Under the pieces are notes generated by a model that saw only the letters and a program-made list of their open reading frames with translations, made no database searches and was not told the DNA's origin. DNA of 64,000 nt. Origin: a virus. The stretch lies in the IMG/VR virus record IMGVR_UViG_3300044712_000499, positions 15,490 through 79,489 of that record; one strand, written 5' to 3'. Below are positions 1 to 64,000 of this stretch, piece by piece. A program made the position numbers and the translations under genes. Numbering within the stretch: position 1 is the first letter of the stretch; every line of letters begins with the position of its first letter.

Positions 1-358
1 CTGGCGCAGGGGAAAGGTTCTTAAAGTTGACGTTGCTCCATCCTTGGCGTTTGTGTACTCTTGATAGAGGTAAGTCGTCCCAATTCTCTACCGAGGCGGG
101 AGTAGTACTTGAGTCTGTGTTGTTATCTTGAACTAAGAAAGACTTGTAGGCTTCCGGTGATTGTTCACCCCTAGAGTATAACCTATTGTTATTAAATCTA
201 TTTACATCATTGAACCCCCAAGAGGTCTGATTAGAGCAATACAATGAATATATTCCAAGTGCATTTCCTTTATAATATTCAGGTGTTTCTTTTTTCTTTG
301 GGTCTATATCACGACTAGGGAACTCTTGCCCTTTTAAGTGATCGAGAACTGGAATCAT
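1..358 (-). CDS. Portal protein, N-terminal part (runs off the window edge; not in the ORF track)
   Basis: Open frame from ATG at 358: MIPVLDHLKGQEFPSRDIDPKKKETPEYY...LYSRGEQSPEAYK...GWSNVNFKNLSPAP. It resembles crAss-like portal N-termini, lies directly after terL and has a TATCTTTG promoter at 375-382. Confidence 0.7.
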   Translation of the reverse strand, partial: MIPVLDHLKGQEFPSRDIDPKKKETPEYYKGNALGIYSLYCSNQTSWGFNDVNRFNNNRLYSRGEQSPEAYKSFLVQDNNTDSSTTPASVENWDDLPLSRVHKRQGWSNVNFKNLSPAP

Positions 359-390
359 TGGCTATAATTTTCCACAAAGATACTCACTTT

Positions 391-2913
391 CTAGATATAC
401 CTCTTTCTGAACATACCGATAGAACTTATGTCTAGACTAGGTTGCTTATTCCCCCCTGATATTATTTCTCTATGGCGGGACTGACTACCAAACTTAGCCA
501 TACAGAAAGCAGCAGCAAGGTCAAGGTGTGTCATGGACTCTGGGCCTCGTATAGCCTTAATCTCATTTAGCAGTTTGTCATGGCACTCTGCGTGACCTCT
601 GAACTCTATATGGTCTTTGATTAAACCGAAAGCATCAGACCAAGTATCTGTTGATGTATATCTTCCTGGCATTGGGTTAGGCTTGCCTGTCAAAGTATTA
701 ATATCATAGAGCATATAACCCCACATACCATGTTCTATAAGATAAGTAACAACTCTCTCCACGTTGTACTCAGGATAGCACATCGCCCCAAAGTACTGTA
801 ACGTCATTATCGCATCATCAAAATATTCTTCTTGTGATGCTGGTCTTGCCCTATATACGCATACCACTCTATCACTCTGCCAGTCTAATCTATTTTTACC
901 GCCGTCAATGGTCTTATCATATTCCCAATAGACACAGATACCGCCATCGGATTGACGAGAGTTGCTTGCACTACCAGTGAGTCTACCAATATCCTTAACA
1001 TCCGCTTTCTTAATTGATCTGAAAGGGTCAAGACCACAAGTGAATTTATCTCCTCTTACTGGTTTCCATGCAGGTAGCCATTGCATTTTTATAGGATCAA
1101 AGTAATCACATCTTATCCTTTGGTTGGTTAGCTCTGGCGGGAGTATCATAGATAGTTCCCATTTGCCTTCTACTGAGTCCGCCCAAAGAACTCTACTCTG
1201 ATTGTCGTTAGGATTCTCTCTATAAAGATTCCCTGTTCTATAGGGTTGCTTGTGAATCGTTCTATCCCTATTTATCTCAGCGAGTCTCTTATCTATTATC
1301 TCAAGATTGAATCCTGCGTTACCGGCAGAGCCCAACCAACAGTCCGCCCATTTCATAGGAAATTTTCTTCTTCTTGATCTGTAAGCCTCAAGTGCCTCCG
1401 GTGTTCCTTTAGATAGTAATGAGTCTAATTGAGATTGAAGTGTTTCTCTTGCTCCTTTGCCTGTCAGTGCAAACTTAGCCCTTGGACTATGCGCCATCTG
1501 TCTCTCTGTCGGGTCTTCAATGACAGACTTTCCCCACTTGTCAATATAACCTTCAAGTTTCTTATAGGAAGGAATGAATATCCTTGCAAGTCCCGAATAG
1601 GTCTGTCCAACTACGGGCATCCTCTCATAGAAACAAGATAACTGAGCAAGTTTATAGTATTCTAATCCTGCACCATCCATCTCCTCTACTGTGGACGGGT
1701 GAAGTGAGTAGCCAATAATATTAGTACCACCACCCCTCGACATAGCCATCTTGTTGACACTCCATCTTTCAAAGATAGATGCACGGGAATCTTTGCCTTC
1801 CTCGTCCATAAGGCTGAAGTGGAGCGTGTCTCCGTCGTTTTTGCCTACACCCGCACTTCCCGTAAAATCAATAGTACTCCCAAGTCCTTCAATATTCCAC
1901 ACGTTAGGCGGTTCAATCAACTTGAGAGATGATGGTCTTTTGCTACCCATCCATATAGGCTTAAGAAACATAGGATACTTATTCCATGCAGGAATTAACT
2001 TCTTGTAGTAGTGTTTCTCGGCATTATCCCCCTCCATTGATATGATAGTACCATAGGCGGCTTGCATAGTACTTGTGCCTTTCCATACCTTATGACAACC
2101 TCTCTGCGTTTCCCCTGCCCTCCTGAACTTAGGTGTCATCTCACCAAAAAAAGTTCTACTGCCTACATCAACCATGCGATATGTACCGTCCTCGCTCTTT
2201 ATCGCTTTCCCCGTTTCTGGATGTAGTTCTTGAAAGGTCTCTGTTGTCTCCTCAAGATACTTTGAGAATATAGAGTTCTTTCTATCCTCCTCCCTAAAGT
2301 CAGGATAAACTTCTGATTCTTTGATATACCAAAAGGCAAGATAGTCAAAGTAATCTCCTGATAGATACACGAGTTCTCCGTCATTGAACATCCAAAAGCC
2401 ATTAAGCCTCCACCACCAAATATGTTTTATCCATTGTATCTCGTCCCTATACTTATCTGACTCTTGTTCTAGTATCTCCCAGTACTTCTGATAGATACGA
2501 TACCCTTGCACAACTTCTTGGCGATTACGTACTTCTATTTCATAAAGAGATAGATACGCTCTCTCTTCTAATTTCTTAAGTGTTATAGGTACTTCTGGTC
2601 GTCTCCAAAACTGATCGTCTTTAGGTAATCCATAGTTTGTTATTAACTCTTCCTTTGGGGGTTGTGGTGTAGAAATAAAAATCGGGATTAAATCTTCATC
2701 GTCTAGGTTCACTCCAACATAATAGGGTGTATTCTTTGGTGGGGCATCACCTAAAAACTTAAGCTGACCAATGTCATAATCTCCGTAAGGATTAAAGTCT
2801 GCCGGTAGGTTTCCACTCTCCCTATAGTATTTAACTATCTGTTCAGGACGTATGCCTAGTTCTACTCGGTCAATTAAATCAGTATCTAACTCTTCTTTTT
2901 TCTTTCTCGCCAT
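391..2913 (-). CDS. terL: Terminase large subunit (crAss-like/Bacteroidota phage type)
   Basis: Walker A-like KFRRAGET, Walker B LMDEEGK, C-terminal RNase H-like GLDPF...DLAAAFCMA. The track start at 2934 (TTG) overlaps the promoter, so the ATG at 2913 (MARKKKEE) is more likely. Confidence 0.88.
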   Translation of the reverse strand: MARKKKEELDTDLIDRVELGIRPEQIVKYYRESGNLPADFNPYGDYDIGQLKFLGDAPPKNTPYYVGVNLDDEDLIPIFISTPQPPKEELITNYGLPKDDQFWRRPEVPITLKKLEERAYLSLYEIEVRNRQEVVQGYRIYQKYWEILEQESDKYRDEIQWIKHIWWWRLNGFWMFNDGELVYLSGDYFDYLAFWYIKESEVYPDFREEDRKNSIFSKYLEETTETFQELHPETGKAIKSEDGTYRMVDVGSRTFFGEMTPKFRRAGETQRGCHKVWKGTSTMQAAYGTIISMEGDNAEKHYYKKLIPAWNKYPMFLKPIWMGSKRPSSLKLIEPPNVWNIEGLGSTIDFTGSAGVGKNDGDTLHFSLMDEEGKDSRASIFERWSVNKMAMSRGGGTNIIGYSLHPSTVEEMDGAGLEYYKLAQLSCFYERMPVVGQTYSGLARIFIPSYKKLEGYIDKWGKSVIEDPTERQMAHSPRAKFALTGKGARETLQSQLDSLLSKGTPEALEAYRSRRRKFPMKWADCWLGSAGNAGFNLEIIDKRLAEINRDRTIHKQPYRTGNLYRENPNDNQSRVLWADSVEGKWELSMILPPELTNQRIRCDYFDPIKMQWLPAWKPVRGDKFTCGLDPFRSIKKADVKDIGRLTGSASNSRQSDGGICVYWEYDKTIDGGKNRLDWQSDRVVCVYRARPASQEEYFDDAIMTLQYFGAMCYPEYNVERVVTYLIEHGMWGYMLYDINTLTGKPNPMPGRYTSTDTWSDAFGLIKDHIEFRGHAECHDKLLNEIKAIRGPESMTHLDLAAAFCMAKFGSQSRHREIISGGNKQPSLDISSIGMFRKRYI

Positions 2914-2931
2914 CCATCTCTTGTTTGAATG

Positions 2932-2939
2932 CAAAGATA
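2932..2939 (-). promoter_or_regulatory. Bacteroidota sigma70-type -7 element (TATCTTTG) for terL
   Basis: Exact TAnnTTTG match 19 nt upstream of the ATG. Equivalent minus-strand boxes at 375-382, 6660-6667, 11403-11410, 12731-12738, 12783-12790, 14737-14744, 16316-16323 and 56218-56225. Confidence 0.75.
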
Positions 2940-3030
2940 CTAACTTTGGTGGGACTCATTAAATAGTCTTAGATAGTAGTAGTATTACTATCATTATTAG
3001 GATATTCTTAATGCTTTAGCGGGGTCGGAA

Positions 3031-3333
3031 TTATTCTATTTCTCCGGTTCTTCGAGCCTCATTAATGTCATCATGTATTTCGTGATATTCCTCTTCCTCT
3101 ATTTCCTCGTCTGTTACATCCCTTACTGCTTTCTGACATCCTCTAATATGACCCTTGTAATAGCCACATTCAGGGCAGTTATCCTTGCTTACTGTAGAAT
3201 CAAAGTATAAACCAAGCATTAATGTTTGCTCTTCTACCCACTTATCAAATTCAATAGGTTTCATTGTTTGCATGTCGTAATCATGCGCCCTGTATAGAGC
3301 ATTTGTAATATATTGTATTAAATCTTCTTTCAT
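3031..3333 (-). CDS. Hypothetical protein with CxxC...H..C cluster (possible small terminase by position only)
   Basis: 100-aa ORF, CPECGYYKGHIRGC, acidic tail, upstream of terL. Confidence 0.55.
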   Translation of the reverse strand: MKEDLIQYITNALYRAHDYDMQTMKPIEFDKWVEEQTLMLGLYFDSTVSKDNCPECGYYKGHIRGCQKAVRDVTDEEIEEEEYHEIHDDINEARRTGEIE

Positions 3334-3338
3334 AAGTT

Positions 3339-3539
3339 TTACAGTATTGTAACTTTAGTAGCTTTAACCGTTTCTGCTGTCTGTGGATTAATAATAAGAA
3401 CTCTTTCTGTCTTAATTTTTACTCCGAGATGTGAAGATATTGCTGTTAAGTGCCTGTCTTCTTTATTGCTGTAAAACCACTTTCCTTCTTTTAGGGTGGT
3501 CATTGCAATACTTTCAAGTGTGTGTTTTTGTTTTGACAT
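3339..3539 (-). CDS. Hypothetical protein
   Basis: 66-aa ORF packed into the operon. Confidence 0.6.
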   Translation of the reverse strand: MSKQKHTLESIAMTTLKEGKWFYSNKEDRHLTAISSHLGVKIKTERVLIINPQTAETVKATKVTIL

Positions 3540-3604
3540 AGTGTTGATTATTAAGTTAATATCACTGTTTTTGCATTATATCATTACCGGTGTTAGCGTG
3601 CATT

Positions 3605-3799
3605 TTATATCTTATCTTTCCAAATTAAAATTATAGCACCTATTGCCTCAAGTCCAAACATTGATACCAGCATAAGCATCATGGCTTTTCCAAAGTTCAT
3701 TATATAATCTTCTGTTGTAATACAGAAATAGATATTTATTAAGTTAGCCATTAGGCATATTAAAAATATCGTCCAAAATACTTTCTCTCCTTTATCCAT
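3605..3799 (-). CDS. Small membrane protein (2 TM)
   Basis: Two hydrophobic stretches; overlaps the neighbouring gene. Confidence 0.6.
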   Translation of the reverse strand: MDKGEKVFWTIFLICLMANLINIYFCITTEDYIMNFGKAMMLMLVSMFGLEAIGAIILIWKDKI

Positions 3800-4097
3800 C
3801 TTTTATGTTTTTAATATAATTACTAATTCTTTCAACTAAGTCCCATCTCAACTTCCCGCAAATTTCTTCGTTAGCTTTTATATAATCAAGATTATCTTTA
3901 TCTATGTCTATTTTAGATAATATAATATGAAGCGTCTCCCTCACCTCTTTATCGCATGGCATCACTAAGCTCGTGGCCTTATATTCCTCCATACACTCCA
4001 ATACGCTCCGTCTAGAATACCAATTTCTTTCAGGCATAACATTCCCCTCGCTAACTAGAGAAACGCAGTTATCCAATATTTCTTCTGCTGTTTTCAT
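3792..4097 (-). CDS. Hypothetical protein
   Basis: MKTAEEIL...CMEEY start typical of small Bacteroidota phage ORFs. Confidence 0.6.
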   Translation of the reverse strand: MKTAEEILDNCVSLVSEGNVMPERNWYSRRSVLECMEEYKATSLVMPCDKEVRETLHIILSKIDIDKDNLDYIKANEEICGKLRWDLVERISNYIKNIKDG

Positions 4098-4118
4098 TAT
4101 TAGAGATTTATTAGAGAT

Positions 4119-4334
4119 TTAGTAGAAGATTATCAACCAAATTATCCAAAACAAAGAATAGCAAAATATTGGAATTACTGCTCCTATTGCAGAACCAATG
4201 CTTCCATAATCGCCTCCGCTTGGTTTTGTCGCATAACGTAACCAAACATACCAAACTATTGTTGCAATTATTACAATTACCCATTTAATGTGTATTGTTA
4301 CCATAGTCTTAAATTTTGACCAAAGATAAAACAC
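4119..4334 (-). CDS. Small membrane protein (2 TM, Gly-rich loop)
   Basis: Hydrophobic helices flanking KPSGGDYGSIGSAIG. True start may be an internal Met. Confidence 0.55.
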   Translation of the reverse strand: MFYLWSKFKTMVTIHIKWVIVIIATIVWYVWLRYATKPSGGDYGSIGSAIGAVIPIFCYSLFWIIWLIIFY

Positions 4335-4361
4335 ATAAATGACAAATCCAAATATTTCTGA

Positions 4362-4841
4362 TTATATTTTACAAGCAATAGCCACTTTCTTATACACAAC
4401 ACCCCTTGACATGTCGTGCCACTGCTTCTTGAACTTCTTAATTGAAATCATCTCTATCCCTCCTGTAGCAGGATCAAAGAAGTATAGCCTTTGGCGGGCA
4501 TAGCCTATCAGAACTACATAGTGTCCATGCTCCCATGTGTTGTACCAACTCAGTTCTTTCTGGTTCTGTATAAGACATACTATTGGTATCTCTTTTCGTA
4601 TATACTTTTTAATGCGAGAAATGTCGTTGCGGAAATAGTCGCAACTTAAGCCTAGCCTTTTCGTTACTTTAATAAAACGCTTAACCGATGTCCCGTGTAT
4701 AGGGGAAGTCTTTAGCAGCGATGTTACATTTTTGTAACTTACATTTTTGTTATAATATTTCAATATGCACCAAAGGGCTGCTACGCCACAGTCGTAATCA
4801 CTCTTCTGCTCTCGTATAGGAAAGTTAGGAATGTTTTGCAT
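4362..4841 (-). CDS. Stand-alone C39-family cysteine peptidase
   Basis: QKSDYDCGVAAL (Q..DCG.A catalytic Cys), GHYVVLIG (His), FFDPATG (Asp). Confidence 0.85.
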   Translation of the reverse strand: MQNIPNFPIREQKSDYDCGVAALWCILKYYNKNVSYKNVTSLLKTSPIHGTSVKRFIKVTKRLGLSCDYFRNDISRIKKYIRKEIPIVCLIQNQKELSWYNTWEHGHYVVLIGYARQRLYFFDPATGGIEMISIKKFKKQWHDMSRGVVYKKVAIACKI

Positions 4842-4853
4842 AAGACAAAGATA

Positions 4854-5510
4854 CTACACTTTCACATACCTATTGGTAATGCCGTACTCATCTAGTGCAG
4901 TAATATATCTTTGGTGTGCCTCTTCGTAGGTATCGTAATAACCGAGTGTCTTGCTTTTTTTATTTATCCTTATCGCAGCCATCCATCGTCCATTGGTATA
5001 ACAACATCCTTTTGCTCCGCCTATAGCATGACTGTAATTTTCCCTATTAGTAACGTATTCTAAGTTCTCAATGCAATTATTTCGTGGGTTATTATCTATG
5101 TGATTTACTTGCAGGTCGCTTGCCCCACAAAAGGCTTCCATAACTAATCGGTGAACTAAATAAGAACTAACATGAGTAATAATACTAAGATACCTACCAT
5201 TAATACTTGGATGAGTTAAGATCAGTTGCTCTCTCCCCTCTCTTCTAAAATTTAACGACTTAACTCGCCCTTTATTGCTTACAACATAACCTTTTCCAAG
5301 CGTAGGTGAAGAAGCCCATATCTCACCGTCTAAATCCATCACATAATTAGACACCCCTAACTCAAGTTTTTTAATTTCTCTCGCTATTATGGCATCTTCC
5401 TCTGTGTCAAAATAACCCAAATTATATCGAGTCCCATTATGCTCTATAACACAACGCCATCTTTCGTTGCCATTTTTAGTAATACCTGTGTGTTTTGAAT
5501 ACTTTCCCAT
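4854..5510 (-). CDS. HNH homing endonuclease with NUMOD4 and flanking AP2 domains
   Basis: AP2-like LGYFDTEEDA and LGYYDTYEEA, NUMOD4 YVVSNKGRVKS, HNH VHRLV...VNHIDNNPRNNCIENLE. Confidence 0.88.
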   Translation of the reverse strand: MGKYSKHTGITKNGNERWRCVIEHNGTRYNLGYFDTEEDAIIAREIKKLELGVSNYVMDLDGEIWASSPTLGKGYVVSNKGRVKSLNFRREGREQLILTHPSINGRYLSIITHVSSYLVHRLVMEAFCGASDLQVNHIDNNPRNNCIENLEYVTNRENYSHAIGGAKGCCYTNGRWMAAIRINKKSKTLGYYDTYEEAHQRYITALDEYGITNRYVKV

Positions 5511-5545
5511 TGCTTTAATATTTTACGTGTCGGATGTAAAGATAC

Positions 5546-5574
5546 AAAAAAGAAATGACTCCCGAAAGAGTCAC
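5546..5574 (-). terminator. Rho-independent terminator
   Basis: TGACTC-ccgaaa-GAGTCA stem followed by a U-tract on the minus strand. Confidence 0.7.
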
Positions 5575-5608
5575 TTCAACAATGGGGTTTTGGTTGACAC
5601 GTAAAACC

Positions 5609-6085
5609 CTAATTAAGCTGATTTTCTTCTAAAAGCATATATACTGCTGTGTAGTCGTGACTGACTAAAATTCTTATCATGTCCCAACCTCCGTCTGAAT
5701 ATAAAATCCAGGTATAGGCACTATTCCCATCATGGTTATAAGGGTAGCAATAGGCTATGGCAGCCTTGCCTATCGTAATCTCTGTGGTAGCTAATGTGGG
5801 GTCGTTGTCAATAAACTTATTAAAGGTTACATCCTTAGAGCCTATATCAGTATCTGCCGCATCGGTAATATTACTTAAAGCCGTATCCCATATCTTCATC
5901 CATGCACCTCCGTCTCTCGAATTAGAATGGTTATCGAAGAATCGCATCCTCTGTTTGTCCTCAAAGTCAGAAGTGATCTCATACATTCTGTTGGTATTCA
6001 GAAGGTATAGATTACCATCGGTCTTGTCGGGGACTCTACGCCCTCCGTCAATCCTCCAATCCTCTACTATTGTTAATAGAAACAT
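5609..6085 (-). CDS. Hypothetical protein (paralogue of 6104-6622)
   Basis: Shares L.N.NR, FFDN...R.G, IAY...YN...Y.W..Y..G and LLE blocks with its neighbour. Confidence 0.7.
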   Translation of the reverse strand: MFLLTIVEDWRIDGGRRVPDKTDGNLYLLNTNRMYEITSDFEDKQRMRFFDNHSNSRDGGAWMKIWDTALSNITDAADTDIGSKDVTFNKFIDNDPTLATTEITIGKAAIAYCYPYNHDGNSAYTWILYSDGGWDMIRILVSHDYTAVYMLLEENQLN

Positions 6086-6103
6086 ATCTGTAGAATTAAA
6101 GGA

Positions 6104-6622
6104 TTACTGTTCTGTACTAGATGTGGTTGTTCCTGATTCGAGAAGGTCTTCTATATCCTCAAGTGAATATTTGACAAGAACCTCTCTGCGTTTAAATGCC
6201 CCGTTTCGATAGCACATCCACACATATTCAGTGGGTCTCGGATTGTACCTGTCAAAGTAAGCAATACAACTTACCGGTAATGTGGTATCCACTGTCAGAG
6301 CATCGGGGTTATTGTGCTTGCAAATAGGTAAAGTAACCATGTTTGAATGAAAAGGGACATCGTCTGTAGCTATAATGGTTGCTACTGCAATGTAGGCTTT
6401 ACCATAACTCCACCCTTCTCTCCTATCTACCTCATTATCGAAGAACTTAAACCAAGAAGTGGGAACTTGAATTGTTGAATCGTTGCCCTCGATAAGATCA
6501 CTAATCCTATTGGGGTTGATAAGAAACTCACGATAGCCTAAAAGCCTTTCGTCGAGAGGTGATACACGGTAAGCAGAATCACGCTTATCGCTCCAAGAAT
6601 AAAATTTTGTATTTACAAACAT
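6104..6622 (-). CDS. Hypothetical protein (paralogue of 5609-6085), Ser/Thr-rich tail
   Basis: As above; ends SGTTTSSTEQ; own promoter at 6660-6667. Confidence 0.7.
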   Translation of the reverse strand: MFVNTKFYSWSDKRDSAYRVSPLDERLLGYREFLINPNRISDLIEGNDSTIQVPTSWFKFFDNEVDRREGWSYGKAYIAVATIIATDDVPFHSNMVTLPICKHNNPDALTVDTTLPVSCIAYFDRYNPRPTEYVWMCYRNGAFKRREVLVKYSLEDIEDLLESGTTTSSTEQ

Positions 6623-6698
6623 TTTTTTACGTTTTAAATTATCTTATAAATCTTGGATGCAAAGATAACTAAAACTTAGAATATGACTTTAGCGGGTC

Positions 6699-7541
6699 TT
6701 AAAGACCACAGTATCCGCTATCACAATCAGTAAAGTCTGAGAAGGTTAACTCAGCGTAAGGCTTCCACGCATTTATCTGCTTAAACGTAATTTCTTTTCT
6801 AAATCTATTGCCGGTTTCATCCTCTTTACGTTCAAACCACTTCATCTTATCCGAATTATTTCTATTCATCATTGAAAGAAGTAATGGATTCTTGTGAAAG
6901 CAACCAACACAGTTGTTGTAATAACCTTCAATAAATGGCACTGGTTTATTTTTCCAATAGGCATCTACCATATCCTTTCTTATTCTATTCTCTATAAGAG
7001 GGAACTTAGGTATTCTCCATGCTATGTCTCCCCATTTATTCTGACTCTTGCGGGTTCCTACAATAGCTTTATAAGTATCAAGACCTTCACTGTTTAACTT
7101 ATCTTGCATCCTTACCATCCTATCTTCCTCTCCAAACCTAAACCCAATGTTCATATAACAAATATCCTTAACATAGCGTTGCCACCACTCAAAAATAGGT
7201 TTCATTTTAAGTTCAGTAGTACAATAACGAGCCATTAGATTGGGCAGATAATTACCTTTCTTCTTGATAATATCATCAAAGGTTTCTCCGCTAACCCAAA
7301 AGATTTCTCTCCCTATAAACTGCTCTAGTTCTAACATTATGGGTATAATAGCATCCATTTCTAAGGTTCCTATAAAATCTTTCTGTAGTTTAAGAGAAAC
7401 GGTCTTTCTTATTCCTTTGTCGGGATATTTTAACTTCTTGTCATTCGTTCTGACCAAGGCAAAGACATCATAGTCCGCAGGATAGTTCTTTGCGATATAA
7501 GACGAACTCTTACCTCCCGATAAGCTATTTATTGTTTTCAT
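6699..7541 (-). CDS. PAPS-reductase-like / adenine-nucleotide alpha hydrolase family protein
   Basis: PP-loop SLSGGKSS, RYCTTELK, NCVGCF, C-terminal CDSGYC. Confidence 0.8.
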   Translation of the reverse strand: MKTINSLSGGKSSSYIAKNYPADYDVFALVRTNDKKLKYPDKGIRKTVSLKLQKDFIGTLEMDAIIPIMLELEQFIGREIFWVSGETFDDIIKKKGNYLPNLMARYCTTELKMKPIFEWWQRYVKDICYMNIGFRFGEEDRMVRMQDKLNSEGLDTYKAIVGTRKSQNKWGDIAWRIPKFPLIENRIRKDMVDAYWKNKPVPFIEGYYNNCVGCFHKNPLLLSMMNRNNSDKMKWFERKEDETGNRFRKEITFKQINAWKPYAELTFSDFTDCDSGYCGL

Positions 7542-7879
7542 TAATCTTCTCCTAATAAATAAGTTTTCTCTGGCGTGGTTATAGAAACCCTTCTTTGTTT
7601 AAATTTAATCATTAGCCTATCCGCTAGCTCCCACGCATCATAAATCAATCGTTGTTTTTCTTTGGGAAACCTTGCATAGCTAATAAACCCAACTATTGCG
7701 CCGTCTTCCCATCCGTCTTTGTAAACAAACCTTGTGGGTGTTATGGTAACACAATTACCTGGGTATTGGCAATATCTATAACAGACATCATAAACCTCAT
7801 TGATGTTGTGCCTAATATCAGAATATTCTTCTCTTAGTCCAATCCATATCTGTATGTTAAAAGAATCAACTGTTTTCAT
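7541..7879 (-). CDS. Conserved-looking phage hypothetical protein
   Basis: Translationally coupled on both sides; CVTITPT.F.Y..G.E.G pattern. Confidence 0.65.
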   Translation of the reverse strand: MKTVDSFNIQIWIGLREEYSDIRHNINEVYDVCYRYCQYPGNCVTITPTRFVYKDGWEDGAIVGFISYARFPKEKQRLIYDAWELADRLMIKFKQRRVSITTPEKTYLLGED

Positions 7880-8886
7880 CTTGTCTTAATTGGTAAATTG
7901 AACTGTTCGGAAAACCAAGACAGATCATGAGTGAATATCTGCTTATTTCTCGCTCGTATCTTAAGTACGTTAGCGTAGTTTTTCTTAATTAGAGTTCTTG
8001 CTTTGTTAAGGTTTAATTCAGGGTATAGGAAGTTAGATATTTTATTCCTTTGGTCGGCATCCATAACCATAGTTTCGAGTACCCACAATCTATTCCAGAA
8101 CATCTTCAAGGGACTTCGTGGCCCCTTCTCGTACCTATTAACTCCCTCTCTGTTGAAGAAATGAGTTGCCTCTACATCTGGCATGAGATAGCATCCGCCA
8201 CCTACCAGCCAACTCTTTAAACTAAGATGAGGCTCAAGTGTACCCCATTGGATGTGCCCCTGCCACCTCACTTTAGGGTCAGTGTCAAAGCCACCAATGA
8301 ACTGATAGTATCTCTTTGATGTCCAATAAAAGGCTCCCATTAGACATGAGATAGGACTTATGTCGTCTGATACAACATCTGTCTTCCATCTGCCTTTGAA
8401 TATATCAGCGTAGTTAGGCTTTTGACGGAGCTTAGAGAAAGGTGGAAGGTCGTCTTTGTCAACAGTTATAACTAGGTCTGCCCCGTAACGCTTATGAAAG
8501 TTACCATCTTTGTCGGGCTTATCTCCTATGCAGACTGCACAGCCTATTGAGTTAGGTCTCTCTGTTACTGCTTTTATTACTTTGGTATCCCATCCCTTTT
8601 GAGTGTAGATATCGCATCCAAGTATGACTATAATTTCTCCTTTGGCGGCTTCCACCCCTCTATCCAGTGAGTAGCCGACACCACGAGAGATAGGATTCTG
8701 AATAACCCTTACGACTGAATTATCAATCATTAACGGCCTAAACTTGCCATTATGACTGAAAGAACCGTCATTAACGATGATAATTTCAATATCCGAGTTA
8801 TCCTCGGCAGTTGCTAGCAGGTTGTTTACGACGTTATGAACCTGCTCATCGTCATTTTTAAAAGGGATCACAACGCTAACGGTCAT
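7876..8886 (-). CDS. GT-A glycosyltransferase (GT2 N-terminus; C-terminal half resembles polypeptide GalNAc-transferases)
   Basis: VSVVIPFKN, EIIIVNDGS, GVGYSLDRGVEAAKGE, then SCLMGAF...IGGFD...WGTLEPHLSLKSWLVGG...P...H.F. Confidence 0.8.
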   Translation of the reverse strand: MTVSVVIPFKNDDEQVHNVVNNLLATAEDNSDIEIIIVNDGSFSHNGKFRPLMIDNSVVRVIQNPISRGVGYSLDRGVEAAKGEIIVILGCDIYTQKGWDTKVIKAVTERPNSIGCAVCIGDKPDKDGNFHKRYGADLVITVDKDDLPPFSKLRQKPNYADIFKGRWKTDVVSDDISPISCLMGAFYWTSKRYYQFIGGFDTDPKVRWQGHIQWGTLEPHLSLKSWLVGGGCYLMPDVEATHFFNREGVNRYEKGPRSPLKMFWNRLWVLETMVMDADQRNKISNFLYPELNLNKARTLIKKNYANVLKIRARNKQIFTHDLSWFSEQFNLPIKTR

Positions 8887-9038
8887 CTTCTGTAATATTG
8901 TAAGTTATACCACACTCTGTACAAATAGCTTTAGCGTCTACATCAAACAACTCGGATACAAGATCAACCTTTCTATCTGTAAGAAATCCAAAAGTGTGTA
9001 AGTGCATTAGTGCTTCTGTGGCAACGTTTTCATTCATT

Positions 9039-9830
9039 TTACTCATTGCTTTTCCTTTTGATTACCATGGCAATTTTTCTTCTAGGAATCAGAATATACA
9101 ACTCATCTCCATTGAACGTGGCAGAGTAACTCTTTCGCTCAAGCGGGAGGTGTACCGTATTTCTCTCAAGCAATACCTCATCTCCTGGTTGTAGGTCTTG
9201 GTGGTCTATGTAGGATTTAACTTTATATGATCTATTGCAGGTTCCAACATACCGGACTATAGCTCTTGTCTTGTCTATTTTGTCTTCGCTTGTAACGTCT
9301 AAGGCTGATAACTTTGGGAGGTTTACTGTTTGACAGAGTACGTAGCCGTTAAGAGGGATGACTTTAATAACTTCCCTTAATCCACCCTCAAAGTTTCCTC
9401 CAAGTTTCCACAGTTCGACTTCTTTTCTCTTTGCCACATAGCAGTCAGCATAAGGCAGTATCTTGTAGGTCTTGCCCTCGCAAAGGACTTCATGCGAATT
9501 TGCCGATTCTATTAAAGAGAAAAAAACCACGTCTGATTCTTGTAGTTCCATATCGGTATCCCATTCCATAGAATTAGGATCATTCTCATTGTAGTAGAGC
9601 TTTGGTGGGCACTTGTAAACTATACCCCATACCTCTTGAAGATTTGCGGGATGAGAGTCCGAACCTTCAGCGTAATTTACTGACCGATTAAACCCATATA
9701 CGATTCCGCTTCTCGTTGTAGCACCATCGCTAGAGTACGTCATCTCTACAATCACTTGGTTGCACTTGTCGGTTAAGATACCTTCATCAAGTTGCTTTCT
9801 TGTCAGTTCTATCTTTGGGTTTTCTATCAT
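9039..9830 (-). CDS. Tandem double GroES-like (Cpn10) protein
   Basis: Domain 1: TTRSGIV...GIV...DVVFF...EGKTYKIL. Domain 2: IPLNGYVL...AIVRYVG...LQPGDEVL. Confidence 0.7.
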   Translation of the reverse strand: MIENPKIELTRKQLDEGILTDKCNQVIVEMTYSSDGATTRSGIVYGFNRSVNYAEGSDSHPANLQEVWGIVYKCPPKLYYNENDPNSMEWDTDMELQESDVVFFSLIESANSHEVLCEGKTYKILPYADCYVAKRKEVELWKLGGNFEGGLREVIKVIPLNGYVLCQTVNLPKLSALDVTSEDKIDKTRAIVRYVGTCNRSYKVKSYIDHQDLQPGDEVLLERNTVHLPLERKSYSATFNGDELYILIPRRKIAMVIKRKSNE

Positions 9831-10069
9831 AATTGTTCAAACATTAGCTTGTTATACTCTTCTTCATTAAGAGTTATACCCCTTATCTTTTTTCCGCAAG
9901 AGGGGCAGTAGTTAACATGGAATCCCCCTATGCAAGCCATGGTATATTTTTTAGTACCATCCTCTTCATAGAAATACCACTTAAATGTTGGGAGTATTTT
10001 CTTTATGGGCTCACAGCAAAATTCAGTTTCCATTTTTCTTATCTTTATTTTCAAACCATATTTCAACAT
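9827..10069 (-). CDS. Small Cys-rich hypothetical protein
   Basis: FCC and YCPSCG motifs. Confidence 0.6.
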   Translation of the reverse strand: MLKYGLKIKIRKMETEFCCEPIKKILPTFKWYFYEEDGTKKYTMACIGGFHVNYCPSCGKKIRGITLNEEEYNKLMFEQL

Positions 10070-10280
10070 CCGGTGTAACGCCTATTTCATGCTCAATTTC
10101 CCCATCGAACTCTATAAGTAGTCTATCTCTCTTAGTCTTATTAACGTAAGAAATAGATAATACCTTTAGCGGGGATGCCATACCTGCCCTAAAGAAATGA
10201 TCACCAACTATGTAGGTAGTACTGATTATATCTCCCGACACGGGGACTTTATTGAAGCGGATGCTCGTTATTTCTTTCAT
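10023..10280 (-). CDS. Hypothetical protein
   Basis: 85-aa ORF in a tight operon. Confidence 0.6.
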   Translation of the reverse strand: MKEITSIRFNKVPVSGDIISTTYIVGDHFFRAGMASPLKVLSISYVNKTKRDRLLIEFDGEIEHEIGVTPDVEIWFENKDKKNGN

Positions 10281-10287
10281 TTACTAA

Positions 10288-10500
10288 TTAAAACATATTC
10301 CATGTTTTATCCATGTTTAAAATACCATCAGCTTTGAAATTATCATCTTGCAATTCAAGATTCCCGTTTTTATACATTTTATCCCTATTTATTTTAAGGA
10401 CTTCAATAGCTTTTTCTTTTGCTTCTTCTTCTGACTCAGATTTAACATGGATACAAATAATTGCTTTATAGCCAAATGTTACTTGATAATTTGTTTTCAT
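10288..10500 (-). CDS. Hypothetical protein
   Basis: 70-aa ORF with a V.A.SEEEA.EKA-type motif. Confidence 0.65.
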   Translation of the reverse strand: MKTNYQVTFGYKAIICIHVKSESEEEAKEKAIEVLKINRDKMYKNGNLELQDDNFKADGILNMDKTWNMF

Positions 10501-11198
10501 TTCATTATTTGATTTAGTATTTCTCTTTCCTCAGTACTTAAAATTTCGTATAGCTTTTGCGGGTCTTCCCTCTCCTTGATCTTCTTACACCAAAAGTCAA
10601 CACGATTCAGGTTTTGCTTGCTCTTAATATCGAATACTACTGCATCATCCACAATCTTACTCGTCTGCACATGTGGTTTGATAGCTAAAGTAACAAGCCC
10701 GTCAAGCCCCCAGTTCTTATCTTTAGTCCATGGTCGCCAGTCAACCTTGTCAAGCACGCTAGAGCTTATAGTCTTGCACACTCCTAGCATACTCTTTCCT
10801 GTGAATTTAACCATGTCTCCTTTGTATATCCCTGCCGTGCCAAAGAAATAGATGTTCTGTACTCCTACTAAGTCATAGCCTTTCTGTACTTCTGTATTTA
10901 TTCTTTGGTAGGTTTCTGTACTCATAACATTGTCGGAACCCAAAATCATGCAATAGTCTACTTTTATTGACCTCATATAAGCCATGGCACGGTTGTATTT
11001 CTCTGAAACGGGGTAGTTCTCCTGTTCTATGTGTACTATATGCCCGTTTTCACATATCCCTTTGTCCTCTGAGCCACTTACTACCACTGCGGGTATGTAT
11101 GTCTCGGTTTCACGTCTTAAACGGTTCACAGACTCCACCCACAAGCTCAAAATGAGAGGTCTATTATGGTTAGCGCAAATAAGTCCCAATGTTTTCAT
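10497..11198 (-). CDS. GT2-like glycosyltransferase
   Basis: LGLICANHNRP, KYNRAM, MILGSDN, WGLD. Start refined to MKTLG at 11198, coupled to the upstream small ORF. Confidence 0.7.
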   Translation of the reverse strand: MKTLGLICANHNRPLILSLWVESVNRLRRETETYIPAVVVSGSEDKGICENGHIVHIEQENYPVSEKYNRAMAYMRSIKVDYCMILGSDNVMSTETYQRINTEVQKGYDLVGVQNIYFFGTAGIYKGDMVKFTGKSMLGVCKTISSSVLDKVDWRPWTKDKNWGLDGLVTLAIKPHVQTSKIVDDAVVFDIKSKQNLNRVDFWCKKIKEREDPQKLYEILSTEEREILNQIMK

Positions 11199-11359
11199 TA
11201 TCCTTTTGGTATAAAGAAAGTCCACGTCTTTGCCTGTGGATGCTCGGCTCTCCAAAACTTATATTTAATAAAGCCAACTCCGAAAACCAAAGAAGCAATG
11301 GCAAGAACTAGTCCTACCACAAGCATATTATACTTTAATTTTTGAAAAAACTTTTTCAT
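11198..11359 (-). CDS. Small single-TM protein (53 aa, not in track)
   Basis: MKKFFQKLKYNMLVVGLVLAIASLVFGVGFIKYKFWRAEHPQAKTWTFFIPKG; follows the promoter at 11403-11410; TAATG coupling to the next gene. Confidence 0.6.
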   Translation of the reverse strand: MKKFFQKLKYNMLVVGLVLAIASLVFGVGFIKYKFWRAEHPQAKTWTFFIPKG

Positions 11360-11440
11360 CGCCCGTTAAAGATTAAATTATTACTTATTCTCTTGTTTCT
11401 TGCAAAGATAGTATAGATTAATTAGAAATACAAATTTATT

Positions 11441-12223
11441 TTAACCTTTGGTGGTTTCAAGTAATTCAAATTGTTCTATAACTTTAAATATCTGTAACGC
11501 AACGCCTGGTACTATCGCATTGCCATAAGCCTTTATAGATTCTCTTCTCCATTCTGAAACGGTAATTCCGTCCATTGCGGTGGAAACCCCATCATTGTTG
11601 CTAACAACGTCGGATTCGGATATACGGTACGCTTCTTGAAACCTATTCTGTAGTTCAGAAAATGTTTTAATTGACTTTTCCACCTTTCTCTGTTTAGTGC
11701 AGACTTTGGTGTGCTCCCTTTCCAATCGCTTGTTGTTGGAGTAGGCAATAAACCATACCCTATCTCTGCTATGGGGGGCATCAACGGCACAAGCTGGAAG
11801 TATAATCGGTTGTACGACGTACCCTTGAAGTTCCAGGTCAGTACACACCTGCTCGAATACCAATCCCCCGTTCCAATTAACAATTCCATAAACATTTTCT
11901 CCCACAACCCAAACCGGTTCAATCTGCTTAATAACTTCAAGCATTCGAGGCCAGAGATGGCGGTTATCATTCGTGCCCTCTCTTTTTCCCGTTTGGCTAA
12001 AGGGTTGGCATGGAAACCCTCCGGTAAGTATGTCAATTCTTCCTCGGTGAATAGAGAAGTCTGTTTTTGTGATGTCTCCATAACTTATTGCATTAGGCCA
12101 GTAATATTTTAAAACTTTTCGTCCAAATTCATTCCATTCACAATGAAACACATTATTCCATCCCATCCATTGAGCAGCCATATCAAATCCGCCAATCCCG
12201 CTAAAGAGTGAACCATGTCTCAT
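11441..12223 (-). CDS. dcm: DNA cytosine-5 methyltransferase (alpha-type chain lacking an obvious motif IX)
   Basis: Motif I FSGIGG, IV GFPCQPFS, VI ENV, VIII SRDRVWF, X AYGNAIVP. Confidence 0.92.
   Translation of the reverse strand: MRHGSLFSGIGGFDMAAQWMGWNNVFHCEWNEFGRKVLKYYWPNAISYGDITKTDFSIHRGRIDILTGGFPCQPFSQTGKREGTNDNRHLWPRMLEVIKQIEPVWVVGENVYGIVNWNGGLVFEQVCTDLELQGYVVQPIILPACAVDAPHSRDRVWFIAYSNNKRLEREHTKVCTKQRKVEKSIKTFSELQNRFQEAYRISESDVVSNNDGVSTAMDGITVSEWRRESIKAYGNAIVPGVALQIFKVIEQFELLETTKG
11533..12081 (-). CDS. Overlapping alternative-frame ORF, putative MTase beta subunit carrying motif IX
   Basis: 182-aa ORF nested in dcm; LLPTPTTSDWKG and NPTLLATMMGFPPQWT resemble the motif IX GFP..W segment. 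Confidence 0.55.
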   Translation of the reverse strand: METSQKQTSLFTEEELTYLPEGFHANPLAKREKERARMITAISGLECLKLLSRLNRFGLWEKMFMELLIGTGDWYSSRCVLTWNFKGTSYNRLYFQLVPLMPPIAEIGYGLLPTPTTSDWKGSTPKSALNRERWKSQLKHFLNYRIGFKKRTVYPNPTLLATMMGFPPQWTELPFQNGEENL

Positions 12224-12653
12224 ACCTCCAAAAGTAAATCAAATTAATTAAATATCCAAATCTTTAGTAGGTTTTGTTTTAAACTTTAGCGGGTTTGCTC
12301 ATAAAAGAGCATAGTATGGGCTTTTGTTTTGCATTTGGTTTCTCTCAATTTTGAATCTTTTAACTCTCATCCGAGAACCAAAGAAGAATCTGCTATTGTT
12401 TCGCTCAACTCTGGGTGGTAGGCATAGTCCCCCTTACCCCCACAGCCTTTATGCCATGGAAGTAGCCTACCACCCGTCGTCTCGCTTACAACCCTTCATC
12501 TTGTAATATCCTTCATACTACCGAAAACAAAAACCCGACCTCTACTGGCTCGATTGTTAATGTTTTTGATACCGTAACAATTATGGTATCCCGCTTATGT
12601 GGTGGCTTGGCGGGCTCATCGCCACCTAAAGATTATATGAGTTATGGGAAATG

Positions 12654-12727
12654 AAAAAGAGGGAGGACTTTATTTGCACATGATGTAAGACTGCGATTCG
12701 ATGACCGCTTACCTCCCTCTATTTGAA
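12654..12727 (-). ncRNA. Candidate ~75-nt small RNA / attenuator
   Basis: Promoter TTTG(12758-61)-20 nt-TAAATTTG(12731-38); 9-bp stem AGAGGGAGG/CCTCCCTCT plus U-tract. Confidence 0.45.
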
Positions 12728-12848
12728 ATACAAATTTACTCAAATTAATCATCATGTGCAAATATTTTGACTTAATTCTCCGCAAAGATAATACTTTTTT
12801 TGAATATAAAAAATCCGCCAAAGACTTGCACGATAATTTTATTATAAT

Positions 12849-12856
12849 TATCTTTG
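12849..12856 (+). promoter_or_regulatory. Bacteroidota -7 element (TATCTTTG)
   Basis: Exact TAnnTTTG. Further plus-strand boxes at 16369, 23920, 30840, 34906, 35380, 38353, 45082, 45466, 46148 and 49770, all near gene starts. Confidence 0.7.
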
Positions 12857-12975
12857 TATTGAATACAACAATATGCCCCTCGGTTGAAACGGGGTTAATT
12901 ACTAACCGATTTTTTGCTGATTACAAGGATGAAGTTTACCGAGGGGTTCTTTGAAAGTTATTAACTCTATATATT

Positions 12976-13236
12976 ATGTGGATTACTTTACCGGTTCTTT
13001 GGGCAGACGATGATTGGGAAAGGAAAGAAGACCTTGGGCAGGACGTGGAATACCACGAAGACGACCTGAGTATAAATGTCAATAGTATCACTGCCTATCA
13101 TAAAGATGATGAGGGAACCTTAATGCTCAGACTTAATAATGGTGACGTTTTTAGATCAAGGATTAAGTTTGAGTCCTTTGTTGCCCTTCTTAATGATTGT
13201 AATGTACAGGTAGAGTTAAAGTACACAGATAACTAA
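12976..13236 (+). CDS. Hypothetical protein
   Basis: 86-aa acidic ORF downstream of a promoter. Confidence 0.65.
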   Translation: MWITLPVLWADDDWERKEDLGQDVEYHEDDLSINVNSITAYHKDDEGTLMLRLNNGDVFRSRIKFESFVALLNDCNVQVELKYTDN

Positions 13237-13252
13237 GTTCTTTTTTTCTTTT

Positions 13253-13468
13253 GCAGTAGTGTGTGCCGATGGGTCGGCAAAGGGGAACACTCTGGGTAAC
13301 ACGGTGAGTTAAGCGATTAGTAACCGTATCTTCAATAATTCATAGACCCTCTTCTCGTTGTGTGTGATATAGTCCGCTACGACTATGACTTAGAGAAGTA
13401 ATTTCCGAGACTGCTACAGGATATGCAGCACAGCAATGTGGTACGGAATCACGCAAATGCAAGCAATT
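13253..13468 (+). ncRNA. Candidate structured non-coding RNA (~215 nt)
   Basis: No credible ORF; nested stems TGCCGA/TCGGCA, ACGGT/ACCGT, CTTCTC/GAGAAG, ATAGTC/GACTAT, TTCCG/CGGAA, CTGC/GCAG; ends at a terminator. Confidence 0.5.
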
Positions 13469-13503
13469 AAAAAGGCTACTCTTTCGGGTAGCCTTTCTTT
13501 TTA
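13469..13503. terminator. Bidirectional intrinsic terminator
   Basis: AAAGGCTAC-tctttcgg-GTAGCCTTT with A-run 5' and T-run 3', between convergent units. Confidence 0.8.
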
Positions 13504-14415
13504 TCTAGCTGTTGGCATCATTATTCCTGATTTACACTTTAGTGGGGTATCCACCTTACGACTACGGCAGATAGCACCACAGTCTTTGCACCTAAAGGCT
13601 AAGTACCTATTAACAGATGTAGAGTAGTGACCGCACTCATCAATATTAGTTGAACCGCAAGTAGGACAAGATGGTTCTATTGACTCCTGGTAGATAGCCA
13701 TGTTAGGATGAGACTTTATATAAGGTCTTAGGAATACGTATGCTTCTTCTTCAAGTAGTACGTCCTTCTTATTGTAGGTTAGCATCTCCTGTAATCTTTC
13801 CGGTACTCCCTGCATACAATCAAGCCATAGTTGATATTCTGTATGAATCTTTCTGTCGTGCAATAGAAGTTCGCTTATGTAGTCTAGTTTGTTGGACGCA
13901 AACCTGAAGTTCTGTTGTGCTATTGTAAGTGTATCTATGGTGCGGTATGGTGATGGTGGTGCAAGTTTATTAACAATGAAGCGAGTCTGCGCCTTAGGGA
14001 TATCAAATCGGTTTATGTTGTGACCTATAACTACATCGCATTGATCTAAAAACTTCCACAGTTCTCTTGCTATGCGTGAGTCATCTCTATTTACAGCCTC
14101 TTCGGGAGTGACAACAGACCCATAGACCTTAGAATCAAATAACCACTTCCATGAGTAGGATAACATGAACCAATCATTGATTACCTGCTCATAACCTATC
14201 CTTTGCTTCCATGTACCCCATACGTTAACCTGCATAGGGCTAGTCTCGATATCTAAGATACCTACTTTAGGTTGTTTTGTTTCCCAAAATCTTTTCTTTC
14301 TTTCGTAGCGTCTGAGTGTTTCGGCTGTAATGCCAAAGTGTTGGAGTGTTTCTGTTTCGCCATTTTCATTTAAGAAGGCAAGTACTTTTTCTAGATATTC
14401 TATGCTTACAGCCAT
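13501..14415 (-). CDS. DEDD/RNase H-like 3'-5' exonuclease with N-terminal HTH-like and C-terminal Zn-finger regions
   Basis: LDIETSP, GHNINRFD, DTL, YNKKDV; CPTCGS...CKDCG. Confidence 0.8.
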   Translation of the reverse strand: MAVSIEYLEKVLAFLNENGETETLQHFGITAETLRRYERKKRFWETKQPKVGILDIETSPMQVNVWGTWKQRIGYEQVINDWFMLSYSWKWLFDSKVYGSVVTPEEAVNRDDSRIARELWKFLDQCDVVIGHNINRFDIPKAQTRFIVNKLAPPSPYRTIDTLTIAQQNFRFASNKLDYISELLLHDRKIHTEYQLWLDCMQGVPERLQEMLTYNKKDVLLEEEAYVFLRPYIKSHPNMAIYQESIEPSCPTCGSTNIDECGHYSTSVNRYLAFRCKDCGAICRSRKVDTPLKCKSGIMMPTAR

Positions 14416-14720
14416 TATTTATTTTTTTGGTTAGTAGATTTAATCTTTAGCGGGTGTATGAGATCGTCTATGACGGTTAACTCTTTCTTCCAGTCATCTT
14501 CAAAATGGCTTGTACGCCTATCCCTAAACAGTTTTTCGTCACTCATTCTACGAGAGTAACCTTTTGTATAGGCTACAGAGTAAACGCCCTCTAAAGTGTT
14601 ATTTACTATCTCTGTTGTGGGGTTCGTTTTAACTATCCTATCAGCTACAGCTACAAGGTAGTCCTTTGGCAGGGTATGAGGTCTCTTGACCTTTCCTTTT
14701 GACTTCTTCTTTTTCGACAT
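14415..14720 (-). CDS. Basic hypothetical protein
   Basis: Lys-rich N-terminus; promoter at 14737-14744. Confidence 0.65.
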   Translation of the reverse strand: MSKKKKSKGKVKRPHTLPKDYLVAVADRIVKTNPTTEIVNNTLEGVYSVAYTKGYSRRMSDEKLFRDRRTSHFEDDWKKELTVIDDLIHPLKIKSTNQKNK

Positions 14721-14780
14721 ATCTCTTGATTTTTGACAAATGTACTAACAATAAGTGATTTATCCAAAACTTTTGTTGCT

Positions 14781-14849
14781 TTTTATGAAAAACATTTACT
14801 TTCTGTGAAAATTATTTAAAAAACACTTGCTTTTATGAAAAACATTTAC
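14781..14849. repeat. 19-bp direct repeat TTTTATGAAAAACATTTAC x2, 50 bp apart, in a divergent promoter region
   Basis: Copies at 14781-14799 and 14831-14849. Confidence 0.85.
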
Positions 14850-14872
14850 GACCTTTGTAAAAAATATATTGT

Positions 14873-15175
14873 ATGACAACCGAACTACAAGAATTAAAGT
14901 TCATAGACTACGCAAAGACCTTCAACCAGAAGTTAACCTTTGCCCTGCTAAAGATAGGAGACTGTAAAGAGATAAGTGAGGAAGAAGAATTATTACTTAA
15001 GGAGGTTTTCAGAATCCAGTGGTTCGGTAACTATCCCCTTTTTGTGACTAAACTTGCACTAGAGCAACAAACGGTAAGCCAAACTGGCTTGTTCGACTGC
15101 AATTCTGTCAGTACAACCGATGAAACCGCCAATGGCATGACTGTTGCTTATACTCCGACAGAACCAACAATTTAA
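14873..15175 (+). CDS. Hypothetical protein
   Basis: 100-aa ORF, first gene of the divergent unit. Confidence 0.6.
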   Translation: MTTELQELKFIDYAKTFNQKLTFALLKIGDCKEISEEEELLLKEVFRIQWFGNYPLFVTKLALEQQTVSQTGLFDCNSVSTTDETANGMTVAYTPTEPTI

Positions 15176-15179
15176 AGAG

Positions 15180-15473
15180 ATGATTAAGAAGTATAGATTT
15201 GCAGACAGAACAAATGATGATCTAGCCCAGGTATTTGATGATTTCTTTGGGTGGCCTTTCGCCTCTAGTTACAGCGTGAACGGTAGGCTGGTCAATACGG
15301 ATGACTACGAAATTCGACCTAAGAAGCACACCATTGAACGTAAGATTAAGGAAGCCGAGCAAAGACTTGAATCCTTAAAAACCCAGAAAAAGAATTGGGA
15401 GAGAACATGGGACGAACAGAAGAAACAGATAGAAGACGAGATATTTGACTTACAGAAGAAACTTTCAACATAA
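15180..15473 (+). CDS. Hypothetical coiled-coil protein
   Basis: Start refined to MIKKY; heptad-like C-terminus. Confidence 0.65.
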   Translation: MIKKYRFADRTNDDLAQVFDDFFGWPFASSYSVNGRLVNTDDYEIRPKKHTIERKIKEAEQRLESLKTQKKNWERTWDEQKKQIEDEIFDLQKKLST

Positions 15474-15490
15474 TTTAAAAACAAGATAAG

Positions 15491-15640
15491 ATGGCAACAG
15501 AAGAAGAACGGCTTCAACAAGCTAGAGACGAAGAATTAAGAGAACGTGCAGTAGCCTTTGCAAGAGACTTCCGCAAGGAGGGAGCTAAGGAACTTATAGC
15601 AGAAGCAAAAATTATCTACAAATACCTTAAAAACGGGTAG
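15491..15640 (+). CDS. Small hypothetical protein (49 aa, not in track)
   Basis: MATEEERLQQARDEELRERAVAFARDF...LKNG; good start context. Confidence 0.6.
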   Translation: MATEEERLQQARDEELRERAVAFARDFRKEGAKELIAEAKIIYKYLKNG

Positions 15641-15687
15641 TGGATTTAAAACAAGAGAACCCAAAAACAAGAGACATGACGACAGAG

Positions 15688-15714
15688 AGGGGGTTGGAAA
15701 CTTCCCCCTTTTTT
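15688..15714 (+). terminator. Intrinsic terminator
   Basis: AGGGGG-ttggaaactt-CCCCCT followed by a T-run. Confidence 0.7.
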
Positions 15715-15777
15715 AATACCATTTTGTAAGTCACGTTTTACACCATTTGAATTTTTGTAAAAGATATACTGCCTTAT

Positions 15778-16041
15778 ATGATACGACAAGAAAGAAGAAG
15801 TTCGCTGAGAGAGATGACCAAAGAGATAAGTAAGTTTGAAAAGACTGGACTTTATAAGTCTATGGTGGGTTATTTCAATAAACTCCCCAAAGATCAATAT
15901 GAACTACTAGAAAAGGGAACGCACGAAAACCCGCTAAAGCAAAACGAGTTTAACGGTTTCATGCGTCTTATGAAAGGTTATATAGAGTTACAGACTAGAG
16001 CTGACTATCTAAGGTCACTCAGAGTAGGCGAAAAGCACTGA
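15778..16041 (+). CDS. Hypothetical protein
   Basis: 87-aa ORF; 3' end overlaps the convergent groES-like gene. Confidence 0.5.
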   Translation: MIRQERRSSLREMTKEISKFEKTGLYKSMVGYFNKLPKDQYELLEKGTHENPLKQNEFNGFMRLMKGYIELQTRADYLRSLRVGEKH

Positions 16042-16293
16042 ACTTTCCGGTAATAAAAAATAGTCCGTAGAATCGTCGTCTACATTAAATTTTGTTGCTG
16101 ACAGTCTAGGGTAAAGAACTATCATTCCTTCTTTGATGGTTTCACAGGCAGACCCCGTTAGGATTACCTTACCACTTAATGTATCATTCTTTGTTACTTG
16201 CACCGGAGCGATTATACCGCTAGGCCGAACTGTTTCGACCTTATCCAACTGCTGTAAAATCAATTTTGTAGGAAGTACTAAGCCACGTCTCAT
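16015..16293 (-). CDS. groES: GroES/Cpn10-like co-chaperonin
   Basis: RPSGIIAP mobile loop, GKVILTG, IKEGMIVLY, YFLLPESSVL. Confidence 0.8.
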   Translation of the reverse strand: MRRGLVLPTKLILQQLDKVETVRPSGIIAPVQVTKNDTLSGKVILTGSACETIKEGMIVLYPRLSATKFNVDDDSTDYFLLPESSVLFAYSE

Positions 16294-16394
16294 GTTTCTC
16301 TTGTTTTAGTTTTGACAAAGATACTTAAAATTCTTGTTTATTTGTTTTGAAAAGTCAATTTGTTTATTTATCTTTGAATAAAATTACAAGAGAG

Positions 16395-16487
16395 ATGACA
16401 ACAAATCAATTCTATGATGACAATAAGGAGTGGATACTGCTCTTTGGTGTTTTGGTGGTAGCTACTTTGATAATGTGGTTTGCATGA
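16395..16487 (+). CDS. 30-aa single-TM peptide (not in track)
   Basis: MTTNQFYDDNKEWILLFGVLVVATLIMWFA, immediately after the promoter at 16369-16376. Confidence 0.45.
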   Translation: MTTNQFYDDNKEWILLFGVLVVATLIMWFA

Positions 16488-16507
16488 TACGAGAATCAAA
16501 AGGTAAT

Positions 16508-17146
16508 ATGTATTCTTGGGTTACGCACACATGGAATACTGTTAAGGGAGAATGCCCACATGGTTGTACTTATTGCTATATGAAGCGATGGGGTACACAG
16601 ACTCCTGTCAGATTTGATTATGATGAACTAAAGACAGACCTAGGATCGGGCAATATTATCTTTGTCGGCTCTAGTTGCGATTTATTTGCAGAAGCTATCC
16701 CTAGTGAATGGATTCACAACACACTACAACACTGTAATATTTACGATTCAAATGAGTATTTATTTCAAAGTAAGAACCCCAAAGGATTTGCTTATATAAG
16801 GCAACACCAGATACCAAAATACAGACTTTGCACTACAATAGAAACAAATAGGGTTTATCCTAAAGAGATGCAACTATCGCCATCCCCTATGGAAAGAGCA
16901 CTTGCATTATCTAAGTATGTTTTGGATTATCGGTATGTGACCATTGAGCCTATTATGGACTTCGATATTGATGAGTTGGTAACGCTGATTGAAATGATTG
17001 CGCCCGATCAAGTAAATATAGGAGCAGACAGTGGCAACAACGACTTACCCGAACCGTCTAAAGATAAAGTTATATCTCTTATAGAAGAACTATCTAGGTT
17101 TACTACCATAGATAGAAAGACTAACTTAGCAAGGCTTTTAAAATGA
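16508..17146 (+). CDS. DUF5131 / phage Gp37-Gp68 radical-SAM-like protein
   Basis: TWNTVKGECPHGCTYCY (CxxxCxxC), FVGSSCDLF, FQSKNP, VTIEPI. Start refined to MYSW. Confidence 0.82.
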   Translation: MYSWVTHTWNTVKGECPHGCTYCYMKRWGTQTPVRFDYDELKTDLGSGNIIFVGSSCDLFAEAIPSEWIHNTLQHCNIYDSNEYLFQSKNPKGFAYIRQHQIPKYRLCTTIETNRVYPKEMQLSPSPMERALALSKYVLDYRYVTIEPIMDFDIDELVTLIEMIAPDQVNIGADSGNNDLPEPSKDKVISLIEELSRFTTIDRKTNLARLLK

Positions 17147-17727
17147 TAACCTACCTTATCAATAGAGAAGATCGCCCCCAAAGGCTTGCTCATGCTAGAG
17201 AACAACTACAAGCACAGAACTTAAATGCTCATGTGTTTAAGGCTATAGTGGGTTCTCCTGGTTGGAAGGGCTGTCGAGATTCCCACGTAAGTCTCATGGA
17301 GAGATGCCGTAACGAAGAGACGTTCCAAATCCTTGAAGACGATGTACTTTTCTTAGGCGACTACCATTCTGCTGTTGAAAATGCAATGTGGGAACTGCCT
17401 AATGAATGGGATGCTTTGTTTCTTGGGGCATCACCGCAAGAGCCTTTTGAACGCTACTCTGAACATCTATTTAAGATGGGAAAAGCCTTTACAACACATG
17501 CGATCATCTGGCATACACGTTATAAGGGCGCAGTAGAGTTCATCCTATCCAATAAGAAGGACATACATAAAATTGATGTTTTCTTTAACGATTTTATTTA
17601 CTCTAACTTTAATTGCTACTGTATCTATCCATTATTGTGTATTCAATCTGGCTCTTTTTCTTCAGACACATGTAAGGTAAGCGATGTGTCAACTATATCA
17701 AAAAATTATAATTTATTTTGTATATGA
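17143..17727 (+). CDS. GT25-family glycosyltransferase
   Basis: YLINREDRPQRL, GCRDSH, ILEDDV, WDALFLG, TTHA, ID. Confidence 0.8.
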   Translation: MITYLINREDRPQRLAHAREQLQAQNLNAHVFKAIVGSPGWKGCRDSHVSLMERCRNEETFQILEDDVLFLGDYHSAVENAMWELPNEWDALFLGASPQEPFERYSEHLFKMGKAFTTHAIIWHTRYKGAVEFILSNKKDIHKIDVFFNDFIYSNFNCYCIYPLLCIQSGSFSSDTCKVSDVSTISKNYNLFCI

Positions 17728-18815
17728 TAGGGGATAGAAATTACGGAGAAAGTGGCGTATATATAATACAATCAAAGACAAAACCAAACAGGGTATACGT
17801 TGGTAGTGCGGTAGCTGTTGAAAGAAGAAGGTGGGAGCATACAACTGCATTAAGGAAGGGCAAGCATCACTCTCATAAATTACAAAATCATTTTAATAAA
17901 TACGGAGAGAATGATTTAATTTTTGATGTTATAGAGAGCGGTGATTATATAGACAAAAATCACTTACTTTCAAGGGAGCAAGGTTGGTTTTATCATTTTG
18001 ATGACAAAAAAACAGGCAAGCCATATTTCAATGAGTGCGCATTAGCAGGCAGTGTTTTGGGTATTAAACAATCTGAGGAGACAAAGAAGAAGAAGTCTCT
18101 TGCCATAAAAGGTCGTAAAAGAAGGGCAAAAACGCAGATGGAAAAAGATCATCAATCAGATATGTTAAAAGGGAAACCTCTTTCTGATGTGCATAAAGCA
18201 AAACTAAAAGGACATAAGCATAGCGAAGAAACAAAGGCTGTACTTAGAGAGAAACTTAAGGGAAATAAAAATGGAGTTGGTAATAAATCTAGCAAGGGAA
18301 AACCATCCCTAAAAAAGGGTAAAAAACTTCCTTCTCATAGTCCGCAAACAATTTTAAATCAATCTATTGGAATGAAGAAATGGTGGGATAACCATCCAAT
18401 GGAGAAAAATAAAAGGAGCGATATGTTTTCAGGGGAAAAAAATCCGTTTTATGGGAAAAAGCACAAACCAGAGTCTATCATGAAAGGTGTAAGTAAAAAT
18501 AAGGGTAGGAAGGCATCCTCTGAAACCAAGGAAAAACAAAGTATTTCTTTAAAAAAAGCGTGGGCAGAAGGGAGGAATAGAGGTTCTTTTGGTATTCATA
18601 CGCCAATGCCACTAACAACTAGAAATGCACTTAAGACAGCGAATGAAATACCTATCTTACAATTTAACGATAAGAATATATTTATAAAGGAATGGGGGTC
18701 AATTAAGAATGCGTGTATGTGTCTTGGAATATCTTATGCTACAATAATTAAAAGTATTAAACTCGGTATTATTGTTAAGAATAATTTTGCATTTCAATAT
18801 AAACCCGATGCGTAA
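17718..18815 (+). CDS. GIY-YIG homing endonuclease with NUMOD3 repeats
   Basis: SGVYIIQ...YVGSAV...R...H...L....H....LQ..FNKYG; repeated HSEETK/SEETK units; NUMOD1-like tail. Confidence 0.88.
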   Translation: MYMIGDRNYGESGVYIIQSKTKPNRVYVGSAVAVERRRWEHTTALRKGKHHSHKLQNHFNKYGENDLIFDVIESGDYIDKNHLLSREQGWFYHFDDKKTGKPYFNECALAGSVLGIKQSEETKKKKSLAIKGRKRRAKTQMEKDHQSDMLKGKPLSDVHKAKLKGHKHSEETKAVLREKLKGNKNGVGNKSSKGKPSLKKGKKLPSHSPQTILNQSIGMKKWWDNHPMEKNKRSDMFSGEKNPFYGKKHKPESIMKGVSKNKGRKASSETKEKQSISLKKAWAEGRNRGSFGIHTPMPLTTRNALKTANEIPILQFNDKNIFIKEWGSIKNACMCLGISYATIIKSIKLGIIVKNNFAFQYKPDA

Positions 18816-18836
18816 TAATATTAATTTTAATAAATA

Positions 18837-20057
18837 TTGTATATGAAGATAAATAAATGCCCTATAACAGATGCCGATAATGGGGTTAAGTATCTTGACC
18901 TTGGGGATATTCCTTTAGTAAACAATCTTTGTAGTACAAGAGAAAGTTCTTTAGCGTGCAAGAGATATCCTTTATCGGTTCAGCTATTCCAAGGATCGGG
19001 ATTATCATGCCTCACAGAGCTTATCCCTAAAGAAGAACTATTTAGCCACTACCTATATAAATCAGGAGTTAGTAAACCATATATTAGCCACTGTTCTCAG
19101 ATGTATGATTACCTAGATAAGTATGTTAATCTTGAATATGGAGGTATAGTAGTTGACATAGGCGGGAATGACGGTAGTTTGCTCAATGAGTTTAAGAAAA
19201 AGAATGGTACACTAACCCTTATTAATGTTGACCCGTGCATAGAGTTTGCTGATGAGAACATGAGAGAGGGTATTTCATATCATAACGCTTTCTTTGGAGA
19301 GGAGGTTGTACTTCCAGCCAAAGCCACTCTTATCATATCTACCAATGTCTTTCAGCATAATTGGGATATAAGATCATTTGTTAAGGGGGTACATGAAAAT
19401 CTTGATACTAATGGCATTTGGTGTTTAGAGTTCCCATATTGGCTTACTACTATCTTAACCGACAACTACGATCAAGTATATCACGAGCATGTGTATTACT
19501 ACATTTTAAGTAGTCTGCTTACGTTATTTAAGCAAGAAGGGCTTAAGGTGATTAATGTATCTTACCACCCGATTCACGCAGGAACGCTAAGGGTCATAAG
19601 TGCTAAGGAAGAAAGCAGTCTTGTTGCGGACAGTAGCATTGATTCGTTTCTTAATCTTGAGCAACTTATGACAGAGAGCTTTTATATTAAGTGGGGTAAC
19701 TCTATTCAAACTAAGATTAGCGAGTGTGAGGATTTTATCAAAGGATTTGTGCATGTTTACAATGCTAGAATATTCGGTTTTGGTGCTGCCGCCAAGGGCT
19801 GTATATTTCTAAATACCTGCCATCTTACTGACACAGACATGCCGTTTGTCATTGATGACACGCCAGAGAAACAAGGCATGTTTATTCCTGGCACGGGTAT
19901 TGAGATAGTAAGTAGGGATATCTTGAAGAAATGGCATCCAAATTACATTTTGATACTTGCCCATAACTTCAAGGATTATATTATCAAGTCGTTAAGAAAC
20001 GATGGCTATATAGGCGGATTTATTATAATGTTTCCAGAAATAGAAGTAATAGACTAA
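18837..20057 (+). CDS. NDP-sugar C-methyltransferase (TylCIII/NovU-like)
   Basis: N-terminal Zn-binding-type region, VDIGGNDG, YDQVYHEHVYYY, HAGTLR, GFGAAAKG, DDTPEKQG.FIPGT. Confidence 0.88.
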   Translation: MYMKINKCPITDADNGVKYLDLGDIPLVNNLCSTRESSLACKRYPLSVQLFQGSGLSCLTELIPKEELFSHYLYKSGVSKPYISHCSQMYDYLDKYVNLEYGGIVVDIGGNDGSLLNEFKKKNGTLTLINVDPCIEFADENMREGISYHNAFFGEEVVLPAKATLIISTNVFQHNWDIRSFVKGVHENLDTNGIWCLEFPYWLTTILTDNYDQVYHEHVYYYILSSLLTLFKQEGLKVINVSYHPIHAGTLRVISAKEESSLVADSSIDSFLNLEQLMTESFYIKWGNSIQTKISECEDFIKGFVHVYNARIFGFGAAAKGCIFLNTCHLTDTDMPFVIDDTPEKQGMFIPGTGIEIVSRDILKKWHPNYILILAHNFKDYIIKSLRNDGYIGGFIIMFPEIEVID

Positions 20058-20058
20058 T

Positions 20059-20601
20059 ATGCAAGAATTATCTCTTTTAGACTTAAACACAAGAGGCGTT
20101 GCAGGACTCTCTTTCTCAGATAAGGGAACACTTCATAGCTATCTGCCTTATTATGATGTATTGTTTAGCCCTTTCCGATATAGGTCTATAAACATCTTTG
20201 AAGTGGGCTATCAGCACGGAGGTAGTTGTATGTTATTTAGCCTTTACTTTTCCGATGCTAAGATACTCGCTATTGATACCGATGGGTGTGTGCCTTTACC
20301 AGAGTCGGGGCGAATACTTGTTGATGTTCTTGATATCGCAGGTCTTACTCCGGCTTACTTTGATAATTTCATTCCCGACATAGCCATAGATGATGGTTCT
20401 CATACAATAGAAGATCAGATAAGGTTTATTCGTCTTGTTTATCCCGTTTTAAGAGAAGGTGGTATGCTTATCGTTGAGGATATTCAGAATATTGATAAAC
20501 AAAAGGAAATATTTGATCTTCTTAATATTCCATATACCATCTATGACTTAAGACACATCAAGGGAAGATATGACGATGTTTTTTTAGTTTTTAATAAATA
20601 A
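20059..20601 (+). CDS. Class I SAM-dependent methyltransferase (sugar O-methyltransferase-like)
   Basis: DKGTLHSY..YYD, EVGYQHGGS, IDDGSH, GGMLIVEDI. Confidence 0.8.
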   Translation: MQELSLLDLNTRGVAGLSFSDKGTLHSYLPYYDVLFSPFRYRSINIFEVGYQHGGSCMLFSLYFSDAKILAIDTDGCVPLPESGRILVDVLDIAGLTPAYFDNFIPDIAIDDGSHTIEDQIRFIRLVYPVLREGGMLIVEDIQNIDKQKEIFDLLNIPYTIYDLRHIKGRYDDVFLVFNK

Positions 20602-20604
20602 TCC

Positions 20605-21366
20605 ATGAATAAGATAGTTATTGCCTATCACGCCTACTTATATGGCAATCGCTATATGGAGATGGTAGTTGATCAGCTAAGAAAAATTAGTAGTGCTATT
20701 TGGCATGAAGATACTCAGTCATTGGAGGTAAACTTATTTCCACTGTGTCACAAAATGTACATTGGTATTGTTGATACTCCCACAAAGAAGCCTAGTCATG
20801 GAGTCGAATGGCTAACTAATTGGTTTAATACTAAGTCAAGTAAACTTGATTGCGATGTTATATGCCCTAAACTTGAAGTGGTTGTTTATCCAAAGAATGA
20901 AGAGTTAAGGGGAACATTAAGATGGATACGTGACTATGCAAAAGAGAATCCAGATGATTATATTCTATTTTTTCACACCAAGGGGATAACTCATCTGACT
21001 GAAGCTACCGAGGACTGGCGTAAGTATATGGAGTATTTTGTTCTTAAAAGATGGAAGGATTGTGTGCAGAAGTTAGATGAGGGGTACGACTGTTGCGGTG
21101 TTTTATGGAATACGGACACACCAATAGGAATCTGGCCTCATTTCTCCGGTGCATTCTTTTGGGCAAAGGCTAGTTATATAAATACACTTGATCATAGTTA
21201 TTTGGAATCAAAGTGGCGATACATGATGGAGTTTTGGATAGGGAGTAATCCTAATGCCAAGGTTTATGAGTTTCATAATTCTGGATTTAACTCAAAAGAA
21301 AGACTACTAGCAAGACAAGGACATTATAATATTCCATATCCCCCTAAAGAATATGAGATAAAATGA
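20605..21366 (+). CDS. Uncharacterised protein, possibly glycosyltransferase-like
   Basis: HTKGI...WRKYMEYF...YDCCG...HFSGAFFWA pattern; embedded in the glycan operon. Confidence 0.5.
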   Translation: MNKIVIAYHAYLYGNRYMEMVVDQLRKISSAIWHEDTQSLEVNLFPLCHKMYIGIVDTPTKKPSHGVEWLTNWFNTKSSKLDCDVICPKLEVVVYPKNEELRGTLRWIRDYAKENPDDYILFFHTKGITHLTEATEDWRKYMEYFVLKRWKDCVQKLDEGYDCCGVLWNTDTPIGIWPHFSGAFFWAKASYINTLDHSYLESKWRYMMEFWIGSNPNAKVYEFHNSGFNSKERLLARQGHYNIPYPPKEYEIK

Positions 21367-21950
21367 GTACGCTTCACGTAATATGTACAGCATTCAATCG
21401 TCCTATTCAACTTAGGATGATGATAGACTCTTTCCTCTTACAAACAGACGGAAGGTGGAAATTGACTGTTATACATGACGGGCAAGCATCACAAGAGATT
21501 CATGATATTATTGGATGGTATAACGATAACCGGATAACATTCTTTGAGACGGATATTGTTGGCGGTAGTTATGGTCATCCTAATAGAAAGTATATGTTAA
21601 ATCAGATACAGGGAGACAAGGATGACTTTGTATTAATAACGAATGAAGATAATTATTACGTTCCCGCTTTTGTAGAATACTTTCTTGGGGCATGTACGCC
21701 TCGTGTGGGCATGGTTTATTGTAACACTATTCATTCTTATCTTAAATACAATATTCTAGTAACTAAGGTTAAGGAGAATTATATAGACATGGGGTCTTTT
21801 ATTGTAAGATTAGCAGTAGCAAAGGCAACTGGTTTTAATCATGCACACCTCTCGGCAGATGGTAAATATGCAGAAGAGTGTTTTCAAACGTGCCGTAAGC
21901 GAGGGTTGATGCCCGTGTGTATTAATAAACCTCTTTTTGTTCATAATTGA
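21363..21950 (+). CDS. GT2 glycosyltransferase
   Basis: VICTAFNRP, VIHDG, GHPNR, NEDNYY. Confidence 0.8.
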   Translation: MSTLHVICTAFNRPIQLRMMIDSFLLQTDGRWKLTVIHDGQASQEIHDIIGWYNDNRITFFETDIVGGSYGHPNRKYMLNQIQGDKDDFVLITNEDNYYVPAFVEYFLGACTPRVGMVYCNTIHSYLKYNILVTKVKENYIDMGSFIVRLAVAKATGFNHAHLSADGKYAEECFQTCRKRGLMPVCINKPLFVHN

Positions 21951-22642
21951 AAGACATGAAAAATTTACTAATAACAACAATAGGAAAGTATAATCATTTC
22001 TCTGCGTGGATTGATGGAGAAAGAGATTATGACATAGCCGTAGTTATTTATGATGACTCAGTTCAGCCAAAGGTAAGTGACAACACTTGCTTGGTCGTTG
22101 AACGCTTTAAGACTTTCAAGTACGAGGGTATTAAAAGATTATTTGACTTGCACCCCACGTTATCTGACTACGACTACTTTTGGATGCCGGATGAGGATAT
22201 ATGGGCTAAACCTGAAGATATAAACAGAATCTTTACTCTGACAAAGGAAAGAGAACTTTGGTTGTCGCAACCAAGCATACTAGATACCCACGACAGCTTT
22301 CCTTCATGGAAGTGTTTTGCCCATAGACCCGACGTAGAACTTGTTCATACTAACTTTATAGAGGTTATGTGTCCGTGTGTTTCACGCAAGGCAATGAAGA
22401 AGATTTACCCCCTGCTTAATAAGTCTAAGTCGGGATGGGGGCTAGACCTCATTTGGAGTTGGCTTGGAGTTGACGAGAAGATGGGCATACTGAACTCTGT
22501 ACCCGTTAAGCACACACGTCCCGTTGGTGGAGGAACGCTTTACTCTGAGTTAGCCGCCAAGGGTATCTATCCATCAAGAGAAAGAAAGAAGTTAATGAAA
22601 GAGTTCGGCATTCCAAGTATTGACATAAAAACATGGATATAG
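21947..22642 (+). CDS. DUF707-like GT-A glycosyltransferase
   Basis: YDYFWMPDEDI, LSQPS, TNFIEVMCP, GWGLDLIW, H.RP. Confidence 0.72.
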   Translation: MKDMKNLLITTIGKYNHFSAWIDGERDYDIAVVIYDDSVQPKVSDNTCLVVERFKTFKYEGIKRLFDLHPTLSDYDYFWMPDEDIWAKPEDINRIFTLTKERELWLSQPSILDTHDSFPSWKCFAHRPDVELVHTNFIEVMCPCVSRKAMKKIYPLLNKSKSGWGLDLIWSWLGVDEKMGILNSVPVKHTRPVGGGTLYSELAAKGIYPSRERKKLMKEFGIPSIDIKTWI

Positions 22643-23319
22643 TCTTTCTTATAACCACTTACAATAGAAGGGAATCCTGCCAAAGACTTGTTGACTCTCT
22701 ACAAGGACTAGGAGATATAGTCGTTCTAGGAGATCATGTGGACTACACCATTAGTGGGTGTAGCTTTACAAACCTACCGGAGCACTATGGAAGATCAGGT
22801 TATTGGTTTACTGTTAAGCGTCTCTTTGCCATGAGGGGTAAGCATAAATACTTCATGATGCTTCCTGATGATTTCATGATGTGTGAAACGCAAGTTATGG
22901 AAGCTATAAAGTTATGGGAGGGTATTAACGATCCGCAAAAGATATGCCTAAACCTATACATGGACAGATTAGGTCTTAAGTGTTGGACTAATTTTTATCC
23001 TACATCATTGGGTAATGTTTGGCAGACAGGATGGGTAGATATGTGTTTCCTTTGCGAGGAATCCTTCTTTTGTAATTTCAAACTTAGGCAGAAGATATCC
23101 CATACTAGTAGTGGAGTGGGCGCACAGATAAGCAGACAGTTGTTTCACAGGAAGTTTCATTTATACCAGGTTAAGGAGAGTCTTGTAACGCCCCAAAGTG
23201 AACATTCTATATCCCAAATGCACAATGAACAAAACAGTAACGGTGGGAATCGCCAGTCTCAAAGAGAGAGAAAAGTCTATGATACTCGTCGTAGAGGCAG
23301 TAAAAGATCAATGCGATAA
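22633..23319 (+). CDS. GT2-like glycosyltransferase
   Basis: ITTYNRRESC..L, MLPDDF, GVGAQIS. The polar tail overlaps the next gene by 95 nt. Confidence 0.68.
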   Translation: MDIVFLITTYNRRESCQRLVDSLQGLGDIVVLGDHVDYTISGCSFTNLPEHYGRSGYWFTVKRLFAMRGKHKYFMMLPDDFMMCETQVMEAIKLWEGINDPQKICLNLYMDRLGLKCWTNFYPTSLGNVWQTGWVDMCFLCEESFFCNFKLRQKISHTSSGVGAQISRQLFHRKFHLYQVKESLVTPQSEHSISQMHNEQNSNGGNRQSQRERKVYDTRRRGSKRSMR

Positions 23320-23893
23320 GGTAGTAGTAGGACTTAATAACTATACGAGGGTTCCCGAAGCACTATCTTGCTATTCCAATGTGGAATGTCATCTGCTCGA
23401 TAATTCTTTGGGAGATGCGGCAAAGATGCTCACAGTTGGTTCATGTGACGGTTACTATGCCACCTTGGACGACGATCTATTGCCCCCAAAGACCTTCATT
23501 CAAGATTTGATTAGAGGCATAGACCGGTATAATGGATTCATATCTTTTCATGGTAAGGTGTACAATAGGGGGTTCAGTGGGTTTAAAAAACCGTCTATCG
23601 TCTATCGTTGTCTTGGTTCTGTGGCTGATGACGTCCGTGTCAACTTCATAGGTACGGGATGTTCGGGTTTTCACACAGACCGCCTAAAGCTATCAATAGA
23701 TATGTTCCCTATAAAAAATATGGCTGACGTACACGTTTCTAAGGCATGTCATGACCAAGGGGTACAAATGGTCGTCCTTAAGCATGATCGTGGCTATTTC
23801 GCCTATCAGCAACCTTCAGGAGGGACAATTTGGGAGTCGTTTAGAGGAGCAACCCCCGTACAGGATAAAATAATGAGAACTTTTCTTAAATAA
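23225..23893 (+). CDS. GT2-like glycosyltransferase
   Basis: VGIAS...RE, GDAAK, TLDDDL, GTG, NMADV. Start refined to MNKTV. Confidence 0.72.
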   Translation: MNKTVTVGIASLKEREKSMILVVEAVKDQCDKVVVGLNNYTRVPEALSCYSNVECHLLDNSLGDAAKMLTVGSCDGYYATLDDDLLPPKTFIQDLIRGIDRYNGFISFHGKVYNRGFSGFKKPSIVYRCLGSVADDVRVNFIGTGCSGFHTDRLKLSIDMFPIKNMADVHVSKACHDQGVQMVVLKHDRGYFAYQQPSGGTIWESFRGATPVQDKIMRTFLK

Positions 23894-23945
23894 GATTTGC
23901 TTTTTACATTAAGATAGTTTATCTTTGGTGAAAAATAAGAGAGAA

Positions 23946-24125
23946 ATGAAAACATTTAATGTAGGATTGACAATAATCTCCATATTGGCGTTAGCGGCAT
24001 TAATCATCAGTACGGCAATATTCGGAGAAAGAGGGAATGATGATGCTATGTGGGGGTATGGATTAGCATCTATTTATTGTTTTTTGTATATAATTCAGTT
24101 ATTAAAACCCACTAAAGAGAAATGA
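23946..24125 (+). CDS. Small 2-TM membrane protein
   Basis: After the promoter at 23920; two hydrophobic helices. Confidence 0.6.
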   Translation: MKTFNVGLTIISILALAALIISTAIFGERGNDDAMWGYGLASIYCFLYIIQLLKPTKEK

Positions 24126-24379
24126 AACCACAATACATCAAGAACAAAACCGCCCAAAGGCTAAGAGATGGCTTTCATACTGATCTCATGGCTTTCTTTG
24201 AAGAAAGCATAGACCTATATACAGAGAAGAACTTTATGCGGGGTCATGATTCGTTCTTTGAGGATGCTAGTGTTCATGCCTACAATATTGCAGAGAAACT
24301 TGGGTATTTAGATGAAAACGACACTAGACTTGCAGCAGTAATTATAGAAGACTATTTTAACTCAATAAAACCACAATAG
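24122..24379 (+). CDS. Hypothetical protein
   Basis: Coupled ORF. Confidence 0.6.
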   Translation: MKPQYIKNKTAQRLRDGFHTDLMAFFEESIDLYTEKNFMRGHDSFFEDASVHAYNIAEKLGYLDENDTRLAAVIIEDYFNSIKPQ

Positions 24380-24381
24380 CT

Positions 24382-24588
24382 ATGGAGGATACATTTACAA
24401 GCACAGTTGATGGTGCTGCCGGATTTGAAAGGATGAGGGTCATTGAAGAAGAACGTAAAAACAGACCTTCAAGGCTTGATGTTATGGATTTCAGAGATGA
24501 AGAAGAGGTTGAATACGATGACTATGATAGATGTAACTGCTCTGATCCTGGTTGTCCATGTGGCGGTATTAAAAGAGGAGGTGTTTAA
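24382..24588 (+). CDS. Hypothetical acidic/Cys protein
   Basis: CNCSDPGCPC motif. Confidence 0.55.
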   Translation: MEDTFTSTVDGAAGFERMRVIEEERKNRPSRLDVMDFRDEEEVEYDDYDRCNCSDPGCPCGGIKRGGV

Positions 24589-24848
24589 TGCGCAATAGAG
24601 TGTATTTTAATGACACTGATTTTAATGAGTGTGTTATAGAGCAGAGCGAGATGCTTTTGATGCAAGCAAAGCCTATACTCGAGAGCCTTACCAGTTGTAG
24701 GTTAAGAAGACAATCATTACCTCGTTTTATTAATACAGAAGAAGAGGCAAAGGAACAGCATGAGTTAAACGCACTAGAGATATATCTAATCTCTCAGCTT
24801 CACGCTCTACTAGGATATGATGATGTAAACAAAAAATTTATATTTTAA
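24588..24848 (+). CDS. Hypothetical protein
   Basis: Coupled ORF. Confidence 0.55.
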   Translation: MRNRVYFNDTDFNECVIEQSEMLLMQAKPILESLTSCRLRRQSLPRFINTEEEAKEQHELNALEIYLISQLHALLGYDDVNKKFIF

Positions 24849-24851
24849 ATA

Positions 24852-25316
24852 ATGAAGGATAAAAACAACTACTACGACATTAGCGGGGTTATCTATGCAA
24901 AGCCAATGCGCTTGGTTCCCGACAAAAAGAATAAGAACAACGGACAGCCATGGGAGTTTCCATCCATAATACTAGAAGTTAAGCGTGAGTATGACGGACG
25001 TGAGTTCATAGAGCTTCCTGAGTTCGACCTTGGTAAGGGAGTAAGCACAGAAGACTTTAGCGTGAGGGACAACGTAACGATAACCTTTAGCCTTTCGGGT
25101 AGGGAGATTGAGTACAAGGACAGGCAAGGGGAGAAGGCTAAGATGCACAAGACAACCGCCAAAGCACTATATATCAAGCACTCAGACATACAGAGTAATG
25201 ATACAAGAGCTATAGGCACTTCATTTGTTCCTGCCCATAAGGATGATAGCATACCGCCACTGCCTTACAGCGAGGGTGCGAGTAAAGAAGAAGACGAAAG
25301 TGATCTACCGTTCTGA
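24852..25316 (+). CDS. DUF3127-like single-stranded DNA-binding protein
   Basis: W...IILE...EF...V.ITFSLSGRE OB-fold pattern with an acidic tail ending DLPF. Confidence 0.75.
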   Translation: MKDKNNYYDISGVIYAKPMRLVPDKKNKNNGQPWEFPSIILEVKREYDGREFIELPEFDLGKGVSTEDFSVRDNVTITFSLSGREIEYKDRQGEKAKMHKTTAKALYIKHSDIQSNDTRAIGTSFVPAHKDDSIPPLPYSEGASKEEDESDLPF

Positions 25317-25504
25317 TGATTGATAAACTCATAATATGGAACCCGCTAGAGCCCTACGACAGTCTAGATAATGAAAAACATCTTAATACTGAGTATTGTA
25401 AAGACTGTGAGAAACCTATTGATGAGTGTAGGTGCTTAAGTCCTTGTTGCTCGGCAAAGATTATACATCACGATATTTGTTCTAACTGCCTTGATCATGT
25501 GTAA
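25316..25504 (+). CDS. Small Cys-rich protein
   Basis: Several CxxC motifs. Confidence 0.55.
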   Translation: MIDKLIIWNPLEPYDSLDNEKHLNTEYCKDCEKPIDECRCLSPCCSAKIIHHDICSNCLDHV

Positions 25505-25829
25505 TATGGAATACTTAGACGACACCGGATATCCAACAGATGAGTTTTTGGATTATGTCAAGTACTCTACAGTAACAAGATATAGTGCATTCTCATTCTT
25601 TAAAGAGATAGAATCTTATTGGGCGTATGGCGCATGGATTTGGGAAGATGGAATGGATTTTCAGGGAAGCCCCGTAAAGTTAGTAAGCATATCTACATGG
25701 GGATGGAGTGGAAATGAATCTATTATAGATGCGATGCAACATAACTTTATCTTATGGTCGCTATTTTGGGTACAACACCGTAGAGGAGGACATTATCAAT
25801 TTGAAATACCATGGCAACAGCAGAATTAA
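25491..25829 (+). CDS. Conserved-looking phage hypothetical protein
   Basis: STWGWSGNE...W...RGGHY.F. Confidence 0.65.
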   Translation: MIMCNMEYLDDTGYPTDEFLDYVKYSTVTRYSAFSFFKEIESYWAYGAWIWEDGMDFQGSPVKLVSISTWGWSGNESIIDAMQHNFILWSLFWVQHRRGGHYQFEIPWQQQN

Positions 25830-26059
25830 AGTTTAACCTAGAAGACCCCGATGACAGAATGGAGTTTGAGAGATGCACCAAAGCTACTGACCTAGCATTA
25901 GTACTTTGGGAGGTCTACCATAACTCATGGAGGGACATAGAGCGTCAGATAGAGGCAGGGACTATCAAAGAACCACAGGACGCTATAGATGCTTACGTTC
26001 TAGCGATACAAGAACAGATGGACAACCACAACATAATCATTGATAAACTTGTAATCTAA
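25811..26059 (+). CDS. Hypothetical protein
   Basis: A.LKFNL.DPDD..EF pattern. Confidence 0.65.
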   Translation: MATAELKFNLEDPDDRMEFERCTKATDLALVLWEVYHNSWRDIERQIEAGTIKEPQDAIDAYVLAIQEQMDNHNIIIDKLVI

Positions 26060-26256
26060 TGGCAGACATCAGTAAATGTTCGGGTGCTAACTGCCCGCTA
26101 AAGAAAACCTGCTATAGATATACTGCTATAAGCAATGAATACTATCAGTCATATAGTGAATGGTTCCCCGCTAAAGTTAAAAATAAGTGGACTTGCGATG
26201 GATACGAGAGCAACAAAGGACTATGGAGAATATCGATACCAATAAGACATGAGTAA
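26059..26256 (+). CDS. Small Cys-containing phage protein
   Basis: MADISKCSG..CPLK..CYRYTA. Confidence 0.65.
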   Translation: MADISKCSGANCPLKKTCYRYTAISNEYYQSYSEWFPAKVKNKWTCDGYESNKGLWRISIPIRHE

Positions 26257-26734
26257 ACTTAACTTTCTAAAGACATACTTCTCTCCTTTTAAGCCACTAA
26301 AGTTATCGTGGTATTTTGGGAAGACCGCCATAGGTACTCCTTACTTCCTTCCCCGCAGATGGGTAAGGGATAAGACAAGGGAAGGTTTCTCCATTGCCGT
26401 ACCCAAGAAGATAGGCTTTGACTTTGTTGGTCTTGGGTGGAAGACTAAGTGGGAAGCCACCGACTATCGCTTCGAGTGGAGTCCTATGTTGTCATTCGTG
26501 TTCTTCGGATACCAGGTGACAGTTACCTTTGTCGCACCAGAGCTAGACCACTATTGGGAGTGTTGGTTGTACTACGAGAGGAATACCGATAAGTCCAAAC
26601 CTGCTAAAGATCGAATACTACAAGCTAAAAAAGAGTTCCCTTGTATATGGACAAGTTGGAATAAAGATGGAACCAAGAAAACAACAGACTATTGGAATTT
26701 AATATTGAAACCCGCTAAAGCTAAACAGCCATGA
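26249..26734 (+). CDS. Hypothetical aromatic-rich protein
   Basis: 161-aa coupled ORF. Confidence 0.65.
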   Translation: MSKLNFLKTYFSPFKPLKLSWYFGKTAIGTPYFLPRRWVRDKTREGFSIAVPKKIGFDFVGLGWKTKWEATDYRFEWSPMLSFVFFGYQVTVTFVAPELDHYWECWLYYERNTDKSKPAKDRILQAKKEFPCIWTSWNKDGTKKTTDYWNLILKPAKAKQP

Positions 26735-27075
26735 AAGACATAATCAAAAAACAGGAGGAGTTAATAAACTTATTACTCGCAAGAGAATTAAAAAGAGAGG
26801 GTAATTTTGATATTAAAATAAGAAATCTTGATGATGAGCTATCAGTTCTGAAATCTAAGATGGAAGAAGTGACGGAATATCAATCAGGCATTGTTACTGT
26901 AAAGGAAAGAACTATTGAAATGTTAAATCTTGGCGATAATCAGAATAGTGTACATGATGCGTCAATTATGGATCGTTATCAGAATGAAGCAATCAGATTT
27001 CTTGCAGAACAGATTGATAAATTGCATGAATTACGATATAAAGCCCACAGAGACAATTTAATAAAGAAAGGATAG
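26731..27075 (+). CDS. Hypothetical protein
   Basis: 114-aa coupled ORF. Confidence 0.6.
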   Translation: MKDIIKKQEELINLLLARELKREGNFDIKIRNLDDELSVLKSKMEEVTEYQSGIVTVKERTIEMLNLGDNQNSVHDASIMDRYQNEAIRFLAEQIDKLHELRYKAHRDNLIKKG

Positions 27076-27077
27076 AT

Positions 27078-27323
27078 ATGAAGATACATTTTGAATTTAA
27101 CTTTTGGTTATGGCTTTGCAGATTTTCTTATAAAATGATAAGAAGCTCAATTAACCCATATCCTTTAGGAATACCGGGAATGAGAGATAAAGACAATATA
27201 TGCCCCGGTTATACACCCCGAAAATGGAGAATGGGAGACGCACAGCCTGACTGTGAATCTGATGGACATTATCTATGTAATGAATGTGCCTTTAAAAACA
27301 GGGGTGAATCTATAAATGATTAA
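27078..27323 (+). CDS. Hypothetical Cys/His protein
   Basis: CESDGHYLCNEC. Confidence 0.6.
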   Translation: MKIHFEFNFWLWLCRFSYKMIRSSINPYPLGIPGMRDKDNICPGYTPRKWRMGDAQPDCESDGHYLCNECAFKNRGESIND

Positions 27324-27346
27324 CAATCAATAAAGAAAGGATAGAT

Positions 27347-27634
27347 ATGAGTGATAAAACAATTTGCACAGGATGTAGTGTGCCTCTTGATTTGCATGGC
27401 ACTTGCTGTGGATGGGAGAATGCAAAACAGACAACCTCTGATCAGTCTATAAATATTGCGGTGTTTAAGAAATTAGTAAATGGCAAATCTGAGAATTTAC
27501 CGCAAAGATCAGGAGAGTATTTCTGTATGCTTAAAAATGGAAGTAAGTTATTAAAGCCTTACAACAATAAGCCGGGATTCGGAAATGAAGAACTGCATTG
27601 GCTTAAAGTAGTTGAATGGTGGATAGATTGTTAA
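27347..27634 (+). CDS. Hypothetical protein
   Basis: 95-aa ORF after the repeated leader. Confidence 0.55.
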   Translation: MSDKTICTGCSVPLDLHGTCCGWENAKQTTSDQSINIAVFKKLVNGKSENLPQRSGEYFCMLKNGSKLLKPYNNKPGFGNEELHWLKVVEWWIDC

Positions 27635-27657
27635 TTAAAATTTAAAGAACTTAATGT

Positions 27658-27999
27658 ATGATAAAGAAAATTAACATACCAATTTATTTCGGGCAGATCA
27701 TTATTATTCAGAAAAAGAAGTTAAGTGATATTCCGAAGAAATGGAGTATTGATTTTGATTTTCACGGGTATGCAGCTACGTGCTATACAAAGAATACAAA
27801 AGATGGATGCCTGAGAATAGTTATGGCTTTTATGAACCCTACAACTGCTGAAATCATTGCTCATGAGTCATACCATGCTGTTAATTATCTATTCTCTCGT
27901 AGCGGCATAAAGCATGATCCGAATAATGATGAGCATGGTGCTTTTATCTTAGGGTGGATAGTAAATCAATGTCATAAATATTTGAAAGTAACAATCTAA
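27658..27999 (+). CDS. HExxH-motif putative metallopeptidase-like protein
   Basis: IIAHESYHA...NDEHGAFILGW. Confidence 0.6.
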   Translation: MIKKINIPIYFGQIIIIQKKKLSDIPKKWSIDFDFHGYAATCYTKNTKDGCLRIVMAFMNPTTAEIIAHESYHAVNYLFSRSGIKHDPNNDEHGAFILGWIVNQCHKYLKVTI

Positions 28000-28024
28000 C
28001 AACCAATAAAGAAAGGAGAATGAT

Positions 28025-28258
28025 ATGAGGATAAAATTAATATTTGCATGGTATGACCTTTGGGTTGGTTTGTTTTGGGATATAAAAAAGAAGTGGTTAT
28101 ATATATTCATAATTCCTACTATTGGGATTATCATTCAGTTTAAAAAGAAGCCATTAATAGATGTTGATGATCCTAACCAGCCTTGGAATTATAGAAAAGA
28201 ACAGTATCATAAAAATGAATTAGAAATTTCAGATGCCGGGTATTTTAGTGATAATTAA
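28025..28258 (+). CDS. Hypothetical protein
   Basis: FAWYDLWVG.FWD pattern. Confidence 0.6.
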   Translation: MRIKLIFAWYDLWVGLFWDIKKKWLYIFIIPTIGIIIQFKKKPLIDVDDPNQPWNYRKEQYHKNELEISDAGYFSDN

Positions 28259-28275
28259 TCTAACAACCAATAACC

Positions 28276-28464
28276 ATGAAAGAAGTTTGCAACGGTAAAA
28301 TAAATACAAATGGCATTTGTGAAAAATGCTATCAGGTATCACAGACTACATCGGGATATTGTTCAAGGCTTATTGACATTTATCCAGAAGACGACACAGT
28401 TATCCCTCCACACATGTATCGTAATGTATGGGAAGCAGGAGATGGAACAATCGAAAAACATTAA
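28276..28464 (+). CDS. Small Cys-containing protein
   Basis: 62-aa ORF after the repeated leader. Confidence 0.5.
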   Translation: MKEVCNGKINTNGICEKCYQVSQTTSGYCSRLIDIYPEDDTVIPPHMYRNVWEAGDGTIEKH

Positions 28465-28467
28465 ATT

Positions 28468-29370
28468 ATGAAAAGAGAAGAAATAATTGAGATACTTGAA
28501 AAGTACTTACCGAGATTTGAGAACGAAGTCAGGATAATAGATTCTATTGCTGATGAATTTCTTGCCTCTCATCCCGAACCAGCACAAGAGCAAAGAGAAA
28601 CAAACTCGTTTTCAAAAACAGAAATAATACAGATTCTTAACGATGGGGGATGTGACAGATGGTTGATGGATGAAAATATTGAAAAAATGGCTGATCAAAT
28701 TATAACTCTTTATTCTAATTCCTTTGCAAAGACATTGACTGAGGATCAAATAGAAGAAAATAGTTCAGATTACAGTCAGTTACAAAAAATGAAAGAATTA
28801 GCAATGCAAGAGAAACAGACGACAGAGGAAGCAAAATTTAATAAAGCAAATGAAAATGTAAAATCTACGTGGAAAGGACATTCACAAGGATATTACTACC
28901 ATTTTATTGAAGGATGGGAAGCCTGCGAAGAGTATGCCTCTCAGAGTCAATCATCTGTTTTTCCGAGTGAGGAAGAAAATAATACAAATGAATTTGATAT
29001 AGAGGGAGGAGGTGGAGTAACTATAAATGAGATCGAGAATCCACCAAAAGAGAAATCTTTATACGATAAGGCATTAGATTTTATTAAGGAATATCATTGG
29101 GATGAAGAATCACTAAAACAATCAGGTAGAATAATTCCTTTAGTTGCTACTATGTTAGAAGTTTTTGCCAAAAGATATGTCAATAAGGAGTCCCAACTAA
29201 AGCAGGGATACCCGAAACCATTCGTACTTTGGCTAATATTCGGTAATCATCCATTTGTGCAATGGTATGACAGCCCTGATGAATGTTTCTTCACCGATGA
29301 AGTAGATGACAAAAAATGGACTCTTGACGATCTTTTAAAATATTGGATTGATAACGTAAAAGACAAGTAA
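28468..29370 (+). CDS. Hypothetical mosaic protein
   Basis: 300 aa; repeated EII.IL...I..IAD module. Confidence 0.6.
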   Translation: MKREEIIEILEKYLPRFENEVRIIDSIADEFLASHPEPAQEQRETNSFSKTEIIQILNDGGCDRWLMDENIEKMADQIITLYSNSFAKTLTEDQIEENSSDYSQLQKMKELAMQEKQTTEEAKFNKANENVKSTWKGHSQGYYYHFIEGWEACEEYASQSQSSVFPSEEENNTNEFDIEGGGGVTINEIENPPKEKSLYDKALDFIKEYHWDEESLKQSGRIIPLVATMLEVFAKRYVNKESQLKQGYPKPFVLWLIFGNHPFVQWYDSPDECFFTDEVDDKKWTLDDLLKYWIDNVKDK

Positions 29371-29419
29371 CCAACCCGACCTAGCGATAACCCCCCAAAG
29401 GTTAAATCCCTACATACTA

Positions 29420-29686
29420 ATGAAGAACATACAAAACAAATGCGACAAAGGATGGCATGACGGCTCTTGCTGCTGTAACTGCCAACACCAACGCAAACTC
29501 ATGTGCCACCCATGGAATAAAGACTTCGGCAAAGGAGCAATGACCGATCAATGTGGCTTCGTATGCCTTGTATGGCTTGATAAAGGATTAGACGAAGAGG
29601 CAGATAAGGTCATATTCTTCGATAGAGAACATGGAATGTGCGAACTTCACACGCCACGAGTTAATCAAAAAGTCGTATCTTTGTGA
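29420..29686 (+). CDS. Cys-rich hypothetical protein
   Basis: CCCNC, C.PWN, G.CE.H. Confidence 0.6.
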   Translation: MKNIQNKCDKGWHDGSCCCNCQHQRKLMCHPWNKDFGKGAMTDQCGFVCLVWLDKGLDEEADKVIFFDREHGMCELHTPRVNQKVVSL

Positions 29687-29721
29687 AGTAAATGACAACC
29701 AACCACTGAGAGAACACCATA

Positions 29722-29907
29722 ATGAAAGCAAAGTCTAGGTTTAAAACATACTTCGTACTAATAAACACAGCTACATTCACAGTCAAAACAACATACAGAG
29801 TGTCCGTAGCTGCACAGATAACCGAAGCAAGCATTAACACTCTCAAGAAGATAGTAGGTAGGCACGTAATTAACGAATGGATAGTATGCAGAGTAGTAGA
29901 AGAGTAG
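29722..29907 (+). CDS. Possible small hypothetical protein
   Basis: 61-aa ORF in a T-poor, skewed segment; may be non-coding. Confidence 0.3.
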   Translation: MKAKSRFKTYFVLINTATFTVKTTYRVSVAAQITEASINTLKKIVGRHVINEWIVCRVVEE

Positions 29908-30243
29908 AGAAACAAGTAGGGTACATAGGAGAACAACAAGGGATGGGCATGTATAAAGAGGTTGTGGGCAAACAATGGAGTATAGGGGGAGAGACACGTA
30001 GTTTATGGGGGTGGCATGGCGTTTGGGTTTCCGTATCCATCGCAGGCCGGTATGCCGTTAAAGCATTCTTTTTGCCTAATCTGTTAAAAAATAGTTGCGT
30101 CTTGCTTAGGTGCAACGAAATAAAGCAGAATATTGCCAGATATAAGGCAGGATCATTGATTTATTCACCTTTATATATATGAGGGTGCAATTTATTAGCT
30201 GTTGATCCTGATATATGAGAACAAACATAAAGCTATTTAATAA

Positions 30244-30648
30244 ATGACTACCATCAAACCTTATGACACATTAGCCTTGTTTGGTCAATCTGTTACACTT
30301 GCACAGTATAATATTGTCAATGCTTTTAGGATAATGCGTCCTGTATGTAAAAAATACAAGTTAACAGTTAATAGTGTTATTATCTTATTAGGATCAGTAA
30401 TATATAATAAGTATATAGGATCAGGAATGAATAAGTATAACTTTAGGCGGTTCATTGGATATTATAATAGCAATAAGATAGACTATTATATTAATCTATT
30501 GTGTGAACGTGGTTATCTTGTTAAGTCTGATATAATACATGGTAAGGATATATATAAGATTACCGATTCAGGAATGAATGTATATAATGATATTGAAGAG
30601 TGTTATAATAGTAGTCTATATTCTTTTATTAGTAAGTATAATCTTTAG
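30244..30648 (+). CDS. Winged-helix-like DNA-binding protein
   Basis: C-terminal YYINLLCERGYL.K.......Y.IT..G wHTH pattern. Confidence 0.55.
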   Translation: MTTIKPYDTLALFGQSVTLAQYNIVNAFRIMRPVCKKYKLTVNSVIILLGSVIYNKYIGSGMNKYNFRRFIGYYNSNKIDYYINLLCERGYLVKSDIIHGKDIYKITDSGMNVYNDIEECYNSSLYSFISKYNL

Positions 30649-30703
30649 CGGGTTCGTTCATTATCCCCTTATTTATTGAGCCTTTGCGCTGATTACTCAT
30701 TTT

Positions 30704-30729
30704 AAGCCTGTTTTAAGGCTTATTTTTTT
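30704..30729 (+). terminator. Intrinsic terminator
   Basis: AAGCCT-gtttta-AGGCTT followed by a T-run. Confidence 0.6.
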
Positions 30730-30876
30730 GTCTGGTGGTTAGTCCCATTATTTTTAGTTATTGCCTTAAAAGTCTTTATTTGCCTTCAGTCCTGGTTAAA
30801 TAGTTTGTTATTTATTTGCATTTAGACCTTTGGCGGGTGTATATTTGTATCATAATATTAATCAATAATTAAAGAG

Positions 30877-31059
30877 ATGAAAACGAAAAAATACCTTTTA
30901 GTTAAAGTAGCTGGTAATCTTAACCCATTAATTACTCAGCGTTTCAAATTATCTGAAGCCCATTTTATTAGTAATGTTGCTCAAGATTATCCTAATGAAA
31001 CACTAATTATTAAATTAGTTGAATGTTCACCATCTGATTATAAATCTATATTTGGATAA
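30877..31059 (+). CDS. Small hypothetical protein (putative early)
   Basis: First gene after the full promoter TTTG...TATATTTG (30815-30847). Confidence 0.55.
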   Translation: MKTKKYLLVKVAGNLNPLITQRFKLSEAHFISNVAQDYPNETLIIKLVECSPSDYKSIFG

Positions 31060-31087
31060 TTTAAGTAATCATTAATACTTATTTATT

Positions 31088-31279
31088 ATGAAAACAAACC
31101 TTAATAATACAATTTGTGATTTATGGAATATATCCCGTACAGCTTTAGCGGGTTCTGATTGTTCCCGTTATTCACGGATGATATATATTAAATCTGAGTT
31201 AATCCGCACGTATCCCGATTTAATTAAGGGGATGACTTCAAAACAGATATGGTTTGCTATTGAGGATCAATTAAATTAA
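31088..31279 (+). CDS. Small hypothetical protein
   Basis: MKT start, A-rich leader. Confidence 0.55.
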   Translation: MKTNLNNTICDLWNISRTALAGSDCSRYSRMIYIKSELIRTYPDLIKGMTSKQIWFAIEDQLN

Positions 31280-31286
31280 CAATAAT

Positions 31287-31397
31287 ATGAATACTCTATT
31301 ATATTACTTGCCTTATTTACCCCTCTATTTAATAACTTTAGCGGGCGTAATGATCATACTTAAATCACTTATCAAATGTTTTATTAACCTTAAATAA
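31287..31397 (+). CDS. 36-aa single-TM peptide (not in track)
   Basis: MNTLLYYLPYLPLYLITLAGVMIILKSLIKCFINLK fills the gap exactly. Confidence 0.45.
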   Translation: MNTLLYYLPYLPLYLITLAGVMIILKSLIKCFINLK

Positions 31398-31405
31398 TTA
31401 CGAAT

Positions 31406-31879
31406 ATGAATATAACAGATAAAACAATAGAAACCATTAGGCAAATGGGATACGGTGTAATGTTTTATGATAATGGGATTAATGATACGACACCAGGCAA
31501 GGCAATAGAAATATCTGTTTATTGCCTTGATCCTTACTATATAAACTATTCATTTAAAACGCCAAAGAACAAAGAAATTACAACGGATTGGATAATGAAT
31601 AAAATTGCACAAAAAGAAAATTACACCTCTATTAATTGGAACAAAATATTTGAACCATTAAAATTAGACAATATCCATTTTTATATTACCTCTTATGGTA
31701 TTGGTGTTGAAACAATTTTTGGAAGTAAACACGAAACAAGAAATAAAATAAACGAATATCTTGATAATTTAGGTATTGAATATAAAAATGAATATTCTGA
31801 TGCAAACTGGGTATTCAGGTATAAGATTAGTAAATCTAAAGAGAATATTGAGAAAATAAATAAATTATCTAATAAATAG
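31406..31879 (+). CDS. Hypothetical protein
   Basis: 157-aa AT-rich ORF. Confidence 0.65.
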   Translation: MNITDKTIETIRQMGYGVMFYDNGINDTTPGKAIEISVYCLDPYYINYSFKTPKNKEITTDWIMNKIAQKENYTSINWNKIFEPLKLDNIHFYITSYGIGVETIFGSKHETRNKINEYLDNLGIEYKNEYSDANWVFRYKISKSKENIEKINKLSNK

Positions 31880-31883
31880 ACTA

Positions 31884-32126
31884 ATGAAGACAAGTAAAAA
31901 GCAAAAGCAATTAGCCCGCTGGGTTTATTATGAGGATGCGGAATATTATTGCCCCTCATGTATGAATATAAGACTCGATGAAATAAATAGAAATAAAGAG
32001 TTTGCCGAATATATTGATTATAATAGGGGTGAAGAGTGTGGATATTTTGAAGACTATATAATTGATCAAGATAAGGCGTTTTGTTGTAAATGTTCCGCCC
32101 CTCTGTTTGCAAAATTAGACTGCTAA
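31884..32126 (+). CDS. Zn-ribbon-like hypothetical protein
   Basis: CPSC...CCKC. Confidence 0.6.
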   Translation: MKTSKKQKQLARWVYYEDAEYYCPSCMNIRLDEINRNKEFAEYIDYNRGEECGYFEDYIIDQDKAFCCKCSAPLFAKLDC

Positions 32127-32175
32127 TTAAAAGTAAACTAGTAAACCGGCCAAAGATATTAATTAACTAAAAACC

Positions 32176-32280
32176 ATGAAAACTTTTACAGTAAACACCA
32201 AAAGGAAATTTAATACAGTATTTTTAATCAGTTACTTTGTTATATCTGTTATATACTGTATAATAGTAACTTTTATTTAA
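32176..32280 (+). CDS. 34-aa single-TM peptide (not in track)
   Basis: MKTFTVNTKRKFNTVFLISYFVISVIYCIIVTFI. Confidence 0.45.
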   Translation: MKTFTVNTKRKFNTVFLISYFVISVIYCIIVTFI

Positions 32281-32323
32281 ACCTTTAGCGGGAATTTTAA
32301 TATTAACTTAAAAAATAAATACG

Positions 32324-32581
32324 ATGAAAACATTAACAGAATGGGAAAACTCGAAACTGTGTTTATCTAATTTCCTTAATATTGGGGATGAAGTTGACGA
32401 AGATATAACCGAGTATGTTTTATGTGTTTTGCCTCCTGCAACATGGACAAAACAATGTATCCAAATGGGGGAACCATACAGCCATGATAATTTTGGCCGT
32501 GCATGTTATTTAACACTTGAAAGGCCAATATTTGGCAGCCCTTGGATATATACAGGAATTAAACCACGTCCAAAGAATTAA
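32324..32581 (+). CDS. Conserved-looking phage hypothetical protein
   Basis: VLPP......IQMGEPYSH. Confidence 0.65.
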   Translation: MKTLTEWENSKLCLSNFLNIGDEVDEDITEYVLCVLPPATWTKQCIQMGEPYSHDNFGRACYLTLERPIFGSPWIYTGIKPRPKN

Positions 32582-32612
32582 TAATAATTTATAAACCTTA
32601 ATAAATACAATT

Positions 32613-33125
32613 ATGAAAACATTAAAAATTTATCCGAATCAAATACATTATAACAATGAATTAAATAAAATTCTTGTTAAGGAAATACAAAACATTTACC
32701 CTCAGTTATTGCCGTTTTTAAATAAACAAATATTGCTATCTGACGGCAAAAACTCTAAAAAGTTTAAAATAGACTTTTTGCGGACTGATCCAGCACCATT
32801 AAAAAATAATGACTTTGGCCGGAATCATATTTGTTATTTAGATATATCAACATATTCTATTTGGTTAAAAGTCTCTTTGTGTTTTTCCGGTGGCAAATAT
32901 GAGGATAATACATACTATTGCAGTTATATTGATAAATCGGTTTATATCGGTAAGGTTGAAAATTGTATGCTAACTGAAATAAGTAAACCTGATGACATTA
33001 TAAAAGACTATAAACTCAATAATCTTATTGATATTGATAATGAACAGGCAAAAGTAAAAAAATATAATAGCTTGTTAAGTGAATTGGAACAGGTTAAAAA
33101 CAGTTTTGCATATAACCACGAATAA
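32613..33125 (+). CDS. Hypothetical protein
   Basis: 170-aa ORF. Confidence 0.65.
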   Translation: MKTLKIYPNQIHYNNELNKILVKEIQNIYPQLLPFLNKQILLSDGKNSKKFKIDFLRTDPAPLKNNDFGRNHICYLDISTYSIWLKVSLCFSGGKYEDNTYYCSYIDKSVYIGKVENCMLTEISKPDDIIKDYKLNNLIDIDNEQAKVKKYNSLLSELEQVKNSFAYNHE

Positions 33126-33252
33126 AGCCAATTTAAGCTATTATACCAGTCTTTAAGGGTAAATACCTTACACTGGTTTATAATGCCTTAAATCCTTTAT
33201 GTATAGGTTTATTTTGAACATTAGCTGGATTATTAACTTAAAATTAAACACA

Positions 33253-33531
33253 ATGACACTAAAAGAATTTAAAAATGAATATCGCCTAGTTTGTTCTGAT
33301 GACTGGGGTACAGCTATGGAGGCCTGGTTTGAATGTGCAGGCAGAATGTATAAAAAGAATATGCTAATACCGGCAAATTGGGAATATAGGGCCGGTTTAG
33401 GTGATCCGTGCGACAATGATAGTTATTTTTATAGTCTATTTGCGCATTCGAGTAAAAAGCAATTGACTGAAATAGGTAATTTTTTATTCAGGTATTGCCA
33501 AATGTTAAAATATCAGGGTAAAGATTATTAA
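33253..33531 (+). CDS. Hypothetical protein
   Basis: Start refined to MTLKEF; D.WG..M..WF...WEYRAG. Confidence 0.65.
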   Translation: MTLKEFKNEYRLVCSDDWGTAMEAWFECAGRMYKKNMLIPANWEYRAGLGDPCDNDSYFYSLFAHSSKKQLTEIGNFLFRYCQMLKYQGKDY

Positions 33532-33735
33532 CAATGAATGCAAAATATCATTATAAGCAATATGTAAACGGTGAATTTATTAACTGTTATTCACTTGTAG
33601 AAATAATTAGTAATGATAAAAAAACATATTTAGTAAGATGTTTGGACTTTTGCCGGTCTTATCAGCCCGGTAAAGTCTTAAGAGTAAAAAAGAGAAGTAT
33701 AAGATTTTAGTATAAACAATTAAAAAACAAATATT

Positions 33736-34083
33736 ATGAAAACCATACAAAATAATATCTATAAAGATTTAATCCAATTTGTTAAGGATCATCACGGATA
33801 TAGTAAAACAGATTTTGAAGAGCACCCCGAAATAAGAGAAAAGGAAAATAATTTTATTAAAGAACTCAAAGAAATAGAGGGCAGAAAAGTAAAAATTAAA
33901 TTCTATTGCGAAAACGATTTTTTAAGCATGGGTGGAGAAAAGACAGGTAAAATTATATTTGCAGATGATAACCGCATAAGATTTTATGAAGGTAAAAAAA
34001 GAACACGTTTTTATTATCTAGATGCTGGTTTACATTTGGGCTTTTATGCCGTATTAATCCCAATAGAAATAAATATACTATAA
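33736..34083 (+). CDS. Hypothetical protein
   Basis: 115-aa ORF. Confidence 0.6.
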   Translation: MKTIQNNIYKDLIQFVKDHHGYSKTDFEEHPEIREKENNFIKELKEIEGRKVKIKFYCENDFLSMGGEKTGKIIFADDNRIRFYEGKKRTRFYYLDAGLHLGFYAVLIPIEINIL

Positions 34084-34103
34084 ACCTTTAATAAAAAAGC
34101 ACT

Positions 34104-34412
34104 ATGAAAAAAGATGATTTTAAAACTGATGTTATGTTCAGAATAGAAAAGCACGGGGAGCTCAAAGATGAAATTTTAGCAGTATTCCCGCATGAAGTGA
34201 ATGATTATAAAGGGAATGTTGTGGCCTATGTTCATATCGGACAACACACAAGCGCAGATTATAACTATGTGCTACAAAGGACAAGACCCGCTAAAGAAAT
34301 AGACTACATGCCATTAAAAAGGGAATTAGAGTCTATTGGCTATAATCTTAAGATAGTCAAGAAACGCAATTACAACAGGTATTTAACCGAACTTAAAAAA
34401 GCAAGGGCATGA
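34104..34412 (+). CDS. Conserved-looking phage hypothetical protein
   Basis: V.FR......LAVFP...Y.HIGQH..A...EL..IGY.L. Confidence 0.68.
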   Translation: MKKDDFKTDVMFRIEKHGELKDEILAVFPHEVNDYKGNVVAYVHIGQHTSADYNYVLQRTRPAKEIDYMPLKRELESIGYNLKIVKKRNYNRYLTELKKARA

Positions 34413-34600
34413 CACACAAAGAATATAAAACAGAAATAGAACGGCAATTTCCATTAGTTGCTGATCCAGACCTAGTAATTGAGGTAAATGAAAGGCAGAT
34501 GACCCCGCAAAGGCTATCATTTAATAGATTTTATCATCTTTACCAGGATTTACACCGTGAAAAGTACGGGGAATATTTACAGATTAAAATTAAAAACTAA
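34409..34600 (+). CDS. Hypothetical protein
   Basis: Coupled ORF. Confidence 0.5.
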   Translation: MTHKEYKTEIERQFPLVADPDLVIEVNERQMTPQRLSFNRFYHLYQDLHREKYGEYLQIKIKN

Positions 34601-34615
34601 TAAAAAAGTAATATT

Positions 34616-34903
34616 ATGAATTACAATGAATATGGAGTATCAGAACAGACCTGTATCATTAACAGGATTAAAAGCAACAACGAAACAGTTGAATTGCTTG
34701 AGGCTATTGAAAAAGCAATGGATAAAATACATTATGACAGTATTGCGAATGTACTTTATAAAGACCATGAGGGTAATTACTTTCCGGCTGATTCGGACAC
34801 AAGAGACACAGATTTTTATAATGATATATGCGAATGGATAACTAAAAACTGTGTTTATCTTACCAAAGATTCAATGGAACAATACACAAGACTACGTAAA
34901 TAA
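34616..34903 (+). CDS. Hypothetical protein
   Basis: 95-aa ORF. Confidence 0.55.
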   Translation: MNYNEYGVSEQTCIINRIKSNNETVELLEAIEKAMDKIHYDSIANVLYKDHEGNYFPADSDTRDTDFYNDICEWITKNCVYLTKDSMEQYTRLRK

Positions 34904-34936
34904 CCTATCTTTGCCCCTCATCAAAAAAATAAGGAT

Positions 34937-35374
34937 ATGAAAAGACTAATATTGTTACTTTGTTTTGGGATTTTAGTCTCTATAGCGGCGAACCCAAGTT
35001 ACGAGAATGTGATTTACATCCCGTTTTCACCCCCTCTCACACCGTATGAGGCATTATCTAGGGCAATAGGTACTGTGGAGTCCAAAAATGATCCGAATGC
35101 CTACAACAGTCGAGAAAATGCAGTAGGTATTTACCAGGTGCGCCCCATAAGACTAGATGATTATTACCAAAGAACCGGCAAGAGATATGAACTAAACGAG
35201 ATGTACGACACTATAAAAGCTAAAAAAGTATTCCTATACTATGCTCTTCAGTATCATTATTCAGAAACAGAACGTATAAGCAGAGAATGGAACGGGGGCG
35301 AAAGGGGCATGAAAAAGCAGTCAACAAAAAGTTATTACAAAAAAGTGAAAGTTTATTTGGAAAATCAAAATTAA
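34937..35374 (+). CDS. Lysozyme-fold lytic transglycosylase / i-type-lysozyme-like protein with signal peptide
   Basis: AIGTVES.NDPNA (catalytic Glu), GIYQV, WNGG; N-terminal MKRLILLLCFGILVSIAA. Confidence 0.72.
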   Translation: MKRLILLLCFGILVSIAANPSYENVIYIPFSPPLTPYEALSRAIGTVESKNDPNAYNSRENAVGIYQVRPIRLDDYYQRTGKRYELNEMYDTIKAKKVFLYYALQYHYSETERISREWNGGERGMKKQSTKSYYKKVKVYLENQN

Positions 35375-35406
35375 GGTTATATATTTGATAATTAAAAACA
35401 AGGGCT

Positions 35407-36123
35407 ATGAATAAAAAATGTAAAGTTGTTATGTTAGCAACGGATAAGGAAACGGAAATTGGATTATATCACGATAATCTGTATAATTCTACATTTGGAG
35501 CAAAAACGAATGATTGGAATAATCAACATCTCTATATTCTCTCTGATGATGAGATTAAAGAAGGTGATTGGTTTTGGCAAGGATTTGATAAGAAGGTTCA
35601 TCAATGCCATAAAACCACTGATCATTTCATTATAGCAGTATTACCTGATGATTATCCAAAAAAGATATGTAAAAAGATTATTGCTACTACTGATTCTTCT
35701 CTTTCTTTAAACCAATGCGATGGCTGTATTACAGGTGCGCCCATAGACGGTAAAAATATTCATAGATTCGCAGATAAAGGTGCAATGGTTTGTCAGAGAG
35801 ATAAATATCAGCTCCCATCTATTCCTCAATCATTCATTGAATACTATGTTTCTGAATATAATAAAGGAAATAAGATTGAAGAAGTGTTGGTTGAGTATGA
35901 AATTAAAGGGTGGTCAAAACATCTTATTGAAGAAGCGCATGAGCCTAAAGAATTACATCAAACACTTAAACTCAATTCAGATAACACTATCAATATTAAA
36001 GCTATTAAAGATAGCTGGACAAGAGAAGAAGTATCTGGTGACATGCAATATTATATGGAATATATTCAATCAAATGGATATGTTACTCCGATGGAATGGC
36101 TTGATGAATTAAAACATTATTAA
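35407..36123 (+). CDS. Conserved-looking Bacteroidota-phage hypothetical protein
   Basis: QHLYILSDDEIKEGDW, CKKIIATTD.SL; promoter at 35380. Confidence 0.7.
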   Translation: MNKKCKVVMLATDKETEIGLYHDNLYNSTFGAKTNDWNNQHLYILSDDEIKEGDWFWQGFDKKVHQCHKTTDHFIIAVLPDDYPKKICKKIIATTDSSLSLNQCDGCITGAPIDGKNIHRFADKGAMVCQRDKYQLPSIPQSFIEYYVSEYNKGNKIEEVLVEYEIKGWSKHLIEEAHEPKELHQTLKLNSDNTINIKAIKDSWTREEVSGDMQYYMEYIQSNGYVTPMEWLDELKHY

Positions 36124-36124
36124 C

Positions 36125-36325
36125 ATGAACCAAAACGACATTATAGAAAAAGCATTGCGCCAATGCGATCAGAACTACTCTAAACATCCTTATGCATGGT
36201 CTGAGACAGGATATCACGCAATGGCTGAAGACCTCGAAAAGGAATTACTAAAGATGAATTATAAACTACTTAAAATTATACCTTATGAAAACGAAAGAGG
36301 AATTAACAAGACAGATGATAAGTGA
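36125..36325 (+). CDS. Hypothetical protein
   Basis: 66-aa ORF. Confidence 0.5.
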   Translation: MNQNDIIEKALRQCDQNYSKHPYAWSETGYHAMAEDLEKELLKMNYKLLKIIPYENERGINKTDDK

Positions 36326-36460
36326 GTATAACTCTGGTGGGTCTAAGACTCTCACAGTAGCAATACTCTGTGCCTTTGCAACAATGGTGCTTACCGGATT
36401 CGGGCTGCTCGCACTGTATCTTATAGGTCACGAAATAGTAACCTTTATAAAAGACCTGCT

Positions 36461-36805
36461 ATGAAAAATATAGTGACCACCAAAGATGAGATTAAGCATG
36501 TAAGGGCTTTACTCGACCATAGCGAAAGATGGTATGTTGAACCTACTGCACCCGAAATAGATGAACTCAAAGAACTCGCAGAAAAAGCTCGTGAGTACGC
36601 ACAGGAGAGGCTAAGAAAAATCTCTTCAGGTAATTTATATCAGAGGTATCTTATTTGGGAGAAGTCTGATCCTATTGACACCGGCAAAAGCCATTATCAT
36701 TCTTTTCTTGATGATGTAGTCTGGAATATGGGATTAGAGTCTTTACGAGGCACTGAGAGAAATCTGTTTGAAGAGAATTGTGTTTTAGAACTTAGATGGT
36801 TATGA
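36461..36805 (+). CDS. Hypothetical protein
   Basis: 114-aa ORF. Confidence 0.6.
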   Translation: MKNIVTTKDEIKHVRALLDHSERWYVEPTAPEIDELKELAEKAREYAQERLRKISSGNLYQRYLIWEKSDPIDTGKSHYHSFLDDVVWNMGLESLRGTERNLFEENCVLELRWL

Positions 36806-37188
36806 ACATCCTAAATGATAAATATGATGTTGTCTCAGCTTCTAGTACAGAGATTGAACAAGTACAGCAAGAGCAAACTGAATATGTATTGCTTGGGAGT
36901 TTCTTACGCACGAAGGGACTAAACATTTATTATTATGATCCTCACAGTGGAAGAGTGGCAGAAGCATCTATTAAGTATAGTGATACAATTCATGTTTATC
37001 TTGTAGACGGTAAGTTTATTACTATAGATTGGGAAGCACAGCGATGCACAGTTGAAGGAAGGTTCATTTACTTTGAGGCCCTCAATCTAAAGAGTGCAAC
37101 AGAACGGGTTAGGCGATTTAAGGAAGGCAGAATAAAAGACCTTGCTAACTTAAAAGCACCAAATCCAAATGGAATTAAATTCTTTTAA
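36796..37188 (+). CDS. Hypothetical protein
   Basis: 130-aa coupled ORF. Confidence 0.6.
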   Translation: MVMNILNDKYDVVSASSTEIEQVQQEQTEYVLLGSFLRTKGLNIYYYDPHSGRVAEASIKYSDTIHVYLVDGKFITIDWEAQRCTVEGRFIYFEALNLKSATERVRRFKEGRIKDLANLKAPNPNGIKFF

Positions 37189-37423
37189 ACCTACTAAAGC
37201 TATGAAAAAATTTATCAAATCAATCCTTTGCGGGTTCGTGCTATGGTTCTTACTACTTATAACTATTCTTATTATAGCTCTATCAGGAAATATAGTACTA
37301 GTATTTAAGATAATAGGAGTAATAGGGTATATCTTTGGTGCGATTGTCGGACTTTGGGCTATCGGACTATTAATACACAGTGGAATCTTTCTTTATAAGT
37401 ACAATAAAAACAAGAAATCATGA
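37169..37423 (+). CDS. 2-TM membrane protein
   Basis: Two long hydrophobic helices; start probably at MKKFIK. Confidence 0.6.
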   Translation: MELNSFKPTKAMKKFIKSILCGFVLWFLLLITILIIALSGNIVLVFKIIGVIGYIFGAIVGLWAIGLLIHSGIFLYKYNKNKKS

Positions 37424-37785
37424 AAGCAAATGAATTGAGAATGGGGAATTTTGTTGAAGGAGAACAGGGCTATGTTTATCCATGGGAGTTAAGTGATTTT
37501 TATGACTGTTATAATGATCATAATTCTCATGAATATGTGAATAGTGTGAAACCAATCTTATTAACCGAAGAATGGTTGCTGAAGTTTGGATTTGAAAAAG
37601 TAAACAGGGATGTTCCGGCATACGAAAAGGAAAATCTAATAGTTGAGTGGTTATTTGAAAGATGGACTGGTAGACTTTATATGGATGTCTATAATTCAAT
37701 TCAAATTATAGAATTAAAATCGGTTCACCAACTTCAGAACCTTTACTTTGTTTTGACCGGTGAAGAACTAACAATTAGTGAATAA
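37420..37785 (+). CDS. Conserved-looking Bacteroidota-phage protein
   Basis: MKANELRMGN, KPI.LTEEWLLKFGF, VHQLQNLYF.LTGEEL. Confidence 0.72.
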   Translation: MKANELRMGNFVEGEQGYVYPWELSDFYDCYNDHNSHEYVNSVKPILLTEEWLLKFGFEKVNRDVPAYEKENLIVEWLFERWTGRLYMDVYNSIQIIELKSVHQLQNLYFVLTGEELTISE

Positions 37786-38322
37786 ATGAAAACCTGCTCT
37801 GAACCTGGATGCAATAACAAACCTTTCAATGAGTACTGCCTATATCATCAGTACAAATTACGTATGAAGGGAGGACGCTTATATAAACAAAAGCGTAAAG
37901 CTAAAGCCCCTATCCCACGAGAGAGCAGGAAACGCAAAGAAGAGAGAAAGATATACACTGAGGTATGTGACCTACTAACAGAAGAAATAAGAGCAAGTAA
38001 TGATGGTAAGGTGCATTGTTTCTTTAGCGGGCTTGAGATAACAGCCAAAAGGCCACACTACCACCATCTAAAGTCAAGAACAGGGGACTATTACACAGAT
38101 AAGGAGTGGTTGGTTCCATCCTTAGATGAATTTCATGTGGACGGGTATCACAGCAAGTCAGTTGAGTGGCTACTACAACAGAAATGGTACACCGATGTGT
38201 TTTTACCTAACCTGCTAAAGAAAGATAGAAAACTATACGATAAAGAGATAGATAAGCGTACTAAGTCAGAACCTATCAATCCCCGTAAAGGCTATACACT
38301 ATTTGAAGATGAAGATTACTAA
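37786..38322 (+). CDS. Putative HNH/NinG-like nuclease with N-terminal Cys/His knuckle
   Basis: CSEPGC...YC..H; CFFSG...HYHH...H...YH. Confidence 0.5.
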   Translation: MKTCSEPGCNNKPFNEYCLYHQYKLRMKGGRLYKQKRKAKAPIPRESRKRKEERKIYTEVCDLLTEEIRASNDGKVHCFFSGLEITAKRPHYHHLKSRTGDYYTDKEWLVPSLDEFHVDGYHSKSVEWLLQQKWYTDVFLPNLLKKDRKLYDKEIDKRTKSEPINPRKGYTLFEDEDY

Positions 38323-38386
38323 AATAAATTTGGAGAATTGATAAATAAAGCATATATTTGACAAAACAATTAAAAACAAGAGAGAA

Positions 38387-38839
38387 ATGACAAAGATTAC
38401 GAAGTACGAACCAAAGACCTATCTGGGTAAGATAACAGGCTATAGCGTGGAACTATCTGATGGGACAAAAGGCTACCTTGATGATAAGGCAAGCGACAAA
38501 GGGCTAAGACAGGGGGATGCTGTATCCTGTAGCCTGTCAGTTAAACAGAACAAAAAAGGAGAGAACTATAATCTTCTTAGCTTAAGATTGCTCTCTGACG
38601 GGCAATCATCTCCGACACCATCACCGACAACGGGTATCCACCTGCCCGAAAAGACACCTCTCTCAGTCAATTCAAAGATTGACCACAAAGTAACCGCTGC
38701 TATCAAAGCAATGGAGTTTTGTATGAGTGTTTTTAACGAAGAAAAGCAGGGTTTTGAATGGACTAATATACTAAATCGTCAGAAAGAGTGCGTTAACGTC
38801 CTCTGGTCAGAAATAGATGAGATATACAGCCAAAAGTGA
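38387..38839 (+). CDS. Possible OB-fold ssDNA-binding/recombination protein
   Basis: Beta-rich N-terminal half, Pro/Ser linker; promoter at 38353. Confidence 0.45.
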   Translation: MTKITKYEPKTYLGKITGYSVELSDGTKGYLDDKASDKGLRQGDAVSCSLSVKQNKKGENYNLLSLRLLSDGQSSPTPSPTTGIHLPEKTPLSVNSKIDHKVTAAIKAMEFCMSVFNEEKQGFEWTNILNRQKECVNVLWSEIDEIYSQK

Positions 38840-39131
38840 AATAACTGATCCTTTCTTATACAGACTCTATTGGGGTTTAATGCTAGAGGACTTGCTGACA
38901 AAGCTAAATGCTGAGATCACACCAAAGAACAAGCAAACCCTACATGAGTTTAATAAAAAGGTTTTAGGTTATACCTCTATATCAGGGCGGTCAAAAGAGT
39001 TTGTAAGCCTTTTTATTTACGAAATGACAGCATGGTGGGCAGTGGAGCAGGGAATATTCGTGAGATCAAGTGGAAATCAGCCGCCCGATATAGAGAACCG
39101 CTCTTTCCTTGAAGTTAAAGACTTATTATAA
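38817..39131 (+). CDS. NinB/Orf-like recombination accessory protein
   Basis: RLYWG, LHEF.K, S......E...FI.......A.E.GI pattern. Confidence 0.5.
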   Translation: MRYTAKSEITDPFLYRLYWGLMLEDLLTKLNAEITPKNKQTLHEFNKKVLGYTSISGRSKEFVSLFIYEMTAWWAVEQGIFVRSSGNQPPDIENRSFLEVKDLL

Positions 39132-39137
39132 AAATAG

Positions 39138-39431
39138 ATGGAAATGACAGTAACAGAATTAAGAGAGAACATTGGCAGGTTTGGAGAACTAAAGGCAGGC
39201 AACACAGGCTATAAGAAGACACTTAATGGATTCCTGAGAGACATGGACACAAGAGGCACTATTTGGTTTGTGGACAACGATGGCTTTGGTTACTCATATA
39301 AGAATACGCTTGTGGACTCCTTCACGCCAAAGGTATTTGAACCACTACCCACAGAGTATCACGGTAAAGATGTAAGATGGGTTAATGGTAAGCTCTACGC
39401 AGACGGAAAAGAAATTGACCTTAAAAAATAA
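39138..39431 (+). CDS. Hypothetical protein
   Basis: 97-aa ORF. Confidence 0.6.
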   Translation: MEMTVTELRENIGRFGELKAGNTGYKKTLNGFLRDMDTRGTIWFVDNDGFGYSYKNTLVDSFTPKVFEPLPTEYHGKDVRWVNGKLYADGKEIDLKK

Positions 39432-39602
39432 ACTACTATGAAAAGACTTCCACTTGTACTTGCTACTATGATTATGGTATTTTTAGCCGGACTTGCTGCA
39501 ATACCGCTATTCTTATTATGGTTACTTGGGGCAAACAAACCATTTAAGAACTTTTGTAACACAATGAATGAAATTGTATTTGATAAAATTTAAAATAAAA
39601 CT

Positions 39603-39818
39603 ATGAAAAGAAATGAATTCTTACTCGACAAACTGCCTAAGTTCGGTGATGGTAAAGTCACCATAGGCAAGACAAGCTATGAATTAAGGATGGTCCAGGA
39701 TGGTAACTGTGGCGGGATACTCACCGTATGGGAGAACGGCCTCGCTAAAGATCAAATCTGCTTAAGCCTTATGGATATGAAGGGTATATACTTACTGCTT
39801 TCAAGTAAATCAGAATGA
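39603..39818 (+). CDS. Hypothetical protein
   Basis: 71-aa ORF. Confidence 0.55.
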   Translation: MKRNEFLLDKLPKFGDGKVTIGKTSYELRMVQDGNCGGILTVWENGLAKDQICLSLMDMKGIYLLLSSKSE

Positions 39819-40228
39819 CAGTAGCAGAGAAAAAAGAGATAGACTCTATCAAAGCACAGTTAAATGCTATTCTTGGTAAGATAGAGAGCTTTGGGGCGAC
39901 ACGACCTATGCCTACCCTTATCATCAAGAAAGAAGACCGCATAAGATATGTTATTGATTCTATCTGTGATTTCTATGGCGTGGATCAGCAGACCCTTGTC
40001 AGACGCTATCGGAATACGAGGTACGCATCACGAAAAAAACTTACCGTAAAGCTACTAAGGGATGTTGCAGACATTACCTATAAGGATATGGCAGATACAA
40101 TAGGAATGAGTCAGGAGGCATCACAGATGACCTATAGTGAAGTATCAGAAAACCTCGCAGAGAATACCTACGGGAATAAAGAACTTAAACAAGAGTATAA
40201 AGAACTACTTAAATATTTGGGCGTATGA
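39815..40228 (+). CDS. DnaA C-terminal (domain IV)-like HTH protein
   Basis: VIDSICDFYGV...L....R......RK.....L.R......Y..MA..IG pattern. Confidence 0.65.
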   Translation: MTVAEKKEIDSIKAQLNAILGKIESFGATRPMPTLIIKKEDRIRYVIDSICDFYGVDQQTLVRRYRNTRYASRKKLTVKLLRDVADITYKDMADTIGMSQEASQMTYSEVSENLAENTYGNKELKQEYKELLKYLGV

Positions 40229-40731
40229 GAACGATAATTGGAATTGATAATGGAGTGACGGGCAGTCTTGGTATCTTAACCATCAATGGATCGGATGTCC
40301 GTTCTGCCTTTAGTCCTACCCCTGTTATTAAAGTTAGGGACTATACTCAGGAAGTTCAGTATTTCCATAGAATTGATTGGAGGGCACTTATTGAAATCAT
40401 ACCTAAAGACGCACTCGTTTTTATAGAGAGACCTATGGTTAATCCTAAACGATTTATTGCTACCAAAAGCGCATTAAGGGCATGGGAGGCAACCTTAATT
40501 GTCTTTGAGATGCTAGATATTCAATATACTTTAATTGATAGTAAGAGATGGCAGAAAGAGTTTATCTCAAGTGGCATTATAGGCTCTGATAAGATGAAAG
40601 AAGCAAGTCTCGAAATAGGAATTAAACTTTTCCCAAACAATGAATCATTTATTAGAAAGCACGGAGACGCTGACGGACTGCTCATTGCTGAGTATGCCCG
40701 CAGGAAATTCGTTGAAGAAATATGTTCTTAG
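40225..40731 (+). CDS. RuvC-like Holliday junction resolvase
   Basis: IIGIDNG.TG, FIERP, WQK, DADGLLIA. Confidence 0.78.
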   Translation: MRTIIGIDNGVTGSLGILTINGSDVRSAFSPTPVIKVRDYTQEVQYFHRIDWRALIEIIPKDALVFIERPMVNPKRFIATKSALRAWEATLIVFEMLDIQYTLIDSKRWQKEFISSGIIGSDKMKEASLEIGIKLFPNNESFIRKHGDADGLLIAEYARRKFVEEICS

Positions 40732-41887
40732 GGAGTACCAGGAACAAGCCGTTAGTGCTGCCAAAAGGTATCTTCTTGACAAGAACGCCAAGAAGCCTGT
40801 CCTTATCGTCATGCCCACAGGATCAGGCAAGAGCTTAATAATTTCATCTATTGCAGAACAGATAGACGCACCACTTATTGTGTTTCAGCCTACCAAAGAG
40901 ATTCTTGAACAGAACTACCATAAGATGATGGACTATGGGATTATGGGAGTAACTATCTACTCAGCATCTATGAATAGAAAAGAGATAGGGAATATCACAC
41001 TTGCTACTATAGGTTCTGTGTATAAGAAACCCGAAGACTTTAAGCACTTCAAGTATATCATCATGGATGAAGCTCACCTCTGTAATGCAAAAGGGGGTAT
41101 GTATAAGGATTTCTTTAGCGTGGTCGGGAGTAAACTGATAGGATTAACCGCTACCCCTTATAGATTAGCCCACAATAGTTTTGGTAGCACACTAAGATTC
41201 TTAACACGTACTAATCCAAGAGTGTTTAGTAAGGTTATTCATGTCACCCAGACAAGAGACTTGTCACAATTAGGTTACTTCTGTAAGACTGAATACTATC
41301 AGATAAAAGGATTTAATCGTAGTGAGATTAAGTTGAACTCTACGGGGGCTGACTATCAGGAAGAATCAGAGAAAGCATATTACACCAAGCATGAGTTTAA
41401 TAAGTCAGTGCTTGACGTGGTACGTAGGTTACTTAAAGCAGGCAAGACTAGAATACTTGTATTTACTAAGTTTGTTAGCGAGGCACAGACGCTAGCCGAA
41501 GACTTAGGTGATATAGCGGCAATGGTTAATGGAGAGATGAAAGCTAAAGAAAGAGATGCTATCATTAAAGGCTTTCGTTCCGGTGCTATTAAGGTGGTGG
41601 CTAACGTGGGCGTTCTCACTGTAGGGTTTGACTACCCCGAACTAGAGTGTGTGCTTATCGCCAGACCAACAAGATCACTTACTTTATACTATCAGATGAT
41701 GGGTCGTGCCGTAAGACCTCATCCTAACAAAGAGAGTGCTTGGGTCATTGATATGTGTGGTAACTACGAGATATTTGGCAAGATGGAAGACATGAGACTT
41801 GTTGAATACAACGACAACCTATGGACAGTAGTTTCTAACGGGAGAAAACTGACCAATGTTTATCTTGATGAAATAATGAAAGACTAG
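40640..41887 (+). CDS. Superfamily 2 DEAD/DEAH helicase (RadD/UvsW-like)
   Basis: LREYQ, MPTGSGKS, DEAH, TAT, VLTVGFD, QMMGRAVR. Exact start uncertain. Confidence 0.9.
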   Translation: MNHLLESTETLTDCSLLSMPAGNSLKKYVLREYQEQAVSAAKRYLLDKNAKKPVLIVMPTGSGKSLIISSIAEQIDAPLIVFQPTKEILEQNYHKMMDYGIMGVTIYSASMNRKEIGNITLATIGSVYKKPEDFKHFKYIIMDEAHLCNAKGGMYKDFFSVVGSKLIGLTATPYRLAHNSFGSTLRFLTRTNPRVFSKVIHVTQTRDLSQLGYFCKTEYYQIKGFNRSEIKLNSTGADYQEESEKAYYTKHEFNKSVLDVVRRLLKAGKTRILVFTKFVSEAQTLAEDLGDIAAMVNGEMKAKERDAIIKGFRSGAIKVVANVGVLTVGFDYPELECVLIARPTRSLTLYYQMMGRAVRPHPNKESAWVIDMCGNYEIFGKMEDMRLVEYNDNLWTVVSNGRKLTNVYLDEIMKD

Positions 41888-41891
41888 GTTT

Positions 41892-42290
41892 ATGAGACTC
41901 GCCTCCAAAGATAAAGAGCATATACGCTACATAAGACACTTATTCTTACAAGGAAAGTGGATAGCAATGTGTAATGAGATATGGTACTATGGCGAGTTTG
42001 ACTTTGCATACGATTTCTTACGTCATGTCCAATATAAGTACAAAAATGAACATTACGCAAGTTCAATGTACAGAGAATTGATAGATATTTACTTTAGCGG
42101 GCAATATAATCCCAATCTAATGAATCCAAGTGAGGGAAAGCCACGCAAAGACCGATGGATGGAGTTCTATATGGGGAATAATGAGGGAATAAGTGAGGGA
42201 TTAAATGAGGGAATAAAATCAACATCAAAGATAAAAACAAAGAATATCTCAAAAAAGTTGCAGAAAATTTTGGAAAAGAATAATATTTAA
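41892..42290 (+). CDS. Hypothetical protein with short C-terminal EG repeats
   Basis: 12-bp tandem units (A/G)TGAGGGA(A/T)TAA x3 at 42181-42216. Confidence 0.55.
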   Translation: MRLASKDKEHIRYIRHLFLQGKWIAMCNEIWYYGEFDFAYDFLRHVQYKYKNEHYASSMYRELIDIYFSGQYNPNLMNPSEGKPRKDRWMEFYMGNNEGISEGLNEGIKSTSKIKTKNISKKLQKILEKNNI

Positions 42291-42308
42291 CCGATATTTG
42301 AATAAAAA

Positions 42309-43283
42309 ATGGTAGCACGAATATCCACACCGAGAAAGCCAAGTAAAAAATTGGCTAAGATACTTGCAGCGCAAAGCAAAGAGTTAGCAACAGGTATTAC
42401 AAGTGAACAACTGTCAGCAATGTTCTTTGATGCAACAGTACTTAAGTATCAACCAGAACCTCTTTATAGGTTAGACTCTAGCGGGCACAGATATTACTAT
42501 CGCTATGGAGAAGACGGTAATCCATTATTCTACACATCCGTTACTACTCTGATTAAGGCTACACTGCCTACAAGTCCTCATCTCATTAAATGGCTGATAG
42601 ACAAAGGTGGTGAGAGTGGTAAGGAAGAGGCTATGGAAAGGGCAAGTTACGGCACGTTCCTCCATATTCAATGCGGAGAACTACTGATGACGGGCAAATA
42701 CGACCTTGATAAACTACAAGAGAAACTTGCACTGTTCTTGATTGGAGAGAAGGTGCCGTCAAGAGATGAATGGATAGACGAACTTAAAAAGGATGTTCTT
42801 GCCTTTGCTCAGTTTATCATAGACAGGAATGTTAAACCCATAGCAGTAGAGATTGTTCTTTATCATCCAATGGATATGTACGCAGGGGCGATTGACTTAG
42901 TTTGTGAGATTGATTGGAACAAGAAAAGAGTACCTTGCATTATTGATATAAAGTCAGGACGTAAGGGGTTCTATGAGAGTTCAGAGATACAACTTGGTGC
43001 TTATCGGGATATGTGGAATTTACATTTTCAAGACTATCCTATTTACAACATTTTTAATTGGAGTCCCAAAGCATGGGCTAAGTCCCCCACCTACAATTTG
43101 AAAGACCAATCGGATAGCAAGAACCTCGCAAAGTTACCGTACCTAGTGAGTCTAAGTAAGATTGAAGCCGACAAAAGACTCGATAGCGTAACTATCACTA
43201 AAGGAAGGATAGACCTCGCTAAAGGACTTAGTGACAATATTGAAGAAGTATCATACACCGAACTAATAAAGAGAAACAAATGA
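42309..43283 (+). CDS. PD-(D/E)XK (RecB/Cas4-like) exonuclease
   Basis: YTSVTT, G.FLH, YAGAID, IIDIKSG, QL.AY. Confidence 0.8.
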   Translation: MVARISTPRKPSKKLAKILAAQSKELATGITSEQLSAMFFDATVLKYQPEPLYRLDSSGHRYYYRYGEDGNPLFYTSVTTLIKATLPTSPHLIKWLIDKGGESGKEEAMERASYGTFLHIQCGELLMTGKYDLDKLQEKLALFLIGEKVPSRDEWIDELKKDVLAFAQFIIDRNVKPIAVEIVLYHPMDMYAGAIDLVCEIDWNKKRVPCIIDIKSGRKGFYESSEIQLGAYRDMWNLHFQDYPIYNIFNWSPKAWAKSPTYNLKDQSDSKNLAKLPYLVSLSKIEADKRLDSVTITKGRIDLAKGLSDNIEEVSYTELIKRNK

Positions 43284-43597
43284 AACCACTAGAGCAAACC
43301 TTTACTAAAAACGGTATAGACTACGATACTGTAAGAAGAACAGAGAGAGTAGTACTTCTTAGATTATTCCTTGATGGTACTTTGGTGGGCTATGAGGTAT
43401 CCCGTATATATCAGAATCCTGAGAGAACTATGGCGGGTCATGTCATCCAACCCACAGAGAGTATATCCGGCAATGAGCAGTTCGGTGGTGACGGCAGTAA
43501 AGCCTTCTTCCCTGACCATTTCAGTAGGGCAGAGGACTATTTCTTAGAACTCAATGCTGAGTTAGATGTAAAAGAGGCTGAGAAGGCTGAAATTTAG
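43280..43597 (+). CDS. Hypothetical protein
   Basis: 105-aa coupled ORF. Confidence 0.6.
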   Translation: MKPLEQTFTKNGIDYDTVRRTERVVLLRLFLDGTLVGYEVSRIYQNPERTMAGHVIQPTESISGNEQFGGDGSKAFFPDHFSRAEDYFLELNAELDVKEAEKAEI

Positions 43598-43684
43598 TTA
43601 GCAGAATGGTAAATTAGCCACGATCTCTGCTTAAACGATAGTAGATACCGCTTTGTATAATAAGGGCTTAAAAACGCAATTTCA

Positions 43685-44257
43685 ATGAATAGCCTGCAAA
43701 CAGACGACAACGACTTCAAGTTCTACATCTCGCTAGACGATGCGAAGGCTGATGGGTGGAGTCCTGTTCCTGTAAGAAATCTCTTGCAGTTCTTTACTAT
43801 GGAGAGTCGCAAGACAACCATGACCAAAGAGAACCTAGTCCCCCTGCATGATCAGCCATACGTAGTCCTTGGAACCGACCAAAGATATTACCTTAAGACA
43901 TACCGTAATTACAATGTAGATACACTATACTTTTACTTCCAAGACAAGATAAGCCCTGTAGACGAGGCTATAGAGCAACTAAGAAGCTACGTTTTGGATG
44001 AGAAAGTGTGGATTCTGTTCGACAAGACACAGGTGGACGACATGAAGAAGATGCTCGAAAGAGTATTCAAGAGTAAGATTTCAGGAGAGGGCACGCTAAC
44101 GTATAAATCGTTTATAGACATACTAGATTTAGAGATAAGACTTCAGGACTATAGGCGGATTGGAAGTAACCTCCCAGGAAGTAGAACGGTGGTCAACCAA
44201 TTTGATTTGGCTATCGCCGACCAATGGAGAAAAGTTTACGAGAAAAACATTAAGTGA
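43685..44257 (+). CDS. Hypothetical protein
   Basis: 190-aa ORF. Confidence 0.65.
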   Translation: MNSLQTDDNDFKFYISLDDAKADGWSPVPVRNLLQFFTMESRKTTMTKENLVPLHDQPYVVLGTDQRYYLKTYRNYNVDTLYFYFQDKISPVDEAIEQLRSYVLDEKVWILFDKTQVDDMKKMLERVFKSKISGEGTLTYKSFIDILDLEIRLQDYRRIGSNLPGSRTVVNQFDLAIADQWRKVYEKNIK

Positions 44258-44505
44258 TGGACTGCGACACCATAGTAAACATACGCATAGTAGTCAGATG
44301 GTTTCTTGTGGCTTTGTCTGTTAGCTCTATTACTTTTATATTCTACTATCTTTCCTGCTGTTTTAGTAAGAAGAAGTGGTGTAGGATAGCTTTGGTGGGC
44401 ATACTACTAGCAATCTCTGTTACGGTGTATGTGATGACGCATAGACCCGCTAAAGTTGTACAAATGAGAGAAGATGTACTTTATATAAAACCAAGCGATG
44501 AGTAA
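44254..44505 (+). CDS. 2-TM membrane protein
   Basis: Two hydrophobic helices. Confidence 0.6.
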   Translation: MMDCDTIVNIRIVVRWFLVALSVSSITFIFYYLSCCFSKKKWCRIALVGILLAISVTVYVMTHRPAKVVQMREDVLYIKPSDE

Positions 44506-44797
44506 GTTCTTACGTAGTCTAACCGATGGTTCATTGCGTTGCCGTTACTGCGGAGATAAGGTATGTAACTGTATGGAGGATGGTATCACAACAGTTAATT
44601 TTATTGCTATTTGGAAATATGGGGATAAGGGTACTTCCATGTGCGTCCAGTTAGCAAAGCAAAAACTCCCTAATGGTAAGAAAATACCTAGCGGTCATAA
44701 GCTATGGATACCACTAAGTGTCATTCATGGATGCGATGACAATCTTAAAAAGATGGGTATAGATAATAGTTATCTGAATAAACTCAGATTTGATTAG
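44498..44797 (+). CDS. Hypothetical protein
   Basis: CxxC...C.C N-terminus. Confidence 0.55.
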   Translation: MSKFLRSLTDGSLRCRYCGDKVCNCMEDGITTVNFIAIWKYGDKGTSMCVQLAKQKLPNGKKIPSGHKLWIPLSVIHGCDDNLKKMGIDNSYLNKLRFD

Positions 44798-44820
44798 TAT
44801 AAATTTAAAACATTAAAAAC

Positions 44821-45054
44821 ATGGTAAGAGCTAAGTTTTTTGTAATGAGCAACACTCCTAATGGAATGACGGATGATAACTACAGGGGAAATGCTATTAA
44901 TTTAAATGCCGTCTATTCTGGTAGTCCTGAAAATGAGGCATTCTTTAAAATGACTCCTGGTGGAACCATACAACTCGTAACAGTTAATCCTAATGCGGCA
45001 GAACAATTTGAAGTAGGAAAAGAGTATTACGTTGATTTCACCAAGACTGAGTGA
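44821..45054 (+). CDS. Conserved-looking phage hypothetical protein
   Basis: VRAKF, EN..FFK.TP.G.I.L...NP.A...FE.GKEYY.DFT. Confidence 0.72.
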   Translation: MVRAKFFVMSNTPNGMTDDNYRGNAINLNAVYSGSPENEAFFKMTPGGTIQLVTVNPNAAEQFEVGKEYYVDFTKTE

Positions 45055-45092
45055 TACTAAAGCGATTTAACGAAAATTGATTACCTTTGCAT

Positions 45093-45455
45093 CTGTTATT
45101 GATAGGTAATGCGAAGGACTCAAAAACAAATTAGACTTAATGCCCCGCTAAAGGGATACTGTAATAATCCAATTCGCATTGCCTATTCAGTAGCCCAAGG
45201 CGGGGTTTCTTATAACTTATTCTTCCCCATTGCTGATTATATCGAGCAGAAACAAAGCAAAGTACAGTTTGTAGTATTGAATGAGATAAGTAAATCTGTG
45301 CAACGTCCGTGCGACCTGACGACATAGTGGGTTATGTCCTGTAAAGGATAATTCAACATTCAACCATTGAACCTAATGGGTGGTACTAACAAGCTGAGTG
45401 CAAAAAGAGGCAACCAAGGGAAGATAACCCTATAGAGGTCGCCTTGCACTTTACT
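45093..45455 (+). ncRNA. Candidate large structured non-coding RNA (~360 nt)
   Basis: Begins right after TACCTTTG (45082-89); 14-bp stem 45102-45115/45173-45186 with a G-U pair; several more hairpins; 3' long hairpin AGTGCAA...TTGCACT. Confidence 0.45.
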
Positions 45456-45485
45456 GAACTTTGACTATCTTTGTGGAAATGATTC

Positions 45486-46124
45486 TTGATGCTTGAACTC
45501 ATAAATAAAACAGGAAGTAATTCAAAGTTAGGTTATGCCGTAGTCCTTTCGCCTGACGACAACCAATCCTTTATCTATGCGCCACTAGGCAGTACTCGTG
45601 TTCTAGGAATAGTTACCCAATCAGTCGGGTACAGGCAGAAGTGCAAGATAGCCACCCAAGGAGAGAAAGCCCAAGTCTATATATCAGCAAACGCCGTAAA
45701 GGATAATATAATACGTCTATCTAAATCTACAGATAGGATTAGCTTTGGTGCGTCCACAGTAGCTAAGACAGCCGATGAACCATATCTAAGAATAGGTACT
45801 GCTCTTAACTCAGGTAGAGGACTAATAGAGTGTATACTCGAATTAGTTTATGTAGGCTCTAGCGGGACTAACACTCTAGGGGAAGAGTTTGAAACGGTAA
45901 GTAAAAACCTCAAGAGCTATCCTTATGACTTAACCTATGGAGTAGATGGTATAGATACAATAGTTTATGACCTTGGCGGGGGGCTAAGCATAACCAAGAC
46001 CTTCAACTACACACTTAGTGTTTTAACGAGCATAGTCCTATCAGGGGACACGCCATCGGGCATAGACCTTACCAAGACTCTTATCTATACTGGTGCAGAC
46101 CTGACAAGCGTTACTTATTCGTAA
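45486..46124 (+). CDS. Putative virion/tail-associated protein
   Basis: Beta-rich; GEEFETVSKNLKSY...TKTL.Y C-terminal module; promoter at 45466. Confidence 0.55.
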   Translation: MMLELINKTGSNSKLGYAVVLSPDDNQSFIYAPLGSTRVLGIVTQSVGYRQKCKIATQGEKAQVYISANAVKDNIIRLSKSTDRISFGASTVAKTADEPYLRIGTALNSGRGLIECILELVYVGSSGTNTLGEEFETVSKNLKSYPYDLTYGVDGIDTIVYDLGGGLSITKTFNYTLSVLTSIVLSGDTPSGIDLTKTLIYTGADLTSVTYS

Positions 46125-46180
46125 AATCCACTCTTATTTTTTATGGCTATCTTTGCGTTGAATATTAAAACGTAAAAGAT

Positions 46181-46615
46181 ATGCCTAAGAGTACTCCCAC
46201 CTGTACAAGTATTTTAAACCTGATGTACTGTGCAGTTACGTGGTCTAATGTTGCAGTTAACGCTACTGCTGGCCCATTGACAAATGTTGAATTAGCTCTC
46301 CATACAGCCACCTTGACACCGGCAACCGACAGTCAGGAAGAGAATGAGACTGCCTATAGTAATAAAGCTAGGGTAGCCGTGGCTAGATCAGCCGTTGGAT
46401 GGACTGTAGCTTCAGGAACAGCCGAAAATGCTGCCCTTGCTGCCTTTCCTAAGTGCGGTGTTACTGGCTCTACTGTGACCTATCTTTCAACAGGTACAGA
46501 CCATACAGGCGCAGGACACGTATGGCACTATGGAGAGATGAATAGTCCTCTTGCAGTAGCCCTCAACATTACACCTCAATTTCCTGCCGGAAACATAGTA
46601 ATTCAGGAAACCTAG
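46181..46615 (+). CDS. Putative tail/decoration structural protein
   Basis: LALHTA....E..Y....RVAV.R...GW.V......N.A...FP pattern. Confidence 0.65.
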   Translation: MPKSTPTCTSILNLMYCAVTWSNVAVNATAGPLTNVELALHTATLTPATDSQEENETAYSNKARVAVARSAVGWTVASGTAENAALAAFPKCGVTGSTVTYLSTGTDHTGAGHVWHYGEMNSPLAVALNITPQFPAGNIVIQET

Positions 46616-46885
46616 ATGGACGCAAGAACACCAAGAGAAAAACTTCTATGGAACCTCATAGGTGAGCCTCTTTACTATTGTAAGGAGTGTCTGAAATATG
46701 TGAGTGTTACTACTAAGGATGGTGTTGTGACTGTAAAGAGACATTGTGAGCATGATGATGCTGAGATAATAGCACCAAGGAAAGCATCTCTTTCAGGTAA
46801 GGGCTTTGCGGGGTTAAGACTAGCGACCAAAGTAAAGGTTAGATATCAACAGATAGCTTCAAAGATTACAGGTAGGAACGTATGA
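46616..46885 (+). CDS. Hypothetical protein
   Basis: 89-aa ORF with CKEC. Confidence 0.6.
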   Translation: MDARTPREKLLWNLIGEPLYYCKECLKYVSVTTKDGVVTVKRHCEHDDAEIIAPRKASLSGKGFAGLRLATKVKVRYQQIASKITGRNV

Positions 46886-47727
46886 TTAAGACAGTATCAG
46901 ACATAGCAGACGCATACGCAGCGGGAAGGGTTCACCTACAGCCTTTCATTAAGGTATGGCCTTCTGGCTTTGCTACGGCTAATGCTTGGTGGGACTGCAC
47001 TATGGCTGGTAACTTTCCAAAGGCTTCTTACTATGCAGGGGATGACCTTAAATTCACTCCCTATCCTACGGGTAATCATCTGTCTTTCTTCCATGGTGGT
47101 AATGTATCTCCCAAGCAAAAGATTCTAAGAACGGTTGATCTTTATGGAAACAACGCTACTCTTACACCTTCAAGATATATACTCTGTGATTACTTAGGCT
47201 TTGCAAGTGGTATATCATGGGAAACCAACGACCTGCAAGAGATTGATAATGCCTATACTCTTCCAAGATATGCAGATGGTAAGGGCGTAAGAGCCTTTAT
47301 CGTTCAACTCTTTGGTAATAACGCTAACTCAGTTTATACTGTAAATTATCGCAACTGTGCAGATCAGGACGTTACATCTCAGGTTCAGACAGGAAATGCT
47401 TTAAGTACGGGTGCTTTACAACATGCTAGAACATCTGCTAATTACAACCCCTTTATTGATATGAACGCAGGTGATTGTGGTATTAAAAGAGTTAATAGCA
47501 TTAGTGTTTCTTCAGTGGGAGCAGGTATAGCCGTTCTAGTACTCGTTAAGCCTATAGCAGAAATAATATTCAGAGATTTGCAGTGCCCGACAGAGGTTGA
47601 CTATCTTACACAGAAATACGAGACACCTATAATATATGATGGTGCTTGCTTAAACTTCTTAATGACAAGCGTTGGCTCTCCGGCAACATGTATAACAGAA
47701 GGATATATGGAATTTATATGGACTTAA
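46882..47727 (+). CDS. Putative structural protein (paralogue of 47740-48885)
   Basis: Shares RYADG.G.RA, AGD.GI, VLVKPI and IYD.A.LNFL with the next gene. Confidence 0.65.
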   Translation: MIKTVSDIADAYAAGRVHLQPFIKVWPSGFATANAWWDCTMAGNFPKASYYAGDDLKFTPYPTGNHLSFFHGGNVSPKQKILRTVDLYGNNATLTPSRYILCDYLGFASGISWETNDLQEIDNAYTLPRYADGKGVRAFIVQLFGNNANSVYTVNYRNCADQDVTSQVQTGNALSTGALQHARTSANYNPFIDMNAGDCGIKRVNSISVSSVGAGIAVLVLVKPIAEIIFRDLQCPTEVDYLTQKYETPIIYDGACLNFLMTSVGSPATCITEGYMEFIWT

Positions 47728-47739
47728 TAATTTAAAGAT

Positions 47740-48885
47740 ATGGGGTTTTCGAGTGTTGACGATTTCGTCAGTGAAGCCACAACGGGTGGTAAAATATGGC
47801 ATCAGGACTTTGTAAAGACAAGTGCCGTGTCAGTAGCTCATGTAGCGGGTAACTGTTACGATTGGGCGGTACATGCAGGTTCTCCTGTAGCTAACCTTTA
47901 TACAGGGGTTACTAAGGTAGCAGCAACTCCAACAGATATTGGAATAGGTGGTGGTATCTATCATGGGGGTAACACACCTTCGGGACAGACCAAGCATCTT
48001 ATTAATATAGGAGCTTACTCAGCAGTAGCAACAGCAGTACCAAGCGTACTTCAGCTTTGTGATTCGGTGATGTATTACCCGACACTGGACTGCAAGAGTA
48101 CAAGTGCTAACGACATGATAAACAGTAATACTTTTACGGCAGATAGTAACTCTGGTTTGCGTTTAGCATACACGAATGATTTTGCAAGTTATACTACTGT
48201 TAAGTTTACTGGGGCTGATCTCCCAACGGGATTAAATACAACCGATATATTTTATCTTGTAAGGGTTGATTCTACCCACGCAAGAGTAGCAACAACTCTC
48301 GCTAATGCTATTGCTGGTACTGTCATTACTTATACGAATGCAGGATCAGGAACACTAACTATGACAGTAACTCCTAATAGATATGCTGATGGTGCAGGAC
48401 TAAGAGCTTATGTAGTTCTTACTGTTCAGTCAGGTAACGGTGCTACCACTCCTGTTATGACAATGACATATTATAATCAGGACGGTAATGAGAAGACAAT
48501 GGGTGCTACCGTTAACTTCACCACAGGAGGTACAAACATCCCGCAGTTAGGCAAGATACTTCACTCAGGTATCGCAGCTAACAACTACGGGTTCTTCCTT
48601 CCTCTTGCAGCAGGTGATTCGGGAATAAGGGGAATAAAGACAGCTACCTTTACCACGGCTTACACAACTGCAACAACTCTTACAGCAGCTATTGTTCTGG
48701 TTAAGCCAATATGTGCCATACCGATAGTAGCAGCCTCGGTAGCCGCAGAGAGAAACCTAATGTCACAGTTACCTAGTTTACCAAGGATATATGATCACGC
48801 AGCACTTAACTTCTTACAGTTTACAGGAGGCGCAACAGCAACCGCCACAGCCATCAATGGATATATAGAAACAGCATGGGGTTAA
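47740..48885 (+). CDS. Putative structural protein (paralogue of 46882-47727, with ~100-aa Thr-rich insertion)
   Basis: As above; Thr/Ala/Gly-rich. Confidence 0.65.
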   Translation: MGFSSVDDFVSEATTGGKIWHQDFVKTSAVSVAHVAGNCYDWAVHAGSPVANLYTGVTKVAATPTDIGIGGGIYHGGNTPSGQTKHLINIGAYSAVATAVPSVLQLCDSVMYYPTLDCKSTSANDMINSNTFTADSNSGLRLAYTNDFASYTTVKFTGADLPTGLNTTDIFYLVRVDSTHARVATTLANAIAGTVITYTNAGSGTLTMTVTPNRYADGAGLRAYVVLTVQSGNGATTPVMTMTYYNQDGNEKTMGATVNFTTGGTNIPQLGKILHSGIAANNYGFFLPLAAGDSGIRGIKTATFTTAYTTATTLTAAIVLVKPICAIPIVAASVAAERNLMSQLPSLPRIYDHAALNFLQFTGGATATATAINGYIETAWG

Positions 48886-49661
48886 TAATGAATGTATATA
48901 GGGATTCTGTCATACCGTTCACTCAGTTCGGTGGAACCTCTATGTCTTCTGAGTTCCCTAACTTCAATGGTGAGGAGAATTGGATAACTCTCTTTGCGGG
49001 GGAAGGTGGATTCACTCATCAAACATCTATGCCTGATGGTTACTATCCTCCTACTACATGGAAACTACCTTTAACAGAGGGTAATCTTGTTGCCCGTAAT
49101 AGAATAATTGGCACAGGAAGTCTTGCAGTAACAGGTCAGTTAGGCTATGAGTTAGCGGCAACACTTAACATGACTGGCTCCGGTGGTATTACAACTGCAC
49201 TAGGGGAATTGGTAGCTGACTTACTAGCGACTCTTACAGGAGAAGGAAGCCTTACAACTGATATAGAGGGTATCCTTGAAGGTATTGCCACGCTATCAGG
49301 AATAGGGGATATAAACGCCACCATAGATGCTATTGCAGAGATGACAGTCCTGCTCGCAGGAGAAGGTACTATCATATCAGACTCAGAGGGATTGGGAGAT
49401 ATGGAGGTAACTATTCGTTCTTATGGCTCTCTTACTCCCGAAGGTATCAGAGATGCAGTGTGGAGTGCAGCAGCGTCTTCGTTTAATGTCACGGGAACAA
49501 TGGGTCAGAAACTCAATAGTGCAGCATCAGGTGGTGTGGACTACGATGCTCTTGCAGAAGCCGTATGGGATGGAGAGACAAGTGGCAGAACGGGTACTCA
49601 GGCCGGTAAAGTTCTCACCGATATCAAATCCAAGACAAATTTAATACCAGGATTATTCTAA
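48876..49661 (+). CDS. Putative tail-associated structural protein
   Basis: Repeated A.L.G.G.L units; IRDAVW and LAEAVW repeats. Confidence 0.6.
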   Translation: MGLIMNVYRDSVIPFTQFGGTSMSSEFPNFNGEENWITLFAGEGGFTHQTSMPDGYYPPTTWKLPLTEGNLVARNRIIGTGSLAVTGQLGYELAATLNMTGSGGITTALGELVADLLATLTGEGSLTTDIEGILEGIATLSGIGDINATIDAIAEMTVLLAGEGTIISDSEGLGDMEVTIRSYGSLTPEGIRDAVWSAAASSFNVTGTMGQKLNSAASGGVDYDALAEAVWDGETSGRTGTQAGKVLTDIKSKTNLIPGLF

Positions 49662-49677
49662 CTTAATACTTAAAGCA

Positions 49678-49710
49678 ATGGGATGTAAGAAACCACCTAA
49701 GAAAAAGTAA
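49678..49710 (+). CDS. Candidate 10-aa basic micropeptide MGCKKPPKKK
   Basis: ATG...TAA with an A/T-rich leader, directly after the preceding stop. Confidence 0.35.
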   Translation: MGCKKPPKKK

Positions 49711-49798
49711 TCTGAAATACGATTGCCCGCTAAAGAGAATATCTAAATAAGAGTTCTCTTTTTTGTTTGTATCTTTGTACATCTTAAAAGAGTAAGTT

Positions 49799-51055
49799 AT
49801 GTCACCTGGAATAAGAATAGGTAGAACAAGTATAGGAAGTAAACAGGAGAGTTCGTACTGGACTCCCCTAAATATCGTTTCAAAGATATTATTTTGGGGA
49901 AAGGTATCAGAGATTTCCGCAGGACAGATGCCAAATAAGGTTACTGGCGCAACTGATTTTCTCACAGTAGCCGGAAGCCCTTATACTTTTCAGACTCCGA
50001 ATACTGCTGCATACAAGTCTGCCGATACTGATTATATTTGGTTCAAAACTGATGCTACACAGAGAACAACTACAACGGCTGAATTAATTGGCTATGACCT
50101 TCAAAGAACACCTGTAAAATACGGCGATGTAAGTCCGAATACCTTAACTGAAATAGTTATCTTAAAAGCAGGTGAATCATTAACAACATCAGAAGTTAAT
50201 TCACTTCACGCCTATATGCACCTTTCAATGTTTTGGAGCGGGGTTGAAAATGATTATGGTTATCTTAAAGATAATCGTGTAGGTCAGCAGTTATGGACAC
50301 CTGAATCAGTTTATGATGATGCAACAGTAGCTTTCTTAGCAAGGATAGGAACCGCAATGAGTGAACCACAAGAGGCCGCATTAGATACTCTAATTAAGGC
50401 AGCAAAAGAACATAGCTGGTGGGAGCCTTTCAAAGTTATTCGTTTATATCATTTGCATACAGAAGCTGATTCATTACTTAATGTCAAGGGAAATACAAAT
50501 GCAGCAGCCAAGATTAGTACACCCGCATTTACAGCATACTCAGGATGGGTAAGTGATGGAGCTGCCAAAGGAATAGATGAAAATTACACCCCGTCAACAG
50601 AGGGAGATATGACACAAAACGATGCCTCTCTTATTGAGTATGTTTCAAATGTACCGGGAAGTGGGAGCAATAAGTTTTCGGGCGCAGATGACGGTACACG
50701 ATTTATTACACTTGGTAACTCTGCTGGGACAACGGGTCTTGGGCGAATGAATGAGGGGTCGGCCACATCTACAGCTATTGCATCTTATACGAGTGGATTA
50801 TTAGGGATAATAAGAAGTGCTGCAACTACAAAAATGCTGCTCAATAATGCGAATAAAACAGATGACACGGATGCTTCAAATGGATTGCCTACACGGAGTA
50901 TCTCTACCGGGTGTTATAATAACAATGGGACATATCTCTATGGGTCGAGCGTAAAAGTATTTAAGGCAAGACTTATAGGAAAGGCAATAAGCCAAGCGAC
51001 ATTTAATTTAATAAAAACAGATTTAGAAACATTTTTTACTGCATTTACAGCATGA
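49799..51055 (+). CDS. Putative tail fibre/receptor-binding protein
   Basis: Multi-domain beta-rich 418 aa in the tail block; promoter at 49770. Confidence 0.55.
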   Translation: MSPGIRIGRTSIGSKQESSYWTPLNIVSKILFWGKVSEISAGQMPNKVTGATDFLTVAGSPYTFQTPNTAAYKSADTDYIWFKTDATQRTTTTAELIGYDLQRTPVKYGDVSPNTLTEIVILKAGESLTTSEVNSLHAYMHLSMFWSGVENDYGYLKDNRVGQQLWTPESVYDDATVAFLARIGTAMSEPQEAALDTLIKAAKEHSWWEPFKVIRLYHLHTEADSLLNVKGNTNAAAKISTPAFTAYSGWVSDGAAKGIDENYTPSTEGDMTQNDASLIEYVSNVPGSGSNKFSGADDGTRFITLGNSAGTTGLGRMNEGSATSTAIASYTSGLLGIIRSAATTKMLLNNANKTDDTDASNGLPTRSISTGCYNNNGTYLYGSSVKVFKARLIGKAISQATFNLIKTDLETFFTAFTA

Positions 51056-52539
51056 TTACAATAGCATACGGAATGACAGGCAAGCAGGTCAGGGATGCCT
51101 TGCTGGCAAACTACAATGAGATAGAGAATAATTCTCTTGGTGCTTCTGAAGCTATAATTACAGAAGTTACTACAAGTCAAACTGTGGCTAATTTTATGAC
51201 TTCTATAAATACAAAATTCACACAACTCGCATTAAGAATATGTAAAGAATCTCCTGCACATACCGAAGTATCTCCAACAACAGAGGATATAGCGACTGTT
51301 TTAAACTCTAATTTTACATTATTTGACGGCTATTCTGATGATTTTCTTACAGACGGAGTTCCTTTTTGGTTAGATGTAAAACAAAAAACCATTCCCCCCA
51401 AGGGGGCTGCAAATATACTGGCACAACAAGATTCATGGAAACTTGGGTATTATACCGGAGAAGATGTTTTGTATTTGAGTGCTGATAATGGATTAACATG
51501 GCCTTACTCAATTGCCTTTGCGAGTGGGTGTGACAAGATAAGAACGGTTCATGTATTTAAGAACGGTAATGTATTTATAGGGATAAGGGAAAATAAGATA
51601 TTTTACTCTAATACTTTGCTCAGTACCCTATCTGAGATTACCTGTAAAGATATTGATGGTGAAAATTTAGCATTTCACGAACCAGTAAATGCATCTTATC
51701 CTGGGTCTTATTTTTCATCATTCAGAGGCAATTCGTTTGTTAAAGACGGTGTTGAGGTATTTGTTTTTGGTAATTACCCCCATCATGCAGACTATGGTGC
51801 TGCTCCTATATTAATGTATAGGATAAGGGATGATGCGGCGGATTGTAAGGTTATTTATAAATTTGGACAGAACCCGGTAGAAAGAGATAACGGGGGGGCT
51901 GAAGGAGCGGCAGAGGGGAATCTACTTGGAGATGTCTCAAATGAAGTCTTTTGTAAACATTTTCATTACTGTAATTACGATTACTATCATGATGAGTTAT
52001 GGGTACAGACGGGAGACAACACTACTCCGGCAGAGATTAAGTTTATGAAAAGTCCTTATGATGTTGGCAATGACACATGGGACTGGACGGTGTATAATAT
52101 GTCTGCTTTAAGTGGTTATTTCAGGGCGGTTGCCCTTGATTTCTATAATAATGGTATTAGCTGTATATGGGGTTCGGATGCTAACAAAAAGATATATAAA
52201 GTGCCTTATGCTCAACTCACTACGGCACTCACTAATCATACCGCTAAATTTACAATGAATCAAAATATATTAGGGATGTCACCGTATGGAGAAAAGATGT
52301 TTGCTATCGGTGGGCCAGAAGTACCGGGGGAAATAGCCGTAAGTGTTGATTATGGAGAAACGTGGAGTATTGTAACAACTCCTTATCTTAATATTATAGG
52401 AGCATTAACCACTAAAATGATTTGCAGACTTTGGGATATTGATACTGACGGATATGCTTTGATTCATAGAAGTCAGATCGTTCCATTATATGCTAAAGAA
52501 AGCTACTTATTAAAGATTAAATCAAAGCCAGTGCATTAG
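51052..52539 (+). CDS. Putative tail spike with Asp-box (BNR) beta-propeller
   Basis: S.DNGLTW and SVDYGETW Asp-boxes. Confidence 0.6.
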   Translation: MITIAYGMTGKQVRDALLANYNEIENNSLGASEAIITEVTTSQTVANFMTSINTKFTQLALRICKESPAHTEVSPTTEDIATVLNSNFTLFDGYSDDFLTDGVPFWLDVKQKTIPPKGAANILAQQDSWKLGYYTGEDVLYLSADNGLTWPYSIAFASGCDKIRTVHVFKNGNVFIGIRENKIFYSNTLLSTLSEITCKDIDGENLAFHEPVNASYPGSYFSSFRGNSFVKDGVEVFVFGNYPHHADYGAAPILMYRIRDDAADCKVIYKFGQNPVERDNGGAEGAAEGNLLGDVSNEVFCKHFHYCNYDYYHDELWVQTGDNTTPAEIKFMKSPYDVGNDTWDWTVYNMSALSGYFRAVALDFYNNGISCIWGSDANKKIYKVPYAQLTTALTNHTAKFTMNQNILGMSPYGEKMFAIGGPEVPGEIAVSVDYGETWSIVTTPYLNIIGALTTKMICRLWDIDTDGYALIHRSQIVPLYAKESYLLKIKSKPVH

Positions 52540-52627
52540 TGCAGTTGGTACTTGATGACACTAACTTTTCTTTAAAATAATTTGTTTATCTCGTTCTCAT
52601 AGCATATCTTTACCAAAAAAAGATACT

Positions 52628-53530
52628 ATGAAAACATTCAACGAGATCATCCCTGAGTTCTTGATGGTAGTCAAAATACAAGTCTCAGATAAGGTTTACA
52701 AGACCTATGGGGCGCAACTAAGACGCTTCTCTGCCTTCCTCGACACTAACAAGTCATCACATCTGCTCATTAAAGAGATACCAAATACTTTAGTGGGCAA
52801 TTTCTTTCTCGAACTTGCCTCCACGCATCACTTAGACCGTCCCACCTGTCAGAAGTACTTCATATCACTTAGGCGTCTTTGGCAGTATGCAGTCAAACAT
52901 GGCTACTCAGACAACCTTCCCTTTGATACGGTAGAGTTCCCGAAGAAGGGAGAGGATATGTCTAGTGAGGTTATATCGCCAGAAGACACAAAAACATTGC
53001 TCATGGAGTTTGAAAAGAAAGACCCTCAGTTATATTTAGCGGCACTTACGCAGTACTATTGTTTTTTAAGACCAGGAAAAGAATTAAGGCTCTTGCGGGT
53101 TAAAGATATAGATTTTAATAATGGGCTCATACGTGTACCACAGGAGAGAGCAAAGAACGGTCATGCAAGGACTGTCACTATGCCCAATCATTTAATAGAT
53201 GAGTACCACAAACAAGGAGTTGACAAGGCTGATAGTAGTCTCTTCGTCTTTGGCAAACGTAAGAAACCCGACATAAGACCCGTTAGTATTAATATGCTAC
53301 GTTATAGGTTCAATAAATACAGAGATAAACACGGGATGTCTAAAAAATACCACTGGTACAGTTTTAAGCACGGAGGAGCCTCCATGTTGCATGACTCACG
53401 CCTAGTGTCTATGAGAGAACTAATGGATCAGCTTGGTCACAGTAAACTGTCGGCAACAGAGCACTACCTAAAAAAATTATCAACAGGTGTTAATACAAGG
53501 ATAAAAGAGTCATTCCCTGCACCTTATTAG
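52628..53530 (+). CDS. Tyrosine recombinase/integrase
   Basis: SAM-like N-domain; LRPGKEL (R), KNG (K), YSFKH, LGHS, TEHY (Y). Confidence 0.9.
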   Translation: MKTFNEIIPEFLMVVKIQVSDKVYKTYGAQLRRFSAFLDTNKSSHLLIKEIPNTLVGNFFLELASTHHLDRPTCQKYFISLRRLWQYAVKHGYSDNLPFDTVEFPKKGEDMSSEVISPEDTKTLLMEFEKKDPQLYLAALTQYYCFLRPGKELRLLRVKDIDFNNGLIRVPQERAKNGHARTVTMPNHLIDEYHKQGVDKADSSLFVFGKRKKPDIRPVSINMLRYRFNKYRDKHGMSKKYHWYSFKHGGASMLHDSRLVSMRELMDQLGHSKLSATEHYLKKLSTGVNTRIKESFPAPY

Positions 53531-54276
53531 AAGCTAATTATACTATAACTTAAGCCAACTCCGACAAATGGCGACAATCCACTACGGCAAATGGCATATC
53601 CGGCACTTACCCCCATTCCATATTTCTTTGGCTTTGGCACGTCTGTCTTATAGGACGCTATACTTATGGTTCTGAGATAAGGGTTGTCTGTATAAAGATT
53701 CAGTATAGGTTTCTTGTTCTTGTCTATCCCACTAACGGCATTAACTTCTATTCCCATACTCAGGTCTATACCGAGTTTGCCTTCTTCATTGAACCGTCCT
53801 TTAAGGCTTAACCACTTATCGGTCTTTTCAAAGGTAAACGGAAGTAGTATTGCTTTTTGATGCAACATAGACATCGTGTCTATGTTATTGTCTATGTTCG
53901 TGATTTGCGAATTGAGAATTGTTATTATCTGCCCGTCATGGGTAATATCTTCAAGCAAGGTGTCTATCCTTAATTTAAGCCTTGATATCTCATTTGCCTG
54001 TTTAAGACCTAATGCCTTTAACTCTTTCTTCTCAAAGATGTCTTGTTTTCTCAGTTCTTTCTCTGTCATGAGTTCCTGTTCAACCTTTGTTACCTGGTAC
54101 TCGGTATCGTTGATCTCAACTGACATTCTCTGTATTTCTTTTTTCTGTGCCTCTATAGTCGTATTTAAGGCATTTTTATCTTTGGTAGCTCCAATGTACC
54201 AACCTCCAAAGAAGATGCCTAGAATCAACAACCCTATGGCTAGAATTAAATATTTATTGGGTATTGTGTAACTCAT
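53527..54276 (-). CDS. Putative spanin-like lysis protein
   Basis: N-terminal TM helix, coiled coil, C-terminal G.SAGY...PFVGVGLSY beta motif; next to the endolysin. Confidence 0.55.
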   Translation of the reverse strand: MSYTIPNKYLILAIGLLILGIFFGGWYIGATKDKNALNTTIEAQKKEIQRMSVEINDTEYQVTKVEQELMTEKELRKQDIFEKKELKALGLKQANEISRLKLRIDTLLEDITHDGQIITILNSQITNIDNNIDTMSMLHQKAILLPFTFEKTDKWLSLKGRFNEEGKLGIDLSMGIEVNAVSGIDKNKKPILNLYTDNPYLRTISIASYKTDVPKPKKYGMGVSAGYAICRSGLSPFVGVGLSYSIISF

Positions 54277-54491
54277 GACTGTGGTTCTACTGATAATTTA
54301 CTCATGCCCTTAAATAATGCAATCAAAAGATTCGATATTCCCATACCCCACATTGTAAACTCTGTGCTGACAGGTTGTACTGCAAGAAAGAAAGCATTGA
54401 TAGCCGGAAGCCCCGTATAGAGCAAATAGTCTGCTATCAGTTTCCACTTCTTATGCGAAGGCTTATTGATGTTGTCTAATGAAAGTTCCAT
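54273..54491 (-). CDS. Putative holin
   Basis: 72 aa, two hydrophobic segments, between endolysin and spanin. Confidence 0.55.
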   Translation of the reverse strand: MELSLDNINKPSHKKWKLIADYLLYTGLPAINAFFLAVQPVSTEFTMWGMGISNLLIALFKGMSKLSVEPQS

Positions 54492-54494
54492 ATA

Positions 54495-55007
54495 TTAAAA
54501 TTTAGTGTGTTCTATGCGATTCAACCATCCCTTCATAAAAATTCTTAGTTCTGGTTTCCGTTGCACTAAAGTAACGTAAAACAGCTTTCTGCGTTTTATA
54601 AACTCATCCACTACGTTACCATTGAACTCTCTTATTGCACGTAGAGTCTTCTGTCCTATCACGCCATCATCCGTCTCTCCCACCAACCTCTGTAACATCT
54701 TAACCGAGGTAAAAGCTCCGGCATTAACTCCATGATCAAAAACGTGAAGAACTAACTCTTCGTTATCTATCTGTTCAACTCTCATCGGATTCCAATACAT
54801 AGAGTAGTAGATATCATCTATTTCTTCATCTGTAATATCTATAACGGGATTTGTAGGTAAGTTGTTCTTTAGGCGGTATGAGTCATATACGGCTTGTGTA
54901 ACCCCTTTCATCGTTGCATGTCCTGAGTCCAACGGGTGATTTGAGTAGCCCCCCTCGCTTTTGAGAACCACGGAAAGACATTTTGCAAATAAAGGGGAAT
55001 AACTCAT
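54495..55007 (-). CDS. Endolysin, glycoside hydrolase family 108 with PG-binding domain
   Basis: EGGYSNHPLDSG..T.KGVT, FD.GVN.G, DGVIG.KT, GWLNR. Confidence 0.92.
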   Translation of the reverse strand: MSYSPLFAKCLSVVLKSEGGYSNHPLDSGHATMKGVTQAVYDSYRLKNNLPTNPVIDITDEEIDDIYYSMYWNPMRVEQIDNEELVLHVFDHGVNAGAFTSVKMLQRLVGETDDGVIGQKTLRAIREFNGNVVDEFIKRRKLFYVTLVQRKPELRIFMKGWLNRIEHTKF

Positions 55008-55201
55008 GATGTTTTCTTATATCGTTCAATCTTTCTCTTGTGCAGGCTATGGCGCATTATCTGTATGGGCTTTGGGCAATTATCCGGTGGCATAGCCGAG
55101 GATAGACCTTCTGGCCTATCTGCATGCTTGCAGTCGTCAAGCGTTCTACACCCTTCACATTCTGGATAAGGGCTTTCATTAGTCTTCATCGGTGTTAGCA
55201 A
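55004..55201 (-). CDS. Small Cys-containing protein
   Basis: CEGC...C; start uncertain. Confidence 0.5.
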   Translation of the reverse strand: MLTPMKTNESPYPECEGCRTLDDCKHADRPEGLSSAMPPDNCPKPIQIMRHSLHKRKIERYKKTS

Positions 55202-55361
55202 TTAGGACTAAGACCCAAAAGACAAGAGCAATGAAAGCAAAGATATTCTTAGTTATAAGTAACCATAGCAAGAATATCGCTAGCGGGGACACGAAAATAA
55301 CGGCGTTACTCCGCAAAGCCTTCATCAGCTTTTCCCAATACTCATTAATTACCTGTTTCAT
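55179..55361 (-). CDS. Small membrane protein
   Basis: 60 aa with a long hydrophobic segment, in the lysis block. Confidence 0.45.
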   Translation of the reverse strand: MKQVINEYWEKLMKALRSNAVIFVSPLAIFLLWLLITKNIFAFIALVFWVLVLIANTDED

Positions 55362-55752
55362 TTATTTCTACGCTCCTTGTTTGAAGATTAGAATTAAGCA
55401 CCATTATATTACCCCTTAGTTCGGAACTCTTTTTATTAAACTCCTTGATAGCTCCCTGAACATCTGACGGCAAATATTGTTCCATAACCTGCGTCTGTGT
55501 CTCGAAAGTCATTATCAGCCTGTCAATGGCCTTAATGGAGGCTGAGTTTTCCATGATAAATTTGATGTTCTGAGTGTTTATCTCCGTCTGTTTCTTTGTG
55601 GCTGACCCTGATGCTATCTGTACTGAACCAATAGTAAGAAACGCCCCTAGGATAACAACAAGAACCGCAATGAAGAAGTTCTGCATACGAGTATATTTAT
55701 CATCATACTTCTTAGACAACTCTTTGATAAAGTTTTCCTGCTGTTCGCTCAT
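55345..55752 (-). CDS. Single-TM coiled-coil protein (lysis-associated?)
   Basis: TM helix followed by heptads. Confidence 0.6.
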   Translation of the reverse strand: MSEQQENFIKELSKKYDDKYTRMQNFFIAVLVVILGAFLTIGSVQIASGSATKKQTEINTQNIKFIMENSASIKAIDRLIMTFETQTQVMEQYLPSDVQGAIKEFNKKSSELRGNIMVLNSNLQTRSVEINETGN

Positions 55753-55764
55753 ATTAACGAAGTA

Positions 55765-56193
55765 TTAAAGGATTATACCTATCTGTATCTCTGTTGCTAC
55801 ACTAGCATAATGACCTGTTCTATCCCCATCTCCACCAAAAACCTTAACCACTGAACACTCTAGCCACTGCCCGTCTTTGCCATTGATTCTTCTTGGCTCT
55901 ATGTCGGCAAGTGCTGTCTGCTTCTCATGTACAGTAGCGTTAGACCTTACCACGTTCTGTAGCTGTCTCCATGTGACCACCCAAAGGTCTCCATCTGCAT
56001 TGGGTCTTACAAGAAAACCATTCTTGGCATAGTAAGCTGCTGCATGTGGTTCTGTCATCTCTGTAGGATGAACATGATCTATGTCGTGCAGGGTAACTAT
56101 AGGGTCAAAGGCATCTGTGGTGATGTCCTCTGTCCATGTATCGTCAACAAAGAGTGGTGTTGCGTACCCTGCGGTCTGATGTAAATTGCTCAT
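55765..56193 (-). CDS. Hypothetical protein
   Basis: 142 aa; own promoter at 56218-56225. Confidence 0.65.
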   Translation of the reverse strand: MSNLHQTAGYATPLFVDDTWTEDITTDAFDPIVTLHDIDHVHPTEMTEPHAAAYYAKNGFLVRPNADGDLWVVTWRQLQNVVRSNATVHEKQTALADIEPRRINGKDGQWLECSVVKVFGGDGDRTGHYASVATEIQIGIIL

Positions 56194-56227
56194 ATAATTG
56201 TATCTTAAAATATTTCACAAAGATAAC

Positions 56228-59200
56228 CTATTTTACGCTATTCGTTTTTTCATCTCTTAACTGACGTTTCATTTGTTTCTCGGCTCTTTCCCTTGCTTTA
56301 GTCCACTCCTCATCAGTTTTGTTGTCAAATCTTGTCTTACCATTGTCCATTATGCGCTTCTTATCCTCCTTAACTCTTTCTTTATTGTCTATGTAACGCA
56401 TAATCCTTTCGTGGTAGTGTTCCATGGTAAGTTGATTGTATTCCACCATCTGAGACTTATCTAGTTTAGTCTTCTTATCTCCGTCCTCAATCTCGATAGC
56501 GGTCATCTCTGGTTCTTTGACGGCATCAGTGCTTAACATTAAGTCCCAGTCCTTTGCATTAGTCTTTTTGAAGTCATACCATCTAAATAAAGCTGTCCTT
56601 GCACTCTTGCGGGCATCAGCCCACATCTTCTCTACATCAACCTGTAATCCCGTCTTAACTTCAGTCTCACCTTTATAGTTCTCTGAGCTTATTAAGTCCT
56701 TCTGTCTCTTTGATACTTTAGCGGTATCTCCCATGTAAGCCTCTAACTTATCAGAGAATAATCCTCCTGCTAACTTAGTGTAGTCGTGAAGTTCCTTAAC
56801 CTCCAGTGTGCGCTTCTCTACTCCGTCCTCTGTATCAATATAAGTAGTGGTATTCTGTACTTTGTTGGGTATTGCGTTATTGTCGGCAAGGAATCTCCAA
56901 CGAGCGTCATCACCCTTGATATTAAACCAATGGGTGTAAGGTAATAGTGCCTCACCTGGATATGTCTTAACCTCATCACCTAACTGATCCATGGTCGGAT
57001 AGTTAACGAAATGCTGAAGTCCGGCAGAGTAAGCCAAGATACTCTTAATGTCTTTCTGTGAGTAGGAAACGGGGTCAAAGAACTTCCATGTCTGCTGTAC
57101 TAAGGCTGAGTTCTGCGGTAGCGGTCTAAGTGCAAATCCAAGATAAGTCTTAGCCATTTCCTGTCCTGCTCTCTTCCATCCACCCTCTTCCATGGACATA
57201 GCATCAGTAAGGAGAGTAAGTAGGTTCTGAGTACCTTGAACGAAGGACATATCTTTTGTCATCAGAGCTGTGTTGGCTACGGCATCCAAGAGCATAGTCG
57301 CTGCAAGCCTGTTAGAGATTTCCTCTGACGGCATCTTCATCTTAATAGCATCGTTGATATTACCGATAAGACCAAGTGGAATAGCTAGTGCAGGTATGTT
57401 AAGATAACTTATTTCAACATCTCCAATTCTTAGCGTATATTTAGGCATCACGTTCTCTCTGCCGCCCTTCTTAAATCCTTCCTGATTGTAACCACCGGAT
57501 ATCTGAACATAATCTTCATCATCACTACCGAGGAACATCATTGCAAGGGCTGTAAAGCTCATTGTTCCTAACCAAGCCCTCCCCATCTGTTCGTAGTAGA
57601 GATTGCTTCCTTTCTTACCCATCTGAGCCGTCATAGCATCAGGGTTCATCTTCTTCTTGATACCTGATACACTATATCCATTAGCTCTAAGGAATCCATA
57701 GAAAGGTACATGGTCTAGCATATACTCGGTTACGTTTCCTACTATCTTAGTAAAGGGGATGAAGGGTTTAACTATTACTCCCATGGATGGATTAGAGTTA
57801 GATAACATCCCTATAGCATTAGCGAGCGTAGCCACTATACCACCTCTTGTGTCGGTAAAGATATTTCCCTGTGCAAGTCTCTCAGCGTCTAGCCTCTCTT
57901 CTTCGGTGATAGGAAGTTGTTTAACCATCAACTCACGCATCCTTATCTTCTTCTGCCTATCGGTAGTCTCCTGACCTGTGAGTTCTTTAAACTTAGCTGC
58001 TTCTGCCTCTATCTGTGCGTTTAATGCTTCTTTGTCAACCTTCGTACCTTGTAGTTCATCCATTACTGCGGTTGATAGAGCCTGTCCTGTAAGGTTCTGA
58101 GTATTGGCAAGATTACGTCTTATGATACTAGCTACCTCCATCTCGAAGATAGTGTTGAACATTAGGCGGTCTTGTGCAGATAGGTTGCGTCCTGAGTACT
58201 TATTAAGGTTGAATATGTTAAGGTCTATCCCACCTACCTTAAGTGGCTTGAACCGTTTTCCTTTACCAAACTTATCTCTTTCGAGTTGTCCTACTCTAAA
58301 CTGTTTACTTTTAGTTATCTCCTCAATGTACTTACTCCCTACGTCACCATTCTCGTATATCTCTGCTGCATCAGTAGCCCCATGAGCAATACCTTGTAAC
58401 ATCGGCATGTAGTACATCTCTCCACCAGGCATGTAGACTTCACCACTCGGATTGTTACTCTTAACTGCCCTTAACCATCTCGACATGTTAGTAGCATCCC
58501 TCAGTGGTTTGAGTAGAATATTACTTCCCGAACTCCAAAGGTTAAGTATGGTAGTGAAATATCCGAATAACATATTAGAGTAAGAGAGAGCTATCCATGT
58601 CTCTGCCCATTCATTGAACTTACTTGTTGGGTTTAGTTCGTAGAGATACTTAGTTAGGTCTTTGACGGCTTCCCTGTAGAACCACCCCTTATCTGTCATC
58701 TGCTGAACGACACTAGCTTTCTGCATAATGATACGTCCCTGCTCTGATGTTATCTCCGGTGCAAGTCCAAACTTATCAGCAAATAGCCCACGATAGACAT
58801 CTTCTTCAAGCGCACCAAGGTTTACAAGTTCAATAAGCCTATCAAGTCTTGTCTTCTTCTTCTTATCGGTAGGTACTTTCTCTTTACCTAGTAGGTTAGC
58901 AAGGTCTTTAAAGGACTTTAGTCGGTCTTGTATCCTCTTGTTGTACTCGGTAAGTATTGCAGTCTCTAGTTTCTTAGCCTCTGCTTCGCTTAACCCCGCA
59001 TCGTCTACTAACTTCTGAGCAAGAGTACGTCCAAGTTCATCCCTTTGCGACCAGTGCATCTTAACTATATCACTGATGCGTAGTTTGAGAGACTTCATCT
59101 CCTCAGTTAGACCGACAGAGGCTTCCTGTTCTCTCATCCATGAACGGAAAGTCTGATTACCTTCTTTCTTAGTACTCAGTATAGGGTCTATGTCGTCTTC

Positions 59201-62200
59201 TGTAACGGTAATACCAATAGCCTTTAAGTCATCTATCAGCTTATTGATTACATCTACTGCTCTGTAGTACCCTTCTCTTACATAACTAGCAATAAGATTA
59301 CCTCCTAGTTCTATCTGTTCAGCCGTTAGCGGGATGCCTGCCTGTAAAGTAACCTTCCCCTGTGACTTACGGTAATCATCAAGCAATTTCTTCCGATAAT
59401 CCTTTTCTGCCTTGACTTGTTCTTTAGGTACAGTCTTTTTCTTTGCGGGTTCTCTCTTGACATTAGGCTTATCAACGGGCATCTGAGCCTCTATCTCTTT
59501 ACCGGCAAGTATATCGTCAATAACTTCCTTGCTCGCATCAGAGAGTTGCTTATAAACCAAGTCGAGTAACTGCCCAATGCTCTTATCTCCTATCTTACGA
59601 TTTAACTTAACTCGGTTAAACTCTGCTATATGACGCTTGGCGAACTCTAACAGTCCTGCGGGTTGCATGACCTTCCAAAGATTTAAGTGAGCGTTACCCT
59701 GTCCTGTCTTGTTAGCTTCAATGGATATTCGTTCTTGTAACTTATTGGTAGCTATGTAAGCATTATCCTTTTGTTCTTTGGTGGCTTTCGGGTCTCCAAG
59801 AATCCTTGTATAGTGATCTATGAGAACCATTCTTGCTACCTGATATGTAGGATAATTATCAATATCCATTACCTTGGTAGGTTGTTCTAATTGCCTCGTG
59901 GCAGCATCAACTCCCCTTTCTTCAATAAACTTATTAGCGTTCTTAACTGCTTGCTCTCCATGAAGGGTGTCATAAAAGCCTTTATTCTCATTTATAATAT
60001 CAGAAAGTATCTGCTGTTGTTCGGTCTCTATCTGACTTAAGGAACGCTCTTGTGCACCGAGGGGCTTTTGTCCCTGTTTTTCACTCTCTGTAACGTCAAT
60101 TTGACCACTTTCGGGTGGCGGTGGTACATTACCCTCGCTTGGGACTTGAGTGGCTGTATCAGTCGGTAATGTTATTCCTTCTCCCGTGACGGTTTCCACC
60201 CCGTTTTGCGCAACGTCCCCCACTTGTACGCCATTTTGCGTTCCTTCGACCAATTCGGGTGCTGTTGTAGTTCCTTGTCCAACTTGCGTTCCAATTCCTT
60301 CGGCATTTTGTTCACCTCCTATTTTTGCTTTTGGTTTCTTTATCTTTGGTACTTCTTCTATACCAACTGGAATAAACTGACTCTTATTCGTAATCTTAAA
60401 TTCCTGTTGATTGTCATGGAGGACATTGATCTCATTATTACCCTCTGCTAAATTTTTTTCATTAACGGAAATAAAACCTCTATAAACAACAGGCTGCTTA
60501 CCCCTTATCCATGCGTATAACATGGCAAGTTTTTTACTTCCGGTAAAGTGTAGTGTTTTTGTTTCTGTGACTGAGGGGTCTAATCCTTCTACGTGATATT
60601 GACCCTTGCCCGAATAAACCAATAAAGGTTCTCCATTTCTATCTAAGACTAAACTGCCCTCTCCCGACTGCCAATCACCGAACTTAGCCTTGAACTCAGG
60701 TGTGCGTACAAAGGCATGGTTTTCAGGAGATAAATTAGACTTCTCTCCATTAGGGGCAGTCTGATTCGCTACCTGTTCTTCAGGAGTTACTACTGGGGTT
60801 CTGTTTCCAGTTCTTCTTTGCTCATAGACCCGTCCCACCTGTCCATCATTTCCTTCAATTTCTTCGGGTCTAATTTCGCTAATTCCGCCTGAAGCATCTG
60901 TTCCATACTCTCCCACTGCGTCGGGATTGCTTTGTCTGCTTGCTCTTTCATTTACTGACTGTTTTATTAAGTCTATATTCTTTTGCCTATCGGCTATTTC
61001 TTCTTCTGTTGCACCTTGTTCACGAAGCGAAGATATGGTATTATTTTCAATTTCGCTAATATTTTCTGAATTAATTTCAACATAGGGTACTTTAGGGGGC
61101 TTAAGATACTCTTTACTTTTGGCATCAACTACCTCTTGCGGACTCCCTTCGGGCACACCAAAGGTCTGTCTCTGACCATCATCCTTGACTACATTGAACC
61201 AATCTCTTCCGTCTTTAGTCTCTAGTGGGGTTATAGTCCCTGCCGGTTCATCTGTCTTTTCTGCTGCCTTTAGGTCTTCTATAGCTTTTAACTGTTCTTC
61301 TTTAGTAGGTTCAACCTTTGGTGCTTCCTCTTTTGGTTCATTCCCTTCGGCTTCTTTGACCTTTTCTTCCTCTATAGCTATCTGCTCATCCTTGATGCCT
61401 TGTATTTGGTCTTTAATACCCTTAATGGTATTTTCTAAAGCAGGAACTTCTTGCTCTGTGACTTCTTTATTGTCAATTTTGGCTTGTAGTTCATTCCAAA
61501 CCGAGTAGAGTTCTGCTACCTGTGCTTGCTTCTCAGGAGACAATTTAGTTGCAAGTTCATAGTTAGCATCCATTACCTCATCAGCCTGTACTCGTAAGTC
61601 TTTTATACTTCTCTTTAGTGCGTTCTTTACGGGGTCACTGTCTGTTTGGTCTAGTTGATCTATGAGAACCTTCTGCTGATTAAGATTATCTTGCACCTGT
61701 TTAACTTCCTTGTCGGATGCAAGCGTCTTACCCATAAGAGATGCAAGTGGATTCGCTGCACCACCAACGAGACCAAAGCCTAATCCTCCAATGAGCATGG
61801 CATCAAACACATTATCGAATACTCCTGCATTAGGGTTCTTTCCGGTTACTATATCTGTTATGTTCTGACCTATCTGAGTAATACCCTCTGAACTTGATTC
61901 AAGACCTACTGATGTAGCAATACCCTTTGCAATATCCTTTGCCCCTGACGGAGTTATTTCTTTTATTAGCCCTTTTTGAAAGGCAGTACCGATTCCTCTA
62001 AATATATAAGCCGATGCGAGCTCTCCAAGTGCTTCAAAGCCTCCGTACATCCATGCGTTAAGAATCTTACTTCTCTCGGTAGGCATATTCTCATTCTCTG
62101 CGTATTGCTGTGATGCCGATACTGCGCCTATAGTTCCGAGTGTTGCTGCTGCCCCACCTCCTGCCGTAGCTGCCGTAAGAGCAAGTAATGGGACTGATGC

Positions 62201-62887
62201 AACCGTACCCCGCCCAAACTGTTCAAGTGCTGCACCTATATTTTTCTTTCCGTCTTCTCCCTTAGTTAGATTCTCCCAAATATTGCCTTCAATTTGGTGC
62301 ATTTCTTCTTCTATCTTTTGCGCTCTTTTATTTAGTGGTGCTTGTGCCTCGGATAACTGAAGCATTGATGCGCCTGCGGGATAGGTAGATGAAATATTAT
62401 TTAGGGCTAGTTCGGCATCTCTGTCGTTTCCACCCATGCTTTTAATAAGAGGACGCATGATAGACCCCGCTAGAGTTCTATTAACCATCTGAGGTGTAGC
62501 TAATACTGCACCTGCTGTTTTTAATGAATTAGATTTTAAAGTACGGAATAGATCACCAAGTACGCCTGTCTCTCTTGGCTTCTCAGCCGATGGTGATTGT
62601 GGTTGTGCCGTTAAAGGCTTTCCCGATGCGTCTAAGAACGGTAATTCCTCTTTGCCAGACGTAGGAGTGAGAGAATCCAAGACAGAAAAGGATTTTTTTT
62701 TTACGAGTCCCATGTCCCCAATGAAAGTATCATAGTCGGGTAACTCGTATCCTTCTCCTACTAGACTATCATGTAATTTCTTAGACTTTAGCGGGTCGGA
62801 CATATCAGTCTTGAATGTACCGTAATCAGGTAGTTCGTATCCCTCTTTTACTAGGTTGCTATGTAGTGTTAATAACTTCTCTTCCAT
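56228..62887 (-). CDS. Large polyvalent virion/DNA-ejection protein (2219 aa)
   Basis: Duplicated N-terminal LH..LV.EGYELPDY.TF..DM, Gly/Ala TM-like region, internal SNL...VRTPEFKAKFGDW...D.NGEP ART-like module, long helical C-terminal part. Confidence 0.72.
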   Translation of the reverse strand: MEEKLLTLHSNLVKEGYELPDYGTFKTDMSDPLKSKKLHDSLVGEGYELPDYDTFIGDMGLVKKKSFSVLDSLTPTSGKEELPFLDASGKPLTAQPQSPSAEKPRETGVLGDLFRTLKSNSLKTAGAVLATPQMVNRTLAGSIMRPLIKSMGGNDRDAELALNNISSTYPAGASMLQLSEAQAPLNKRAQKIEEEMHQIEGNIWENLTKGEDGKKNIGAALEQFGRGTVASVPLLALTAATAGGGAAATLGTIGAVSASQQYAENENMPTERSKILNAWMYGGFEALGELASAYIFRGIGTAFQKGLIKEITPSGAKDIAKGIATSVGLESSSEGITQIGQNITDIVTGKNPNAGVFDNVFDAMLIGGLGFGLVGGAANPLASLMGKTLASDKEVKQVQDNLNQQKVLIDQLDQTDSDPVKNALKRSIKDLRVQADEVMDANYELATKLSPEKQAQVAELYSVWNELQAKIDNKEVTEQEVPALENTIKGIKDQIQGIKDEQIAIEEEKVKEAEGNEPKEEAPKVEPTKEEQLKAIEDLKAAEKTDEPAGTITPLETKDGRDWFNVVKDDGQRQTFGVPEGSPQEVVDAKSKEYLKPPKVPYVEINSENISEIENNTISSLREQGATEEEIADRQKNIDLIKQSVNERASRQSNPDAVGEYGTDASGGISEIRPEEIEGNDGQVGRVYEQRRTGNRTPVVTPEEQVANQTAPNGEKSNLSPENHAFVRTPEFKAKFGDWQSGEGSLVLDRNGEPLLVYSGKGQYHVEGLDPSVTETKTLHFTGSKKLAMLYAWIRGKQPVVYRGFISVNEKNLAEGNNEINVLHDNQQEFKITNKSQFIPVGIEEVPKIKKPKAKIGGEQNAEGIGTQVGQGTTTAPELVEGTQNGVQVGDVAQNGVETVTGEGITLPTDTATQVPSEGNVPPPPESGQIDVTESEKQGQKPLGAQERSLSQIETEQQQILSDIINENKGFYDTLHGEQAVKNANKFIEERGVDAATRQLEQPTKVMDIDNYPTYQVARMVLIDHYTRILGDPKATKEQKDNAYIATNKLQERISIEANKTGQGNAHLNLWKVMQPAGLLEFAKRHIAEFNRVKLNRKIGDKSIGQLLDLVYKQLSDASKEVIDDILAGKEIEAQMPVDKPNVKREPAKKKTVPKEQVKAEKDYRKKLLDDYRKSQGKVTLQAGIPLTAEQIELGGNLIASYVREGYYRAVDVINKLIDDLKAIGITVTEDDIDPILSTKKEGNQTFRSWMREQEASVGLTEEMKSLKLRISDIVKMHWSQRDELGRTLAQKLVDDAGLSEAEAKKLETAILTEYNKRIQDRLKSFKDLANLLGKEKVPTDKKKKTRLDRLIELVNLGALEEDVYRGLFADKFGLAPEITSEQGRIIMQKASVVQQMTDKGWFYREAVKDLTKYLYELNPTSKFNEWAETWIALSYSNMLFGYFTTILNLWSSGSNILLKPLRDATNMSRWLRAVKSNNPSGEVYMPGGEMYYMPMLQGIAHGATDAAEIYENGDVGSKYIEEITKSKQFRVGQLERDKFGKGKRFKPLKVGGIDLNIFNLNKYSGRNLSAQDRLMFNTIFEMEVASIIRRNLANTQNLTGQALSTAVMDELQGTKVDKEALNAQIEAEAAKFKELTGQETTDRQKKIRMRELMVKQLPITEEERLDAERLAQGNIFTDTRGGIVATLANAIGMLSNSNPSMGVIVKPFIPFTKIVGNVTEYMLDHVPFYGFLRANGYSVSGIKKKMNPDAMTAQMGKKGSNLYYEQMGRAWLGTMSFTALAMMFLGSDDEDYVQISGGYNQEGFKKGGRENVMPKYTLRIGDVEISYLNIPALAIPLGLIGNINDAIKMKMPSEEISNRLAATMLLDAVANTALMTKDMSFVQGTQNLLTLLTDAMSMEEGGWKRAGQEMAKTYLGFALRPLPQNSALVQQTWKFFDPVSYSQKDIKSILAYSAGLQHFVNYPTMDQLGDEVKTYPGEALLPYTHWFNIKGDDARWRFLADNNAIPNKVQNTTTYIDTEDGVEKRTLEVKELHDYTKLAGGLFSDKLEAYMGDTAKVSKRQKDLISSENYKGETEVKTGLQVDVEKMWADARKSARTALFRWYDFKKTNAKDWDLMLSTDAVKEPEMTAIEIEDGDKKTKLDKSQMVEYNQLTMEHYHERIMRYIDNKERVKEDKKRIMDNGKTRFDNKTDEEWTKARERAEKQMKRQLRDEKTNSVK

Positions 62888-64000
62888 TAGTAGAGTTTGC
62901 CTTTAGTGGTCTTTGGTGCGGTCTCTCTCTTAAAACTTGATCTGTCTATAAACAACGGTTTTGCCTTCAAAAGCTCACTATATCCTTCTGCCGGTAGTGC
63001 AATTATATCCCCTGCGCTAAAGGCATCGCTGTCATTTGATATTTTAACTAGAATAACATCCTCACTTGGGCTATATCCTGTTACTGTAAACTGAGCATTT
63101 TGGTTTACTTCTTTTAAGACTGGCTTTCCACTTGAATAGTCATAAACCAAAGGTATTGTCTGTGCCTCGGTTACTGGTTGTGGAACAGCCCCTACGTTCA
63201 TCATATCAGAAAAGGAGTGCTTACCATAAACCGTTTCTGGCGTTAACGCCTTTACGTTATAATTGGGTTTATTTGCCCCTTCCGTCTTAGGCTGTGTGAT
63301 ATTAGAATACCCCGTTGACTTCTCCCTTATGATTGTCTTCTTGAAAGGTTCGTACTGCTGTGCCCATGCGATAATAGCGTTCTCATCACCTCTTTCATTC
63401 TTATCAATAGTCCCGCTCTTATCGGCATCAAGCCACTTTAACTGTTCCTGTATTGGCTGTTCAGCAAAGCGTCTCATCACATTCTTTCTTCCACCCTCTG
63501 AGTAGAGTATGAGTTCTTTTATACCATTGTCGGCTTGCCCCTGTGTCATATTAGCCCAGGCCTTACGCTTCTGTCTTATTCCATTAACAACGCCACTTGT
63601 GTCAAGTTCAACTTCCTGTTCCCCCGTAAAGTTCTTACTATAATCATTAAGTAGATTTTCAAATGGTACTTCTTTGACGGGCAACGGGTCTTCTGTGTAC
63701 ACACCCTCTTTGAGATACTTTTCTTTAATGGCAGCCCACTCATCTAAATCAAGAGTTCTTCCGTTATCTCTCTTTATCACCTGCTCGTCTAGCTTAAACC
63801 TCTCGTAGTCTGCGTTCATCTTTGCCTGTGCCGACTCAAGCATCTTACGTCCCTTCTGAAGTTCTACCCAATCCTGTGTCTGAAAGTTCTCAAAGCTACC
63901 TCTTGATTTAAGTATTGACTGTGCTTTATTATTATAGTCGTCTACAAGCTTACCTTGTGCGGTAGCATTAGCACTTGATATGTAGGTATCAAGATCAATG
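62887..64000 (-). CDS. Putative virion/ejection protein (5' end beyond window)
   Basis: The track ORF 62887-63843 stays open to the window edge (IDLDTYISSANATAQGKL...GRKMLESAQ). Confidence 0.6.
   Translation of the reverse strand, partial: IDLDTYISSANATAQGKLVDDYNNKAQSILKSRGSFENFQTQDWVELQKGRKMLESAQAKMNADYERFKLDEQVIKRDNGRTLDLDEWAAIKEKYLKEGVYTEDPLPVKEVPFENLLNDYSKNFTGEQEVELDTSGVVNGIRQKRKAWANMTQGQADNGIKELILYSEGGRKNVMRRFAEQPIQEQLKWLDADKSGTIDKNERGDENAIIAWAQQYEPFKKTIIREKSTGYSNITQPKTEGANKPNYNVKALTPETVYGKHSFSDMMNVGAVPQPVTEAQTIPLVYDYSSGKPVLKEVNQNAQFTVTGYSPSEDVILVKISNDSDAFSAGDIIALPAEGYSELLKAKPLFIDRSSFKRETAPKTTKGKLY

Follow-up and report, generated by a model that had tools for sequence, protein, structure and literature searches.

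The window is a stretch of 64,000 nucleotides from a complete phage genome of 82.6 kb (82,580 bp). Positions 16484-23893 of its plus strand hold a block of about 7.5 kb, running from a DUF5131 gene to a KfiA-like gene in the order given in Table 1, which is very probably a glycan-building island and which, with two outlying genes, encodes soluble sugar-adding and sugar-methylating enzymes. A sequence-only reading had described a tightly coupled run of genes here, and every gene that it named was recovered, with neighbouring genes overlapping by at most 4 nt or standing at most 27 nt apart except at the 3' end, where overlaps of 10 nt and 95 nt occur; it had overlooked the GIY-YIG/NUMOD3 homing endonuclease gene. 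The enzymology that it proposed is supported by eight GT-A-type transferases or candidates (six within the block and two outliers), by a C-methyltransferase for deoxysugars that retains its catalytic residues, and by an O-methyltransferase for sugars. Transmembrane segments are predicted in none of the island enzymes (maximum 19-residue hydropathy, 1.21). The main island heads a plus-strand unit in which many small genes follow, and the structural operon lies elsewhere.

Table 1. Features of the glycan island and its left-hand neighbours (window positions)
Feature	Position	Strand	Evidence
GT2 glycosyltransferase, 336 aa	7876..8886	-	PF00535, 61 bits; phrog_841
263-aa protein, probably tandem GroES-like	9039..9830	-	Cpn10 in 2/7 homologues, best E 1.1e-4
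85-aa protein, function not assigned	10023..10280	-	travels with both neighbouring genes
Divergent GT2	10497..11198	-	PF00535 in 21/50 homologues checked
C5 cytosine DNA methyltransferase (not assigned to island)	11441..12223	-	PF00145, 149 bits
Cpn10/GroES-like small gene	16015..16293	-	Pfam Cpn10, weak match
DUF5131 radical-SAM-superfamily protein	16484..17146	+	PF07505, 40 bits (cut-off 28.9)
GT25 glycosyltransferase	17143..17727	+	PF01755, 46 bits (cut-off 24)
GIY-YIG/NUMOD3 homing endonuclease, free-standing, 363 aa	17724..18815	+	TIGR01453, 94.9 bits (cut-off 56)
TylC3/TcaB9-like NDP-4-keto-sugar 3-C-methyltransferase	18843..20057	+	PF08484 (Methyltransf_14), 90 bits; PF13489
MycE/TylE-like SAM-dependent sugar O-methyltransferase	20059..20601	+	PF13578 (Methyltransf_24), 24.6 bits, just under cut-off
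DUF8361 protein ("HTKG" gene)	20605..21366	+	PF27674
Small GT2 (SpsA-like GT-A)	21363..21950	+	PF00535, 18.7 bits, below cut-off
DUF707 protein, candidate transferase	21956..22642	+	PF05212, 33.8 bits (cut-off 24.1)
GT-A glycosyltransferase, family without Pfam model	22633..23319	+	AF2 pLDDT 90.8
KfiA-like (GT45-type) retaining HexNAc-transferase candidate	23225..23893	+	AF2 pLDDT 94.6

Six related contigs (32.6-88 kb, five of them 73-88 kb) were compared, all of which carry the island at the same place. Its left flank is marked by the conserved small Cpn10/GroES-like gene, which has homologues immediately before the island in L027, L032 and L033/34. The DUF5131 protein contains a CxxxCxxC motif, matches phrog_2045 and scores 21 bits against the Radical_SAM profile, below the cut-off; its family has been placed within the radical SAM superfamily (PMC9477430). 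The radical SAM enzyme earlier assigned to a glycan operon is borne out in family and position, but it is probably not among the conserved pathway genes: it is specific to the present genome, with no homologue in any of the six relatives, which makes its part in glycan synthesis doubtful. The first conserved gene of the island is that of GT25 (homologues in L027, L032, L033/34 and L037), which has an invariant EDD motif and of which the best solved relative is mimivirus R655 (E 7.6e-9), with further profile matches to bacterial GT25 enzymes and to the procollagen galactosyltransferase COLGALT1. The homing endonuclease (also matching PF01541, PF07460 and phrog_314) sits between the GT25 and C-methyltransferase genes, which abut or overlap with nothing between them in L027 and L032; it is a selfish element and no pathway enzyme.

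The C-methyltransferase matches TylC3 (4rv9; E 1.3e-45) and TcaB9 (E 7e-26) over its full length, and Y, H and YxEH are invariant across 118 homologues. The enzyme belongs to a clade of phage proteins in which the zinc site has been lost, only one of the four zinc cysteines being retained in these 118 sequences. The second SAM methyltransferase of the sequence-only reading is identified as a sugar O-methyltransferase by profile matches to 3ssm (E 2.4e-15) and to TylE, demethylmacrocin O-methyltransferase (8ia9; E 1.8e-13); it also matches phrog_21658. The HTKG protein, previously without a family, is a DUF8361 protein, a domain found in Nucleocytoviricota as well. Its model in the ESM Atlas (pTM 0.85) resembles clusters of glycosyltransferases and of RgpF (TM 0.63-0.78), suggesting a probable GT-A-like transferase of the structural type of RgpF (rhamnan synthesis); a PDB sequence search returned no match, so that the fold call is the Atlas model's only. 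The small GT2, the profile of which matches SpsA (E 1.5e-9), is fused with DUF8361 in a single 442-aa protein in L027. The DUF707 protein (conserved in L027, L033/34, L036 and L037), a candidate transferase, has an invariant DED motif and gave nothing significant in a PDB sequence search.

Structure prediction of the last two genes, earlier called GT2-like, yielded confident GT-A folds. The first, with an invariant PDD motif and a Pfam domain in none of 189 homologues, matches GT-A enzymes in Foldseek (prob 1.0, TMq 0.5-0.6), including mimivirus R699. The second has an invariant DDD motif; its profile matches the GlcNAc-T domain of heparosan synthase B (residues 301-526; E 1e-47) and KfiA (E 7e-32), and its model matches 8viw and 5z8b (TMq 0.8-0.9). 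Comparison of 21 homologues indicates that this gene probably starts at 23225 rather than at 23198 or 23279, which gives the 95-nt overlap with the preceding gene. The pair is kept in all relatives; a specific likeness of the new GT-A to the GlcA-transferase domain was not found, and a complex between the two proteins, when tried, gained no support.

To the left of the block, the further glycosyltransferases proposed at 7876 and 10497 proved to be a clear GT2 and a divergent GT2, respectively. The divergent GT2 has 994 homologues, and its matches to PDB profiles are weak and all to GT2 enzymes; in five relatives the conserved pair is closely followed by a homologue, and in the present genome the gene is on the opposite strand. 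Homologues of the 85-aa protein lie between the GT2 and GroES-like genes in L027 and L033/34. The 263-aa protein, a conserved neighbour of the island by synteny, had no match in a PDB search; its candidacy as a TET/JBP dioxygenase was rejected in favour of a GroES-like assignment by the Cpn10 matches.

The island is hypervariable among the relatives, which the sequence-only reading had not seen. The conservation of the block expected in related contigs extends to a common frame, with GT25 at the start and the GT-A/GT45 pair (the new GT-A and the KfiA-like gene) at the end, of which the GT2, DUF707 and a further GT2 are often also part; the sugar-tailoring genes, in contrast, are swapped, as in an O-antigen locus, and DUF5131 is absent. 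Since the enzyme set at this site differs from one related phage to another, the glycan is probably strain-specific. The block is best explained as this genome's variant of a hypervariable island for glycan biosynthesis that is carried by a family of ~73-88-kb tailed phages, the hosts of which probably belong to the phylum Bacteroidota. A core of C-methyltransferase, DUF8361 and O-methyltransferase genes recurs in 16 IMG/VR contigs of other phages (44-58% identity), and in unrelated phages it adjoins head protease, portal, major head protein and tape-measure genes in head/tail operons.

We tentatively propose that virion proteins of the phage itself carry a strain-specific, methyl-branched glycan, which these enzymes would build in the cytoplasm. 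The host would provide nucleotide sugars, including an NDP-4-keto-6-deoxyhexose from a rhamnose-type pathway; the reported lack of NDP-sugar synthesis genes in the window holds, by profile search for two families, throughout the 82,580-bp genome. The C-methyltransferase would put the methyl branch on C3, a host ketoreductase would finish the sugar, the DUF8361 transferase would attach it and the O-methyltransferase would cap it after transfer, the underlying chain being assembled by the conserved transferases, of which the KfiA-like enzyme would contribute a HexNAc in alpha linkage. The acceptor would be a cytoplasmically synthesised protein of the phage, most likely a component of the virion, in which case each phage strain would have its own surface glycan. 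This best reading of the target draws on the position of the methyltransferase/DUF8361 core within head/tail operons of unrelated phages, on the island enzymes being free of transmembrane segments in a genome in which lipid-carrier machinery was not found, on the two outlying GT2 genes, which share the strand of the terminase gene and lie upstream of it, and on R655 and R699 being among the nearest solved relatives of GT25 and the new GT-A. Counted against a virion target are the location of the main island outside the structural operon and the lack in any ORF of a Ser/Thr-rich acceptor tract (best window 40% in 30 residues) or a collagen-like repeat. Counted against the proposal as a whole are the lack in the complete genome of a ketoreductase or epimerase to complete the branched sugar, the loss in the C-methyltransferase clade of the zinc site of characterised relatives, the lack of sequence matches of DUF8361 and DUF707 to solved transferases, and the C5 DNA methyltransferase beside two transferases.

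Remodelling of the host envelope, which we consider unlikely, would have the transferases work on lipid-linked precursors of host LPS, O-antigen or capsule on the cytoplasmic side, lengthening or capping them and relying on the host's initiating transferase, flippase and polymerase, such that the cell surface altered during infection or lysogeny gives superinfection exclusion or less sticking of progeny to debris. In favour of this, LPS, rhamnan and capsule synthesis is the best-known setting of the GT25, GT2, RgpF-like and KfiA-like families, and one of the GT2s has a match to a GtrB-like PHROG. The island also stands outside the structural operon, and its O-antigen-like variability would fit selection on a cell-surface glycan. 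The phage also encodes a tyrosine integrase and lysogenic conversion is therefore conceivable, although the integrase lies ~30 kb from the island. However, profile searches of the complete genome found no phosphoglycosyltransferase, WecA-type enzyme, Wzx, Wzy or ligase, nor do the Pfam annotations of the six relatives' islands include them; the block has no predicted membrane protein; transferases conserved across relatives require a constant acceptor, whereas host O-units vary; and related cassettes in other phages are placed between capsid and tail genes.

Glycosylation of a modified base of the phage DNA, evading restriction and making the island's variability an arms race with nucleases, is quite improbable. 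The C5 methyltransferase adjoins the divergent GT2 and shares a strand with the other outlying GT2, and Pyle et al. describe GT-A enzymes, related to those of LPS and teichoic acid, that build mono- to trisaccharides on 5hmC, with C5-MT/5mYOX/GT clusters near structural genes (bioRxiv 10.1101/2023.12.21.572611). DUF5131, moreover, falls in radical SAM Megacluster-5 (5-2), of which 5-3 contains the DNA-repair enzyme spore photoproduct lyase (PMC9477430). Against this, neither Tet_JBP nor a thymidylate-synthase-type hydroxymethylase was found in the complete genome at E<=1, the neighbouring dioxygenase candidate is GroES-like, the six relatives have no annotated DNA_methylase, Tet_JBP or Thymidylat_synt up to 10 kb from the island, and eight transferases plus C- and O-methylation of deoxysugars go beyond every DNA glycan in that report. 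Equally hard to credit is another cytoplasmic acceptor, whether a free or small-molecule-linked oligosaccharide or a host protein glycosylated for takeover with no involvement of the virion: the island does start a unit rich in small early-type genes, and for both methyltransferases the closest characterised relatives belong to deoxysugar pathways of macrolides, but polyketide or other aglycone genes are absent from the present genome, the same core lies in structural operons of other phages, and a set of eight transferases points to an oligosaccharide or polymer carried by a macromolecule.

Among known systems, TylC3 and TcaB9 (PDB 4rv9, 3ndi) share with the C-methyltransferase a full-length three-domain match and the catalytic Tyr, His and Tyr-x-Glu-His, and differ in their intact Cys4 zinc site and in having a partner ketoreductase and epimerase. 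The KfiA-type gene beside a second GT-A recalls the two-enzyme and two-domain polymerases KfiA-KfiC and PmHS2. The C5-MT/5mYOX/GT clusters likewise combine GT-A enzymes near a C5 cytosine methyltransferase with sugar chemistry that is diverse between phages, whereas the present genome lacks 5mYOX/TET or hydroxymethylase genes and has far more transferases, and its relatives do not keep the methyltransferase link. Chlorovirus capsid glycans are made by virus-encoded machinery (PMC7019647); the machinery for these glycans and for mimivirus fibril glycans resembles the island in virus-encoded, cytoplasmic, lipid-carrier-independent assembly and methylated sugars, and the giant-virus likenesses of GT25, the new GT-A and DUF8361 are at the level of family or fold, in a tailed phage of bacteria without nucleotide-sugar synthesis genes of its own. 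In mycobacteriophages Che8, Corndog and Myrna, according to an account of the work, soluble phage glycosyltransferases glycosylate subunits of the capsid and tail tube, which are synthesised in the cytoplasm (PMC12619734, on Freeman et al. 2023, Cell Host Microbe 31:1216). The island likewise encodes predicted soluble glycosyltransferases, but has eight transferase-type genes and a sugar C-methyltransferase, a gene content that is exchanged among the relatives, no acceptor with a Ser/Thr-rich C-terminus found in the genome, and a host that is probably of Bacteroidota rather than Actinobacteria. The mycobacteriophage sets are reportedly small, of few genes, and are said to include an O-methyltransferase also. 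Unlike bacterial O-antigen and capsule loci, the island phage has no initiating, flipping, polymerising or export genes, yet the island shares with those loci their conserved flanks around swappable sugar-tailoring and transferase genes.

The glycan island is built like an O-antigen locus, with fixed ends and swappable chemistry. Relatives of its Pfam-less GT-A protein (gene 9) were reached via the protein database instead of IMG/VR, where pattern scans found no close relatives of this protein or of the 263-aa protein, and led to six contigs of true relatives of 32.6 to 88 kb (five of 73-88 kb). In these the small Cpn10-like gene precedes an island that closes with the window's GT-A and KfiA-like pair, and in five of the six the homologues of the divergent GT2, the 85-aa protein and the 263-aa protein then follow directly downstream on the same strand. 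Conservation of the block, which the sequence-only reading proposed to check in related contigs, holds for its ends; what lies between differs each time: the window's genome and the six relatives have seven different contents at the same position before the same terminal pair. The islands of the relatives comprise GT25, C-methyltransferase, a DUF8361-GT2 fusion and DUF707; GT25, C-methyltransferase, GT11-, GT25-, GT32- and GT10-like genes and an SDR; a DegT-like aminotransferase, WbqC, a thiamine-diphosphate enzyme pair, ATP-grasp and a GH130-like gene; a radical SAM/SPASM enzyme, formyltransferase, WbqC, ATP-grasp, hexapeptide acyltransferase and DegT; SDR, KAS III, MaoC, HAD, GNAT, FdtA and DegT; and several GT2, three SDRs, a UDP-GlcNAc 2-epimerase-type gene and a B12-radical SAM enzyme. 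DUF5131 occurs in the window's genome and in none of the six relatives. In the window the GT2/85-aa/263-aa trio is inverted onto the terminase strand, beside a C5 DNA methyltransferase, indicating that rearrangement moved it away from the island.

Several smaller features accompany these islands. Two co-chaperonin-like genes, one encoding a 92-aa Cpn10-like protein and the other the 263-aa protein with the look of a tandem GroES fold, bracket the island in the relatives, and by analogy with T4 gp31 could possibly act in capsid folding; the 263-aa protein was ruled out as a TET-like dioxygenase, its homologues matching Cpn10. The DegT/DnrJ/EryC1-type genes of related islands encode only about 196-228 aa, compared with the usual length of about 370 aa for such aminotransferases, and could be split genes or a phage version of reduced length. 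One relative (L032, NCBI JBFOMW010000745.1) has no detectable nucleotide similarity to the window's genome and, for the protein of the conserved gene, an identity of only 57%; its listed length, 82,580 bp, is the same as that of the window's genome, a coincidence or a metadata quirk.

Coordinates and identifying evidence for the island, its outlying genes and comparable genes on other contigs (L033, L035, L036 and L037, true relatives; L007, L013, L018 and L022, other phages)
Feature	Contig	Position	Strand	Evidence
Gene 1, DUF5131	window		+	40 bits; CxxxCxxC motif; radical SAM superfamily member
Gene 2, GT25	window		+	46 bits; profile matches mimivirus R655 (E 7.6e-9), bacterial GT25, procollagen galactosyltransferase
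Gene 3, GIY-YIG/NUMOD3 homing endonuclease, 363 aa	window	17724-18815	+	TIGR01453, 94.9 bits
Gene 4, C-methyltransferase	window		+	full-length match to TylC3 (4rv9), E 1.3e-45; TcaB9 also
Gene 5, Methyltransf_24 protein	window		+	family profile matches 3ssm, which we take to be MycE (E 2.4e-15), and demethylmacrocin O-methyltransferase TylE (1.8e-13)
Gene 6, DUF8361	window		+	ESM Atlas model, pTM 0.85, with TM 0.63-0.78 to glycosyltransferase and RgpF rhamnan-synthesis clusters
Gene 7, small GT2	window		+	profile matches SpsA, 1.5e-9
Gene 8, DUF707	window		+	33.8 bits
Gene 9, Pfam-less GT-A fold	window	22633-23319	+	family (n=189) without Pfam domain; pLDDT 90.8
Gene 10, KfiA-like	window	23225-23893	+	pLDDT 94.6; matches KfiA and GlcNAc-transferase domain of heparosan synthase 2
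PAPS-reductase-like	window	6699-7541	-	phrog_424, no Pfam match
112-aa gene	window	7541-7879
Clear GT2	window	7876-8886	-
263-aa gene	window	9039-9830	-
85-aa gene	window	10023-10280	-
Divergent GT2	window	10497-11198	-	994 homologues; PF00535 in 21/50
C5 cytosine methyltransferase	window	11441-12223		PF00145, 149 bits
92-aa Cpn10-like	window	16015-16293	-
Similar endonuclease	L007	3723-4238
Similar endonuclease	L013	12300-12605
Similar endonuclease	L018	11357-11875
Similar endonuclease	L022	6628-6939
Similar endonuclease	L037	6569-7270
Short DegT/DnrJ/EryC1-type	L033	2300-2920
Short DegT/DnrJ/EryC1-type	L035	7999-8589
Short DegT/DnrJ/EryC1-type	L036	6884-7474
Short DegT/DnrJ/EryC1-type	L037	7242-7928

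In the window the island consists of ten consecutive genes (16484-23893) whose spacing varies between a 4-nt overlap and a 27-nt gap, apart from 10-nt and 95-nt overlaps at the end; scans for promoter and terminator consensus sequences across 14.5-25 kb gave nothing above shuffled expectation, so the spacing of the genes is the sole basis for the operon boundaries. Every gene of the tightly coupled run recognized earlier is present, together with a homing endonuclease gene that the earlier list had missed, and both of the further glycosyltransferases that it placed outside the run are GT2 genes, one clear and one divergent. The KfiA-like (GT45) protein has the GT-A fold of KfiA and the PmHS2 GlcNAc-transferase domain (profile E 7e-32 and 1e-47, respectively; TMq 0.8-0.9), an acidic DDD motif invariant in 21 sequences, and a start placed by alignment of 21 homologues. 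A predicted complex of this protein with the conserved GT-A scored 0.00, which is neutral on binding. Profile searches of the PDB gave no significant match to solved structures for DUF8361 (previously the 'HTKG' protein) or DUF707; transferase status accordingly rests on the Atlas model for the former and on Pfam family membership for the latter. Our literature searches found no description of DUF8361, and found DUF5131 in a single paper, where it is a radical SAM subgroup. The overlap of the terminal pair, 95 nt in the window, is about 50-90 nt in most relatives and only 4 nt in two (L036 and L038), and the overlapped C-terminal tail of the GT-A is poorly conserved and modelled with low confidence (pLDDT 54-61). 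Downstream of the clear GT2 on the same strand, beyond the 112-aa gene, lies a gene for a PAPS-reductase-like protein; the cassette of one unrelated phage (L010) includes a sulfotransferase-like gene. Sulfur or adenylation chemistry might conceivably be tied to the glycan.

The sugar C-methyltransferase has the three-domain architecture of TylC3 and TcaB9, namely N-terminal Methyltransf_13 (PF08421, 23.7 bits, below the 31.3 cut-off), a class I SAM domain (PF13489, 43 bits) and C-terminal Methyltransf_14 (PF08484, 90 bits). Its Tyr, His and Tyr-x-Glu-His residues, invariant in 118 homologues, align with the TcaB9/TylC3 active site, whose residue roles are known from published structures of TcaB9. 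By its sequence the protein belongs to this fold and probably shares the predicted activity, but it is not a typical member, because the active-site residues are kept while three of the four zinc-binding cysteines of the N-terminal domain are replaced throughout the phage clade (by Ser/Thr, Pro/Gln and Ser), only the first being retained. The earlier assignment as a TylCIII-like NDP-sugar C-methyltransferase is supported by fold and active site, and the zinc site departs from the type.

The window covers bases 15490-79489 of its source record, an 82,580-bp IMG/VR genome with terminal repeats (exact, 127 bp), rated 100% complete, that encodes a large terminase, portal, virion proteins, helicase, exonucleases and a tyrosine integrase; most of its structural proteins lack annotation. 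Near-identical DNA is present in rhizosphere and wastewater metagenomes. A structural-region protein with Fib_succ_major and Lcl_C domains, the Phage_int_SAM_5 domain of the integrase with its DUF6808 neighbour, and C-methyltransferase homologues whose contigs were binned to Bacteroidales or Porphyromonadaceae together weakly suggest a host among the Bacteroidota. When genome collections were scanned with the C-methyltransferase, the hits were limited to four MAG contigs (Bacteroidales, Brevefilum, Omnitrophota). One or more of these are the same as a viral contig, and they do not place the gene securely in a host or a cellular setting. Against 50,697 phage records, the DNA of the block had only two matches, both to 735-kb uncultured phages over the C-methyltransferase stretch at 70% identity. 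The 10-mer CTTTAGCGGG is seen 47 times in the whole window at no more than one mismatch, compared with 2.3 expected, and has no exact copy between 15940 and 26093, leaving the island free of it.

The prediction of a glycan made by soluble enzymes of the block, with nucleotide sugars taken from the host, is well supported. The block proteins have no hydrophobic segments. The absence of NDP-sugar synthesis genes noted for the window extends to the complete genome, in which the extended-SDR epimerase/dehydratase and nucleotidyltransferase families had no matches; nucleotide sugars, as well as ketoreduction after C-methylation, would therefore have to be supplied by the host, and the ketoreduction leaves a gap in the chemistry proposed.

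The acceptor proposed here, judging from gene content and context, is a phage protein, most probably one of the virion. This reading is favoured because other phages have the core of C-methyltransferase, DUF8361 and O-methyltransferase embedded in their head and tail operons, because transferases kept across relatives need an acceptor kept likewise, because lipid-carrier genes are absent, and because two transferases lie on the terminase strand. Sixteen IMG/VR contigs, otherwise without genes in common with the window's phage, have this core at 44-58% identity, often with the small GT2. In one lineage it is flanked by more GT2 genes and has tail-type genes on one side and the head protease and portal on the other; in a second it directly follows the major head protein, precedes connector genes and the tape measure, and stands beside a 1,084-aa multidomain GT8/methyltransferase protein and a sulfotransferase; in a third it adjoins large unannotated proteins. 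Against a virion-protein acceptor, the main island lies outside the structural module, at the head of a unit of small early-type genes, whereas the outlying GT2s are on the terminase strand and the homologous core is inside the module in two other lineages; moreover, the acceptor search found no obvious tract, whether Ser/Thr-rich (best 30-residue window 40% Ser+Thr) or collagen-like.

Remodelling of a host lipid-linked glycan by a temperate phage is a plausible alternative, against which stands the complete genome: searches for a phosphoglycosyltransferase, WecA-type enzyme, Wzx and Wzy/ligase (PF02397, PF00953, PF01943, PF04932) found none of these parts of a lipid-carrier-dependent surface-glycan or seroconversion module, and no block protein has a hydrophobic segment that would point to a Gtr-type membrane protein. 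Glycosylation of DNA, as in the clusters of Pyle et al. (bioRxiv 10.1101/2023.12.21.572611), is suggested by the C5 cytosine methyltransferase adjoining the divergent GT2 and is weakened by the absence of this linkage in relatives and of any enzyme making a hydroxymethyl base (Tet_JBP dioxygenase or thymidylate-synthase-type hydroxymethylase, E<=1) in the complete genome.

We give somewhat less than an even chance to a fuller proposal, that these phages are a 73-88-kb family with an O-antigen-like 'serotype' locus. Conserved soluble transferases would assemble a core glycan on the particle, and freely exchanged tailoring cassettes would add a different outer sugar in each strain: a C-methyl and O-methyl deoxyhexose in the window's strain, and N-acyl or N-formyl amino sugars, fucosyl-type sugars or radical-SAM-modified sugars in the relatives. 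Host nucleotide sugars would feed all of these steps, and no lipid carrier would be involved. Homing endonucleases in the island may help to move cassettes between co-infecting phages. The GIY-YIG endonuclease gene is free-standing and splits the junction of GT25 and C-methyltransferase, which abut or overlap in two relatives (L027 and L032); several unrelated phages have homologous or similar endonuclease genes within or beside glycan cassettes.

To our knowledge, the only phage particles with experimentally demonstrated protein glycosylation are those of a few mycobacteriophages, whose gene sets for it are small. What is new is that the island lies away from the structural genes, ends in a conserved GT-A/GT45 pair, has a C-methyltransferase from a zinc-less clade and contains a homing endonuclease. 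A large island with fixed ends and freely swapped contents in phages of another phylum would, if the proposal is true, mean that phage surfaces can match bacterial O-antigens in antigenic diversity. This would have consequences for adsorption and defence evasion, for grazing, for how the immune system recognizes therapeutic phages and for the reading of 'auxiliary' carbohydrate genes in viromes. The island is also a compact source of candidate enzymes (zinc-less sugar C-methyltransferases, DUF8361, the Pfam-less GT-A and a phage KfiA-like protein) and a clear test bed, with one acceptor and varying tailoring cassettes.

Compared with known clusters of C5 methyltransferase, 5mYOX and glycosyltransferase genes, the window's phage has the C5 methyltransferase adjacent to a glycosyltransferase but neither Tet_JBP nor a hydroxymethylase. 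The closest demonstrated system is virion glycosylation in mycobacteriophages, as summarised in PMC12619734; it and the window's island share soluble glycosyltransferases and a sugar methyltransferase, and differ in that a Ser/Thr-rich acceptor segment on a capsid or tail-tube protein was not found in the window's genome. Glycosylation in giant viruses is the closest in scale and in its independence of a lipid carrier.
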